Source of the DNA: Podarcis vaucheri
Taxonomy: Eukaryota
Length of the DNA: 64,000 nt
Strand: one strand, 5' to 3'
Assembly: GCA_965113315.1 (NCBI GenBank)
Contig: OZ220365.1
Notes under the pieces: model-generated
The model's database searches: none
What the model was told of the DNA's origin: nothing
Seen by the model: only the letters and a program-made list of their open reading frames with translations
Part shown: positions 1 to 64,000 of the stretch, piece after piece
Layout: each line of letters begins with the position of its first letter
Position numbering within the stretch: position 1 is the stretch's first letter
Translations under genes and position numbers: made by a program

Positions 1-111
1 ACTGAACCCCATGGGAAAACGGCTAGTGTTAGGAAAGCACTGGTGCCACTGTATCACACGGTGAACAAAAGGGAGAGCGACAAAGGGGTTAAGCCAAGGA
101 TGCCTAGTAAC

Positions 112-240
112 CTCAAATTCCACCATGGCTTTCTTCATGCTTTCCACATCAAATATCATCTTGATAAGGTCCTGGACTGCCTTAGGAAGCTTGGATTTGG
201 TTCCTGCACTCACGGTCAGCTTCTTCACTGCTTCTTCATC
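112..240 (-). CDS. PARP1: PARP1 exon 14 (start of helical regulatory domain)
   Basis: Hand-translated [43 protein letters not shown]; CCATAG / GTTACT; 129 nt. Confidence 0.97.
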
Positions 241-1211
241 CTATGGAGGGGGGGGGGAAGACCACCAATATCTGTTTACACGTGCAGAGATTCTGAAGCA
301 AGAATGGATTCTGATTAAATACTCCAAGTTGAAGATGTTCATGCAGTTTTCTAGTGATCTTATAGCGCAGGCATTTCCACCCCACCCCAAAGCATTTAAA
401 GCAAAATCCTAACACTGTGTTTTGAATCAACTGGTTCAATAGATATATTTTTTCTGTAAAAGAAATAAGATTGATTTCCAGTTGCGTCCAATTAATTTCC
501 CAAAATTCAGGGATTCCTTTTTAAAAAACACCACGAATTTTATTAATCTAGATTTCCAAGATAGCCTACAAAAGAGAACCATAAAACAAATATAAAACAG
601 ATCAAAAACATCAGAAACAAAAGCAGTTATTGTAGCAACAGTAAAAATACAAAAAGCAGTAGATATAAAATCAGTTAAAATCCTGGGCAATCTCCCCCCA
701 CCCCCAATGCTTGGGAAATTCAAGTCCAGAGCTAGTACGTTTGCATATTATTATTATTATTAGTATTAGTAGTTCTTGTCTGTTTGTATATAGCAAAATC
801 ATTGATATTTGCCGGTAGCATATATTTTAAAACTATATTTCTATAGCATGGGATTAACAATAGGTAAACAACAGTGAATGTTACAAGCCCTTATGGTTGC
901 CAAAAGACTTCTACTTCCAGCCTGGCTAGATAAACGCCCCCTGTCCATTACACAGCTGTCTGAGGACCTCATTGTCCTTGCAACATCTGAAGCTGTTTTT
1001 TTAAAAAAATGAATTTATTTTTTAATAAATTTTGTGTGGGTACCTATTTCAACAGCTGTGGGTCTTATATCGACTCAAATGTTTAATTTTAGATGGAAGT
1101 TCACACATGCACATTTGTGTTAAAAACCTGCTGTTTGGACTTCTCATAAGTATTTCCTCCTTGCGTGATCTTTGATACAGTTGCGATTTTAAACAGGGTC
1201 ACCCAAGTTAC

Positions 1212-1407
1212 CTGCCCATAGTCTATTTCCAGAGGATAGAATTTTTTGGGATATTTAGTGAAATTCTTGGAATGCCACGAGTTGCCCGTCTTTTCCTCAT
1301 ACAGATTCAGGAAGTGCTCAATGGCTTCTTCTTTCGATGGCATCTGCTCTAGCTTGTTGCTTCCAATGACTGTGCCAACACGTCCCCAAGAGCGGAATAC
1401 CCAGTAT
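1212..1407 (-). CDS. PARP1: PARP1 exon 13 (WGR)
   Basis: (R)[65 protein letters not shown]; TTTAG / GTAACT; 196 nt. Confidence 0.98.
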
Positions 1408-2351
1408 CTAAATTCAGAGGGAAAGGGGAGAAATTGGCAGGCGGAATCAACCTCGATGGTTTTCTCCATACATTGCTGGACCACAACTCCCATCATCTCT
1501 TAACATCCTGGCTGGGGCAGAGATATTTCCTGCATAAGAGTTTCTTCAGAACTCAAACAGCACACTTTGAACTGTACACAGCTTTTGATCGAGTGTAACA
1601 ACAAAGGCAGATGCTGAACAAAGGAAAGAACAATCTTGATAGGCTTGCTTGATGTCACTCAAGACAGATAAGATTGTCTACAAAGGGGTTTGAAGGTAAG
1701 GAAACTAAACAGTTTTTTCTGGGCAGAAAATAAATCTGACATTTCCATCAAAGTCAAAAGTAAATTAAAAAAGGACAGTGACCATTTCCCCTTGCTGCTG
1801 GGATTTAAGGTTAAGTTGATTCAGGTTTCTGGCTCTCCATTTTGTTTTACTTTTTTTTAACCTGTTCTTGTGATCTGCCTTGCTCCTTCCAGCCCAACTG
1901 ATGAGGGCCTGAAAGGTAGGATAGGAACACTTTAATCAATCAATTCACAACAGCAGCAATAGGGGGTCCTCCTGACTTTGTTGTGCCGGTTTAAAACCAA
2001 CAGTAAGACAAAAACCTTTTTATTAAACTTCAAACATAAATGGCACAGACTAACTCTTGTGTTTGCATTCAAGTCCATGCCATAAAATAACTCTGTTACA
2101 TCTTCAAAGGAGACACAGACAGGACTAAGGGTGCTGCCCTATGCAAGTATCAGCAGAGAGAGCCACCTAGTTCAATAGGATCTACTCCAAGGTAAGTGTG
2201 TAGAGAACTTAGGAACCCCCCTGCTGGATCAGACCAAAGGTCTATCTTTTGTTCAAGTCTCGCAAAAAAAATATGATTCAAACAGAGGAGCCAAGCAGGA
2301 GAAAAATGAGCAACACACTTTCTATTTGGGAAGGGAGGAAGAAAAGCAAAC

Positions 2352-2484
2352 CTGATTTCTCGGTCATCTTCCAACAGCTGAAGCTTGTAATACGAATTTG
2401 TTCCTTTAGTAATATCTACCAGCCCAAGAGTAGCACTGAAGATTTTACCACCTTTTTCAAAGACATGGGCAGAATCTTCCAAGC
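2352..2484 (-). CDS. PARP1: PARP1 exon 12 (WGR N-part)
   Basis: (G)[43 protein letters not shown]; TTACAG / GTTTGC; 133 nt. Confidence 0.97.
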
Positions 2485-2863
2485 CTGTAAAAAAAAAGGC
2501 AGTCAACCATAGACAGGGGGAAACACATTTGACCCTTATCCAAATTATTGTTTTAACTTGAACACATAGCACAGAGATGCTGAAATACATCCCCCCTCCC
2601 TTTCCCTGAAGCACACCTAGAGACATTTCAAAGGGGCTTCTCGACACATGGAATTTATTTACTTATGGTGTTCTACAACCTGTCCCCAAACCGTAAAAGG
2701 CCAGAGTGGTTGCACCCTTTTAGAAGTTGTGAAGAGGGAATTTCAGCTTACTATGCAAACTGCACTTGCTGAAATTCCCTCTTCTGGACAACTATTCAAG
2801 GTGCAAAAGTGTAGGAGTCCTGTCACCTTCTGGCAACCCTAAAGTAGATGTAGAAATGGTCAC

Positions 2864-2932
2864 CTGAATCGGGATCCACAGCAGCTCCTCCTTTAACTGT
2901 CAGCTTCATCTTCTTTTCCGCTTTGCTCGTTC
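2864..2932 (-). CDS. PARP1: PARP1 exon 11
   Basis: Hand-translated (G)[22 protein letters not shown]; ATCCAG / GTGACC; 69 nt. Confidence 0.97.
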
Positions 2933-3156
2933 CTGGATCAGGAGAGGGAGAGATGCAGTGTTAAGCTGTATTTTATAGTGTTGTAAATTCCACCTCCACA
3001 ATTCTGTGATTCTAAGTCTTCCCTCCACTAATCACCTCCTTAATTTCAGGAGTGAACCCCAAAACTGGCTGCTAGGATGAGGTCTACCCTGAATGTAACA
3101 AATGACAAATGCCAAGAACAGTAGTAAAAAAATTGGGAGTCCCGTGGTTTTTTCAC

Positions 3157-3399
3157 CTTGCTCTTCTTTGACCTTCCCGGTACTTTTCGCGTTTGACTGT
3201 CCACTGGATTTTCCTCCCACGGGAACCGCGTTGTGCTCCTGCTTAACTTCAGCGCCCCAGGGAGAAAGAGAATGGAGCGAAAGCAGCTCCTGAAAACCCT
3301 TGCTGGAGGACTGCACATCCTGGAGAAATTCCTCAGAGACAACGCGCACCTGAGCCTCCTTCACTTCTTCCATTTTCTTGTTCATTTTCTCAACCTCTT
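3157..3399 (-). CDS. PARP1: PARP1 exon 10 (BRCT C-half and automodification linker)
   Basis: (K)[28 protein letters not shown]...[36 protein letters not shown]; TTCCAG / GTGAAA; 243 nt. Confidence 0.97.
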
Positions 3400-3708
3400 C
3401 TGGAAAAGGGAAGCAGAGCATGCTGTGCCATTGTTCTTGCGATTTTCTTGCCCATGCAAGTTATTTTAACTTATGAACCACTTCCCACGAAACATCCCAA
3501 AACAATTACCAACAAAGACACTGATAGCACACAACAACCATAAAACTTATAAAAACCAATTTCAAGCCCAACGCAGATACTGACCAGCATAAGACTCTCT
3601 TGGACATCACTAGGCACCAAAAAGACAATAAGAGGTGCTCATCTGATATGTAATAGGAGGGCGTTTCAAAGGGTAGGTGGCACCACAATAACATCCCAAT
3701 GCCTGAAC

Positions 3709-3978
3709 TAGGGCTAGAAGTTATCTGGTTTTCAACGTGATATATCACCAGCTAAATGCTGTGATATACTGATATATCACAATGTCTGAAATAAGGATGG
3801 AGCTATATAGAGGCATTGGGTGGCTTCACGGTTTTTCCCACATTGTGATTTTTGCACACAATGCACCACACACATGGTGATTCGCGATATATTTCCAGGT
3901 CAAAAATGATGAAACCAATATCACGATAGGGGCTTCAAATTGGCTTTAGACAATATATCAATCTATTGCCCAGTCCTA
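3709..3978. mobile_element. hAT-type MITE
   Basis: Ends TAGGGCT...AGTCCTA; imperfect 8-bp TSD gcctgaac/gactgcac; a related head sequence occurs at about 12512. Confidence 0.55.
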
Positions 3979-4093
3979 GACTGCACTGTACTTCTTCTTT
4001 TCATATTAACTAGTTACCTCATCTAACGTCACCCTCTTCTCCTACTGGGAGTCTCCCTGTTTCTTAACACCGCCCATTAAGAGCATTACTCAC

Positions 4094-4234
4094 TTTGTGA
4101 GCTGATGCACAGATCAGCTTTGTTCACAGTAGCCGTCACCTTTCCTCCAAGTTCCTCAATGACAGACTTGATTTCATCCTTGTTCTTCGACAGTTTTCCA
4201 ACGATCAAAATCTTCATGCTACTTAACGGTTTAC
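4094..4234 (-). CDS. PARP1: PARP1 exon 9 (BRCT N-half)
   Basis: (G)[46 protein letters not shown]; TGCCAG / GTGAGT; 141 nt. Confidence 0.97.
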
Positions 4235-4879
4235 CTGGCAGTTCAAAGGTAAACACAGACTGTGTGATGTACAGAAGAAACACAGGAGACACAAAAAAAC
4301 TGTGAACATATTGAGAACCCCCCCACACATCAAGGTTACCCAAATTTTAAGAAAATGTGTATGAATTGCTTAATTTATAGAGTTTATTACATGAAGTTAC
4401 ATGAAGGTCAAGTTCTTAATCACCACCAAGACTTTGCCTGGCACTGCCTACAAGCATTAAAACTTGTGTTTGCATCATGCAGGCCTCTTTCCACCTCCAC
4501 CCCCCCCCCCGGCCTAAAGCCTTCCATATGTTTTGGATTACAACTCCCATCATCCTTTACCATTGGCTGATGGAAGTTGTAGTCTAGCATGTGATGGGCA
4601 CCAGGGTTGGGGAAGAGTGTTGTAAGTTGTTAGTTTGGAGCTTCCCAAACTGTGTGTCACGACATGTTAAAAGAGAGTCAGCTGCAGTCTGTAGGTGTGC
4701 CATATGAACACTCCCTGCACTTCTCCTGGGGCTCGAAAAAGGGCTTAGTTTAACCTCCAGTTTGCTGGAAGAACTGAATTACTGTTTCGCGAAATGTCTC
4801 AAAAGTGAGTCACCAACAGGAAAAGTTTGGAAAGCTCTTGTGTTAGTTGATATTAGGGGGCTTATTATGCTCCAGTTAG

Positions 4880-4894
4880 CCAGTAGGTGGCAGC
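4880..4894 (+). promoter_or_regulatory. Candidate CTCF motif
   Basis: CCAGTAGGTGGCAGC fits the CCASYAGRKGGCRS core. Confidence 0.5.
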
Positions 4895-5027
4895 AAGAGG
4901 ACAGAAAAAGGCCATTTCTGCCCTGTGCTTTCCTCACTCCTTTCAGCCAATTCTGCAAACATTTTGGAAACTTTTCTTCATCAAATCAGTTTCTCTTTAG
5001 TATGAACAACGCCTGCAGGTTATTTAC

Positions 5028-5169
5028 CTGCTGGTGCAGCTGAGTTCTCTGTAATATGGGTAGCAACTGTTGGAGGAAGTGCTGAGTTTTCAGAGGCAGC
5101 CTCTGGAGGGAATGCTCTATCCTGCTTCTTAAATTTGAATTTCTTTAGATAAGCAATTTCTCGGAACTC
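5028..5169 (-). CDS. PARP1: PARP1 exon 8 (ZnF3-BRCT linker)
   Basis: Hand-translated EFREIAYLKKFKFKKQDRAFPPEAASENSALPPTVATHITENSAAPA; ACGCAG / GTAAAT; 142 nt. Confidence 0.95.
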
Positions 5170-5357
5170 CTGCGTTTTGGGTAAGAAAAGTTAACACACG
5201 TGAGAAGATCCCACAGGCTACTACAATGATCAAAATCAACTTAATTCAGAGAATAATATTTGCTATTGTGAAGATTCCTCTGCACTACTAGAGGCCTGCT
5301 TCTCTCCAGTAAATGTAATTCACCCTAGACTTGAAGCCACACACAATTTCTTTCAAG

Positions 5358-5799
5358 GGGTTTGGGAGCTGCACAGTCAGGTGAAAAACAATGCTGTCCA
5401 GGGTTGTAAAGACTGCGGAGAGAATAACTGGGTGCACTCTTCCCACCTTGGATCAAATCTATGCTTCCAGGTGCCATAAGAAAGCTGCAGAGATAGCGCA
5501 GGATAGTGCGCACCCCGGAAATGATCTCTTTCAGCTTCTGCCTTCTGGAAGAAGGTTATAAAGACTAGGACTAGCCGCCTGAGAAACAGTTTCTATCCAA
5601 ATGCAATTTTGGTTTTAAACACAGTGTAAGGAGTCTCTATGGGAGTATATTGTATTTAAAAATGGGGTATCAGAGTTTTTAGGGGGCTAACCAGGTTGGG
5701 ATAGCAGGCTTGTTTGGTTTTTGAATGTCTTATGTAGATTTTTCAATGTCATTGTTCTGTATGGGACAATGACAATAAAGATCATCGTATCGTATCGTA
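5358..5799 (+). mobile_element. Rex1/Babar-type LINE 3' fragment
   Basis: Hand translation MLSRVVKTAERITGCTLPTLDQIYASRCHKKAAEIAQDSAHPGNDLFQLLPSGRR / IKTRTSRLRNSFYPNAILVLN (frameshifted) matches the Rex1 C-terminal HP..LF.LLPSGRR..NSF.P motif; AATAAA plus (TATCG)n tail. Confidence 0.85.
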
Positions 5800-6169
5800 A
5801 ATACATTTTTGCTTAGAATTCCCCTCTGCATTCCGAACTCAGTGGAGGGGGGGGGAGGTTTTGCTGGGAATCTAGGCTGCACCCCCGTTACCCATCCCAG
5901 ACAGGGCTCTAACCATTTCTGCTTAATAAAACCAAAAATTCCCGCGTTTGTAATGGCAGCATAGCCCAGCAGGCTGATTTACTGCAAGCTTGCTCTTTCT
6001 TACAATAAAGCACTGGAACAGATCGTGCCGGAGTTTTGGACGCCCTCCTTTGGCATCCTTGCGTCAAGCCACTCGAGTACACAGGCTCCCCTTGGGAATC
6101 GCTTAGATGCATTTGACCAACCCTGGGCCAACCAAAGCAAGCCTGGCTCTGCCAACTGTGGAAAAAATA

Positions 6170-6668
6170 CCGTATTTTTCACCCTATAGGACGCACTTTT
6201 TCCCCTCCAAAAATGAAGGGGAAATGTGTGTGCGTCCTATGGGGCGAATGCAGGCTTTTGCTGAAGCCTGGAGAGCGAGAGGGGTCGGTGCGGAAGCTAT
6301 CCGCAAGCCGTGGGAGAGCTGCACAACTTTGCGCAGCTCTCCCATGGCTTGGGGAGAGCTGCCTGCACCCCGAAGCCTGGGGGGCACTGAGCTCAGCACG
6401 CCCCCAGGCTTCGGGCTTAGCGCAGCTCTCCCACCACTAGCGGAGAGCTTGCCTGCACCCAGAAGCTTGAGGAGCGCTGAGGTCAGCACGCCCCAAGCTT
6501 CGGGCTTCGCGCAGCTTCCGCAGCCTAGGGAGACATCCGCAGCCTGCTGCCCGGAGCGCGCTGAAGCCGCAGCTGGGGGGGGAAATAATTTTTTTCTTTA
6601 CTCCCCCCCCCAAAAAAAACCTAGGTGCGTCCTATGGGCTGGTGCGTCCTATAGGGCGTAAAATACAG
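6170..6668. mobile_element. Tc1/mariner-pogo-type MITE with internal GC-rich tandem units
   Basis: TIRs CCGTATTTTTCACCCTATAGGACGCAC / GTGCGTCCTATAGGGCGTAAAATACAG; TA on the left; a related copy starts at about 20785. Confidence 0.8.
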
Positions 6669-6954
6669 CACTCCTAGAGATGGAGAGAGGAAGGGATGGA
6701 AAAACGAGAGAAGTATCTGTCTCTTCCTTTCTCTCCTAACCCCCAAGGCTATTGCTGAAGATGGAGCGAGGCAGCTGTGCGTGGGACAGAGCCAGTCCAA
6801 TTTCTCCGGTCCAGCCCAAACCTATTTTCATCAGAATGATGGTGAGGGAGGCAGGAGAAGGGATGACAGTACTGGGCAGCACATGGAGACTGTTTGTTTG
6901 TGTAGCTATTAAATAAATGAAAATATGCAGTTAAAAACATGATGCACTGCCTAC

Positions 6955-7131
6955 CTTTGGGATTACCCAGTCTTTCCTTTTGGGAGTCTGCGTCTTGGCA
7001 ACACACTTGGTCCAACCGGTGATGTAGCGTGTACAGTAGTAAGCGTCGCCCTTGAACACAAACTGCCCTTTGCACTCCTCGCAGGGCAGCAGAGCCCCAA
7101 AGGCCATGCCATCTGCAACACAGTCCAAGAT
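6955..7131 (-). CDS. PARP1: PARP1 exon 7 (ZnF3 zinc ribbon)
   Basis: [59 protein letters not shown]; four Zn-ligand Cys present; TTTTAG / GTAGGC; 177 nt. Confidence 0.97.
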
Positions 7132-7259
7132 CTAAAAAAGCCATGAAAAGACAAGGGGAAAAAAAGAAAGAAGGAAAAGAGGAAGTATTTATTGCACCAT
7201 ACTACTCATAGATCACCAACTCAGGACCTCACTCTGCAGCAAGATGGCCTGCAGCTATA

Positions 7260-9564
7260 CAGTGGTACCTCGGGTTAAGTACTTAATTTGTTCTGGAGGT
7301 CCGTTTTTTTTAAATTAATATTTATTGCTTTTAAAAGTTACAAAAAAGTAGAAGAAAGAGAGAACAGACAAAAAAGAAAAAAGAAAAAAGACAAAAAACA
7401 AAAACAATACAATATATAAACAATACAAACCCACCCTAAACCCATTAAACTAAACACATAAACAAATCAAGACAAAAACAATTTAAAAACATCCCTCCTT
7501 TTCCATACTCTGTCCTTCATTCCCTTGTTTCCTCGACTTCCTCACACCTCCCTTCTTGTATCCCACTTCTAGTACTTGTTTCAGCAAATCCTTTCCATCT
7601 TTCTCTATTTTCTGTCATATTATAAATAACATATTCTTTAACCTTATTTCCCATTAAAGGTAAATTACTTATATACACCCAACTTCTTATAGCATTTCTG
7701 CTAAATCCATAAAATATCATTCCACCCTTTTTCTAACAGTCATTACTTTAACAAAATTTCTAAATAAACACTTTAAATTTTCCAGTAATCTTCCACTATC
7801 TCCTCTCCCTGGCTTCGGATTCTGCCAGTCCTTTCCGTCAGTTCCATATAATCCATCAACCTGGTGTTCTTATATCCGAGGCTCTTAAATCTCTTCCAAG
7901 TCCCTTCTGCAGGTCTTCTTCATATTCTTTGATGCTCAGGAGCAAATCTCGGGAAAACTCCAGCCTAGCAGTACTTTTGTTCCTTCTGGACAGTTCAGCC
8001 AAATTTCCAAAGTTAAAAATAAAGTCCATAGAGTGTTTCAGAACGTATTTCAGGATTCCTCCAATTCTAGCGACCCCCAAAACTTCAAGCTCCTCCAAAC
8101 CCAGGTCTATGTCCCAAAAGTCAGTCAATCCCTGAATAGAGGGTTCTTTCCAACTTTCCTTCTTCAATCCAAGCCGGGATCCTAGCCTCAAAATTTGACT
8201 TTTGCTAGATTCAGTCATGAAAGACCTCAATTTATAATCCTCAATTTGCTTCTGAGAAATTAAGGATCCCGCTTGTACTACTTTTGGTTTCACACCAAGA
8301 TATGTTCCTGTACCAAATCCTGAATTGTTTCTGTATTGGCACTCACTTTTTGACTCAAATTAATCACGTTCTGTTCCAAGTTGTCAATTTTAGGGATCGT
8401 GTCATCTGTCTTTTTATGGAGCTGTTCCAGCGAGTAGTTTATCTTGTATAATACTGTCACAATAGCTTCTCCTATTAACATTTTGAATGATCCAAGGTCA
8501 GACTCTAGTTTTCAGAATCTTATCTTGCAGCTGGGGATCTTCCTGTTGCACTCCTGTAACAGTTTCACATGGTCCCTCTAGAGGGAAACAGTCTCCGTTT
8601 GTAGAAAATTCTTTCAAGCACCACTCAAGCAAATAACAATAGTTTCAATTTTCGGTTACTTTTTCCTCCATTTTTAAACGCATAAGAGGACAATGGAAAC
8701 AGTGCCTTTCTTATTTTAGCTAGCTGTCAAATCCGTTCTGTCAATAAACATTCCCCGAACGTCATCTGGCAGCCCTTTTCCAGGTTCAGAGCAGTGGCAA
8801 TTTGATTTTCACTTTCTTCTGCAGGCACACTAGATCCAAAACTTCCCCCCTCTTCTCCTGCTTCCAAGAGGGGTTATATATTTTGTCCGGTAGGAATTTA
8901 ATCCTTTATCAAAAGCTTTCAAAGACTTTAGCTTGTAACGTCTTTGCTTCAATCGATTTACACTTCCGGGTTGGCGCCTACGGCAATGGCGGAGCTCCTC
9001 CGATCGGGAGGAACTTGCTCCGTGAAAAGCAGAGTCTGACCGCCACAGTGAAGGCGGAGACCCATAGAAATCACAGGCGGGAGAAGCCTGTGAACCTGGG
9101 ATTCGGCTGGCACCCTTTGCGCCTCCCCTACTCGCGGGGAAACCCTGTTTTGGGGATCCGGAGCAACGTGGGGTGAGCGGCGCGGCGCTTTGAATCGACC
9201 GCTTCTTTCACGGAGTGAAGCTGCATTGGTGTTGCCGGAGAGCGCTGACTTTTTACTGTGGACAATTGGATTTTAAACGACTACCCGTGAGTAGAACGGA
9301 GAATTGGATCTTGAAACACTTTAATTTGGTGCCGAAGCGGGAAGGCTCTAAACAGGAAGTCCGCCTCCTGTTCTGGAGGTCCGTTCTTAACCCGAAACTG
9401 TTCTTAACCTGAAGCACCATTTTAGCTAATGGTCCTCCTGCTGCCGCCGCGCCACCAGAGCACGATTTCTGTTCTCATCCTGAAGCAAAGTTCTTAACCT
9501 GAAGCACTATTTCTGGGTTAGTGGAGTCTGTAACCTGAAGCGTATGTAACCTGAGGTACCACTG
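7260..9564. mobile_element. Tigger/mariner-type MITE split by a nested retro-insertion (MITE parts 7260-7303 and 9369-9564)
   Basis: TA-CAGTGGTACCTCGGGTTA ... TAACCTGAGGTACCACTG-TA; the two parts reassemble into the ~225-bp family seen at 31349, 44130 and 55407. Confidence 0.9.
7304..9368 (-). mobile_element. Internally deleted, non-autonomous L1-derived retroelement (HAL1-like layout), ~2.07 kb
   Basis: 15-bp TSD TGTTCTGGAGGTCCG (7289-7303, 9369-9383); poly(A) at 7304-7311 and AATAAA at 7321-7326; CpG-rich 5' region; broken coiled-coil ORF1-like frames at 7856-8481; ORF2 C-terminal remnant LMDYMELTERTGRIRSQGEEIVEDYWK homologous to the L1 end at 47020-47183. Confidence 0.85.
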
Positions 9565-10769
9565 TACATCTTTCCAAGTCTGGGACTCATGGGGCAGAAG
9601 ACGTCAATGCTATTCCGGATTGTACAGTACTTTGCTTTCCTGAAAGGAAGCTGCTGGGTCCGAAAGACCACAGTTTGGGAAGGCAATCTGCTGCAGGTCA
9701 AAAACCTGAAAGCTTTCATTGGCATTGAGGATGAGGAACCTGGGGCTCTTCCAATGCTTTTGAGACTCCAACTTCCATCAGTCCCAGTCAGCATGGCCAG
9801 GAGTCGGGTAGGATGGGAGGTGCAGTTTAGCAATAACTGGAGGGCCAAACGTTCCTCATTCCCAGTCTAGAACCGCACAGAGCCTCTCAGTGGGCATGTT
9901 GGGAGAAGCATGGAAATCACACCTACAATTTAGGAGGGAAGAAATCAAGCGCTGCCGATGCAGAGGCTGCAACACGTCTTATACTGTGGAGGAGGGAGCC
10001 CCCCTCTTAGCATCTCTCTTAGAATATTTTTATGACAGCAAGTTGTGTTTTTAATATTGTGTTTTATTAGTGTAATCCACTCTGGGACTTTAGGGTGAAG
10101 GGCAGGTAATCAATAAACAGTAATGATAATAACTGTGGAATGCTTTCCTCAGGGAGGCTCACCCAGTGCCTTCATCACATATCTTTAGGCGCTAGGCTAA
10201 TACGTTTCTCTATAACCAGAGCTTTGGCTGATTAAACTTTCTTTGGCTTTTAAAATATTTGTGGGAGGTGGGTTACTGTGTGTTTTTTATTATCACCATG
10301 TATTTTGTGTTGTCATTTTGTGTTTCTATGAACCTCCCAGGGTGGATACAAATCAATGATCTAAAAATAAAATAAAATTGGATTTTAAAAATAAAATGCT
10401 TTTGTAGGAAAAATCTTTTTAAAGATAGTTTTCTATTTATGTTACATTATAGTCCAAAGGCTTTAAGGTTTTAAGTTTTTCATGTGTGCTAAAACTCAGT
10501 CTAAGAAAATTTATTATTCCAAAAATGAAACTTTCCTCTGGTTCTAAATATTAACATTATACCAGCAAGAATGAGTCTTCCCTTAAAAAATGATTTAAAT
10601 CAAATCCACCCTGGAATTGCCCTGTGGTCTCTGAATGAAAGTCAGTATGCAACAATAATAAATGATGATAATGATAATGATAATGGTAATGGTAATGATA
10701 ATGATAATGAACAAGCATAATGATCATCTGGCATATTCTATTTGCTCTTTATTTTGAAACTGATAATAG

Positions 10770-11040
10770 TACAGGCACCTCAGAGGGCAGGAGATTGAAC
10801 CAGCGGTTGGAAATTGTAATGAAGTAGTTTTTGGCTAAACATTAAAAGAACATTCCCAACGAGCTGTTCAGCAGTAGAACAGACTGTCTCAGGAGGCGGT
10901 GGGCTCTCCTTTGCTGGAAATATTTAAGCAGAGGCTGGACAGTCATGTCAGGGACAGCGTGGCTGATTCCTACATGGCAGGCCTTGGACTAAGCTGTGGG
11001 CTAGGAGAGGTGACCTCCTAGCTCCCTTCCAGCTCTACAA
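10770..11040 (+). mobile_element. Old CR1 3' fragment
   Basis: Degenerate match to the CR1 3' end at 49242-49670 (ctaaacatta..aagaac, gctgttcagcagt, tttaagcagaggctggac). Confidence 0.7.
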
Positions 11041-11123
11041 ATGTTTCCAGCCATCCAGAGAACATCCAGTCACAAGAGCATACTGACCATTTCCAATTTG
11101 TCCGCCTTCAGAAGAATCAAATA

Positions 11124-11559
11124 CAGTGGAATCTCGACTCACGTACGGCTCTACTTACGTACGATTCCAGTTACGACCTTGAGTAGGTGTTTCAACTTAT
11201 GAACTTTCCTCTAGATATGAACAGAGGCTGGAGCTTGGCCGGCCGGCTGCAGAGCAGTGCTGGGGCCTCCGCCACCAGGCAGAGGCCTCCAGTTTGCCAG
11301 AGCTCACCCCGCCGGCTGCGGAGCAGCACTGAGGCCCCATCCCACCCCCGAAGCTGTGGAAGAGGTGCTGCCTCTATGGTCTCGTTAGACAGTAAAATCC
11401 GTGCTAAATTGCTGTTTTAGGGGGTGTTTTTCATCGTCTAGAATGGATCAACTCACTTTTCCATTACTTTCTATGGAAAAGTGTGCCTCTACTTATGTAC
11501 ATTTCTAGTTATGACTAGACCTCCGGAACGGATTATGGTTGTAAGTAGAGGTTCCACTG
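11124..11559. mobile_element. Tigger/mariner-type MITE, second family
   Basis: TA-CAGTGGAATCTCGACTCAC ... GTAAGTAGAGGTTCCACTG-TA. Confidence 0.8.
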
Positions 11560-11811
11560 TACTGAATAGCTCCTCTCTCAATTTTATCTTGTGAACCGCC
11601 CCGAGATCGTCAGGTGAAGGGCAACAAAATTAACACTTCCCTACATGCAGACGCAAACCACATTCTTCTTGAAGCTATTAAGAGCAGGGCTTTCCTTCCA
11701 TAAACATTTAACTTTGTCAACATTTACCTAAATGTAATTAACGTGCAAGGAGTGTTAATACAGAGCAAGCATGTAGTCAAAATGTCATCTACAGGAGAGC
11801 ATCCAACTCAC

Positions 11812-11928
11812 AGCGGATTCCCCAGAAGGAATGTCCTGCTTGTTGGCTTTCAGGAGCTCTTTCAGGTCGTTGGTGGAACAGGCTTTCTTCAACTCGTCTT
11901 TGATGTTCCAAATCAATTCTGTCTGTTC
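11812..11928 (-). CDS. PARP1: PARP1 exon 6 (ZnF3/PADR1 helical part)
   Basis: [39 protein letters not shown]; CTACAG / GTGAGT; 117 nt. Confidence 0.97.
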
Positions 11929-11993
11929 CTGTAGAAGAGAACAGCACAGGTAAAAAAAGATTTATTTCTTAATGGAACTATTAAAGTGCAGTA

Positions 11994-12235
11994 CAGTGGT
12001 ACCTCGGGTTACAAACGCTTCAGGTTACAAACACTTTGGGTTACAAACTCCGCTAACCCGGAAGTAGTACCTCGAGTTGAGAACTTTGCCCCAGGATGAG
12101 AATGGAAATCGCGCGCTGGCAGTGCGGAGGCAGCGGGAGGCCCTGTTAGCGAAAGCGCGCTTCAAGTTAAGAACGGTTTCAGGTTAAGAATGGACCTCTG
12201 GAACGAATTTAAGTTCGTAACCCGAGGTACCACTG
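11994..12235. mobile_element. Tigger/mariner-type MITE, inverted relative to the 7260-9564 copy
   Basis: TA-CAGTGGTACCTCGGGTTAC ... GTAACCCGAGGTACCACTG-TA. Confidence 0.9.
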
Positions 12236-13210
12236 TACATGCAAGACACATGACAAGGAACATTGCAGGGGATTATGTTAAGGTAAAATGCTATCTTCCA
12301 TATCAGGACTGGGCAACCTAAGCCTGAAGGGCTGTATAGATTAATTTCATATGGAAAGTGAGGTGAGGTGGAGAAAACGTAGGTGGAGCAGAAGGTGTGG
12401 CAGACAGAGAAAAAGGGGATGCCCCATGTTGGAAGTGCAACAGCAGGGATCATTCAGTTTGTATCCTAATGGTTAATTCTGTTGTTAGCAATTCAGCTAA
12501 CAAAGGAGTGGAGGCTGGGCGATATCAGCTTTTCAACACTGCGGAATATCGCCAGCCAAACATTGCGGTCTGGCGATATACCACGATGTTAAAAAAAAAA
12601 AACAAGCTGCATTGGCCTCAGCTTGCGAGGCGCCAGGGAAAATTGCCGCAGCTCTGACCGTGGGAGCTGAGGCAGTTTCACTCCAGTGCCTAGGGGACTG
12701 GGGCAAGGCAGCTTCTTTGTACAGCTCATCTGGGGGGCAGGAGGGCCCCCCATCCCCGGTGCTCCCCCCGCTTGTGTGGGAGCCAGCGCCCGGCTGGGGG
12801 ATCCTCAGCTGAGCAGTTTAAAGAGGCAGAGGAAGGAACAAACTGTATTGGTGCCTCACCAATGCAGCTTTTTTTCTCACTCTGTGCAGTATGAGGCCAG
12901 AGTGGGATAGCGGTTTCACTCAGGAATATATTGCTGGGTGAAACCACCACCGCTCCTGAGTCTCCTGGTTTGTTTATGAGGTGCAGCCAATGTTTGTTTT
13001 TGGCTTACTGACTGATATGCTTGGAGCAAATCTTGCATATATGCTTGGATTCCAAACCACTTAGGGATAGAGGCAATGCAGAAAGGACAATCTCTGCTTT
13101 TATTCCATACGTCCGCACTGCTTTTGAATTCCCCCACAGAAGGTAGTTCAAGAGTGTTTAGTCAGTGAGAAGCAAACTAAGAAACAAAGAGAAGTCACTG
13201 AGAAACGCAC

Positions 13211-13307
13211 CTTCAGCAACTTCTCCTGTTTAGACTGTTTTTCTTTCTCCTTTTTTGGTTTCTTTTTTGAGACCACGTTGGCATCCACCTCATCTCCTTT
13301 TCTCTTC
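13211..13307 (-). CDS. PARP1: PARP1 exon 5 (bipartite NLS and caspase-3/7 DEVD site)
   Basis: (G)KRKGDEVDANVVSKKKPKKEKEKQSKQEKLLK; DEVD at 13283-13294 with P1' Ala; CTCCAG / GTGCGT; 97 nt. Confidence 0.97.
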
Positions 13308-13399
13308 CTGGAGGAGAAAGAAAACTCACGTCAGTAGTTACTCAAAAGTTAGCCCATCAGCTCCATTTACTAGTTCTTGGGCAGCACCAGTTTATGATG

Positions 13400-13806
13400 C
13401 AGTGGCGTCGCAATGGGGGGGGCAGGGGGTAGAATGCCCTGGGTTCCGTGTCTGCAGGGGTGATAAGTCGCAGCCGCATGTGGAGGATCCTCCATTCATG
13501 GCTGCAGCAGCGAGCAGAGGATTCCTGGCGCCAAACTGCTAAGTACAGCGCGTGTGTGGCGTGGCATGCATGCGCTGTACATAGTGACACTGCACATGCG
13601 CTGTATAGCGGTTTGAAGCTAGCGCTGCTCCAGCGCCATATGGACGGTGCCGGGATCCTCCGTTTGCGGCTGGAGTGGCGACAAACTGCTATACAGCGCA
13701 TGTGCAGCGGCGCTATGTACGGCATATGCGTCGTACATAGCGACGTTACACATGCGCCCTACGTAGCGACGCTCGCCCCGGGTGTCACGACATCTTCTTT
13801 CGCCCG
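13400..13806. mobile_element. CpG-rich hAT-type MITE with a long internal palindrome
   Basis: Perfect 8-bp TSD TTATGATG (13392-13399, 13807-13814); left end CAGTGGCG, degraded right end CGCCCG. Confidence 0.8.
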
Positions 13807-14204
13807 TTATGATGGCTTAGGCTTTCCCCTTCCTTTCTTTGCAGCTTTTACATGTATCTGTGAGATCTGTTTCAAGTATCCCCATCATCAAAATGCAAAT
13901 CACGAAACTGAAAATGGAAGCAAAAGCCCCCCACCCCGGAAGCTTTTGCATAGTCAAAGCCTCCATGATTAGTCTCAGTTGCCAGAGCAAATCATTTATC
14001 CAGCTTCAGTTTCCTATGCTGCTCTGGGTGTGAGGCAAAGCAGCAGCCTCAAAATAGACACGGGAAGAAAGCACGCAAATCTGATCCCTTGGTTGCAAGC
14101 AACAGCTGACAAGTGTAAACATGGCATAGAAGCGACTTTCCTAAGAGGGGCTGGGTGCTTGGTCTGGCTCACAATACCATCCAAGTGTTGAAGTAAGGCT
14201 TGTA

Positions 14205-14457
14205 CAGTCATACCTCATGTTGCATCCACTTCAGGTTGCATTTTTTTCGGGTTGTGGACTGCCAAAACCCGGAAGTACCAGAACAGGTTACTTCCAGGTT
14301 TCTGCAGTCACGCCTGCGCAGAAGTGCTAAATCGCGCTTTGCGCCTGCGCAGAAGCACCGAATTGCAACCTGCACCTGCGCAGACGTGGGTTGCGAACGC
14401 TACGGGTTGCGAATGTGCATCCTGCAGAGATCACATTCGCAACTCGAGCGTCCACTG
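14205..14457. mobile_element. Tc1/mariner-type MITE
   Basis: TA-CAGTCATACCTC ... GAGCGTCCACTG-TA; internal CGCCTGCGCAGA repeats. Confidence 0.7.
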
Positions 14458-15346
14458 TATTTCATGAGCTCCAGAGGTCTGGACAGCCTCAGCTAGAAGT
14501 TGGGGATTTAGCATTTGTCCACACTTCCACTTATCCTGTGTCTAGAAAGCATGGATGTGAGTGGTTTTTTGCTTGCCCCATGCTTTCTAGGCATGAGTCT
14601 GAGAGGATGTCTGTTTGCCCCACAGCTTTCCCTGGAAAACCCAACTCTTTAACACTGAATCAGAGCAAATGGAGAAAAAAACCCAGTTGACATTTGCTCC
14701 GTGGCAGAGATCGGGATTCCCCAGGGGAAAGGGACAAAAGGAAATCTGGATTAGTGCCTAATGTTATGTTTCTCACACTTGGATCCTCAGCTGGACAACA
14801 ACTCCCATCAACATTAGCTAGCAGCACCAGTGGTCAGGGATGATGGGATTTGAAGTCCAACAATGCTGGGGACCCAAGTTTGAGAAACACTGGTCCCACA
14901 CTGTGCGACCATCTTATGTTTGTAGGCACTCCCGCTGTACCAAAGGAGACCCTGTTAAGGGCTTCACACAGGCAACCACTGCAGCTTAGTCAAGACACCT
15001 TACTCCCTGTGCCACTAGGGCAGAACAACGGGCAGCCTATTATCTGTGACTATGAAGTGCCACCTTGCTGATGAGGAGCCCAGCATGACCAGGTAACTCC
15101 ATGAACCAAGAAGGTCAAATTACAGGACTTCAGTCTGAGCAACTTGTCTCGCAAGGAAGGTTAAGACTACCCAAGCCCCCTGCCTGAGCTGTCTCCTGGC
15201 AGCTCTCTGAACACCCTCTCTACAGGGAGTGGAAAAATGAAGAAAGACCTTTTAAGGTTTCTGGCATTACTGTGCCTGACTCACAATTGCCTGAGCTACT
15301 GCTGCGTCGACAGAAATCCTGCCTTCTTTTGGCATACTCAACATAC

Positions 15347-15561
15347 CCTTCATTCTTGACTGCAGGCAGCTGCTTTTTCAGAGTCTCTTTATCTTCAGCA
15401 TTCAGGAGCCCAAAGCCTAACAGCTGAGAGGCACTAAAAGAGGCAAGAAACCCCAGATCTGCTCTGCGGCTGACGAAACAGGCTGGGTGGTACCAGTTGT
15501 CTATCATCCCCAACTGGGGCTTTTCGGGATGCACCATTTTCTTTGAAATCCTGATTTGACC
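15347..15561 (-). CDS. PARP1: PARP1 exon 4 (ZnF2 C-half)
   Basis: [33 protein letters not shown]...[10 protein letters not shown]; CTGCAG / GTATGT; 215 nt. Confidence 0.97.
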
Positions 15562-15792
15562 CTGCAGGAGAGAATGGGAGAAGGAGGGCGGATTAAATAA
15601 ATGAGTGAGACCATACAACTGTCTGTGTTACTGGCTTCACGTAAGCCAAACTATGGCTTGCTGTGAATAAGCAAGCATGCTGGAACCCCCTTCATTCCTC
15701 CCCCAGTTCTGATACTGCCACACTGGGGACTCAGCTATACAGCTGCAAATAAAATATTTTAAGTGTGTTGTAAAGTGCAATTTACAAATGTG

Positions 15793-15807
15793 ACACTAGA
15801 TGGCGAC
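15793..15807 (+). promoter_or_regulatory. Candidate CTCF motif
   Basis: ACACTAGATGGCGAC. Confidence 0.45.
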
Positions 15808-16349
15808 AGTGAGCTATGGCAAATTCAATGTATTTTCTTCAAAACTTTTTTTAAAAACGCATTTTCACAGCATTTTTTATTTGTGTGTAGATTCCATCTA
15901 CTGCTAGTTTGTCTTGCTCGAAATAAACCATGAGCTGCAAAACTGGCCAGGATGTTCTCTCCCGGCACCAGCATGCTTGCACTTTCACAGTAAGCCATAG
16001 TTCGGCTTACCATTATGTGCAAAAAGGCCAGAGAATTTTTATACACAAATTCACACTATAGTGGCTAAGTCAGCTCTTATACCAAACACGTGAGGCTCCA
16101 CAAATTTGTAAAAGGTTGCATGAGTTATTGACAGAAGGTTGAGGAAAAATATGTATATTAAAAGACAGTAATGAAGCATTAATCTCATTAATTTCCACCC
16201 TATTAATTAAATTAATCAGTGCCTCTAATTTGTGCAGAAAGGTCCACAACTACAGATTATGCTCTAAAAGGAGGCAATTTTTGCCAATTCCCCCTTTAGC
16301 CCCCAGCCACATTATTCTAGAGAATTTCTCAACCCTCAACCCTCCACAG

Positions 16350-16545
16350 TACAGGAAGATTGGAACCTACTTTATATAGAGTGGGATCATTAGCCCATCC
16401 AGCTCAGTAATGCCTACACTGGCCGGCAGCAGCTCTTCATGGTTTCAGACTTGGGACATTCCCAGCTCTACCTGGAGATGCCGGGACTGAACATGGGACC
16501 TTCTACATGCAAAGCAGATGCTCAAAGACCAAGCTACGGCCCTTC
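16350..16545 (-). mobile_element. tRNA-derived SINE (Squam2-like)
   Basis: Minus-strand head GGGCCGTAGCTTGG..GAGCATCTGCTTTGCATGTAGAAGGTCCCATGTTCAGTCCCGGCATCTCCAGG; degraded relatives at about 19985-20300. Confidence 0.6.
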
Positions 16546-16615
16546 CTGAAAAGGATTTATACATTACGAGTGCTATAACTCATATTACAGACACAGAATT
16601 GGACACCTATTTTAC

Positions 16616-16731
16616 CTTTTCTATCTTCTGATCACAGCCTTTGCAGGTGCTTCTGTTGGACTTTGCATATTCTGCGGCAAAATCATTTAAACTTTTATCA
16701 CTTTTGCCACCTCCCTCTTGGTCACCTTTGC
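16616..16731 (-). CDS. PARP1: PARP1 exon 3 (ZnF2 N-half)
   Basis: Hand-translated, absent from the ORF track: (G)[38 protein letters not shown]; TTTCCAG / GTAAAA; 116 nt. Confidence 0.97.
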
Positions 16732-17121
16732 CTGGAAAACAAACAATATATATTTATATATAAACATTATATTTATTAGATAAATGTCCAGCATTTCCCT
16801 GCATGGACCTCTGGGTAGTGAACATGGGTTAAATCTAACCCTGAAGAGACCATTTGGAATCTACGTCTGAAAAAAGAGAGAGGCTGAACAAAAACCATTT
16901 TCTCCAGTCCTCAAGCTGAAAACTTGCAAATGTCCATGGCAACTACATGGGAGGCTGATTCTTATTGACAGCCAGTTTCCTTGCATCCAGGACACCTTCC
17001 ACACATCTGGGACAGCAACTAGCCCACAAGCCTGGGAACCCAAATCGCCCAAAGCTGCTTGATATCTGGGCTCATGCAGCAAGCGGCTATCTCTTTCGAG
17101 AGCCACTAAACATTTGCCTAC

Positions 17122-17284
17122 CTGTTCCGGCGCCACCACTTTCTATGGACTTCTTGATTTTCTCCTGATCTTCCCAACGCAGTTCCGAGAAGCCGACCAC
17201 GTCGGTGTGGGACACCAGTCGAGCCCGCTTCCAGAAGCAGGAGAAGTGGTGCCAGTGGGGTACTTTGCCATCAAACATGGGGGA
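17122..17284 (-). CDS. PARP1: PARP1 exon 2 (ZnF1 C-half)
   Basis: [54 protein letters not shown]; acceptor TTCTTAG, donor GTAGGC; 163 nt. Confidence 0.97.
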
Positions 17285-17357
17285 CTAAGAAGAAAAGAAT
17301 GGCAAGAATAAGAAAAGGAGAGGAAGAAACTCAAATATGAACATGGCTAACCCATTT

Positions 17358-17358
<1 letters not shown>

Positions 17359-17403
<45 letters not shown>
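17359..17403. repeat. (GT)n microsatellite
   Basis: About 22 GT units in intron 1, ~75 nt from the exon 2 acceptor. Confidence 0.97.
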
Positions 17404-17405
<2 letters not shown>

Positions 17406-18302
17406 CCCAATGTAATTCTGGCCCAGCTTATAATGTATTTTATAACCTCACCCTCTACCAGAGCATCACCCCTCCACCCTTCATCATTTTACCAAAACAC
17501 TGCAGAGGCTGTTTAGTTACTATTCTGGCCACAGCTACACCTTAAAGCAGTATTATGCCACTTTAAACAGCCATGGCTTGCCCCCAAAGAACCCTAGGAA
17601 CTGTAGTCTGTTAAGGGTGCTGAGAGTTGTTAGGAGACCCCCATTCCGCTCACAGAACTACATTTCCCAGAGTTCCCTAGGAAGAGGGACCGAGTGTTAA
17701 ACCACTCCAGGAATTCTTAATTTAAACTCATTTTTAGTCTTATCGGAGCGAGTCCCCTTCTACGGTACATAAGAGGCTACAGTAATTAGGTGGCATAAAA
17801 ATGGTCAAAATAAATATTGAATTAAATTAAACATTCTCCACAATTCAATCTTACTTTTAGGTCTGGGAACAGGTAGATAAAAGGTGGCAGTAAGAGGTTA
17901 ATGCATTTCAGGGTATTCAAAAAATGGCATAGGCTTGGGAGATGGGTGCAGACATGTTGAAGCTCTCAGGTATCAAGAACACAGATTAGAGCAGAGTAAC
18001 AAAAAAAGAAGAAACCGGAAGCCCTATGAAATATCCTGTCTTCTACTGACGCCCTTGAAATGCTGCTCACAGGAATGTAATCTCATTTAGCTGATAAATG
18101 ATGCCAGACAGCAGATGCTAGGGTTTTTTCATGAAGCGTCTGAAGTATTGTGAACGGCGGAGCAGAATGTAGCGTAACCTCCCATCATTATTACCAAGTA
18201 ATCCTAAACGCTCTAAAAGCTGAAACGTGAGCAGCGGCCTCTTCAGAACAACGTTAAGTGTCCTCACGTAAAGGCTCACAAAGCAGGCAGCACCTCTCGT
18301 GA

Positions 18303-18778
18303 TCATAGAATCATAGAATCATAGAGTTGGAAGAGACCACAAGGGCCATCGAGTCCAACCCCCTGCCAAGCAGGAAACACCATCAGAGCACTCCTGACAT
18401 ATGGTTGTCAAGCCTCTGCTTAAAGACCTCCAAAGTAGGAGACTCCACCACACTCCTTGGCAGCAAATTCCACTGTCGAACAGCTCTTACTGTCAGGAAG
18501 TTCTTCCTAATGTTTAGGTGGAATCTTCTTTCTTGTAGTTTGGATCCATTGCTCCGTGTCCGCTTCTCTGGAGCAGCAGAAAACAACCTTTCTCCCTCCT
18601 CTATGTGACATCCTTTTATATATTTGAACATGGCTATCATATCACCCCTTAACCTCCTCTTCTCCAGGCTAAACATGCCCAGCTCCCTTAGCCGTTCCTC
18701 ATAAGGCATCGTTTCCAGGCCTTTGACCATTTTGGTTGCCCTCCTCTGGACACGTTCCAGTTTGTCAGTGTCCTTCTT
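18303..18778 (-). mobile_element. Young CR1 LINE 3' fragment
   Basis: ORF2 C-terminus [32 protein letters not shown]...[10 protein letters not shown]; (ATTCTATG)n tail. Confidence 0.95.
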
Positions 18779-19358
18779 GGCAAGGCCCTACTCCAATGCA
18801 ACAAGGTTGAGGTGAAACTGACACCCCACTCAATACCATTCTGATGCAAACTCACTCAGGGCCCCAGAAATTGTAATAGGTGGTTGGGGAGAGCCACCTG
18901 TCAGTCACCAAACGTCACAGGACAACCTCAAAGACGTGCAGTCAGTCCCAATCTGCTGAACGGTATTTTCTGAAAGCAGAGCCTCCCAAGCCTCCCCAGT
19001 TTTCCAATGGGGAACTCCCTAGTGTAGCTGATCCCAGTGGGGTTCACTGTCAGAGAGACCCACTTGCAAAGGAACAAATCAGGGATGCACACGAAGCTCC
19101 CAATTATTCCTTTGTGATCACGTCCTTACGTATGAAGCCAGGTGTGGGCAGTTTGGGAAAATCATCTCATGGGTTCATAATTTATAATGCATGCCGTTTT
19201 TATTGTACACCTATTTTTCTATTTTGAATGCGTATCAGCAACATTTTGGAGCTGTGTTAGAAACGCAGATATATATAAGCTAATAGCCAAATGGAACCTT
19301 AAAGCTAGGTTGTGGTCGCCACAACAGGATGTCTAGGCACCGTTTTTTTGGCAATGAA

Positions 19359-19397
<39 letters not shown>
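19359..19397. repeat. (AAT)n microsatellite
   Basis: Direct reading. Confidence 0.95.
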
Positions 19398-20784
19398 TGT
19401 TATTAATTTCTATACCACTTTATATTTCAAAGAAAAAAAATCTCAAAGCAGTTTATAACACATTAAAACATCAAATAAAACAATATGGAATAAAACCAAT
19501 TCAAGCGTCAAGGGAAATATTTCAGATCCTTCTCTAAGTGACTTTTTGCTTTCCTCATAATTATTTAACTACTTAATTTATATAGCTGCCCCACAACAGA
19601 AGTACACTTGGAAGCCAGTGTGGTGTGGTGGCGAAGAGTGTGGGACTAGAACCTGAGAAATCAGGATTCAAATCCCCACTCAGACATGAACCTCACTGGG
19701 TGACCCTGGGCCAGGCTCTTAACCTACCTCAGAGGGTCATTTTAGGGATTAACTGAGGTGGGGAATAAACCATGTACTCCTTGGAGGAAAAGCTGGGATA
19801 TAAATGCAATAAATAAGCTCTTCTGCTTACTTGCTTAAGAAAACTGGAGGGGCCAGCCAGGTGGAGTTGTCTGTCGCCAACCTGGGATCCAGAGATCTCC
19901 ACATGGTTGCAATTGGACCTGCACCAGTTGCAAAATGTGCCTGGCACCTGGGGAATTTCAAACACTGTTTTGGTGTATCGGTTACACAGGAACATAGGAA
20001 GCTTCCTCATAAGTCAGACCATTGATCTGACTAGAGCTCAACACTGTATGGAGAGGGCACATTCCTAGACCTACCTGGAGATGCCTTCTAAATGCCCTGA
20101 GCTATAGTTCTTCTTCATATGAATAAATGAATAACATAGGATCATAAGAAGGTGTCTTATACCGAGACAGACACTTGGTCCATTAACTTGGTCCATTTAC
20201 ACTGACTGGCAGTGGTTCCTCAGGATTTCAGGATTCTTGGGAGATGCCAGGAGTTGAAACTTAGACCTTCATTATTCAATGCAGACGCTCTACCACTGAA
20301 CAATGTAAATTGAACACTAAGAGTTTTTCCCAACATTAGTCATATTCAGAGCAGACCACCTGAAATTAGTAGACATGACTTACATCCATTAATTTCAACA
20401 GGTCTACTCTCTGAGTAAAAGTTTTACTACCTAGATCTGCGTAATTCTCTTTTCTCCCTAGCTTGTTTCTGAAAAGGTTACCAATGCCTTCCTCATACCA
20501 GTGTTCCAGTTCTGACTGTTGCATTTCCTACACGACAACTGCAACATGGAAAAAGGAGGAAATGCTGTTGCGCAAACAAATGAGGATGGCTGCTCAATGT
20601 TATCAGGAAACACCCTCCAACTCTTATAGTGGATGCTTTCCTGACCTAAGCTATTACTCACTAATGGCTAATGATCATGGCAAAGAAAATGCAACAAAGC
20701 CCATGCTGATAACACCAGAAGTCTCTTAAAAGGGAGGGGTGGAGAATGTGCAACCAAGTCATTTAATACAACGGTTGTAAAATA

Positions 20785-21290
20785 TCGTATTTTTCACTCT
20801 ATAGGACGCACCTAGTTTTTAGAGGAGGAAAACAAGTAAAAAATTTTTTGAATCAAATCAGTGTCGGGGCTGAAGGGGGAAGCCCGGAGTTTCCCCATAA
20901 AGCCCCGGCATCCCCAAGCTAGAACAGCGAGACGGAGGGCTGCGCAGTGCTCCGTCTCTCTGTTCTGGCTTCGGGGACAGCCTTTCAAGCCTCCGCAGGG
21001 CAGCAGGGTGCCTCCACCCCACTGCCCTGCGGAGGCTTTGCGCAGCTAACCCCGAAGCCTTTGGAGCGCAGTGCGAGGTCCCGCTGTGCTCCAAAGGCTT
21101 CAGGGATAGCCACCTGATAGTCTTGCTCTCCCGGCTTCAGCAAAAGGAACCCGAAACCTTTGGAGCACAGCACGAGGTACCATTGCACTCCAAAGGCTTC
21201 AGGTGGCTATCCCTGAAGCCTGGAGAGCGAGAGGGGTCAGTGTGCACCTACCCCTCTTGATCTCCAGGCTTCAGCCAAAGCAACGCATAG
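20785..21290. mobile_element. pogo/Tc-type MITE, same family as 6170-6668, right end lost
   Basis: TCGTATTTTTCACTCTATAGGACGCAC left TIR; tandem hairpin units GAAGCCTTTGGAGC...GCTCCAAAGGCTTC at about 21054-21100 and 21153-21200. Confidence 0.7.
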
Positions 21291-21614
21291 TCCCCCCCCC
21301 CAAGGTCTGAGGGACAGTGGACCAGCCCCCTGCTGAAAAAGTTTGCTGACCCCTTCTAGAGAGCCCTTAACCTTCTGGAATACACAGGGACCAGAAGGAG
21401 GTATTGGACCAAAAAACCCAAAACACTTCCAGTGAGAGAATTGTGCGAGTGGAGCTCTGCTCATGGGAATTTGGATTCAACCCTGTATCCTCAGCTACAC
21501 TGCTTTTTCTGCTGTGGAAACCCTGCCTTGCAACCTTGGCACACTGCAGAGGATTTGGGGTCATATTCTAGGCCTTAGAATCTAAGGTAAATCTATTCAG
21601 ATCATGGTAATATA

Positions 21615-21869
21615 AAGAAGAAGAAGAAGAAGAAGAGTTTGGATTTGATATCCCGCCTTTCACTCCCTTTAAGGAGTCTCAAAGCGGCTAACATTCTCCT
21701 TTCCCTTCCTCCCCCACAACAAACACTCTGTGAGGTGAGTGGGGCTGAGAGACTTCACAGAAGTGTGACTGGCCCAAGGTCACCCAGCAGCTGCATGCGG
21801 AGGAGCGGAGACGCGAACCGCGTTACCCAGATTACGTGACTACCGCTCTTAACCACTACACCACACTGG
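21615..21869 (-). mobile_element. tRNA-derived SINE with (CTT)n tail (Squam3-like)
   Basis: Head CCAGTGTGGTGTAGTGGTTAAGAGCGGTAG (A-box); body ending GGCGGGATATCAAATCCAAACTC(TTC)n; copies at 34470-34609 and 36354-36592. Confidence 0.85.
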
Positions 21870-22692
21870 TGTACAGCAGATGAAAAAGTATTCCTCTCCC
21901 TAACTTTCCTCCTCCTCCTCTTCTTATTTTGAAGGAGCTGAAACAGACCTTCTGCAAATCCTTTGAAAAAGCCCTCAGCCTCAGTAATCTCTTAACAAGA
22001 AACAAAGCTGTGCACTTTGTGTAATATTAGTGCTATACTATTAGCTGCAGAAGGCCATCTTATTTAAACAACTGAATGTTTTTCACTGCCTGCCTACTTG
22101 CTTCCCAGTACTGTACAACTGAAGTTGCTGCTTTTGATGTTTAATCCTAATGGCCTTGGACCTTGTGCCCCTCACAGAACACATACTTTGGTATAATTCA
22201 CCCCACTCCTTAATATCACATACCAGTCCAGGAGTTCCTACTTCCTTCCTTTCCAGTCCCTGCCTTAATGTTATGTTCAAACCATGTTTTATGACTTGTC
22301 TTGCTCCATGCAAACCACAATATGAAGCTATGTTTTCTTCTTGGCTTCTGATGGTTTGCAATGCTGTGTGAGTTGAGTGCAGCCTCTTTGTCTATCGTCT
22401 TACTGGAGGTGCTGCTGCACAACTTTTCCATGGCAGCAAGTTCCAAACAAAAGCAAGAACTAGATGTGTGAGAACAAAATCCATTTAATACAAAGTCCTG
22501 CTGACTAGGGATCAGTTACTCACAACAGGGATCTGAAGTATCTGTGATGGGGTTACGCTTCCCCCTAAAGGTCTAAGTTCTTGGTTCGTGGTGCTCCTTA
22601 AACCTGGTGTTGGATACTCAGGTGAGCTCCATGATCGAGTGGGGATTCAAACCATTGTCTCTCAGGTTCTAGTCAAACACTCTAACCACTGC

Positions 22693-25292
22693 ACATCAGG
22701 CCATTTTTTAAAAAAGAAGGCAGTTTAAGAACCATACTCTGTTAACTAGCATGAGTTCTGGAACATTCCCCCAACCACTGATGTAGTCAATGTAAAAGGG
22801 AAAAATGTAAAATGAGCTAGGGATTTCTGTGAGACAGTGAGCAGTTGCTAAGCATCTTTTCCTCACTAGAGGAGGAGCAGAACCCATCAAAGTAACATTG
22901 GGATTACAAAACTTAGAATAACTTGTTGGGCCCAAGCGCTTCTTAATTATTCAAGGCATTAATAAACAAGAATTATTTTTAAATTTTGAATACTATAAAA
23001 GTCTTTGAGATTACCCAGCATATGCTAATTGAATTTCTATCATTTTCCAGATGTTTATACAGTGCTCTGTATGTTGACAGAGGTCTCTGAACCTTCCAAG
23101 AGAAATGCTTTCCATGTCTGATTTATGAATAATTGTAGCCACTAAATTCATAGCGGAAGACATCTTTGAACATTGTCTTTTGAGTGGAGTAAGAAATCTG
23201 AAACCAAGGGACCTCTATCTGGATGCTTTTCCAGTTGGGAAAGGCTTGTGAGCAGACATGTCTTTCTGCTGGAGAAAGTTCACTTGTTTGCTGTTGATCT
23301 ATGCCTGCCTGTTCACTTGAATTATTTGGTTTACTAGGCATTATCTTAACAGACTTGTTTCCAAGACAGTTATTCTGCATGACCTAAATCTTTTGTTACC
23401 CACAACAGCATGTGAGCAATCTATTTTTAGCTACAACTTTTTCTTTTAACAGAAGTCTGAGTCATTGCCACTCAGGTATGCCTTCACACCTTTCAGTTCT
23501 TGTTGCATAATCTCACTGTCAAATTGGCTTGATGAGGATTTGAAACACTGATTTAACATGATGATAATCCAGAGCCTCCTTGGGCCAAAAAGCCATGTTC
23601 TCTTAAACTGCAAGCTCAGCCTATAATCCAGAGCAGAGGGGAAGCTCCTGTCATGCCCCCAGACTGGAAACTCATGTTTGTAGTCAGACATTAAAACACA
23701 GACCCCCAATTTGGCTGTAACAGAAAACTGATTCAAGAAACATCAGAAGTACTGAACTGCGGCATATCAGAGTTGGGAGAGGGAAACGGAAAGAGCGGGC
23801 ACAAAGCTGGTGAATAATTCTCAGGCTTCATACACTGAACCATGCTTAAGTAATTGTAATATTAGTGCTATACCATTACAATGAGATGNNNNNNNNNNNN
23901 NNNNNNNNNNNNNNNNNNNNNNNNNNNNNNNNNNNNNNNNNNNNNNNNNNNNNNNNNNNNNNNNNNNNNNNNNNNNNNNNNNNNNNNNNNNNNNNNNNNN
24001 NNNNNNNNNNNNNNNNNNNNNNNNNNNNNNNNNNNNNNNNNNNNNNNNNNNNNNNNNNNNNNNNNNNNNNNNNNNNNNNNNNNNNNNNACATCAGGCCAT
24101 TTTTTAAAAAGAAGGCAGTTTAAGAACCATACTCTGTTAACTAGCATGAGTTCTGGAACATTCCCCCAACCACTGATGTAGTCAATGTAAAAGGGAAAAA
24201 TGTAAAATGAGCTAGGGATTTCTGTGAGACAGTGAGCAGTTGCTAAGCATCTTTTCCTCACTAGAGGAGGAGCAGAACCCATCAAAGTAACATTGGGATT
24301 ACAAAACTTAGAATAACTTGTTGGGCCCAAGTGCTTCTGCAGAGTAATTATTCAAGGCATTAATAAACAAGAATTATTTTTAAATTTTGAATACTATAAA
24401 AGTCTTTGAGGATTACCCAGCATATGCTAATTGAATTTCTATCATTTTCCAGATGTTTATACAGTGCTCTGTATGTTGACAGAGGTCTCTGAACCTTCCA
24501 AGAGAAATGCTTTCCATGTCTGATTTATGAATAATTGTAGCCACTAAATTCATAGCGGAAGACAATCTTTGAACATTGTCTTTTGAGTGGAGTAAGAAAT
24601 CTGAAACCAAGGGACCTCTATCTGGATGCTTTTCCAGTTGGGAAAGGCTTGTGAGCAGACATGTCTTTCTGCTGGAGAAAGTTCACTTGTTTGCTGTTGA
24701 TCTATGCCTGCCTGTTCACTTGAATTATTTGGTTTACTAGGCATTATCTTAACAGACTTGTTTCCAAGACAGTTATTCCTGCATGACCTAAATCTTTTGT
24801 TACCCACAACAGCATGTGAGCAATCTATTTTTAGCTACAACTTTTTCTTTTAACAGAAGTCTGAGTCATTGCCACTCAGGTATGCCTTCACACCTTTCAG
24901 TTCTTGTTGCATAATCTCACTGTCAAATTGGCTTGATGAGGATTTGAAACACTGATTTAACATGATGATAATCCAGAGCCTCCTTGGGCCAAAAAGCCAT
25001 GTTCTCTTAAACTGCAAGCTCAGCCTATAATTCCAGAGCAGAGGGGAAGCTCCTGTCATGCCCCCAGACTGGAAACTCATGTTGTAGTCAGACATTAAAA
25101 CACAGACCCCCAATTTGCTGTAACAGAAAACTGATTCAAGAAACATCAGAAGTACTGAACTGCGGCATATCAGAGTTGGGAGAGGGAAACGGAAAGAGCG
25201 GGCACAAAGCTGGTGAATAATTCTCCAGGCTTCATACACTGAACCATGCTTAAGTAATTGTAATATTAGTGCTATACCATTACAATGAGATG
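22693..25292. repeat. 1.2-kb direct duplication flanking a 200-N assembly gap (22693-23888 vs 24089-25292)
   Basis: Copy 1 ends exactly at the gap and copy 2 starts exactly after it; the copies differ mainly by 1-nt indels. Confidence 0.95.
23889..24088. other. Assembly gap (200 N)
   Basis: Run of N. Confidence 1.
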
Positions 25293-27118
25293 TGTTCACA
25301 CATTACATTCAGTGAGTATGCAACCTGTGAATACACCAGTAGTTGTAGTCTGTTATCTGTGTACACAGTAGTTGCTGTACAAATCAACAAGTGTACATGT
25401 TCACAGAAATACTTGTGCTTTGGGGGAGACAGTTTGTACTTGCATTCAATGCAGATTGTCTATGGGCTACTCATATTACAACTGTTTTCACCACCTTGTA
25501 ATACTTACCAATGGTTGTGTTTTAAAGTCAGTGCAGCCTACCTTAGTGGGTTATAATGTTAAGGTGCTGAGGCATATTTATTGGAGAACTAACAACAAAT
25601 TTAGTAAGTAATGCTACAATCCTATAGACCAGTGGCTCCCAATTAGCTAAGTACTGCAGAGTACTACAGACCCCCTTTTTTTCAAAAGCCAAGCCATGGA
25701 CTTTCGAAAATGTTGACAAATCTATGGTAGTTATTGCTACATGAATGGTGCTGCAGACGCCTGGGTGGGGAATTGGGAACCACTGCTAAAGACAAGTCTC
25801 AGGAACACAATTGCTCTTTCAGGTAAATAGGCATGCACAGGATTGAAATGCAAATTATTTAGAAGTAGTGTTGCCAATTCGCAGCACATGAGTTCTACAA
25901 GTTTTCTCATCACATATCTTTTACCACTGCTGTTACAACATTTCAGAATTTAAAACTAAGCTGGTGTATTATCAATATATGCCTATTCATGATATTATTT
26001 TGTTACATGTTATTGATTTCTATGGAAGTAAACTGTCCATCGATAAGGGAGAAGGGGGTTGCTAGTATTAAACATTACACACAGAACCTCTGCCAAAATT
26101 CTAAACTTACTGCCCTGGGCTCCTTTGGAAGCAAGGTCATGACACAAATGTAATAAATACTTGCAAAACGAGAGAAATGGTACCCACAGAGATCTGATGA
26201 AAGCGACAACAAAGTATTGCCCAAGACAAGGCAAACTCTGCATAAAAAGCACAATTAAGTTTCCAGTTCTCATGCTTCTGGAGTACAGCTTGAAAACGTG
26301 TGACTGCATTATGTGACTGGGGGACTGGCACCTGATCTAATGTGTACCCTGAACCTAAACCAAGTCCCACAGATTTTAAAGGAAGTTACTTTCTCCCTAT
26401 TAAACCCACAGTATTTGTATAGCACATTGCCCATTTACCTGGGAGTAACAAGGTGCTTACTTCTCTCAGAAGCATGCCCCAAAGCCTGCATTGCAAGTCA
26501 ACTCTCCTGATCGCCGCCAACCCAAGCGAGATCTTCAAGAGTGGCAACCAAGTTCTGATTTTGCACTTGGCGATCGGCTAGCTACAAAACCTGACACCGG
26601 CCACTCTGGGGCAGCTTTCCTCGCCGTGACCAAACCAACCCCTTTAGCCATCCGGAGGTGGCCGGGGGAGGAGCACGCGGATAACCAAGCCATGGCGCAA
26701 TCCTACGGCGCGTGTTACTTTATTTTTATACAGCTGCCTTCAGGTAAACGTAGCCCAGGGCGGTTCACCACATTTTATCCAGGCGCCGCTCCACTCCCCT
26801 GAGTTGCTCGGAGCTTACTCTCGAGTAAGTGTGCTTAGGATTGCAGCCTAAACCTAGACCTGCACGCTGAGCTGCTCTGAGGCAGCGGGAGGAGGAGGAG
26901 GAGGAGGAGAACGACGGGGAAAGCCCCTTCGCCCTGCAAAGAGCGAGGCCGTGCAAGTGGGCGGCTTCTCCTCCGAAACCCGCATGCGGCACATGGCCGG
27001 GTTGATCGGACCCCGGAAGGCTGCTTGGAGGCGCACCTACAAAGGCACCTGCGCCTCTGCAAGCAACGTGGCGCGGCGGGGCTGCCCGGAGCCCGCGGCG
27101 GCTGGTCGGGCGAAGTAC

Positions 27119-27238
27119 CTGCACCATGATGGCCAGACGGAGCGAGTCCTTGGCGATGTTGTCGCCGCATTTCTTGCAAGAAGCCCGGCCGCTCTTGGCG
27201 TACTCGGCCCGGTACATCTTCTCTGCAGGCTCCGCCAT
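27119..27238 (-). CDS. PARP1: PARP1 exon 1 CDS (ZnF1 N-half)
   Basis: [40 protein letters not shown]; 120 nt; donor GTACTT. Confidence 0.98.
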
Positions 27239-27278
27239 AGCTGCACCAGCAAGCCCGTCCGAAATCAGCTCGGGCTAA

Positions 27279-27338
27279 GGAGGAGGAGGAGGAGAGGAGG
27301 AGGCGGCGGCGGCGGCAGCAGCAGCAGCAGCGGCGGCG
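27279..27338. repeat. Compound trinucleotide repeat (GGA)n(GGC)n(AGC)n in the probable PARP1 5'UTR
   Basis: ggaggaggaggaggagaggaggaggcggcggcggcggcagcagcagcagcagcggcggcg, 40-100 nt upstream of the ATG. Confidence 0.9.
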
Positions 27339-28104
27339 CCAAAAAACCAGCCGGATGGCTTCTTACACAGCCAGGCTCCCGCCCCTCGGTACCGAGCGCA
27401 GAGCGATCGAGCCGCGCCCCGTCCAAGCCGTCTTCCTTTCGGCGATCGATTAGCCGTGCCGCGCCCAGGAGTCCTAGGTCTCGAGAGCGACCCCCACAAA
27501 CTCTCCAGGGAGGATGACGAGGAATCGTCGCGCTCGGCTGGTGGAGCCGCGAGGGAAAGGGCCGGCGGTCACGTGGTCGGCGAGGGCGTTCTATGGAGTT
27601 GCCCTCGGCGTTTAAGGGCGTTCTCTCTTCTCCCTCGCTCTGCCTCCTCTGGGTGGCGGCACGTGCTTGCTCCTTTCTCGGCAGGCAATCCTTTATGGAG
27701 TAGCTGTGCCGTGACTGAAAAGCCCTTCCGGATGGAATGCTGCTAAAGTCAGGCTGTTGTCCTACGCGCGCATGTCCCTGGGAGTAAGAACCCATTGGGG
27801 TCTACTTCTGAGTAAACAGGCATGGGGTTTCAGGTTGCGTAGTAGAGCAGAGGGCTGCAAGCTTTTGGGGATGTGCGTGTTTGTGTGGTATGATCCAGTG
27901 TTTTGCTGTTACCTAGAAATCTTCCACGGTCAGTCCGGGAAGTAACTTTGTTAAGAGCAACGTTTCTTCCCCTGCAGATTATTCTAGATTCCCCAAGCTT
28001 CCCCTGAAAATCAATTTCCTCAGAACATTCACATGTTATAATGGTTTACCGTAAAAAGATCCTCGTGCATGAGTGAATGGTATTTCTGCTTAGCTAGGAG
28101 TTAG

Positions 28105-28790
28105 CATTATTTTTGTTATGTTTAATTGAATTTTTTTTACAAAACATCTCTTTTTATATTTTTTATTTTCACAATAAACATTACATTAAAAAAGAACTAA
28201 AAAGACATAAAATAAAACAATTAAAACAGCTATGTACACTCTTAATATTAAATCCATATTTTGGGATTTCTTTGAATCCCCTGACTTCCCTCCCCTCCCT
28301 CCCCTGGTTCCTTTGTATTATTTTCATTTATGCATGTCAACAAAGAATCTTTATCTCTAATTACCTTCTAATTTAAACATTGTCCATAGCGTTACAAGTG
28401 TTTTTAAAATCCTGCTAATTTATTTACCTCCTTACATTGCTTTTGTATATATGCAATAAACATTTCCCATTTTTAAAATATTTGTTTTCTAAGATTTCCA
28501 GTTAGTTTAGCCATTTTCGCATTTTCCATTAACTTAATTTGCCAATCTTCCTTAGTTGGGATATCTTCTTCTTTCCAGTGCTGGACTAGCAGTATTCACG
28601 CAGCCGTTTTTGCATACATAAAGTTTTATACTCTTTAGGTAGATCAGCTCCTCTAATTCCTAATAGAAAAGCTTTTGGTTTCTTAACAAAAGTTATTTTA
28701 AACATTTTTTTCCAATTCATTATATATCATTTCCTATTTTTAAAAAATAACCTTACATTGCCACCACATATGATACGTAATTTTTATGAT
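28105..28790 (-). mobile_element. Degraded L1 3' fragment (ORF2 C-terminus plus 3'UTR)
   Basis: Minus strand encodes a Y.HMWWQCK-like knuckle at about 28750-28780 and RILLVQHWKEEDIPTKEDWQIKL; A-rich tail. Confidence 0.75.
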
Positions 28791-29074
28791 TTTTACGAAA
28801 CATCTCAGTGCCTTCCAGTGGCCTTCCATATATTGCTCGACCACAACTCCCATCAACACTAACTATTGTTCCTTCTGAATGGAACCAATAGGAGTGGAGT
28901 CCAACAGCAACCAGAGGCTTACAGGTCTACTACCGTATAGAACTGCCCTTGATTTAGGACCAACTTCAGAATACTTCCTGCAGAGACCTTCAGAGTTGTT
29001 CTCCCACACTATTAGGCAGAAGACAGCAGCTTTCAGTGCTAATGTCACAGGCTACTGGTTTTTGTATGTACACA

Positions 29075-29700
29075 CACACACATATATTTGGAAGCAACCA
29101 AAATGGAGACAATGGAGTGCACCTTCGGGGGTGAAGTCAACGTGCTGCATTAGTAGCACCAAAGTAACCTGCCTAGGGCACAAGCCTGGGCAGAGTGTAT
29201 GAAGGTCCAGACAACAAGACCCACCTCTCAGCCTTGCTGATGTAATCAAAAGGAAATCAGAACAGTATGTTTGGCACCAGCTTGACTGCAGGAGTTGCTG
29301 TGAGGAGGCATACAAGGTGCCATCCAACCATCTTGGGGACTCTACTCCAGATTTGTGTAGGCTTTACTTCTTGGCCTCTTGAAGGGGTCATGTGAGGTAG
29401 CAGAGGTTAAGGATGAGAGTTCCTTCTAGATGGGCTACCTTCCCAGGTTGATAAGCCCCACCTGCTCTTCACTTAAGCATGTGCAGAAACCACCACCTTG
29501 ACCTTGGGACCCACTGTTAGTCTCGTCCACTCTCCTTTGGTCCCCACCCTGCACTCAGCTCTCACCTGTGGCTCCTTGAACCTGTCGGCATGTGGCAGCG
29601 GTCACACGCCGATAATGGCTTCAGCCGGCCAGCTAAACCAGCTGAGGGTAGCCAATGGGTCTCAAACCTTTGGTGAGTTAGGGACTTCCCCTGCATGCTT
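29075..29700. mobile_element. RTE-like non-autonomous retroelement remnant
   Basis: Resembles recalled squamate RTE UTR sequence (CTAGATGGGCTACCTTCCCAGG, GGGACCCACTG); not verified. Confidence 0.35.
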
Positions 29701-30344
29701 TTGGATAATATAATTGTTATAGCACCAAATTATTATATGTATTTGTTCAGGAAATAGATGGATTAGGGAATTGGAAACTTGCTTTACAGTCACCTTGTTT
29801 AAGCCAGTCCGCTGAGGACCTGATCTGAGGACGCATTTCTTATGAGAGAGTAAAAATGGACAAAAGAAAGCATGCAAGGCAACTTGAAATTACATGTTCT
29901 CACTCCCAGTGAAAAGCTTCAGTTCCCAAAGGTGCTTGAACATAACTTGAACTGATAAGGTGACCTAAATTCAGCAGACGCAGGCTGCCCTATTTATAAA
30001 GATCTGTCATCGAGAGATTACCAGCAGATGAGTTTTCATGATGCATCTGTTAATTCAGGTAGGAACTGTAATGGACTCTTAACTGAGGTTTTATGGATAG
30101 AGAATTATTTGGGGGGGGGGTTGTGTCCATTGCTTAAACTAACTATGTAATGAATATTATAAATAGGGAAATGCATCAGCGGATTTGTTTGATTTGGTAT
30201 TGTGAAGGTAATTGTGTATTAATGCAAATATTATAATGCAAATATGCTGCTACTGCAAATAACAACAGTATCAGCCTGCCACCAGTATACAGGTTATACG
30301 ATCTGGGTGAAGAACAACTTGTAAATAATTGAAATAAGTATTGG

Positions 30345-30640
30345 TTTGGGGACTCCAGAGCAGGAGAAAATAAGCTTGTTCCATCCTCCAAGTGACAGCA
30401 CTTTAGCTATTTGAAGATGGGTATCATATCTCTCAGTCTCCTCTTTACCAGGCTTCACATACTCCTTCCAACGTTCCTCATAAGGCTTGGTTTCCAGACC
30501 CTTGATCATCTTGGCTGCCCTCTGCTACACATGTTCCAGCTTGTCAATATCCTCCTTAAACTGCGGTGCCTAGAACTGGACAAAGTACTCCAGGAGTGGT
30601 CTGACCAAGGCAGAATAGAGTGGTACTATTACTTTCCTTG
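30345..30640 (-). mobile_element. CR1 ORF2 fragment
   Basis: VIVPLYSALVRPLLEYFVQF / MIKGLETKPYEER with frameshifts. Confidence 0.85.
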
Positions 30641-30748
30641 AATATACATGAAATAAATACACCTGCCATCCCCTGTATGCAGAGTCCTGTGACACTACAG
30701 AACCAAAGAAGCATGCTCTGTTTTCCTTATCTGAAGAACCCCATAGGG

Positions 30749-30884
30749 CAGGCATAGGCAAACTTGGCCCTCCAGATGTTTTGAGACTACAAGTCCCATC
30801 ATCCTTAGCTAACAGAACCTGTGGTTAGGGATGATGGGAGTTGTAGTCCCAAAACATCTGGAGGGCTGAGTTTGCCTATGTCTG
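30749..30884. mobile_element. 136-bp palindromic hAT MITE
   Basis: Perfect 8-bp TSD CCATAGGG (30741-30748, 30885-30892); ~60-bp inverted arms. Confidence 0.9.
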
Positions 30885-31020
30885 CCATAGGGGATGCTGC
30901 AGGCAGTCCCTAATCTAGATATGCCTGAACACTTAAGCTATTTGGGACACAGAGTCTGGCTTGATGGCATCTTCCGCAAAATCTGCCTATGTTGGGAAGG
31001 GGGGAAATTTGATTATCTCT

Positions 31021-31035
31021 GCACTAGATGGCACC
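31021..31035 (+). promoter_or_regulatory. Candidate CTCF motif
   Basis: GCACTAGATGGCACC. Confidence 0.45.
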
Positions 31036-31348
31036 ACAGCTACAGTTAAAATGTGGCACATATAGGAAACACTCTGTGGTGAAAATGGAAGAGAGTCACT
31101 CTTGCGTTCACATTCTTTCCTAAGGGCCAAAGGACCACCTTTGTTGAATGTAACTTTGCACTGGCAGGTGTGAGTTTTTCTTAAATGATAGCAGGGCAGG
31201 GGCTGGAAGGAGAGGAAAAAGGGGGCAGAAAATACTCATTGCAGTGCAGAGGGAAATGGTCTAATGGTATTTTCACTTTTGCCATGTTCCAGATCTGAAC
31301 TGGCCCCTCCAAGGATGTGATTTAACACTGATAGACACATGCACAATA

Positions 31349-31574
31349 CAATGTTACCTCGGGTTAAGAACTTAATTCATTCCAGAGGTCCGTTCTTAAC
31401 CTGAAACTGTTCTTAACCTGAAGCACCACTTTAGCTAATGGGGCCTCCCGCTGCCGCTGTGCCGCAGCAGCGCAATTTCTGTTCTCATCCTGAAGCAAAG
31501 TTCTTAACCCAAGGTACTATTTCTGGGTTAGTGGAGTCTGTAACCTGAAGCGTCTGTAACCCCAAGTACCACTA
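31349..31574. mobile_element. Tigger/mariner-type MITE
   Basis: Same family as 7260 and 11994, with degenerate TIRs. Confidence 0.85.
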
Positions 31575-31989
31575 TATGTAGTTTGGCCAAGGAAATAAGT
31601 TCCAGGATGTTATTTTACAGAGACGGATTACTTGGGATGCAGGAGTATACCTGTGATGCTTGGTGTTTTTGTCATTTATTTTTATTTATAAATATACGAA
31701 CCAAGTAAGAGGAAGCAGGCAGACACCCAGAGAGGCATCTGCTAGTCTTTGAAGCTACATCAGAGGCAACAGCATATGCCTGTATCTACCCAAGGCTACG
31801 TCATGCCAGCCAGCAGCAAGCGTTCAATCTGTTTTTCTCATCATTGCTTTTTAAAAATCATGCTTTGTTTTTTTTAAAAAAAGACGTCAAGGCAATTCAC
31901 AACAATTAGGTGAAAAGTTAAATAAGAGCTATCAAAAATACCAACACTACATTAAAAAACCACCCTCAAATCATCAATGTCAATCAGTG

Positions 31990-32462
31990 AAATATCCTGA
32001 CGTTGAGCTGGAATCTCCTTTCTTGTAACTTGAAGTCATTGGTTTGGGTCCTACCCTCTGGAGCAGCAGAAAACAAGCTTGTTGCATCTTCCATGTGACA
32101 GCCCTTAAGATATTTGAAGATGGCTATCATATGTCCTCTCTGTCTCCTTTTATCCAGGCTAAACATACCCAACTCCTTCAATTGTTCCTCATAAGGTTTG
32201 GTCTCCAGACCCTTGATCATCTTGGTCACCTTCCTCTGCATATGTTCTAGTTTGTCAGTATCCTTAAATTGCACTGCCCAGAACTGGACACAGTATTCCA
32301 GGTGTGCTTTGACCAAGGCAGAATAGAGAGGTACTATTGCTTCCCTTGACCAGGACCCCATAGTTCTATTGATGCAGCCTAGAATAGCATTAGGGTTTTT
32401 TTTGTTTTGTTACTGTTGATTCATGTTAATCTTATGGTCTGCTAAGACCCCTAGATCCTTTT
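31990..32462 (-). mobile_element. CR1 ORF2 fragment
   Basis: SREAIVPLYSALVKAHLEYCVQFWA...MIKGLETKPYEEQLKELGMFSLDKRR. Confidence 0.9.
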
Positions 32463-34469
32463 TACAATATACATCAGGAGGCTTAGTTTGGTCAGAATTG
32501 AGTCTACACATCCAGAGTTAACACTAAATACGACTAAACAACAACAACAAATTTTACTTCTGGTCAGTGAGCCATCATAGCAGCTAGAGGGCACAAAAAT
32601 TTGTGTCCTGGTTTTTTTAGACTCGTCTGCCCATGTACTATGTGAAACCAAAGGGGCATATTGGTTGCCAGATGTGATTTTTTTCAGATCTCCTACCTCA
32701 CTATTTCTCCTCCAGCTCCAGCCACCTGAGAGAATGTCAGAGCCTTAAAGGGCCAGCCCTCTGGCCTGAAGGTGAGCCATACTCTATAGCCTTCCTTCTG
32801 GTGTGTTCCTGTCATTGCTGGACTGACAATGTGGCGTGGGTAGCATCTGGTTCTTCAGGGGGTCTCAAGGGTCCAGGATCTGGCCTTATAGGCCCTGATG
32901 ATCTGAAAGGTTCCTCTGAAAATTCTTAACCAACTGCCTCAGGTGCAGTGGTCTTCCTCAGCCAGCTCTGAGCCCTGACCCAGACCTAGCTCCCCATCTG
33001 GTGCCCCTGCAGCCTCCATCTCTGTGCCCAAATCAGTGCTGGTTACAGGGGTCATGGAGCTTTGGATCATTTGCTCCTCCATATAGTCATCTTCAGCCCA
33101 TATGCACAAAACATTTTAATTATATTTTTGTTATTTGTCTTGGGAGGCTCACTTTAGTGCCATATGATGCCTCTTGTCTTCCAAGTGTGTTTTTTGCAGA
33201 GGACATCGCTGCCCTTCCACAAGGGACTTGTTATATTGATGAATAAATTAGGCATAAAGATCTGTTTCTCCTGCTTCCTAATTATAGGCATACAGCTGTT
33301 TCCTCTCTGTAGACGTGCACATTCCATGCACATCAGATTTCTGAGATACAACCACCCCTTCTGTTTGTAAATGTAACTGCTAAGAAGTTGTAATAAAGGC
33401 AGTAGAGAGTTATTGGCCCGTGTGTGGAGTTAAAACCCACGATCCCAGTGTCAATAAGGCTGGTCCGGGTGGGAGTGTCCACAGTATCCCAGGTGAGAGA
33501 TGGGGTAGCATCCCTGGATGTTTCAAGATTGCAACTTGGATCCAAAATACGTGCATCATCTGGAGCATGTGGGTGTTTTGTATACTATTTTTTTTATTAC
33601 TGTGTTGGGTATTACTCTCCTTCCTGTTTAGTTTTAAGCGGTTTTTAAAAAGTTGTTTTGTACACATTTGAATGGGCTTTTTTGATTGATATTATTATTT
33701 CTAATTGTTTCTAATATATATATTTGAACTGTTAGTTGTTCTCTTGAAATGTTGTGAGCCTCTTTGGGCGCATTTTTGTGGAAAAGTGGCATACAAATAA
33801 ACAGATGGTGATGAAAATTAAGCACAATATTACAAAATGGCAACCAGTCTCCAGCGAGCTCTTTTCAAAGGAAACCAGCCATTGGTAAGCACTGTGCCCA
33901 TGGAACTTTTCCAGCACTATTAGAATTGGGGTGTACATCACAAATGTCCCTATGGGAAAACAATACCATGTAGCTGGGCTTGGAGAGGCAACTTTTTGGA
34001 TGTCACCTCTCTGGGGTTACTAACTGAACTGGGCTCCTCTTGTATCTTGAACAGTGTCTTTGGCAGCAGTTTCTGATGGAGAAACTAGCCCCATTGGCAG
34101 TCACTGAGAATTCCCATATTGTGCTTTCCTTATCTCTGTAGTTGAACTGTGGCTCATTCTTGGTCCTTGTCTAATCACCCACTATATGACTAATCTGCAA
34201 CATTCATTAAAAGGGCCATAAATTACTGTTGACAGGAGTGGGGAATGTGTGACAGTGTCACTAGCTTCTGTTGGCTTTCAGTGACAAGCTTTCGAATCTA
34301 GCAGTCAGCGTGATTCTCTTCATTCTGGTTCAGGAGCTGTTGGTTGCATGGAATGTCAGACAAATCAAGTGAAGATGAATAGTATGAGAAGATGAACTTT
34401 TCTGCTGGCAAAAGAAGCTGAGCTTTGGGGTAGGGGTAGAGGAATACAGAGTTCATGTTTTATAACCCC

Positions 34470-34609
34470 TTCAGCCCCACTCACCTCACAGAGTGTTTGT
34501 TGTGGGGGAGGAAGGGAAAGGAGAATGTTAGCCGCTTTGAGACTCCTGAAGGGGAGTGAAAGGCGGGATATCAAATCCAAACTCTTCTTCTTCTTCTTCT
34601 TCTTCTTCT
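34470..34609 (+). mobile_element. 5'-truncated Squam3-like SINE
   Basis: Matches the body of 21615-21869; (CTT)n tail. Confidence 0.85.
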
Positions 34610-34775
34610 TTACCTCGTATCCTATAGTTTATGATATTTGAGGTGCCTTTCTATAGACCACTGAACTCCAGTTTAATCAAACAGAAGCATAGGTGACTCT
34701 TTACAGGGACCAGTTTGAAACAGAAGACTCCCAGAAGTATCAGTGGATCAAAGTAAGATGATCTAGTGCTGGCTT

Positions 34776-35136
34776 AAAGGTAAAGGTAAAGGTACCCCTG
34801 CCCGTACGGGCCAGTCGTGACCGACTCTGGGGTTGCGTGCTCATCTCGCTTAAGAGGCCGGGAGCCAGCGCTGTCCGAAGACACTTCTGGGTCACGTGGC
34901 CAGCGTGACGAAGCTGCTCTGGCGAGCCAGCACCAGCACAGCACACGGAAACGCCGTTTACCTTCCCGCTATAAAGCGGTACCTATTTATCTACTTGCAC
35001 TTAGGTGTGCTTTTGAACTGCTAGGTGGGCAGGAGCTGGGACCGAATGACGGGAGCTCACCCCACTGCGGGGATTCGAACCACCGACCATATGATCGGCA
35101 AGTCCTAGGTTTTACCCACAGCGCCACCCACGTCCC
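34776..35136 (-). mobile_element. Sauria SINE (Squam1-like)
   Basis: Head GGGACGTGGGTGGCGCTGTGGG, (ACCTTT)n tail, 11-bp TSD AGTGCTGGCTT. Confidence 0.92.
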
Positions 35137-36353
35137 AGTGCTGGCTTGTGGGACTTCAAATAAAATAAATGAAAATAATAGCATTGGCTTTCTCTGCATT
35201 TAAGCAGGGCTGACCAGAATCAGACACACACAAAGAGATAACTTACAGGGTCCCATAGAGGGTCCCATAGAGTCAAACTGGGTCTGCCTGGACTTCAGTC
35301 TGGGCCCAGTTTGGCCCCCTTCTATGGGACCCTGTAAGTTACCTCTTTGGCCCTTTTCTCGGCTCATGTGGAACCAACATGGATAGCTGGCCCTGATGAA
35401 TACTTGAGGTTCCCGACCCCTATGGTTGTAATTTGTGGGCAGTCATTTAAATTTATCCTGATTCTAATTTTTAAGCTGTATTTTAATCAATTGTTTCATT
35501 GTGTTTTAATGTATTTGATATTTGATGTTAGCCGCCCTAAACCCAGTCTTAGCTGGGGAGGGCGGGGTATAAATAAAAATTTACTTACTTACTTACACTC
35601 CAAGGAATGGTGTGAAGAATTCTTCCTCTCTCATCAGACTAGGACTAGAAGACGTCAAATGAAGATGAATGTTGGCAGATTTGGGTGACAAAAGGAGATG
35701 CTACCTCACAAAGTGCATAGGAATTTGCTCTTGCAAGAGGTAGTGAGGGCTACTAGCTTGGATGGTTTTAAAAGGGGATTGGACAGATGAATGAAAAATA
35801 AGGCTACTAGACACAATGACTGAGTTGTACTTTCACGGTCCGCTTCTGAATACCAGCGACAAGTGGGGAAAGTGCATAAGGACTAGATGGGTCATTGGCT
35901 GATCCAGCAGGCTTCTTGATGTTCTTATGAAACAGTAATAGTGTAAATGCAAGCATAGGAGGAGACCTGCCCATACCCCTGCTTATATTAAGAAGTGAAA
36001 TGGTGGTGGTGATGATGATAGCAACCACTGTGACCCACCAGGACAATTCTAAATAATAAAATAGATTTTCAGGATTCAAATGGCTTCTCAATTCTTTCAG
36101 AGGAAGATCTGTCAGTCTTTGGCAGGGCAACTAAAAAAACAACCCATCCATAGTGGATAACATTAGCCTTATAGTTTATTATTTCATTTTTAATTAAACA
36201 AAAAGTCTCTGTTGTTCCAGCACAGCACCGAGATTATTTCTCTGCTATTTCTTTGCGGGGGGGGGGGGAACGATCAGTTCCATTATTTGAACATGGCTAT
36301 TATATCACCTCTCAGTCTAAGCATACCTAACTTCCTCAACTGTTCCTCAACCG

Positions 36354-36592
36354 AGCCAGTGTGGTGTAGTGGTTAAGAGCAGTAGACTTGTAATCTGGTG
36401 AACTGGGTTCGTGTCCCTGCTCCTACATATGCAGCTGCTGGTCACACTTCTTTGAAGTCTCTCAGCCTCACTCATCTAACAGAGTGTTTTTTGTTGGGGA
36501 GGAGGGGAAAGGAGATTGTTAGCCACTTTGAGACTCCTTAGGGTCTCAAAGCGGGATATCAAATCCAAACTCCTCCTCCTCTTCTTCTTCTT
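36354..36592 (+). mobile_element. Squam3-like SINE inserted into a minus-strand CR1 fragment (36285-36700)
   Basis: tRNA head GCCAGTGTGGTGTAGTGGTTAAGAGC; CR1 sequence resumes on both sides. Confidence 0.85.
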
Positions 36593-39095
36593 CGGCTTGG
36601 TATCCTGACCCTTTCATCATCTTGGTCACCCTCTGTACATGTTCCAGCTTGTGAATACTCTTCTTAAACTGGGGTATGCAGAACTGGACACAGTAGTCCT
36701 GGATGGGAGTGTTCCTGCATACAAAGGTGCATGGTTCTTGGTGACAAAACTTGTATTCTGCACCTCTTGATTTTAGCTCTGCCACATCTTCCTGCGGAGT
36801 CTCTTCCACTGGTTGGTCGATGACTTCTTCCATTCCCCATGAGGCTCTGCTCTCTGCAGGAGGGGCAATGAAGAGAGCCCTTAGTTCTGATTCCGTCTCT
36901 TTAGTGTCATAAGGTGAGGACTTCTGTCCTCTTTTCCTGGTCACCAGCCTTCAAGCCCCTCTCCTCCTCCTCCCCCCCTATCTGGGGCTGCCCAAGTATG
37001 TCAGATCCTCACAGAACCCAGAGGTCCATGTCAATATCTGTCCTGTATCGATCCTGTCATTCTTTTTTTTTTTTGAAGGGAAATGTTGTATTTTGATTAA
37101 CTTCCCTCAAAACCAACCTTGATCCAATTGAAGGGGGAAAGCACAGTCCAGACACATTTTAAGCCAAAAATCTGTACACAGCCTTAGTTGTGCTAGAACA
37201 AGTAAGTTAAATAAGACCACGATTTAATGAGCAGGAAGCAGAATATCTCAAGGAGGTTTCCAAAAGTCTTCCTGGAAGATGATACCATCCAGAAAGGTCG
37301 TGTCTGAGATTATGAATCCCAAAACCCTGTGAAAATTGGGTTGGAATGCTGGTTTTTATTATCTTGTTTATATTAATGCTGGAGCTCTGAACTTCACTGG
37401 TACAGGTTATGAAGGAGGCAGGGAGAATTGTTTCCTGAAAGAAACAAAACTTTGGCTCCCTATAGGTGCTGGGAATGGGCAGCGTTTCTAATTCTAAGGA
37501 CAAGCTGGTATGAGGCACAGGGCATGTAGAAAATAATGTGCCCTACAGGGAGAGTGCTTTGGTGTGGCTTACAGGCTCACAGCCATTTTGCAGTTTCCAT
37601 AGAAACACGGAGGAGATTTTGAAACAACTTGCTGTGAAAGTTGACAAATCCATGAAGCATTGCCTGCCAATGCCCTTGTGGTGTTCGAGTGCATTTAACT
37701 CTCTTGTTTTCATGTGAGGTGAATGGATGTAATACAAACTATCAATTAAAGCCTTTTGAAAGTTGGAAATAAAGAGACTAAGTGGTTTTAAAACAACAGA
37801 GGGGTGGAATTGTGGAACGGTATCTTTATTCTCACAAGAGCAAAGAACGGCTGTATTCACAGATCACGTTAAACCACAGTTAAGCTGGGTTTAACTGTGG
37901 TTTGATGTAAACGAGCAGCATGCTCAGGAATTCCTACATCATTTCTCCCCAGATCTTGGCCTTGGCAGGAGCAACAAAGTACAAGTCTTGGATTGTAGTA
38001 TCATCGGAACCTGGGCTCATGGTTTGTCTCCCCCAGACAAACTACATACTGTTAAGACAAGAACAAGTGTTGATTACTGTTTGCGGTTCTTTGGAGAGAA
38101 GCAAACTACAGCTGTGAGTATGGACGACATAGTAATCCAAGGCTTGTTGTGTTTTGTTCCTCCCAGTGCAGTGTGGTGTGGCCAGAAGCTAAGAAGAGTC
38201 TGTCATCGCTCTCCCCAGCATTACCACTTTAAATATAACCAGCAGTGTGCTTTATAGTAATTGCAGCCTGTGTTTTTGATCTGGTGAACTTCAGGGGCCA
38301 ACAAGGCAGAGTTATTTATTTGCTGTTTCAATGTTTTATGAGTTTTCTTTTATTATAATGAAGACAGCAGGAGGTTGAGTGGCTGGCAGGGTCTAGCTGA
38401 GAATCCATATTTTCAAGTCTATTTTTGAGCAGACACAAAAGTTGGATCTCATCTGAAGCTGCAGGCGCAGTTATTATGTCTCTGGAGACATGGCAGGCCT
38501 GCACCTGCTTGACGTTAAACAATGCAGCTTGATTCAACGGTGTTCTAGAACTTGCCAAACAAAGAGTCTGGTGATCTCTATGGAGAAAAGGAATATTGTT
38601 GGCTACACACGATGGCTATATGCTATCTTCCAGATCAGCAGGCCTCTGAATAATAACAGCTCCTAGGGAGCAGTTAAGACGATTGCCCTCATATCTAGCG
38701 AGAGAGCTTTTCATGCTCTTATCTCCAGAATCCCAGAAGTATCTTTTTGGCCGCTGTAGGGAACAGGATTCTACTCGAGTAGACAGACCTTTGGTCCAGC
38801 AGAGTTATTCCATTTTCTTAATCCCTTTGTACTAGTTTAAGAGACCCTCTCCTCCTGTGTATAACATGTACTCCTAAATCAGCCTTGCAGATAAATAAAC
38901 AAACCCACAAAAGGTACAAACTCCACCTAGCAGGCTGGGATGGATTACTCTGCACTGGTCAAACTTTCCTTCCTCCATGTCTAGTATAGAAACCAAGTAG
39001 GCTGGTGAAGGAAGAATGGAATGATCCACACCTCTTCTGCCAGGCTGTTCACTCGCCTACATGGAATTTTGGGTCGCCTAGGGCTACCAAGTACA

Positions 39096-39449
39096 GGACA
39101 CGGGTGGCGCTGTGGGTTAAACCACAGAGCCTTGGGCTTGTCGATCAGAAGGCCGGCGGTTCGAATCCCTGCGACAGGGTGAGCTCCCGTTGCTCGGTTC
39201 CTGCTCCTGCCAACCTAGAAGTTCGAAAGCACATCAAAGTGCAAGTAGATAAATAGGTACCGTTCCGGCGGGAAGGTAAACGGCGTTTCCATGCGCTGCT
39301 CTGGTTCGCCAGAAGTGGCTTAGTCATGCTGGCCACATGACTCGGAAGCTGTGCACCGGCTCCCTCGGCCAATAAAGCAAGATGAGCGCCGCAACCCCAC
39401 AGTCGTCCGCGACTGGACCTAATGGCCAGGGCTCCCTTTACCTTTACCT
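39096..39449 (+). mobile_element. Sauria SINE
   Basis: GGACACGGGTGGCGCTGTGGGTTAAACC head; 13-bp TSD TAGGGCTACCAAG. Confidence 0.92.
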
Positions 39450-40481
39450 TAGGGCTACCAAGCAAGTTGTGAAATTTGAGGCTGCCCTGATCTATTCTGT
39501 GCCCCTGTGCAGTTAAAGTTGCTGGCTGATATACTGCGCTTGAGCCAGATGGATGCAGAAGACAATGCAAACCTTTGATGAACAGAATACAGAAGTGGAT
39601 ATAAAATGTCACCAGCAGCAATAGCACTAATGCAAGAGAAAACTGTTGAACTGGATTAGGTTGGGGGGGGGTGTGGAGAGACAATGATCAAGCAGTTCTT
39701 TCAAAAACTGTCCTCTGTGGTTACCCAACATGCCTGGAATAAACTCCCAATTATGAGCTATTGCAGCAACATCTGCAGGACCTCAAGAGGCTCCCAAATT
39801 ACTAAACTACAGCCAAGGTCCCCTGGCACACATAACAACAAAAACAAAGGCAACAAACCAGAGGCAGAAATCTTTTAAGAGAGTTAAAATAGAAGGCTGC
39901 ATTTTTCTTGCCCCTCAAGGGTTTCCAAATGCTGCCCCAGCAGCTTCCTAACACTTTATTTCAGCAACACTTTGAAGCTCTTTAAGAAAATTGGGATAAA
40001 TAAGTGGCGCTGTTTTTTTCCAGTTTGCAGCCAATAAACTAGAACTTTTCTTACTTCCCTGCAGTGATTAAAGCCTGTAACCACAGCAAACGAAATGGCT
40101 ATATAAATCCAGATAGCAAGTGTTACCTCCCTATAGGCGAGAAAATTAGAAAGGAAGAAAATCCCAGCCTAGTAACCCCTACTCTGCAACCACAATACAT
40201 TTCAGCCAGAAAAACATAAGAGGTAATGAAGCTGTTGCACATGTTCTCTGAGCCGTTGCTTTATTTTCATCTGGCTGAACTATTAAGGGAGATTACATGA
40301 CCCCCCTCTGGGCATGGAAAGGTGTGGAGGGAATCGTGAGCAAGCTCTGTTCCTCTGTCATCACCTGCACATTCAAGCCAGTGGCAACTGATGCCCATTG
40401 GAATTGGTGGGCTGGAAGGCAGGGAGCCAAACAGTAGGCAGAGCCAGAGCCAATGGCAGGCAGAAACCAACTAATTCTAGC

Positions 40482-41153
40482 AGACCCTCCAAGTGTCCCT
40501 ATTTTCCAGGGACAGTACTGGATTTACGGAAGGCGTCTCAGTTTCTGATTTGATCCCAGAATGTCCCGCTTTTCTTTAAAGGTAAAGGTAAAGTGACCCC
40601 TGACCATTAGGTCCAGTCGTGACCGACTCTGAGGTTGTGGTGCTCATCTCGCTTTATTGGCCGAGGGAGCCGGTGTACAGCTTCCAGGTCATGTGGCCAG
40701 CATGACTAAGCCGCTTCTGGCAAACCAAAGCAGTGCATGGAAACGGCGTTTACCTTCCCGCTGGTGTGGTACCTATTAATCTACTTGCACTTTGATGTGC
40801 TTTTGAGCTGCTAGGTTGGCAGGAGCAGGGACCGAGCAACGGGAGCTCACCCCATTACGGGGATTCGAACCGCCAGCCTTTTGATCGGCAAGTCCTAGGC
40901 TCTGTGGTTTAACCCACAGCGCCACCCACGTCCCGTTTTGCTTTTCTTTAGGATGTCCCTATTTTCACTGGAGGACATGGAATTATGCAACCCCGTAGCA
41001 GAGGAGATAAGAAACTATACAACCTCTAGAAGACATCTGAAGGCAGCTCTGTATAGGGATTTAAAAAAAAATATTTAGTTATGTTTTTATAATAGTGTAT
41101 GTTGGAAGCTTCCCAAAGTGGCTTGACAACCCAGTCAGATGGCTTGGGTATAA

Positions 41154-41202
<49 letters not shown>

Positions 41203-41242
41203 GGACATCCCTATTTTCATCAGTGAAATGTTGGAGGGTATG
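40482..41242. mobile_element. DNA-transposon MITE containing a nested Sauria SINE (40579-40934, minus) and an (AAT)n run (41154-41200)
   Basis: Ends CAGACCCTCCAA / TTGGAGGGTATG; SINE TSD GCTTTTCTTTA (40568-40578, 40940-40950). Confidence 0.8.
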
Positions 41243-43989
41243 TTCCAGTTTCTGCCCCCCTCCTCCTCCCTGCTTAGTTCTATAATGGCAACACTGAGTG
41301 CCACAACCTGGACTGCATGCAAGTAAGATGGCAAGTGGGGCCTGTCTGGAGGCAAAGCAAGTTGGGTGGAACAATACCCAATTTGCCCTAATGGACTAGG
41401 CTCCATGTACTGTAGATGCATGGGTGGGTGGATGTGCATAGAGATCCTCTATTTAAAGAGGGACCCTTGGCCAAACCGTCTTTCCCTGAATAGAAGCCAC
41501 CACCACCCCAGCAAGTTTTACTCCCTTTGTTGTAGCTTCACTGCATGGATGTCAGGAGGCGTCTTGGAGATGCAAGGAGATGTGGCAGTGCACAGAGAAA
41601 TTGGAGTTGGCCCACCCAGCTCCACAACCCCCTCCATACCTTATTTCAACACATGGAAGAAGTTGTGTTCTCCCCACATCCTGTGTCATTAAAGAACACC
41701 CATATTAGACTCACCAGACGATATGGCATATACATTTTGTTTTGGTCGGGAGACGCATTATGAATGCACCAAGTAGGAAAATCTGTAATACATCTCATCA
41801 AAGCATTGAAGGAACAGAAGGACTCTATTGTCTCTCAGATGGCTTGCATGGTTTCTTAAAAAGCAAAGGGTAACACTTGTCTGACTGACACACTAAGCAG
41901 GGAATATTTCCAGCTCAATTAAGCTTTATGGGTTGATAAGCAGGAAATGCAGACTCTTAAAAAAAAAAGAGAAAGTTATGTGGGACATGATTTCAAATGC
42001 AAATAAGGGCACTTGCAAGCTGTTGTAAAATTCTGGACAGTAGAATGTCTGACTGCAGGCAACTTCTTTTTTAATGCTTCCACCCTCAGTGGTGGTTGGT
42101 GCTCCTTGTGGGGCTGCTCAGAGGCCAATGAGTGGACACAGGGTTGCTGCCAAGTTGTTCTGGTTTTCTCCCCATCCTCCTCCCTTGCAAAACTACTGTG
42201 GGCATGTAAGTATTGTGATTTAAGAAATAGCACCTAACTAAACTAAGAAGCGTCTTACTCTGGTTCAGAAGGGGTCCCTGGTGTCACAATTTCTAGGGTT
42301 AGTTCAATGCCAAAGAAACTGTACGTTACTCAGAAATAAGCCCTCTTGAATTCCATGGGGCTTGCTCCCTTAGAAGTACAGGATTGTAGCCTGAATTTGT
42401 TAACAGGACGCAGGACTGTTAACAAGGGACCCGTCACCCCATAGATTTCCAAATTTATGGGAAAGGTTATCGTGCTCTCCCATCTTACTCACTTCTACAT
42501 CTTTCGCTTCTAGAATGTGGAATTGATTTAGAGGTGATTTGAGAGTTATTAATGAGGGTCTTTGGGGGATTAAACTGATTTGGGGTAAGATCTGTTGAGA
42601 AATTAAACACGGACAAGCAAATTATAGATCTGGAACAGGATGCCAGTTAATTGAAGATTAATTGAATAAATTGCTGAATTGGATGCAACTGTCCGGCTGC
42701 CTTCTATATAATCTTTACATTCTAAATATTCATCTATACATATAAATTAGCACTTGCAAATTTGTGTCTATACCTCTCCCCTCCCAATCTTTGAAGTGCT
42801 TAGCAACCTCCCTGTTTAAGATAATTTAAACTTTGCAAGATAAAATATTCTGTGGTTGTAACACCAACATGAGTAGTTAAGGCCGCAATCCCAACCCCAC
42901 TTACTTGGGAGTAATCCACATTGAATTCAGCAGGACTTACTTCTGAGTAGATGTGGTTAGGATTGCATTTTAAGTAGTTGGCCACATCCGTTTTTCTCCT
43001 GCATTGACAAATTTGTCTTTTCCAACACATTTTGGGAATTCAAAGCCATAAAATTAAAAATCAAGCTTTTGTCCTGTGAGTCAAGTAAAACTTATATCAA
43101 GAGTGTTGCAGAAAATAACAGTTCCTGTTTGGGTATATTTTTAACATATCCTATGCTTCCCCCACCTTCCTCCTAGCAACTACTTGATGAAAATGAGCTG
43201 TGTTGGAAACTGTGGAAAATGACTTTCTGGAGATTAAAAAAAACACCTCTCCTGGAAAAGCATAGTTATTATTATCTAAAAGTAGTTTTGTTACCCAGAG
43301 TGTGCCTATAGAAATTTTAACACAAAGGTCGTCAACCGCCCGTACATTGCCAGCATGTGAACAATTTAATTGCAATAATGACAACGTGCTTTCTCTAAAG
43401 AATAAATTGTAGCTGCAGTAAACGAGGTCTTGCAAAAATAATGCAACTGAGCAACCATAACAAACAACTATTGTGGCAAGAATAATCAGGTGACCCTGTT
43501 GTTAATTCTGAATCCTGCTTATGTGACCTTTCAGGGATGAGGGGCTGGGGGTGGATTTGACACCGAGAAACTGAGATCATTATTTGCGGCTGGTTATTAG
43601 AGTGCAAAAGCAGGATTCTGCCATCTGCTTGACTGGTTTGCTTTCCACCTCGATCCTCCTGTGGGGATTGCGGAGTTCCAGCCTTTCCCCCTCTAGCTTG
43701 CTAGACACCAAATGGACTGTAAAGTTGTAGGCTGAGTAAAATGAGGACTGGCCCTTGTCTGATGGTATCTCTGTTTGCTATCTTTGCTTATCACAGTTGC
43801 CCCCTTGGAGCAGGGAGGAGAAGAGAAGGTTCTGTGGCAGCAGAGAGGGGGGAGCAAGTGGCAGTTTTTACAGATCACTTTGCTGATCTGGGGAGCCAGT
43901 CCAAACCACTAGGCTGAGGTTTTCTGACAATCCAAAGGAATACATGTTATGCTATAAATAATTAAACAAACAAACAACACATATATGAT

Positions 43990-44094
43990 TTGTTTTTGTT
44001 TAGTCGTTTAGTCGTGTCCGACTCTTCATGACCCCATGGACCAGAGCACACCAGGCCCTCCTGTCTTCCACTGCCTCCCGCAGTTTGGTCAAAC
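43990..44094 (-). mobile_element. BovB (RTE) LINE 3' tip
   Basis: TTTAGTCGTGTCCGACTCTTCATGACCCCATGGACCAGAGCACACCAGGC is the reverse of the BovB 3' end. Confidence 0.8.
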
Positions 44095-44129
44095 ACATAT
44101 ATGATATAACACCACAAATGAACAACAGA

Positions 44130-44344
44130 TAGTGGAACCTCGGGTTAAAGACGCTTCAGGTTACAGACTCCGCTGACCCAGAAATAGTACCTCGGGTTAA
44201 GAACTTTGCTTCAGGATGAGAACAGAAATCGTGTGGCGGCAGCACGAGGCCCCATTAGCTAAAGTGGTACCTCAGGTTAAGAACAGTTTCAGGTTAAGAA
44301 CGGACCTCTGGAATGAATTAAGTACCTAACCCGAGGTACCACTG
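44130..44344. mobile_element. Tigger/mariner-type MITE
   Basis: AGTGGAACCTCGGGTTA ... TAACCCGAGGTACCACTG-TA. Confidence 0.88.
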
Positions 44345-45131
44345 TACACTTATTCAAAGACAGGATAATAGTTACCACTGTGACATCCCTTTCTTTTCTT
44401 TTGCTTTCAGAAGAAAAATACAAATACTTTCAAGCAATGCAAGCAAGTGTGGGATCACCTTAAGAAAATTTATTCTCCCTTAGAGGCAATGGAATTGATT
44501 AATAATGTTTAAAATGAGCCAAGAAGTGGAGCTACCCCCATCCTGCATGTTTAACTGAGGCCCACATTTGTCACTGCAGGAACCCTCTTATAAGATGCAT
44601 TCCTTCCTGTGTCTGAGGGTTCCCGCAAGGACAAACGTGTGCCTCAGTTAAAAACAAAAGGAAGTTTCCTCCTCTTCAGAATAATTTTCAAAGTATTCAT
44701 TTGCAAAATGCTGTGGATTTAATTAATTAATGTAGCACCCATGTGATTAATCAACTCAGTTTTCTTTGTTCAGGTGTCATATAGTTTTCACGTGTGGCTT
44801 GACAGCTGAGATGTGCATTTTCAGGACCTGCCTCATTCCTCGAACTATAACTTGTTTTAACTGTTTTTAATTCTGCATTTTAAATTGTCATAGTCCACTC
44901 TGGGACATGCTGGTAATAGGTTTAATAATAACAACGAGAGGCTGTTGTCCCTGTTTGCTCTGCTTGCTAGACCCACCTACCACCTAACCCCTTTCCCTCA
45001 CACCTGGCCAACTCCTCCTCCCTTTATGTATATATATATATATATATATGCTTTCGTAGATTTTCACGGGTACAGGAATGCAGGTTTTGGTGTCTTCGGG
45101 TGTCTTCCCGTGTAAGAGTCGGGGTGTCTGT

Positions 45132-45169
45132 GCGACGTTTCGACGAGGTCTCACTCGTCATCTTCAGGC
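45132..45169 (-). ncRNA. Minimal type I hammerhead ribozyme motif (PLE-type)
   Basis: Minus strand GC-CUGAAGA-U-GACGAG(UGAGAC)CUCGUC-GAAA-CGUC-GC. Confidence 0.85.
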
Positions 45170-45401
45170 TGGTGCTTTCGGCTTCTTGTTACTGGAACAG
45201 AGCAGAGTCTGGTGTTTGAGTTCCTATAAATACTGTTGAGGGGTGTGGTGTATAGCCTCCAACGTTCTGGGCAGAGAGGAAGTTCCTAGATTAGTGTGTC
45301 TTTTCTTCTTTTGTTCCTTAATTACTTGAGGGATATCTTGGGTGATTTCATGAGTGATATTCTGAATACCACTGGGTGGGTCATTAAGTGTAGATTAGTT
45401 G

Positions 45402-46571
45402 CTAAAGCTTTCGTGTCTTGACCTCTTGAGCTTGTGAAGAGTTTTTCTGAGAAGATGGCTGTGCTGCATTTAGTTGTGCTCTGGCTTGGCTTCGTGTATA
45501 GGGGCGAGCTGTGGTTTTGTGCCTTGTGCCAGCCAGATCTGTGTAGGGATTGCAGGGGGGTGCAGCATCCGGAGGTGCCACTATAGTTTGGCTACTGGAT
45601 GGAGTCTGTAATATGTCTGTGGAGAGGGTCTGGGTTTGGGTCTGGTGTGGTTGATTGGTGACGGCGTTCTGTGTGCCTCTGGTTCTGGTGTCGGTTTTTG
45701 TGGGGAGGGCTAATTTCCAGATGTCTGGCAGGCGGGACGTGTCGTCACTCTTGTTCATGTTGTGAGGGTGTTTCTCTATCTCGATGGCTTCCATGATTAT
45801 TCTCTTGTGGTGATGTTCCATGTTAAAGAGCAATTTGGAATCTGCAAAATTAATTTCGTGTCCTGTTTCTTTCATGTGTTGGAAAAGAGAGGAAGTTTTT
45901 TCTTCTTTTTTGACGGCATTCTTGTGTTCTGCGATACGTGCATTTATTCGTCTGTTTGTTTGTCCAATGTACGTGGCTGGGCAGACTTTGCAGGGTATTT
46001 CATAGACCCCTTGGTTTTCCAGCTGGATTTTGTCTTTTGGGTTTCTGAGGATATTGGCTATTTTTTGGTTGGTGCAGAAGGCTGTTTTGATATTGTGTTT
46101 ATGGAGGATTTTGCTAATTTTGTCTGTAGTGCCCTTGATATAAGGAAGGAGGGCCATGCCATTGTTTTCTTCTGTGTCTTGGTTTTTGGGGGGTGTTTCT
46201 TTTTGGATTAGCTTCGTAACCCTGTTTTTCTGGTATCCATTGGCGATTAACACATTTGAGAGATTCTGTAACTCAGTTGTCAAGTGGTCTTTGTCAGCCA
46301 GGCGTTTGGTTCTGGAGATGAGAGTCTTGGCTATGGAGTTTATTTGTGCAGGGTGGTGGTGTGATTGTGCATGTAAGTAGCGGTTGGTGTGTGTTTTTTT
46401 CCGGTAGATAGTGTGTCCTAGGGAGCCATCAGGTTTTTTGTAGATTAGGACGTCAAGAAAGGGGAGTTGGTTGTTGTCTTCTATTTCCATAGTGAATTGT
46501 ATTTTGGGGTGTAGGCTGTTGAGATGTGTGAGGAAGCTATCTAGTTTTTCTTTCCCGTGTGGCCAAATTAT
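45402..46571 (-). CDS. PLE reverse transcriptase C-terminus plus GIY-YIG endonuclease (partial)
   Basis: The 362-aa ORF-track protein extends without a stop upstream (IIWPHGKEKLDSFLTHLNSLHPKIQFT) to the truncation point; the catalytic YVDD region is missing. Confidence 0.88.
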   Translation of the reverse strand: MIWPHGKEKLDSFLTHLNSLHPKIQFTMEIEDNNQLPFLDVLIYKKPDGSLGHTIYRKKTHTNRYLHAQSHHHPAQINSIAKTLISRTKRLADKDHLTTELQNLSNVLIANGYQKNRVTKLIQKETPPKNQDTEENNGMALLPYIKGTTDKISKILHKHNIKTAFCTNQKIANILRNPKDKIQLENQGVYEIPCKVCPATYIGQTNRRINARIAEHKNAVKKEEKTSSLFQHMKETGHEINFADSKLLFNMEHHHKRIIMEAIEIEKHPHNMNKSDDTSRLPDIWKLALPTKTDTRTRGTQNAVTNQPHQTQTQTLSTDILQTPSSSQTIVAPPDAAPPCNPYTDLAGTRHKTTARPYTRSQARAQLNAAQPSSQKNSSQAQEVKTRKL

Positions 46572-46595
46572 ATATTTGCTTGTTTTATCTTAGGG

Positions 46596-47183
46596 TTTTT
46601 TTAAAATGATATTTATTATTATTTCATAAACAATAAAACAATAAAAATAATAAAAACAAGTTCCAACAAATTCAAAAAGCAAAACAGAACAAAGATACAC
46701 GATAGAAAAACAGTTGATAGAAAGAAATGAAATTAAAAAAAAGAATAAGAACAAAGAAAAAAGCCAAAAATCAAAACTGAAAAATAGATCAATATTTTCA
46801 AATCTTATATTTTCTTCACTAATTTCTCGACCTCTTCACACCTCCCATTTTGTATTCCAGTTCAGGTATTTAATTCAGCAAATCCTTACCCTTTAACTTT
46901 CAACCTTACTCCATATGTTAACCTATTATTATAAATATCCATTTTCAATTATCAGTCCCTATTTACATTTTCATAAGCATCTCTTTACCAGTACCACTTA
47001 TTTTCATTCAAACGTCAATTCAACATTCCTTAATTTTACAGTGCTTCTGCAAGTAATCTTTAAACTTCCTCCAATCTTCCTCCACCGACTCTTCTCCCTG
47101 GTCACGGATTCTGCCAGTCATCTCTGCCAATTCCATGTAGTCCATGACCTTCAGCTGCCATTCTTCCAGTGTTGGTAGCTCCT
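46596..47183 (-). mobile_element. L1 3' end (ORF2 C-terminus, 3'UTR, poly-A)
   Basis: WKTQELPTLEEWQLKVMDYMELAEMTGRIRDQGEESVEEDWRKFKDYLQKHC; AATAAA and A-tail at about 46596-46617. Confidence 0.88.
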
Positions 47184-48848
47184 GTGTCTTCCAGTCTCCT
47201 CCTCCCTTTATAATTGACCAAACCCTACTCCCTTTATGTCTTGCGCACTCCCTACCTATCCCCTCACAATTCACCCCAAACCACTTCCCTTCCCTTACAG
47301 CTTGCCCCAACCCACAGTGCCTCACACTTTTAGAGGAAGGTGAGAGGACTGTTTGCTAAACCACTCTCTGAAGTGCCTTCCACCCTCCTTTAAACATCAC
47401 TATAGTGATATTTTCCCCTCTGGACTCCGCCTGCATTGTTTAAGTGACTTTGCTGACACCAGTGTAAGCTTAGATTTGATGGTTTTGTGGGGATCCATTG
47501 TAAAAAGCATGCGAATTCAAGAGAACCCACTTGAGTTCTATGGGATCTCACTTTTATCCTAACTACGTGGAAAAGCAAAAGGTGTTTGTCTCTGACTCAT
47601 GAGCTTGCTTCCTCACCCCCATCTTTCTTTCTGCAGGGGCTGCTTTCTCTCTGGGTTTTTGCTCACTCTCTGTCACCTTATTTTTTCTCTCACATACAAG
47701 CACCTCTGTCATTCCCAGCTTTTTCTCCCAACTAGCAGCCAATCACTCCATCTTCTTCCTCTACCATCCTCCATTAGGGAAATTTTTGGGTTGCAGTAAC
47801 TTCCTCCCCAACTCCCTTGGTTGTCATCTTAACCCCGTGCTCTGTTGCCCTATTCTTCCCCCTACCCCGTCATCAGAATTGTCTGCTGGATCAGACAAAC
47901 AGCCCATCTAGACCAGCATCTATTCTCACAGAAACTGATCAGGTGCCTATGGAAAGCCCCAAACCATGACCTGGGGTCGACAACACTCTACACACTTGTG
48001 ATTTCCAGCAACTAGTATCAAAGGTGCACTGCCTCCGACAATGAAGTGGAACATACTCAATGTTGCTAGAAGCTCTTTATAGACTTTCCCTCCATGAATT
48101 TGGCCAATCCTCTCTTTAAAGTCATCCAAGTTGGTGGCCATCTGTCTTCTGCTCCACCCCCATCACTGTGTCTTCCTCTTCCTGGTCACTTCAGACACTG
48201 CCTGTTCCTACCCCCACTCGTGATGCAGCTGCAGCAGTATCCCTCTCCTCTCTCACAATTTTGCTGAATGTGTCAGCCACCATCTTTATTTCTCAAGAAT
48301 GCCTCTGGCCCCCATTACTTGCCTCTTTAATATCCTTTCTTAATTGCCTCAGTGTCAGTTTCTGTTCCCACAGGTAGGGTGGTGGCGGCAGTTTTAAGTA
48401 CTGATTTCCTCTTGTAGTTTCCCCCCTATTATTTTTATAACAAAATAGTTATTAAAAACAGCACTTTAGTTGTTTTTATCACCTATAACTGAAGCACTTA
48501 AAATTACAGGAAAACATCTGAAAAGGAACCTAATATCAAAAATGTGTTCACTCAATTATCCTTGATTGTATTTTACTGTGATTGACTGGCATATGACTCA
48601 GGAACTTCTGTATTGCTCTGCATTTATTTGCTGTGACATGATGTTTTATAATAATATGAATGTTATTTATTCATTTATTTGATCCATTTCATTCCAGGCT
48701 TTCCATTGTCTAAATGTGTTAGACTTTAATTATGGCTTCTATTTAAGCTGGTAAAACGGCAATACATTACAATACAATGACTAATGGAAACATAGAATCA
48801 CAGAATTGTAGAGTTGAAAGGTGGAGAGTTTAAAAGCTCTTTTTGCCC

Positions 48849-50046
48849 TGTGAGATCTTACAAGAGCATCCCAGAACTGGTGCTGGGTCCTTGTGGGTAT
48901 ATCTATTTTTATTATGAGTAAAGATTATCTAGTATGTCCCTAAGGACAGCCAATTAAACCTTTTACTTCATAAGCCAATTTCTTGGTCTTAAAAAATAAT
49001 CACTAATATTTCTCTTAAAATTATTTAAGATTTTATTGATTACAGCAGGTTAATTCTTTTTGGTTTGTTTTAGGTCTATGTCTAGGATACTGAATATGGA
49101 GCAAGGTTATTACATAAAGATAAGATACATTACCAGAACCTGGAGCAGGAGATCCTTCCTCAGAGGCAGCTGAGAGCTGAAGGAGTCTGCCCTTACAATC
49201 TAAACATAGGGTATATATACTCATAATTCACTGAGAGTGAGAAATGGTCAAAGGCCTGGAAACGATGCCTTATGAGGAACGGCTAAGGGAGCTGGGCATG
49301 TTTAGCCTGGAGAAGAGGAGGTTAAGGGGTGATATGATAGCCATGTTCAAATATATAAAAGGATGTCACATAGAGGAGGGAGAAAGGTTGTTTTCTGCTG
49401 CTCCAGAGAAGCGGACACGGAGCAATGGATCCAAACTACAAGAAAGAAGATTCCACCTAAACATTAGGAAGAACTTCCTGACAGTAAGAGCTGTTTGACA
49501 GTGGAATTTGCTGCCAAGGAGTGTGGTGGAGTCTCCTACTTTGGAGGTCTTTAAGCAGAGGCTTGACAACCATATGTCAGGAGTGCTCTGATGGTGTTTC
49601 CTGCTTGGCAGGGGGTTGGACTCGATGGCCCTTGTGGTCTATTCCAACTCTATGATTCTATGATTCTAAATGAGAGTGAGCTTTGAGAGTGGTAAATAAC
49701 ATTAAAAGAGGCACCCCCACCATTGGTGAGAACCAATGAAATACACTCACAGTTGAGTAGTGATTTCAGACTCAACAGACACCTGAGTTTGGGATTATTT
49801 TTAGAGGTTTACCGAAGGTTTCACTTTGAAAATAAACAAATTCTGAGCCTGTCGGTAAGGAACCTACTGAGAGCCTGAAGGAGACTCAGGAGAGTTCTCC
49901 AGGTAGAAGAGAAACCAGGTCTGAAGCAAAACACAGTGTAGTGAATACTTGACAAGATTACTTCAGCTACACATGTAGTGTTAGAGAAGCTATTCTGTTT
50001 GAAGAACCCGAAGGGAAGTGGTTCCTTTCTGTGAGGATCATCTTAC
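48849..50046 (+). mobile_element. Probable solo LTR interrupted by a CR1
   Basis: Starts TGTGAGAT and ends ATCTTAC; TATA-like GGGTATATATA at about 49210, AATAAA at about 49831; no clean TSD. Confidence 0.45.
49242..49670 (+). mobile_element. Young CR1 LINE 3' fragment
   Basis: Near-identical inverted copy of 18303-18778; 10-bp TSD TGAGAGTGAG (49232-49241, 49671-49680). Confidence 0.95.
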
Positions 50047-52188
50047 CTCTTAGGACATATCCACACTACAGATTGAATCAGATTAACAGCCATTGCCTGT
50101 CCCCAAGACAAGGGACAAGGGTCTCCAGCTTCCATCAGCTTCTGTTACCAGGATGATGGGCACTTTAGTTCAGCCACTTCTGGAGGTCCTCTTTCTCTGA
50201 GCTAAGGATCTCCAATAGAGGATTCTCAGCATCACTCTCCCAAAACTCCCATTCCCCACGTTTCTTGATGAGGACAAGCCGTAATTAAAGGTGGGGTAGA
50301 AAGAATATAGGGTGGTAGCATAGACAAGACCTTTGGATGGAAAACGTTGTGCACATATAAGCTAAGCCAGGGAGAGGATAATAAGGCTCGTCCTCTGCCT
50401 TGCTGCAATGACAATACAATAGCCTTGCAAGAAAATTATGTTTGCTTTGATTTATGCCACAAGTGTTATTTGTCTTCCCCTTGTGCCTCATAATTACTAG
50501 CAGTATTACGGCAGCTTACTGGGTTCTCGTATTTAAAAAAATTAATGTCGAAGTGGGGCATAAGCTCTGTTGATTGTCAATGCAACATGACAGAAAAGCC
50601 ACCCAGGTAACCGAATGCTGAGGGCACAATTGATTTTCTGCCAGAGAGTCTACTGTTCTCTCGCTGTGTTCTCTTTTAAAATGAAAAATACAAGGCCTCT
50701 TCTCATGTTTTATTGTTGCTGCTTTTCCTCAGGACTGAATTTAATCCTGATAACTCAGATGTTAGGCTGCATATACCCCTTTGCTGGAAGAGAGCTTAAT
50801 AAGTCTGTTGGCTATGAGCAGGATGCTTCCTTCCAAAAATCCAGATTAACTATAGCTCTGAATTCTTTACGCAACTTTTAAGGTTATCATTCATTTTTAT
50901 GTATAACCCTTCCCAAGTGCAAGGTGCTGTTAAGAATTTGAAAAAATGGAACAGCACCGACCTCATTTCATACTGAAATTCGCTTGATGATGATGAATGA
51001 GGGAGAAAGGCTTGCTGGAAGCATTTTGCCTGTCTCCCCTCCCCCCACGTAACACTAGAACTCTAATGAAGCTGAATGTTGGGCAGACAAAATAAAGTAC
51101 GTCTTCACAGACTTAGCGTGGTTAAGCTATGGAACCTGCATCCACAAGAGGCTTCAAGCCTAAAATGAAGAGGACTGAGAAAAATCCTTTACAGAGAATG
51201 GACACATGTTGCAAAATTTGTTAAGAGGTTCCATAGCTTCATACAGTGTGTGGATGGTGGAAATATTCAGAGATAGTAATTTTATTTAGTTTCGGTGAAC
51301 AAGGTTGCCAACTGACAAAAAACCCAACCCATCCTGGCATGGGTTTAAAGCCAGCTTTAAAGCCATCCTGATGTGCAGAAACAATCAGGGATGTTTTTCA
51401 TAGCATTTAGATAGGCATTATAATATCCTGGAAATAATAATGAGTGCCAGCTGAGCTGCTGTTAAAGGCACAGGAACAGAGACTAGTTAAAATATGGGCA
51501 AACTGTTAGTGAAGGTGGAAAAACTCTTAAGGTGAAGAAATAAAACTATTTTTTTTCTGAATTGCTCAAGAACACATGACTCAGTCTAGAAAGGAACAAT
51601 GCTATTCCTAATGAAGCATTTATCTAGTTTATGATGTATACCCCTATGCAAAGGGCCAATGTGGGAGGGAAGACACCACTAAAATCCCATTTACAGTAAT
51701 ACAGGATTTAATATGGTTTAATAGTGTTATGCTTTGAGCTGCGATAAACAGTCTCCCTGAATGAGCCAAAACAATAATAAACTCACAGGGTCTTACTCTG
51801 AGCTGGAAGCTCAGTGGGAATTATTTTTTAATTAAGGAGAATTTGTTTCAGTTTAGCATGGAGCAAATACTGGTGACATGTTTCTGATTAATAAGCTAAG
51901 GGTCAATGTAGTTGTAAGCAGACTCCACCTGCCTGCATGTGGCTATTACCTTGCTTTGGAGAACATGAACATGCTGATTTGTCAGTCCTCTTAGATATGC
52001 TACCAGCATTATTTTTCTGGCTCATTCGTATGCAAACGAAGTGTAAAGATGAGCTGCTTAGTGGATTGGCAGGAAGAGGCAGGAAGGGAGACCTTGAAAT
52101 GTAATTGTTGGTGATACCTTCCAAATAGGGAAGTATGGCACCTTATGTGGAGGTGGAAAATGGTTCACTAGTCAAACTTTCTATTCAT

Positions 52189-52540
52189 AAAAGGTAAAGG
52201 GACCCCTGACCATTAGGTCGAGTCGTGACCGACTCTGGGGTTGCGGCGCTCATCTCGTTTTATTGGCCAAGGGAGCCGGCGTACAGTTTCTGGGTCATCT
52301 GGCCAGCATGACTACACCGCTTCTGGGGAACCAGAGCAACTCACGGAAACGCTGTTTACCTTCCTGCCGGAGCAGTACCTATTTATCTACTTGCACTTTG
52401 ACGTACTTTCGAACTGCTAGGTTGGCAGGAGCAGGGACCAAGCAACGGGAACTCACTCCATTGTAGAGACTCGAACCACCGACTTTCTGATCGGCAAGTC
52501 CTAGGCTCTGTGGTTTAACCCACAGCGCCACCCGCGTCCC
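52189..52540 (-). mobile_element. Sauria SINE
   Basis: Same family; head GGGACGCGGGTGGCGC at 52540. Confidence 0.9.
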
Positions 52541-53162
52541 TTTTCATACAGTGTTGTAAATCAACCTTCAGTGCAAAATATCTGGGAGCTCTGTCCAAAG
52601 AAACAGCAAAACAAAACACAAGCTACATATTTTCATAGTGCATCAAAGGTGGTAGGGAAAAGAACCTACACCGGAATATTTCTGGTGCGAAACGTTTTGT
52701 GATATTTGCTGGAAGCTACAGACCATGCAGATTGCTGCTTATGCCATGTGACCACCCCAAGAGTGGATGGATGCAAATCAACTTAAATGTGGAAGTGTGT
52801 GTGACAATCCTGATAGCGTCAAGAGCACAAACCATCCTGAATGTACCGTATATAAAAAGCTCATCTGGAAAGGCCCTATACCTTTAAAGCTCATTCAAAA
52901 CATGTCACCCACCCAAGATTCCTGGCCACTGCTTAGAGCTTCTAGGGATGGAAACTCTGAGAGAGGTAAGTTACGCTGCCCAAAATTCCTGGAGGGAATG
53001 AATGTGCTTCCTAAGTCGGGCATCCTAAGTCAGGTATGATTTTTCAATGTGAGTATTCATCTAGGCTAGGTGAATGGAATGTATGGCCTATCTTTAGATT
53101 CAACTTTTAACCTATCTCAAGTGCTTTATATTCCTTGTACCTGAGTTATTCCTGTCTTAAAT

Positions 53163-53300
53163 TCCCCAGTTACAGGTAGGTAGCCGTGTTGGTCTGCCAT
53201 AGTCAAAATAAAAAAATTCCTTCCAGTAGCACCTTAAAGACCAACTAAGTTAGTTCTTGGTATGAGCTTTCGTGTGCATGTAAACTTCTTCAGATACACA
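53163..53300 (-). mobile_element. Penelope pLTR fragment, second family
   Basis: GTAGCCGTGTTGGTCTG..AGTAGCACCTTA.AGACCAACT..TATGAGCTTTCGTG..CTTCTTCAGATAC resembles the recalled sauropsid PLE terminal repeat. Confidence 0.8.
53260..53297 (-). ncRNA. Minimal hammerhead ribozyme motif with degraded stem II
   Basis: Minus strand GUAU-CUGAAGA-A-GUUUACAUGCACAC-GAAA-GCUC-AUAC. Confidence 0.75.
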
Positions 53301-55406
53301 GTGTGATATAATCAATTATAAACTCTAAGAGCATGAAGAATGGGTGACCGTTGGAATGAATGCTGATTCTGCCTAAACTGTTGAAAATAGAGCTGTGGAT
53401 GTATTTTTTAAAAAATAAGAACTGTGCCTTTTACATCATCATCATCATCATCATCATTAAGTAGCAGAGTAAAAACATTAGGTAAGAGCAACCTTCCTTG
53501 CATGTTGTAGGTTAACAGACATGCCAGAAGAGGTGTGATTGGCTGAAATGGCACATTCCAAGGCAGGTGTCTCCCCTGAAAGGACAGTAGCATTCTGGTA
53601 AGATCCCTGCAAATAGGTAAGATCCCTTGCAATCTTGTCACATGCCAGGAAACTTTAGACAAAAAAGAGGAAGCCTTGCCCTTCTGAGTGAAACTTTGGA
53701 CATTTCAGGACAATAGTGACTTTGGAAAAGAATGGGAACCTTTTACAACTTATTTGCAGAAACAACCAAAAAACATGGACTCTTTGGCAGGATTTAAATG
53801 AACATTTACAATTTGATTTACAGAGAAAAAGAAATATAACAGGTGATAACATAGTATTATGTACAAACAGCAGAATGCAACATTTGATGTAATAAACCAG
53901 AAATGGAAGTTGGGGGAAGTCTCAGGGAGGGGGGAAATTGGAAAATGAATGTTAAGTACTGGATATTTGTTATGAGAAAAGAAAATCAATAATTTTTTTT
54001 TAAAAAAGAAACTTTGGACATTTCAGCTTTAATTAAAACAAGGTAGGCTGTGCGGGAGTCTGCTTAATTGCAAGCCAATCTGGGATGGAAACCCCAAGCA
54101 ACAGTGAGACTCAGAGAAACACAGAGGCACTCAAAAGAGCTGCCAAACACGCAGTGTGTGCCATTCATGATCCACCAGGACTCTGTGAGCTGCTAAGGTT
54201 CCTGATGGTGCTAGCAGGCTTGCCAGGTCCCCCATGAGTCATCAAGCAAGTGCCAAGCAGATGCTTGGGGAAGAGAGTAATTCATGGGAAGCCTGTCTCT
54301 TGTTGATGACAAGCTGTGCTCTTGCTGTTCCTAAGGGCGAGCACTGCCTCACTCAAGACACTGGGGATTTGGCAAAGAGAAAAGGCAGAACAGTCAGGGG
54401 CAGTGAAGATACAGTTGTCCCGTAGTTCAGAGAATCTCTTAAACAATTAAGCTGTTTCTTGTTTTGGAACAGGACATAAAACTGGCTCCAGATTCATGTG
54501 GACCTCAAGGAAAGAAACTGTTGGTAGGGACAACCAGTCTGCTTTTGCAGGTTATTTAATTCATGTCTATTTTATCCCATTACTAGGTTGATCTGCCATT
54601 TAATAAAAAAGTTCACACACAAAATCACAATAGCTTTGAATGCATTCTTCGTAAAATAGGCATTTTTGTATGCATTCTATCATAACACACACACACACAC
54701 ACACATTTTAACCTGAAATACAAATTTCAACATGTATTTTACTACTTTGTGGAACTGAGAGTTGTATCGCAGAGTCCAAAGAAGTATTTAAAAAATCAAA
54801 GGACAACTGTTTAGTCGATGAAGAGTGAATCAGGTTGGTTCACTTAAAAATGAGGAGAAACCCCTTGATCATCTGTAGCTAACGATAGTTCTTCCTCTTT
54901 GTCCCTAGATATGTGAGAAAATAAGACTGCCTCTGAGAATGTGCAAAATGCTTTTCCTACTGTGGTGTAGCCACAACTGGCCTCAAAACATCTAAGAATG
55001 GATAAGGGAAGATATTTCCAGGGACAAGGCTGGTACTTCCAGACAGCACCTGAAATTTCTTATTAAACTGATACTTGTAGACCAAGCTAAAGATTACTAT
55101 TGATAGTATGCATGGAAATCTCAGCCCAAGCTTGCACACTAGTAAGGAAGAGGGCAGAGACCCATGGTGGGTGCTGGCAAAGCCTTGACCTCACTACCGC
55201 ATGGTGCTGGGCATGACAGGTCAACTGCAGAAATAATAGTATAAAACATTTATTTGAAAAAGCACCACATAACAGCTATGCTCCACCCTCCACAGTTGGA
55301 GACAGCTTCTGAATACCAGTTCTTGTGCGTTCTTGTGCTCAAATCCTGCTTGCTGGTTTCTCACAGGCATCTTGGTTGGCCTCTGTGAGAGCAAGAGTCT
55401 GTTGTA

Positions 55407-55632
55407 CAGTGGTACCTCGGGTTACATACGCTTCAGGTTACAGACTCCGCTAACCCAGAAATATTACCTCAGGTTAAGAACTTTGCTTCAGGATGAGAAC
55501 AGAAATCGTGCAGTGGCAGTGCAGTGACAGCAGGAGGCCCCATTAGCTAAAGTGGTGCTTCAGGTTAAGAACAGTTTCAGGTTAAGAACAGATCTCCAGA
55601 ACAAATTAAGTACTTAACCCGAGGTACCACTA
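55407..55632. mobile_element. Tigger/mariner-type MITE
   Basis: TA-CAGTGGTACCTCGGGTTAC ... TAACCCGAGGTACCACTA-TA. Confidence 0.9.
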
Positions 55633-56178
55633 TACATTATACTCTTATTGACTGATTTTACATGTGTTGTCACCCAGCTCAGCCATCACACAATCCACCT
55701 GTAAAATTTTAAGCTGCATTTCCTATACTTTGCAGTACCAGCAGGATCAAATGTTGGACTTAGATTGGGGCAATACGGGTTCAAATCGGTACTTAGCCCA
55801 TAAACTGTTATTGTTATTGCCACAATAACAGGGTTATTGTGAGGGTAAAACTGGGAGCCCCAGGTGTCACCCTGAGGCCAAGCTCCAGAGCAGAAGGGGG
55901 AAGAAAGAAATATACACAGTAATGTACTAAAAGTGGGATATGGAACACAAGGCCTCAGATGGCCAGCCATTGTTTGGGGTTTGATTTATGGCCTTTGAAT
56001 GCTGCTCCTAGGGTTGCCAAATTCCTGACACCTGCAAAGTTGTTGAGCTTTTTAAAGGAAACCTAATGATTTTAAGCTTTTTGAGCTGTTTCCATTGTGT
56101 TGCCATACATCTGGGTTTTCATTTTGCCAATTCGGAAAAATTCCCCCTGACGCCATTTTTACACCTGAAAACCAGGAC

Positions 56179-56612
56179 CAGTGCTGGATTTACATATAAG
56201 CTAAACAAACTATAGCTCAGGGCCCCACTCTCTTGGGGGCCCCCAAAAAAATTAAAGGAAAAAACCTGGATGTACATTTCCAAAATATAAGCTAAAAAAA
56301 CAAATGAAATAAAACCTACATACAGTGTTTTGTGTTGTGTAGGCTCCTATGATGTAAGTAATTGGCCCCACCTGCTAGTCTGCTCCCTAAAATATCACTG
56401 GTTTGGTCATTTCTATATATAGAGTGCCTACATTCTGCATGGACTGGTTGTGTGGCAACATGTGCAAATGGCTTTAGATACCTATTAGTTCTATAAATTA
56501 CCATATAGCATATATTCAACACAAAAACAGAGACAACTTGTTGTTGACAAAGGACATCTGGACATATAAAGGGCCCCATTACCTTCAGTAGCTTAGGGCC
56601 TCATCAAACCTG
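56179..56612. mobile_element. hAT-type MITE
   Basis: Perfect 8-bp TSD ACCAGGAC (56171-56178, 56613-56620); CAG...CTG termini. Confidence 0.8.
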
Positions 56613-57699
56613 ACCAGGACATGTTCCTGCTCCTATAACACAATGTTCTCTGGGCAGCTTGCAATAGATAAGCATGAAAACAATTGAAATGCAAAATAAC
56701 ATATAAACCCATCAAATCCAAAGCAATATAAACACATCAAAAGCAAAACTCCACACACTCTCAAACTTAAAAAAACAAAGATTTGACCCACAGTTCCCTA
56801 GGCATTCATCCCTTGCCCCCCAGCTGCTGGGCACCTCATTGTAGCCAGATGGTTACTCTGGATAAGGAACACAGGAAGTGGCCTTACCCCAGGTGTGGTG
56901 TGGCTGGGGAGGTAGGGGAAGAAGGGTGTGTGGCAATGGAAGAGTCTGCATTTGAATCCCCAGACCTGAGATTCTGCTCCCTGCCCCCCCCCCCCACTGC
57001 ATTAGTGGAAGGACAGATCGGTGATAACCTTTCACCCTCTAGTATTTGAACATGTTAATTTTCCAAACAAGGGGTATGCGGGAAGGGATCTATAAGTCCT
57101 AATTTCATCGATGATATGTAATTTGTCCTTTTCCTCCTTGGAGTGGATCGTTGCAGTCGACGACGCTAATGTGAATGTGTTTCTTGTTCAATAGAAGGAT
57201 TCCTTTTGAATAGCAAGTAGGCTATTCTTCCTTCGCGTTGACCTTGTTTTTGGAATACTGATAAGGTCTGGCATGTTTCTAAGCTCCTCCCATTCATTTC
57301 AGGATTCATTTCTCCCGTTTCACTTGGGCTTCATACATGCTATAACTTTAAAGCGCATTCAAAGCATCTTCTGCCCTCCACCTGAGTTCTGGGCACTGTC
57401 ATTTGTTAAGGGTTGATGTGAATTGTAACTATGTGAGCGGTCAACTACAGTGTCCAGAATTCTTTGAAATGTTCTTTGAATGTGCCGTAAAATTACAGTT
57501 GAATACACAGCCGTCCTCTGTAGCTACTGTATGTCAGCAGAATCTGAAAGGGCTTTATTATGTTTCTCTTTCCTTGACATCTACGCATGTGCATTGTTCT
57601 TCATGGCATTTATTTCTTGCCTTGTCCTTGCTGTAGTCAAGAGCTCTGAGCCTTGCTCTAGTGCAAACATTTAAGGACTGGGATTTATTTTTGAACAAA

Positions 57700-58165
57700 T
57701 AAAGCCTCCCTTTTTGACCAGCTTCACATTTACACCAATGGGGTCTCAACTAGCGATGGCTGATCAGGAAAGAAAGTTTGAGGTCATGACAGATAGCTCA
57801 ATAAAAATGTTAACTCAGGGTGTCACAGCTGCAAAAAGGGCAAGGTCTGTGTTGGGGGAAGAGATTGAAAATAATACAGCCAATGTCATAACGATTTTAT
57901 ACATATCTATGGTCTGGCCACAGTTGGTATACTGTACACAACTCTGGTCTGCGCATCTCAAAAAGGATAACGTTAGAGCTGGGAGATGCATAAAAGGGCT
58001 ACCAAAATGATGCAGGGACTGGAGCTTTTCCCCCTTGGAAAATGCACAATGTTTTAGTTTGGAATAAAAGGTGTGTAAATTGGGACACGAAAGAAGTTTA
58101 TAAAATGTGTGATTTTGAGAAACTGGACAGAGCTGTGGTTCTTCCTCCCTCTCATAACAGTAGAA
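57700..58165 (+). mobile_element. Old CR1 ORF2 fragment
   Basis: AAKRARSVLG...ILYISMVWPQLVYCTQLWSAHLKKD. Confidence 0.75.
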
Positions 58166-58925
58166 CCTGCTTTTTATGACGATAGGCATGGGGCGACTCA
58201 GAAATACAACAAACAACCCCCCACCCAATGATAAACTGATGGTGTGGCCTTCAGCCTCTCTGCCCACTCTAATGATTCTTTCTCTACATTGTATGGTCAT
58301 TCATAACCTGTCCCATCACCTGCCTGCTCCATCTTGTCCTGAGATGCCTTTTTCCTCCTCCAGATCTCTACCTCAAGGCCATCACAGTAAATGTGGGCAG
58401 GTCTTCTGGGGTGAGATGGAGGCAGGGCAGGTGGAAAAGGCAAGCGTAGGCCCATGGTAGAGATCTGCCAAAGCATCTGAGCAACAATATTTCACTGAAG
58501 TCATCTTTCCATGACTCTCGAAGGACAGCAGAGGCAGAACATGCTGTACATTTGTACAATGTGCTGAGCTATTAGCAATATTTATAAAAGGATTCCAGAG
58601 GGGAAGAGGCTGATTAAAGACGATGTCGCTTGCGGTGCAGCTCATTGTTTTGAAGGAAGCCTGCAGTAGGTGGGTGGATGTGTGAGGGGGAAGGACTGAT
58701 TGATGCAAAATGTCCCTTCTTCCCAGGGTAGATTCCCCTCCACACTCACACACTGATAATGCACCATGGAATGTGCATTTGATTTTGTCCTGTACAGCAC
58801 AATCACTGTGCGGTGCTTATTATTCAGTAACAATAGCCAACTAACGGTCAAGGTTGAGAAAAATGACTTTCAGGCCAGAAGAGCATGAGAAAAGTGGGAT
58901 CAGATTAAGGCCTCTCTAGCTTAGT

Positions 58926-59266
58926 CCGGGTGGTGCTGTGGGTTAAACCACAGAGCCTAGGACTTGCTGATCAGAAGGTCGGTGGTTTGAATCCCCGTGA
59001 CGGGGTGAGCTCCCGTTGCTCAGTCCCTGCTCCTGCCTAGCAATTCGAAAGCACATCAAAGTGCAAGTAGATAACTAGGTACCACTCCGGCGGGAAGGTA
59101 AACGGCGTTTCCGTGCCCTGCTCTGGTTCGCCAGAAGCGGCTTAGTCATGCTGGCCACATGACCCGGAAGCTGTACGCCGGCTCCCTCAGCCAATAAAGC
59201 GAGATGAGCGCTGCAACCCCAGAGTCGGTCATGACTGGACCCAATGGTCAGGGGTCCCTTTACCTT
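58926..59266 (+). mobile_element. Sauria SINE
   Basis: CGGGTGGTGCTGTGGGTTAAACCACAGAGCCTAGG ... GGGGTCCCTTTACCTT. Confidence 0.9.
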
Positions 59267-59514
59267 AGCATATTGGGGGTGGGGAGGGCTTGGCCCCCAA
59301 GAATTCCCCCCCCCCGTCCACAATCATCTCATAAACTCACAATACTAGAACTTAGTATTATGGATGCTAGGATATTGCAATGAAGCTGAATGTTGAAAGA
59401 TTCAGGATAGATTAAATACTGTAAACTATTTCCACATGCAGTGCATAGTTCAGCTATGGAATTCACTCCCACAAAAAGTAGTGATAATCACCAACTTGGA
59501 TGGCTTAAGTGAAG

Positions 59515-60578
59515 TGTAGCAACGGTTCCACTCGCCCACACTACCCCTCCATCACCTGACTCTGCTCTCCGGCCAATTCAGGTTTCTGGAATAGGTTGGC
59601 GAGGGAAGTTACTTTTCAAACACAGACTGAAATCACACCGGTAAGGCTGCCACCACTCCCTTTAGTTCAGGGAATCCCAGAGACACAATCCAGGGAGAAG
59701 AGTGTGTCCAATTAACCTGGCAATCCCCACTCCTTACAAGCTGCTTCCACAAGCTTGCAGGCAGAAGTTCACTCGGTATAGCGTGACTAAGCAGAAGGCT
59801 TGGATTTAGCTGTTCCCCGGAAAAGGCACCAACACACCAACAGGTTCTAAATTAAAAATTTATTTTAAAAGGAAACTGAAAACTTGTGGAAACACCACAG
59901 GCACTTCTTAAGAGTCTTACAAACATGAAAACAATAACATTGTACATTATAACTAGCTCGTACATACTCACAAAGAGAACACGGTTAGAATAGTCAAGAG
60001 TCCTTTCAAGTTGTTGTATAATGGAGCTGTTAGAGGATTTCCATTTCAAAAGGACGAAACGGCTGTTAAAGATGGAGCTTACAGCTGGGCATCTTTGCAG
60101 AATGCAGAGCAATGGCATAGAGCAAGCAATGGCATCTAGCATCTAGCAATGAACAAAACATCCCTTGATCTTTTATTCACAATTCTGACTTTGCGTCGTA
60201 ACTTTTGGCCAATCAAGGGTCTTAATTTGATCAGCTCATTCTTTTGCAGCTGGGTCAATTTAGGCTTGAACCCTTAATCAAAGAATCTTCCTCCCACCTG
60301 TGGAAATTAACCAGATCCCCAATTCTCAGCAATTTGAAAACAAACAACCGGAGGGGAGGAAGAAGTGATTCACACCCACAACCCAGGTGTTAAACCTTCC
60401 ATTAATCAGGGACCCCTTTCCTCCCATAAACCTCTCATGGCAAGGAGCCAGAAAGTCTGGGTTTTAAAGATACACAACTCCCTTTCCCAGGGTCCTTGCG
60501 GCTAACAGAATACCCACAAGGCCACATTCTTCTTCTTGACCAAGGAATGATTCTTCTAACCATGATAACTTCACTACA
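59515..60578 (-). mobile_element. 1064-bp solo LTR
   Basis: TGTAG...CTACA termini; 5-bp TSD TGAAG (59510-59514, 60579-60583); splits an older CR1-like repeat; AATAAA on the minus strand at about 59858-59863. Confidence 0.8.
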
Positions 60579-61035
60579 TGAAGGATTGGACAGATTCATG
60601 GAGGGTACAGCAATCAGTGGCTACTAGCCATGACGACTATGTTCTGTCTCTGCTGTCGGAGGTAGGATACCTCTGAGTACCAGTTGTTGGGAATCACAAG
60701 TGCTGTTGCCCTCAGATCCTGCTTAGGGGCTTCATGTGGGAGCATCTGGGTGGTCACTGTGAGAACAGGATGCTGGGCTAGATAGGCTGGATCCATCAGG
60801 GCTTTCGTTATGTTCTTCCAGATTTCTGTGCAGACGTCAGTCCCAGCAATTCCTTGCTTTAAATGGAAGTTCTGCTCAAGAGGACTCTCCTGGCTTCACT
60901 GGGACCTCTTCACCGTTCTACCTGTTGCATGTAAACAATACTTGAAACAGAATCTCACTCCTAAAAATGAAGTGCTCTCAACAAATGATGCTCAAATCTA
61001 AGGACTTAACCAGACAAAAAGTTTGTATGTGTAGG

Positions 61036-61189
61036 CAGTGCTTTTTCTTTCTTTCTGAGGGGACACAGGGGTACGCATACCCTTAAACATTTTGTTAATG
61101 TAAGTTTGGCCTCATTGAGGGGTAGTACTTCAATATGAGTAGGAAAATGAGACTACCCCTAAAAATGTTTTTTATAGAAAAAAGCACTG
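61036..61189. mobile_element. Short hAT-type MITE
   Basis: TIR CAGTGCTTTTT / AAAAAGCACTG; imperfect 8-bp TSD tgtgtagg/tatgtagc. Confidence 0.7.
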
Positions 61190-64000
61190 TATGTAGCACT
61201 GTACACACGATCTGTTAAATTTCTGAAGTGTAGGTTCTAACCAACAGAGCTGTTAACCTAATGGCCATGGCGCTCCATCCAGTTTTTAAAAAGAGTTGGC
61301 CTGTTGATGCAATGTTGGTAGCTAGAGACAGAGAGGAACTGGAAGTGGAAATGACTTTTTCTTTTCATACATTGCTTTGATTGTGTGGTTAGATTTTAAT
61401 TGGATCATCTGGCTGACTTGGACTGCTTTCAGGAGCTTTAGATGTGATATGATATTTTAAAGGACTGTAAGAGCACTTCCAGACGGCTGCTTCCCCCGCG
61501 ATGGCAGAACGAAACAGGAAGGAAGGGGAAGAGATGCACTTGGGTTTTGCACCGCAGTTGATTGTGTCACCTCTGTGGATCTTCCATTCCATTTGGATTA
61601 GTAATAAGCATGGGGATTACGGATGTCTCCTACCGGATTGAAAGCGCTAGACATGTTGCTGCTGTGCTCCTGAAGCTGTTCTTCCAGAAGCCTCTGTGTA
61701 AAGGTCCTCTAACAGAAGAAAAATGCAAATGGATGTTGGGACTTTCTTTCAAACCCAGCTTGCGTCAGCTCCTTGCATGGCAAAGCCTGCAGTTGTTGCC
61801 ACTACAACTCTGAACTAAACAGCACAGGCTCCCTTGCAGGACTGAGTGGGAGAATGCAAAAAATAATAATATTTCAGCTACTACATCTTCAACCATGGGG
61901 ACAGATGTGTCTTTTGATGTGTACAGGCATGCTCATTTACATCCGAAGTCTATTAGTCGTTACATGGAACAGCAGTTGGATCAGGGCCTTAGCCCTGTGG
62001 ATTGTTTTTAAATATTTGGTAATTTCCCATAGATTCTAGACCAGGGGTAAAAACCAGAGTGGCCCTTTAGATGGTCACCAACTCCCATCAGCTTCAGCCA
62101 ACATGACCAACAACACAGTCAACAACCAGGGAAGATGGGAATTGTAGTCCAACAATATTTGGGGCCCAGGGTTGAAGAGCACTGTTCTAGATCTTCTAAA
62201 TCTTAGACCTGCTTTCCAGAGGTAATCTCCCAACAACTACGCCATCTTTTTCCTAACATCTCTCCTATCTTCCAATATTTAACCATCGTTGTCTACCAAG
62301 TACCATTTTAAGCTCCCCTCTTGCTACATGAAATGGCAACTCACCCTAGGCACTATTCATTCTCCATTTGAAATCCTGTTTCAGATGGGCACCTCCTTTC
62401 CTTTACAGACCCAATTCCTGCAGGGTGAGAATGTTATAGCTATGAAAAATGAACCAGCTCATGCCAGGTATCCTGTGAGAGCTGTGGAAGAACTGACAGA
62501 AAAACACTTTAAATCAACACTGCAAATGCGGGATTAGAATGAAAAGGTGACTAGAAACTGTATTGATTATTGCATAGGTAAGATGAATGTTTGTGATTTT
62601 CTGTTTGTTGGAGGCGTGTTTGTTTTTCTGCCAAAATTTATATGGGGATTTTCTAGGCAAGTATCCCTTTAAATCAAGGTTATGCTCCTCACACCCGGCT
62701 TCCCTGTTAATTGACTATAGCTCTACCAGCTTGGCTTCAAAAGACAGGGGAAATGAGCCAACCCCCTTATCACACCATAGCCTAGGCCTCTGCAGGTGTA
62801 CGCAAGCTTTCTAGTCTCATTTTACTGAACCCCTGAAAACAAAACCCACGTTAAGAGATTGAGCCATTGCTGCAGAGCTGTTGCCATCCTCCTTCCTCTG
62901 CATCTCCCTCCTCTTTTCTCCCTAAAAAACAGGGGTTTTTTTAAGAAAAAAGTTTGAAGTTACTACAACTTTAACCCCCCCCCCCACAGCAGATCATGAC
63001 AGCAGCACGGATGCTGTCACAACTGCCCTAATCAGAGTGTCCCACTCTGAGGGAAGGACTTTCCCCCTTACAGGTTATTCTTCAAGTGAGGGGGGAGGAG
63101 GTGAGCTTTGGCAGGTGGGAGGAGCTAAGAGACCAGCTAACTGAGGCAGGTGTTTGGCTTGAGAGGAGAACAATCCACCTGTGGCACTTGCCTCACTTTG
63201 CCTAATGGAAGGGCTGGTCCTGTCTGAAAATGTAGATGCAATGTGGCAGTTTCATGTGTGGAAGTCAACTTTTGATGTTGACATCCGCCACTAAGGCCCT
63301 ATCTGCACTATACATTTAAAACCATATCATATTGCTTTAAACAATCCTGGCTTCCCCCAAACAACCCTGGGAACAGTAGTTTGTTAAGGGTGCTGAAAGT
63401 TTTTAGGAGATCTCCATTCCGCTCACAGAGCTACAATTGTCTGAGTGGTTTAATGATCTGGGAATCATAGCTCCGGCATGGGAATAGTGGTTTCCTCACC
63501 AAAATGGATGGATTCTCCTGCCCCTTCTTGCCAGGTCTGCAAGCACCTTTGCTCTTGAGTCACAGGTGACAAAGAGGGAGGATTTGGGTTCAAGGCAGAG
63601 ATCAGGATATGGTTGACAGGGTTATGAGGAGGCCAAAATGACTTTAGGCTGCTCTTGGGATTTTTGCAGGTTCTTCCAGGTCCTCAGTTGTAGTTCTCTC
63701 ACACCTCTTCCTCAGAGGAGGCCTCCGGAGGGTCCGTGTTGGGCCGGATTCTGACAACAATCCTTTGGAGACTTGAGATGTCTTTTTAATTATCCCCTCT
63801 GTCGATATAGCTGGAATTCCTAGCAGCCCTGGGAAACCAGCAAAGGATACCTCCAGAACCTTTGCATAGAAAACAGTAGCCCTGAGCTGTGCGAAATTTG
63901 CCTCTGGACAAGACTTTCTAATTCTGAACAGAGGGAGCCATGGAAGCTCACATTTAATTACACAAGTCATTAAAATGGATTGAAATCTGCTTATTTTGAA

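What the first reader, a model, noticed from the sequence alone, without database searches (positions are those of the whole stretch)
45132..45169. Hammerhead ribozyme in the pLTR of a young Penelope element
Seen (minus strand): intact core CUGAAGA and GAAA, one extra U, a perfect 6-bp stem II (GACGAG/CUCGUC), a palindromic ACGU stem III without a loop, and a GUC cleavage triplet with predicted cut between 45134 and 45133. Stem I is only 2 bp (GC/GC). Known: PLE pLTRs carry minimal type I hammerheads that cleave efficiently as dimers through the palindromic stem III. Inference: a retroelement-ribozyme system; the very short stem I suggests it needs a dimer, distal pairing or protein help.
Basis: partly seen in the sequence, partly recalled or inferred. 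Interest (0 to 1): 0.7.

Follow-up and report, generated by a model that had tools for sequence, protein, structure and literature searches.

The report
Penelope hammerhead overlapping its start codon
This is the known minimal self-cutting RNA motif of Penelope-like jumping genes, one of about 11,000 identical copies in this lizard genome; it overlaps the element's start codon and is likely inactive in this lone, truncated copy, so it is largely ordinary.

Summary
It is the only hammerhead-like fold in the window, with 0 hits in 100 shuffles. It ends a 5'-truncated, lone copy (45049-46570) of a very young Penelope/Poseidon element. The 36-nt motif has 11,068 exact matches in the genome. The 'extra U' is the U of the element's AUG: in a tandem copy that AUG opens a 906-aa RT + GIY-YIG ORF, 45% identical to anole PAc. 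PAc has the same layout and cuts only with its own protein (PMC11167929). 'Cleaves efficiently as dimers' is wrong: published activity is low. Dimerising does not lengthen stem I, and no distal partner was found. Copies end at +84 or +113-118, past the cut at +28, so uncut RNA was likely copied. RNA reads from a related lizard show no ends at the cut. In them 35-40% of sense reads carry A>G at core A14 and A15.1, likely ADAR editing. Hyper-editing of lizard Penelope is published; I found no report of hits in the ribozyme core. The scan noted this family before on other DNA. New member of a known kind.

The parts
45132..45169 (-). Minimal type I hammerhead motif (stem I 2 bp, stem II 6 bp, palindromic ACGU with no loop 3, predicted cut 45134|45133)
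   Evidence: 11,068 exact genomic matches of 45167-45132
45159..45161 (-). AUG formed by hammerhead positions A9, the extra U and G10.1; start codon of the element's ORF in tandem copies
   Evidence: opens 906 aa at L041:3598 and 609 aa up to a frameshift in L031/L042; same position in PAc
45138..45139 (-). Core A14 (45139) and A15.1 (45138); read as G in 35-40% of sense RNA reads of a related lizard, likely A-to-I editing
45049..46570 (-). 5'-truncated lone copy of a Penelope/Poseidon element, 1522 nt, 99.4% identical to a full-length unit (9 mismatches, no gaps)
45402..46570 (-). 3' part of the ORF: end of RT, GIY-YIG endonuclease, low-complexity C-terminus; frame open
   Evidence: GIY-YIG E 6e-4, 20.4 bits, under the 22.6 cut-off
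45162..45401 (-). 240-nt untranslated part of the terminal repeat between the ORF stop and the next AUG
   Evidence: unit period 2961 nt
45049..45077 (-). The PLE 'tail': 29 nt between the two family 3' ends (+84 and +113 from the AUG)
   Evidence: 16 of 31 copies end at +83/84, 14 at +113-118, 1 runs on
45029..45048 (.). (TA)10 at the 3' junction, typical target/tail of this family
46596..47195 (-). 3' fragment of an older LINE (L1-like by recall; Pfam gave no family for a longer copy) ending in an A-rich tail; the Penelope copy sits just behind it
   Evidence: (5046 first-look candidates, 40 scored, 85-96% identity apart from itself)
47196..47211 (-). Upstream copy of a 16-bp target-site duplication that brackets the LINE fragment plus the Penelope copy
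   Evidence: 2 occurrences in the window
45012..45027 (-). Downstream copy of the same 16-bp target-site duplication

Best explanation
The motif is the minimal hammerhead of a very young Penelope/Poseidon retroelement family and overlaps that family's start codon; in this lone truncated copy it is likely an inactive passenger, and in tandem copies it likely cuts only weakly and with help from the element's own protein. Shown here: the anatomy, the copy number, the AUG overlap, the tandem unit, and family 3' ends that lie past the cut site. Inferred from PAc: the RT-endonuclease protein binds RNA near the ORF start, helps the core to fold (probably by pairing two ACGU palindromes, since stem III cannot close in one strand), nicks AT-rich DNA and starts reverse transcription at +84 or +113-118 on RNA whose 3' ribozyme is uncut. 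Inferred and untested: a cut at +28 would remove the leader and AUG from the ORF, so cleavage would act as a late step or a feedback that ends translation of that RNA and is not needed to make the insertion end. In host read-through transcripts most copies would be locked in a duplex with an inverted neighbour and edited, which would silence the motif.
For: Anatomy and chance control. 11,068 exact matches run through the cut site to +30, against 11,540 matches of the looser core pattern that stops at +26. 30 of 31 position-ordered copies end at +83/84 or +113-118 and none at +28. AUG opens a 906-aa RT + GIY-YIG ORF in a 2961-nt tandem unit, 45% identical over 773 aa to P0024, whose N-terminus equals the translation of the PAc template. 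PAc keeps the core and AUG position with different stem I and stem II letters (read by eye), cuts only with protein, does not need the cut for insertion, and shows no RNA-seq ends at the cut. Here, too, no pile-up of read ends lies at the cut and depth runs through it. Modelled active dimer -19.1 kcal/mol against -29.4 for the best cofold; a GUC/GAC hairpin hides the triplet in the monomer. 82 of the first 100 listed copies have an opposite-strand copy within 6 kb.
Against: No cleavage assay exists for this family. The RNA runs are from a related organism, the two bulk runs are one study, about 12% of each was read, and fragmented libraries can miss cut ends. Conservation among copies reflects youth, not selection: no compensatory change was seen within the genome. 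Rfam models miss the motif. Nearest-neighbour energies are unreliable for such junctions. Stem I is one pair shorter than in PAc, so activity may be lower or absent. Dimerisation was not shown for PAc either.
Confidence: 0.8

Rival explanations
1. Tandem transcripts are cut at two successive ribozymes and ligated into a 2961-nt circle, which restores AUG and ORF and is the template for rolling reverse transcription (model of Cervera and de la Pena 2014).
For: A circle would also give ends at +84/+113 and tandem copies; tandem units exist; 43 of the first 100 listed copies have a same-strand copy within 6 kb.
Against: PAc ribozyme mutants insert normally in vitro; no ends at +28 in RNA. The 'goes back 2951' joint is expected from any linear copy, because the reference was 10 nt short of one unit, and is no sign of a circle.
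Confidence: 0.12
2. The motif no longer cuts in this family; it is kept as coding sequence, start-codon context or a protein-binding hairpin.
For: 2-bp stem I, competing hairpin and unfavourable dimer; no cut ends; hammerhead-less Naiad elements reach very high copy numbers.
Against: Core, G10.1-C11.1 pair and palindrome are kept while stems and reading phase differ from PAc (S-K-R-R here, E-T-S in PAc), so coding alone does not explain them; PAc is catalytically active with protein.
Confidence: 0.12
3. One reading: an efficient dimer-dependent ribozyme, or one completed by distal pairing, that makes RNA ends at 45133/45134 from this locus.
For: The palindrome can pair between two strands (-3.1 kcal/mol in the model).
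Against: Only one copy in the window; published dimers are weak; neither of the two duplexes returned between the 3' strand and 250 nt upstream extends stem I in register.
Confidence: 0.05

Closest known systems
PAc (Poseidon_Ac) hammerhead, Anolis carolinensis; Frangieh et al. 2024, PMC11167929
   Same: Core CUGAnGA-U-G...C-GAAA-CGUC, AUG at A9-U-G10.1, 6-bp stem II, very short stem I, no loop 3, two 3' ends bounding a tail, AT-rich targets, ORF 45% identical.
   Different: Other stem letters; stem I 2 bp instead of 3; stem II all Watson-Crick; cut at +28 instead of +29, so another reading phase; ORF 906 instead of 836 aa; untranslated part 240 nt (the PAc template holds 126 nt); no biochemistry here.
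Minimal hammerheads (min-HHR) of metazoan PLEs; Cervera and de la Pena 2014, PMC4209133
   Same: Extra nucleotide between 9 and 10.1, G10.1-C11.1, palindromic 15.2-16.2, long helix II, location in the terminal repeat.
   Different: Helix I 2 bp against 4-5 bp in S. mansoni (D. virilis also has 2 bp but a longer helix III); copies here are nearly all identical, as in the D. virilis re-invasion, not variable.
Hyper-edited Penelope elements of a lizard; Porath et al. 2017, PMC5625713
   Same: Massive A-to-I editing of Penelope-derived RNA in a lizard (over 40,000 sites reported).
   Different: The passage I read gives no positions; here the changes are placed on ribozyme core residues, in a relative of the window's organism.

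Membership tests
Type I hammerhead ribozyme | Core C3-U4-G5-A6-N7-G8-A9, G12-A13-A14-A15, U16-H17 | tested here: met
   core definition from PMC3088659 passages
Type I hammerhead ribozyme | Three stems that can form in one strand | tested here: not met
   stem III has no loop, stem I probability 0.03 or less; expected for the minimal, dimer-type form
Type I hammerhead ribozyme | Match to an Rfam hammerhead model | tested here: not met
Type I hammerhead ribozyme | Self-cleavage 3' of the NUH triplet | not testable with these tools
   no read-end pile-up in RNA of a related lizard, which is weak evidence; shown for PAc with protein
PLE minimal hammerhead (min-HHR) | [quoted passage not shown] | tested here: met
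   U45160
PLE minimal hammerhead (min-HHR) | G10.1-C11.1 pair and helix II longer than 4 bp | tested here: met
   G45159-C45142, 6 bp
PLE minimal hammerhead (min-HHR) | Palindromic 15.2-16.2 with little or no helix III | tested here: met
   ACGU 45138-45135
PLE minimal hammerhead (min-HHR) | Position in the terminal repeat of a PLE | tested here: met
   one per 2961-nt unit, on both sides of the full ORF in L041
PLE minimal hammerhead (min-HHR) | Compensatory changes in the stems | tested here: inconclusive
   none within this genome; one two-sequence comparison with PAc shows different paired stems (by eye)
Penelope/Poseidon clade PLE | Single ORF with RT and C-terminal GIY-YIG | tested here: met
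   RVT_1 E 7e-15; GIY-YIG E 0.001, under the Pfam cut-off but colinear with P0024
Penelope/Poseidon clade PLE | No Neptune/Nematis Zn-finger linker between RT and endonuclease | tested here: met
   the linker aligns to P0024 without insertion; no tree was built
Penelope/Poseidon clade PLE | Tandem pLTRs, inverted 5'-truncated partners, optional 30-40-bp tail, AT-rich targets | tested here: met
   features as in PMC8557442 passages

The most novel reading that the evidence does not exclude
The ribozyme is a protein-triggered switch that cuts the start codon off the element's own mRNA, and the host silences it: inverted copies lock it in a duplex and ADAR rewrites catalytic A14 and A15.1 in over a third of sense transcripts. 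That would also explain why cut ends are not seen in lizard RNA-seq. With about 11,000 identical copies and intact tandem ORFs, this family would be a direct test bed for what PLE hammerheads do in vivo.
Probability: 0.2. Interest if true: 0.55.

Novelty: new member of a known kind. Interest (0 to 1): 0.22.

Why it matters
As a single locus it matters little: it is one of about 11,000 identical motifs of a described class. The family has some use. The role of PLE hammerheads in vivo is still open, and this is a very recent burst with an intact tandem ORF, a stem I shorter than that of the one vertebrate element studied biochemically, and a different reading phase through the core. The likely editing of core adenosines gives a testable reason why cleavage products are missing from RNA-seq.

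Tried and rejected
Rfam scans found no hammerhead. Two looser patterns meant to find diverged families for covariation gave 7 matches against 3 control and 38 against 275 control; most hammerhead-like ones were point variants of the same family, and no second family was established. An extended or distal stem I was rejected: the base after the 3' GC is A or C in all 51 flank strings (overlapping loci included) and in 31 of 31 copies, and is followed by C or U in related organisms; none restores pairing. The run search listed no holder on record as RNA; raw RNA runs with the same species label were laid instead. In one search, 6 of 8 begin/end rows were shown, none at the cut; one search lists none. 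The lack of shown fixed differences inside the 38-nt motif between species is no evidence of selection (15-20 variable places in 451 nt, 64 rows hidden). ETS- or KR-type N-termini among homologous proteins had no control and are only a lead. 3' transduction by the LINE was judged less likely than later insertion, as there is no poly(A) at the far end and the LINE looks older. Literature searches for Penelope + ADAR + ribozyme (0 papers), hammerhead ribozyme + ADAR + retrotransposon + inosine (5 listed, none on this by title), Penelope + A-to-I editing (4) and Penelope + Podarcis (6, none on this by title) found no report of core editing or of this burst; the library lacks most subscription papers. 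Supplements of PMC11167929: file 2 is an image-only PDF, file 3 a run list, file 1 was not opened, and the GenBank file cannot be read. Figure S2 there and the alignments in the supplement of PMC4209133 (not opened) may already show reptile 2-bp stems.

Full report
Observation. A descriptor of my own (core, stem II of 4 bp or more, stem III palindromic or looped, stem I of 2 bp or more) finds this single site in the window and none in 100 shuffles. Rfam finds nothing relevant at gathering score or at E up to 10. The folding model supports stem II only; stem I has probability 0.03 or less, and the GUC triplet tends to pair with a GAC just downstream.

The element. The motif lies 240 nt behind the stop of an open frame with a weak GIY-YIG match. 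Other genomic copies match the window from 46570 to about 45049. This 1522-nt piece is 99.4% identical to a full unit and has no second copy in the window. It follows the A-rich tail of an older LINE fragment, and both are bracketed by a 16-bp duplication, so it most likely inserted into the tail of that LINE (inference; the L1 label is recalled). The locus lies about 18 kb upstream of a PARP1-like gene on the same strand.

The family. The genome holds 11,540 matches of a core pattern (control 25) and 11,068 exact matches of the 36-nt motif (control 0). L041 holds a tandem with a 2961-nt period. There the AUG made of A9, the extra U and G10.1 opens 906 codons with RT and GIY-YIG. The nearest named proteins are from Podarcis muralis (97%) and Vipera latastei (82%); an Anolis carolinensis protein, P0024, is 45% identical over 773 aa, and its N-terminus is the translation of the PAc template. 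So the 'extra U' is part of the start codon, and stem II, GAAA, the cut site and the 3' strand of stem I are coding sequence.

Where copies end. Of 31 distinct copies in the position-ordered loci L043-L072 (copies with under 200 nt downstream in the locus were dropped), 16 end at +83/84, 14 at +113-118, one runs into the ORF, and none ends at the cut at +28. The pattern that picked them stops at +26, so it would have caught such ends. This is the two-site 'tail' described for PAc, and it implies that the RNA copied was uncut at its 3' ribozyme (inference). Among the first 100 listed matches on one contig, 82 have an opposite-strand copy within 6 kb, 43 a same-strand copy, and 11 stand alone; this is not a random sample.

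Stem I. It is 2 bp in every copy seen. In a modelled dimer the palindrome gains 3.1 kcal/mol, closing each stem I costs 0.6, and the active arrangement (-19.1) is far above the best cofold (-29.4); no duplex extends stem I in register. A dimer thus supplies stem III but leaves stem I short. Published context: D. virilis Penelope has a 2-bp helix I, and minimal hammerheads cut weakly even as dimers (PMC4209133). The PAc ribozyme cuts only with its protein, is not needed for insertion in vitro, and leaves no ends in RNA-seq (PMC11167929). From the printed PAc template I read a 3-bp stem I and a 6-bp stem II with other letters, the same core and AUG, and a cut at +29.

RNA. Raw RNA reads of a related organism (mostly 90-99% alike) cover the motif on both strands, show the same two family ends, and show no place where many molecules begin or end (in one search none among the 6 of 8 rows shown). 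They carry strand-split changes: A>G in reads of the sense RNA and T>C in reads of the antisense RNA, assuming the usual stranded protocol. These make up 72 of 87 and 62 of 81 variable places in X23 and X24, against 7 of 20 and 5 of 15 in the contig runs X18 and X19. At A14 the counts are 33 of 89 and 36 of 93 sense reads against 0 of 46 and 0 of 69 antisense reads; at A15.1, 32 of 89 and 37 of 92 against 0 of 46 and 0 of 67; at N7, 20 of 79 and 29 of 81 against 0 of 50 and 0 of 58. In the contig runs G at A14 and A15.1 is under 0.1% of depth. I tested 19 of the 40 rows shown (those with mixed A>G or T>C; 64 rows were hidden). All 19 lean the expected way, with p below 0.01 in both runs except one row in X23 at 0.086. 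The likely cause is ADAR acting on hairpins of inverted copies. Limits: both RNA runs are one study, the contig runs are other organisms and not on record as DNA, there is no DNA of the same animal, and three of the T>C sites have a 5' G that ADAR disfavours (recalled). Heavy editing of Penelope RNA is published for a lizard (PMC5625713) and for X. tropicalis (PMC10636886). My searches found no report of edits in the ribozyme core. That inosine at these positions lowers cleavage is inferred from the strict core consensus and the reported 10-fold loss for changes at 15.1/16.1, not tested.

Mechanism. Shown: anatomy, AUG overlap, tandem unit, ends past the cut, frequent inverted partners. Taken from PAc: protein-assisted cutting, internal start of reverse transcription, AT-rich targets. 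Inferred: pairing of two palindromes, removal of the AUG as a late or feedback step, and silencing in host transcripts. The window copy has no partner and no 5' part of the ORF, so it is likely a passenger. Rivals are a circular unit-length template, a vestigial motif, and an efficient dimer ribozyme; see that field.

Papers seen. PMC4209133: parts 1-2 of 4 of the text. PMC11167929: parts 1-3 of 4, supplements 2 and 3. PMC8557442, PMC5625713, PMC10636886, PMC3088659, PMC13725137 and bioRxiv 10.64898/2026.07.22.740005: passages only. Others: search listings only.

Earlier notes. Three notes from other pieces of this genome describe the same kind of element. I had reached the start-codon and PAc reading before opening them.

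Verdict. Real, well explained, a new member of a known kind. Interest 0.22.

Noticed in passing
window 27244 to at least 1101, minus strand; CpG island about 26000-28000: PARP1-like gene: first exon [24 protein letters not shown] at about 27.2 kb, zf-PARP and WGR exons downstream. The Penelope copy lies about 18 kb upstream and points towards it.
   Followed up: partly
window 46571-46595: 25 nt between the LINE tail and the 5' break of the Penelope copy match neither; they end in a 10-nt word that also occurs at the family's +113-118 end. Possibly target microhomology or a tail remnant; no control run.
   Followed up: no
window 22705-25225: Near-perfect tandem duplication with a period of about 1.4 kb (97-100% identity) in the first intron of the PARP1-like gene; recent duplication or assembly artefact.
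   Followed up: no
window 18306-18732 and 49242-49668: 427-nt inverted pair, 100% identical, 30.5 kb apart; likely two very young copies of a LINE 3' end (CR1-like by recall).
   Followed up: no
L041:3400-3720 (reads of runs X23, X24): Strand-split A>G / T>C changes cover the whole terminal repeat, not only the ribozyme.
   Followed up: partly
proteins P0004, P0007, P0022, P0026, P0027, P0035, P0036: N-termini of distant homologues show M..ETS or M..KRR, two with LKM in front, which would fit the same ribozyme-over-start-codon layout in two reading phases. No DNA and no control.
   Followed up: partly
L081, L095, L106: A few unrelated hammerhead-like pattern matches in the genome, fewer than the control count; possibly remnants of another family.
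   Followed up: no
window 34774-35109, 39093-39450, 40576-40936, 52182-52539, 58927-59266; 7257, 11991, 31346, 44127, 55404: Two further dispersed repeat families: a SINE-like one (Sauria SINE by recall) and a MITE-like one with terminal inverted repeats.
   Followed up: no
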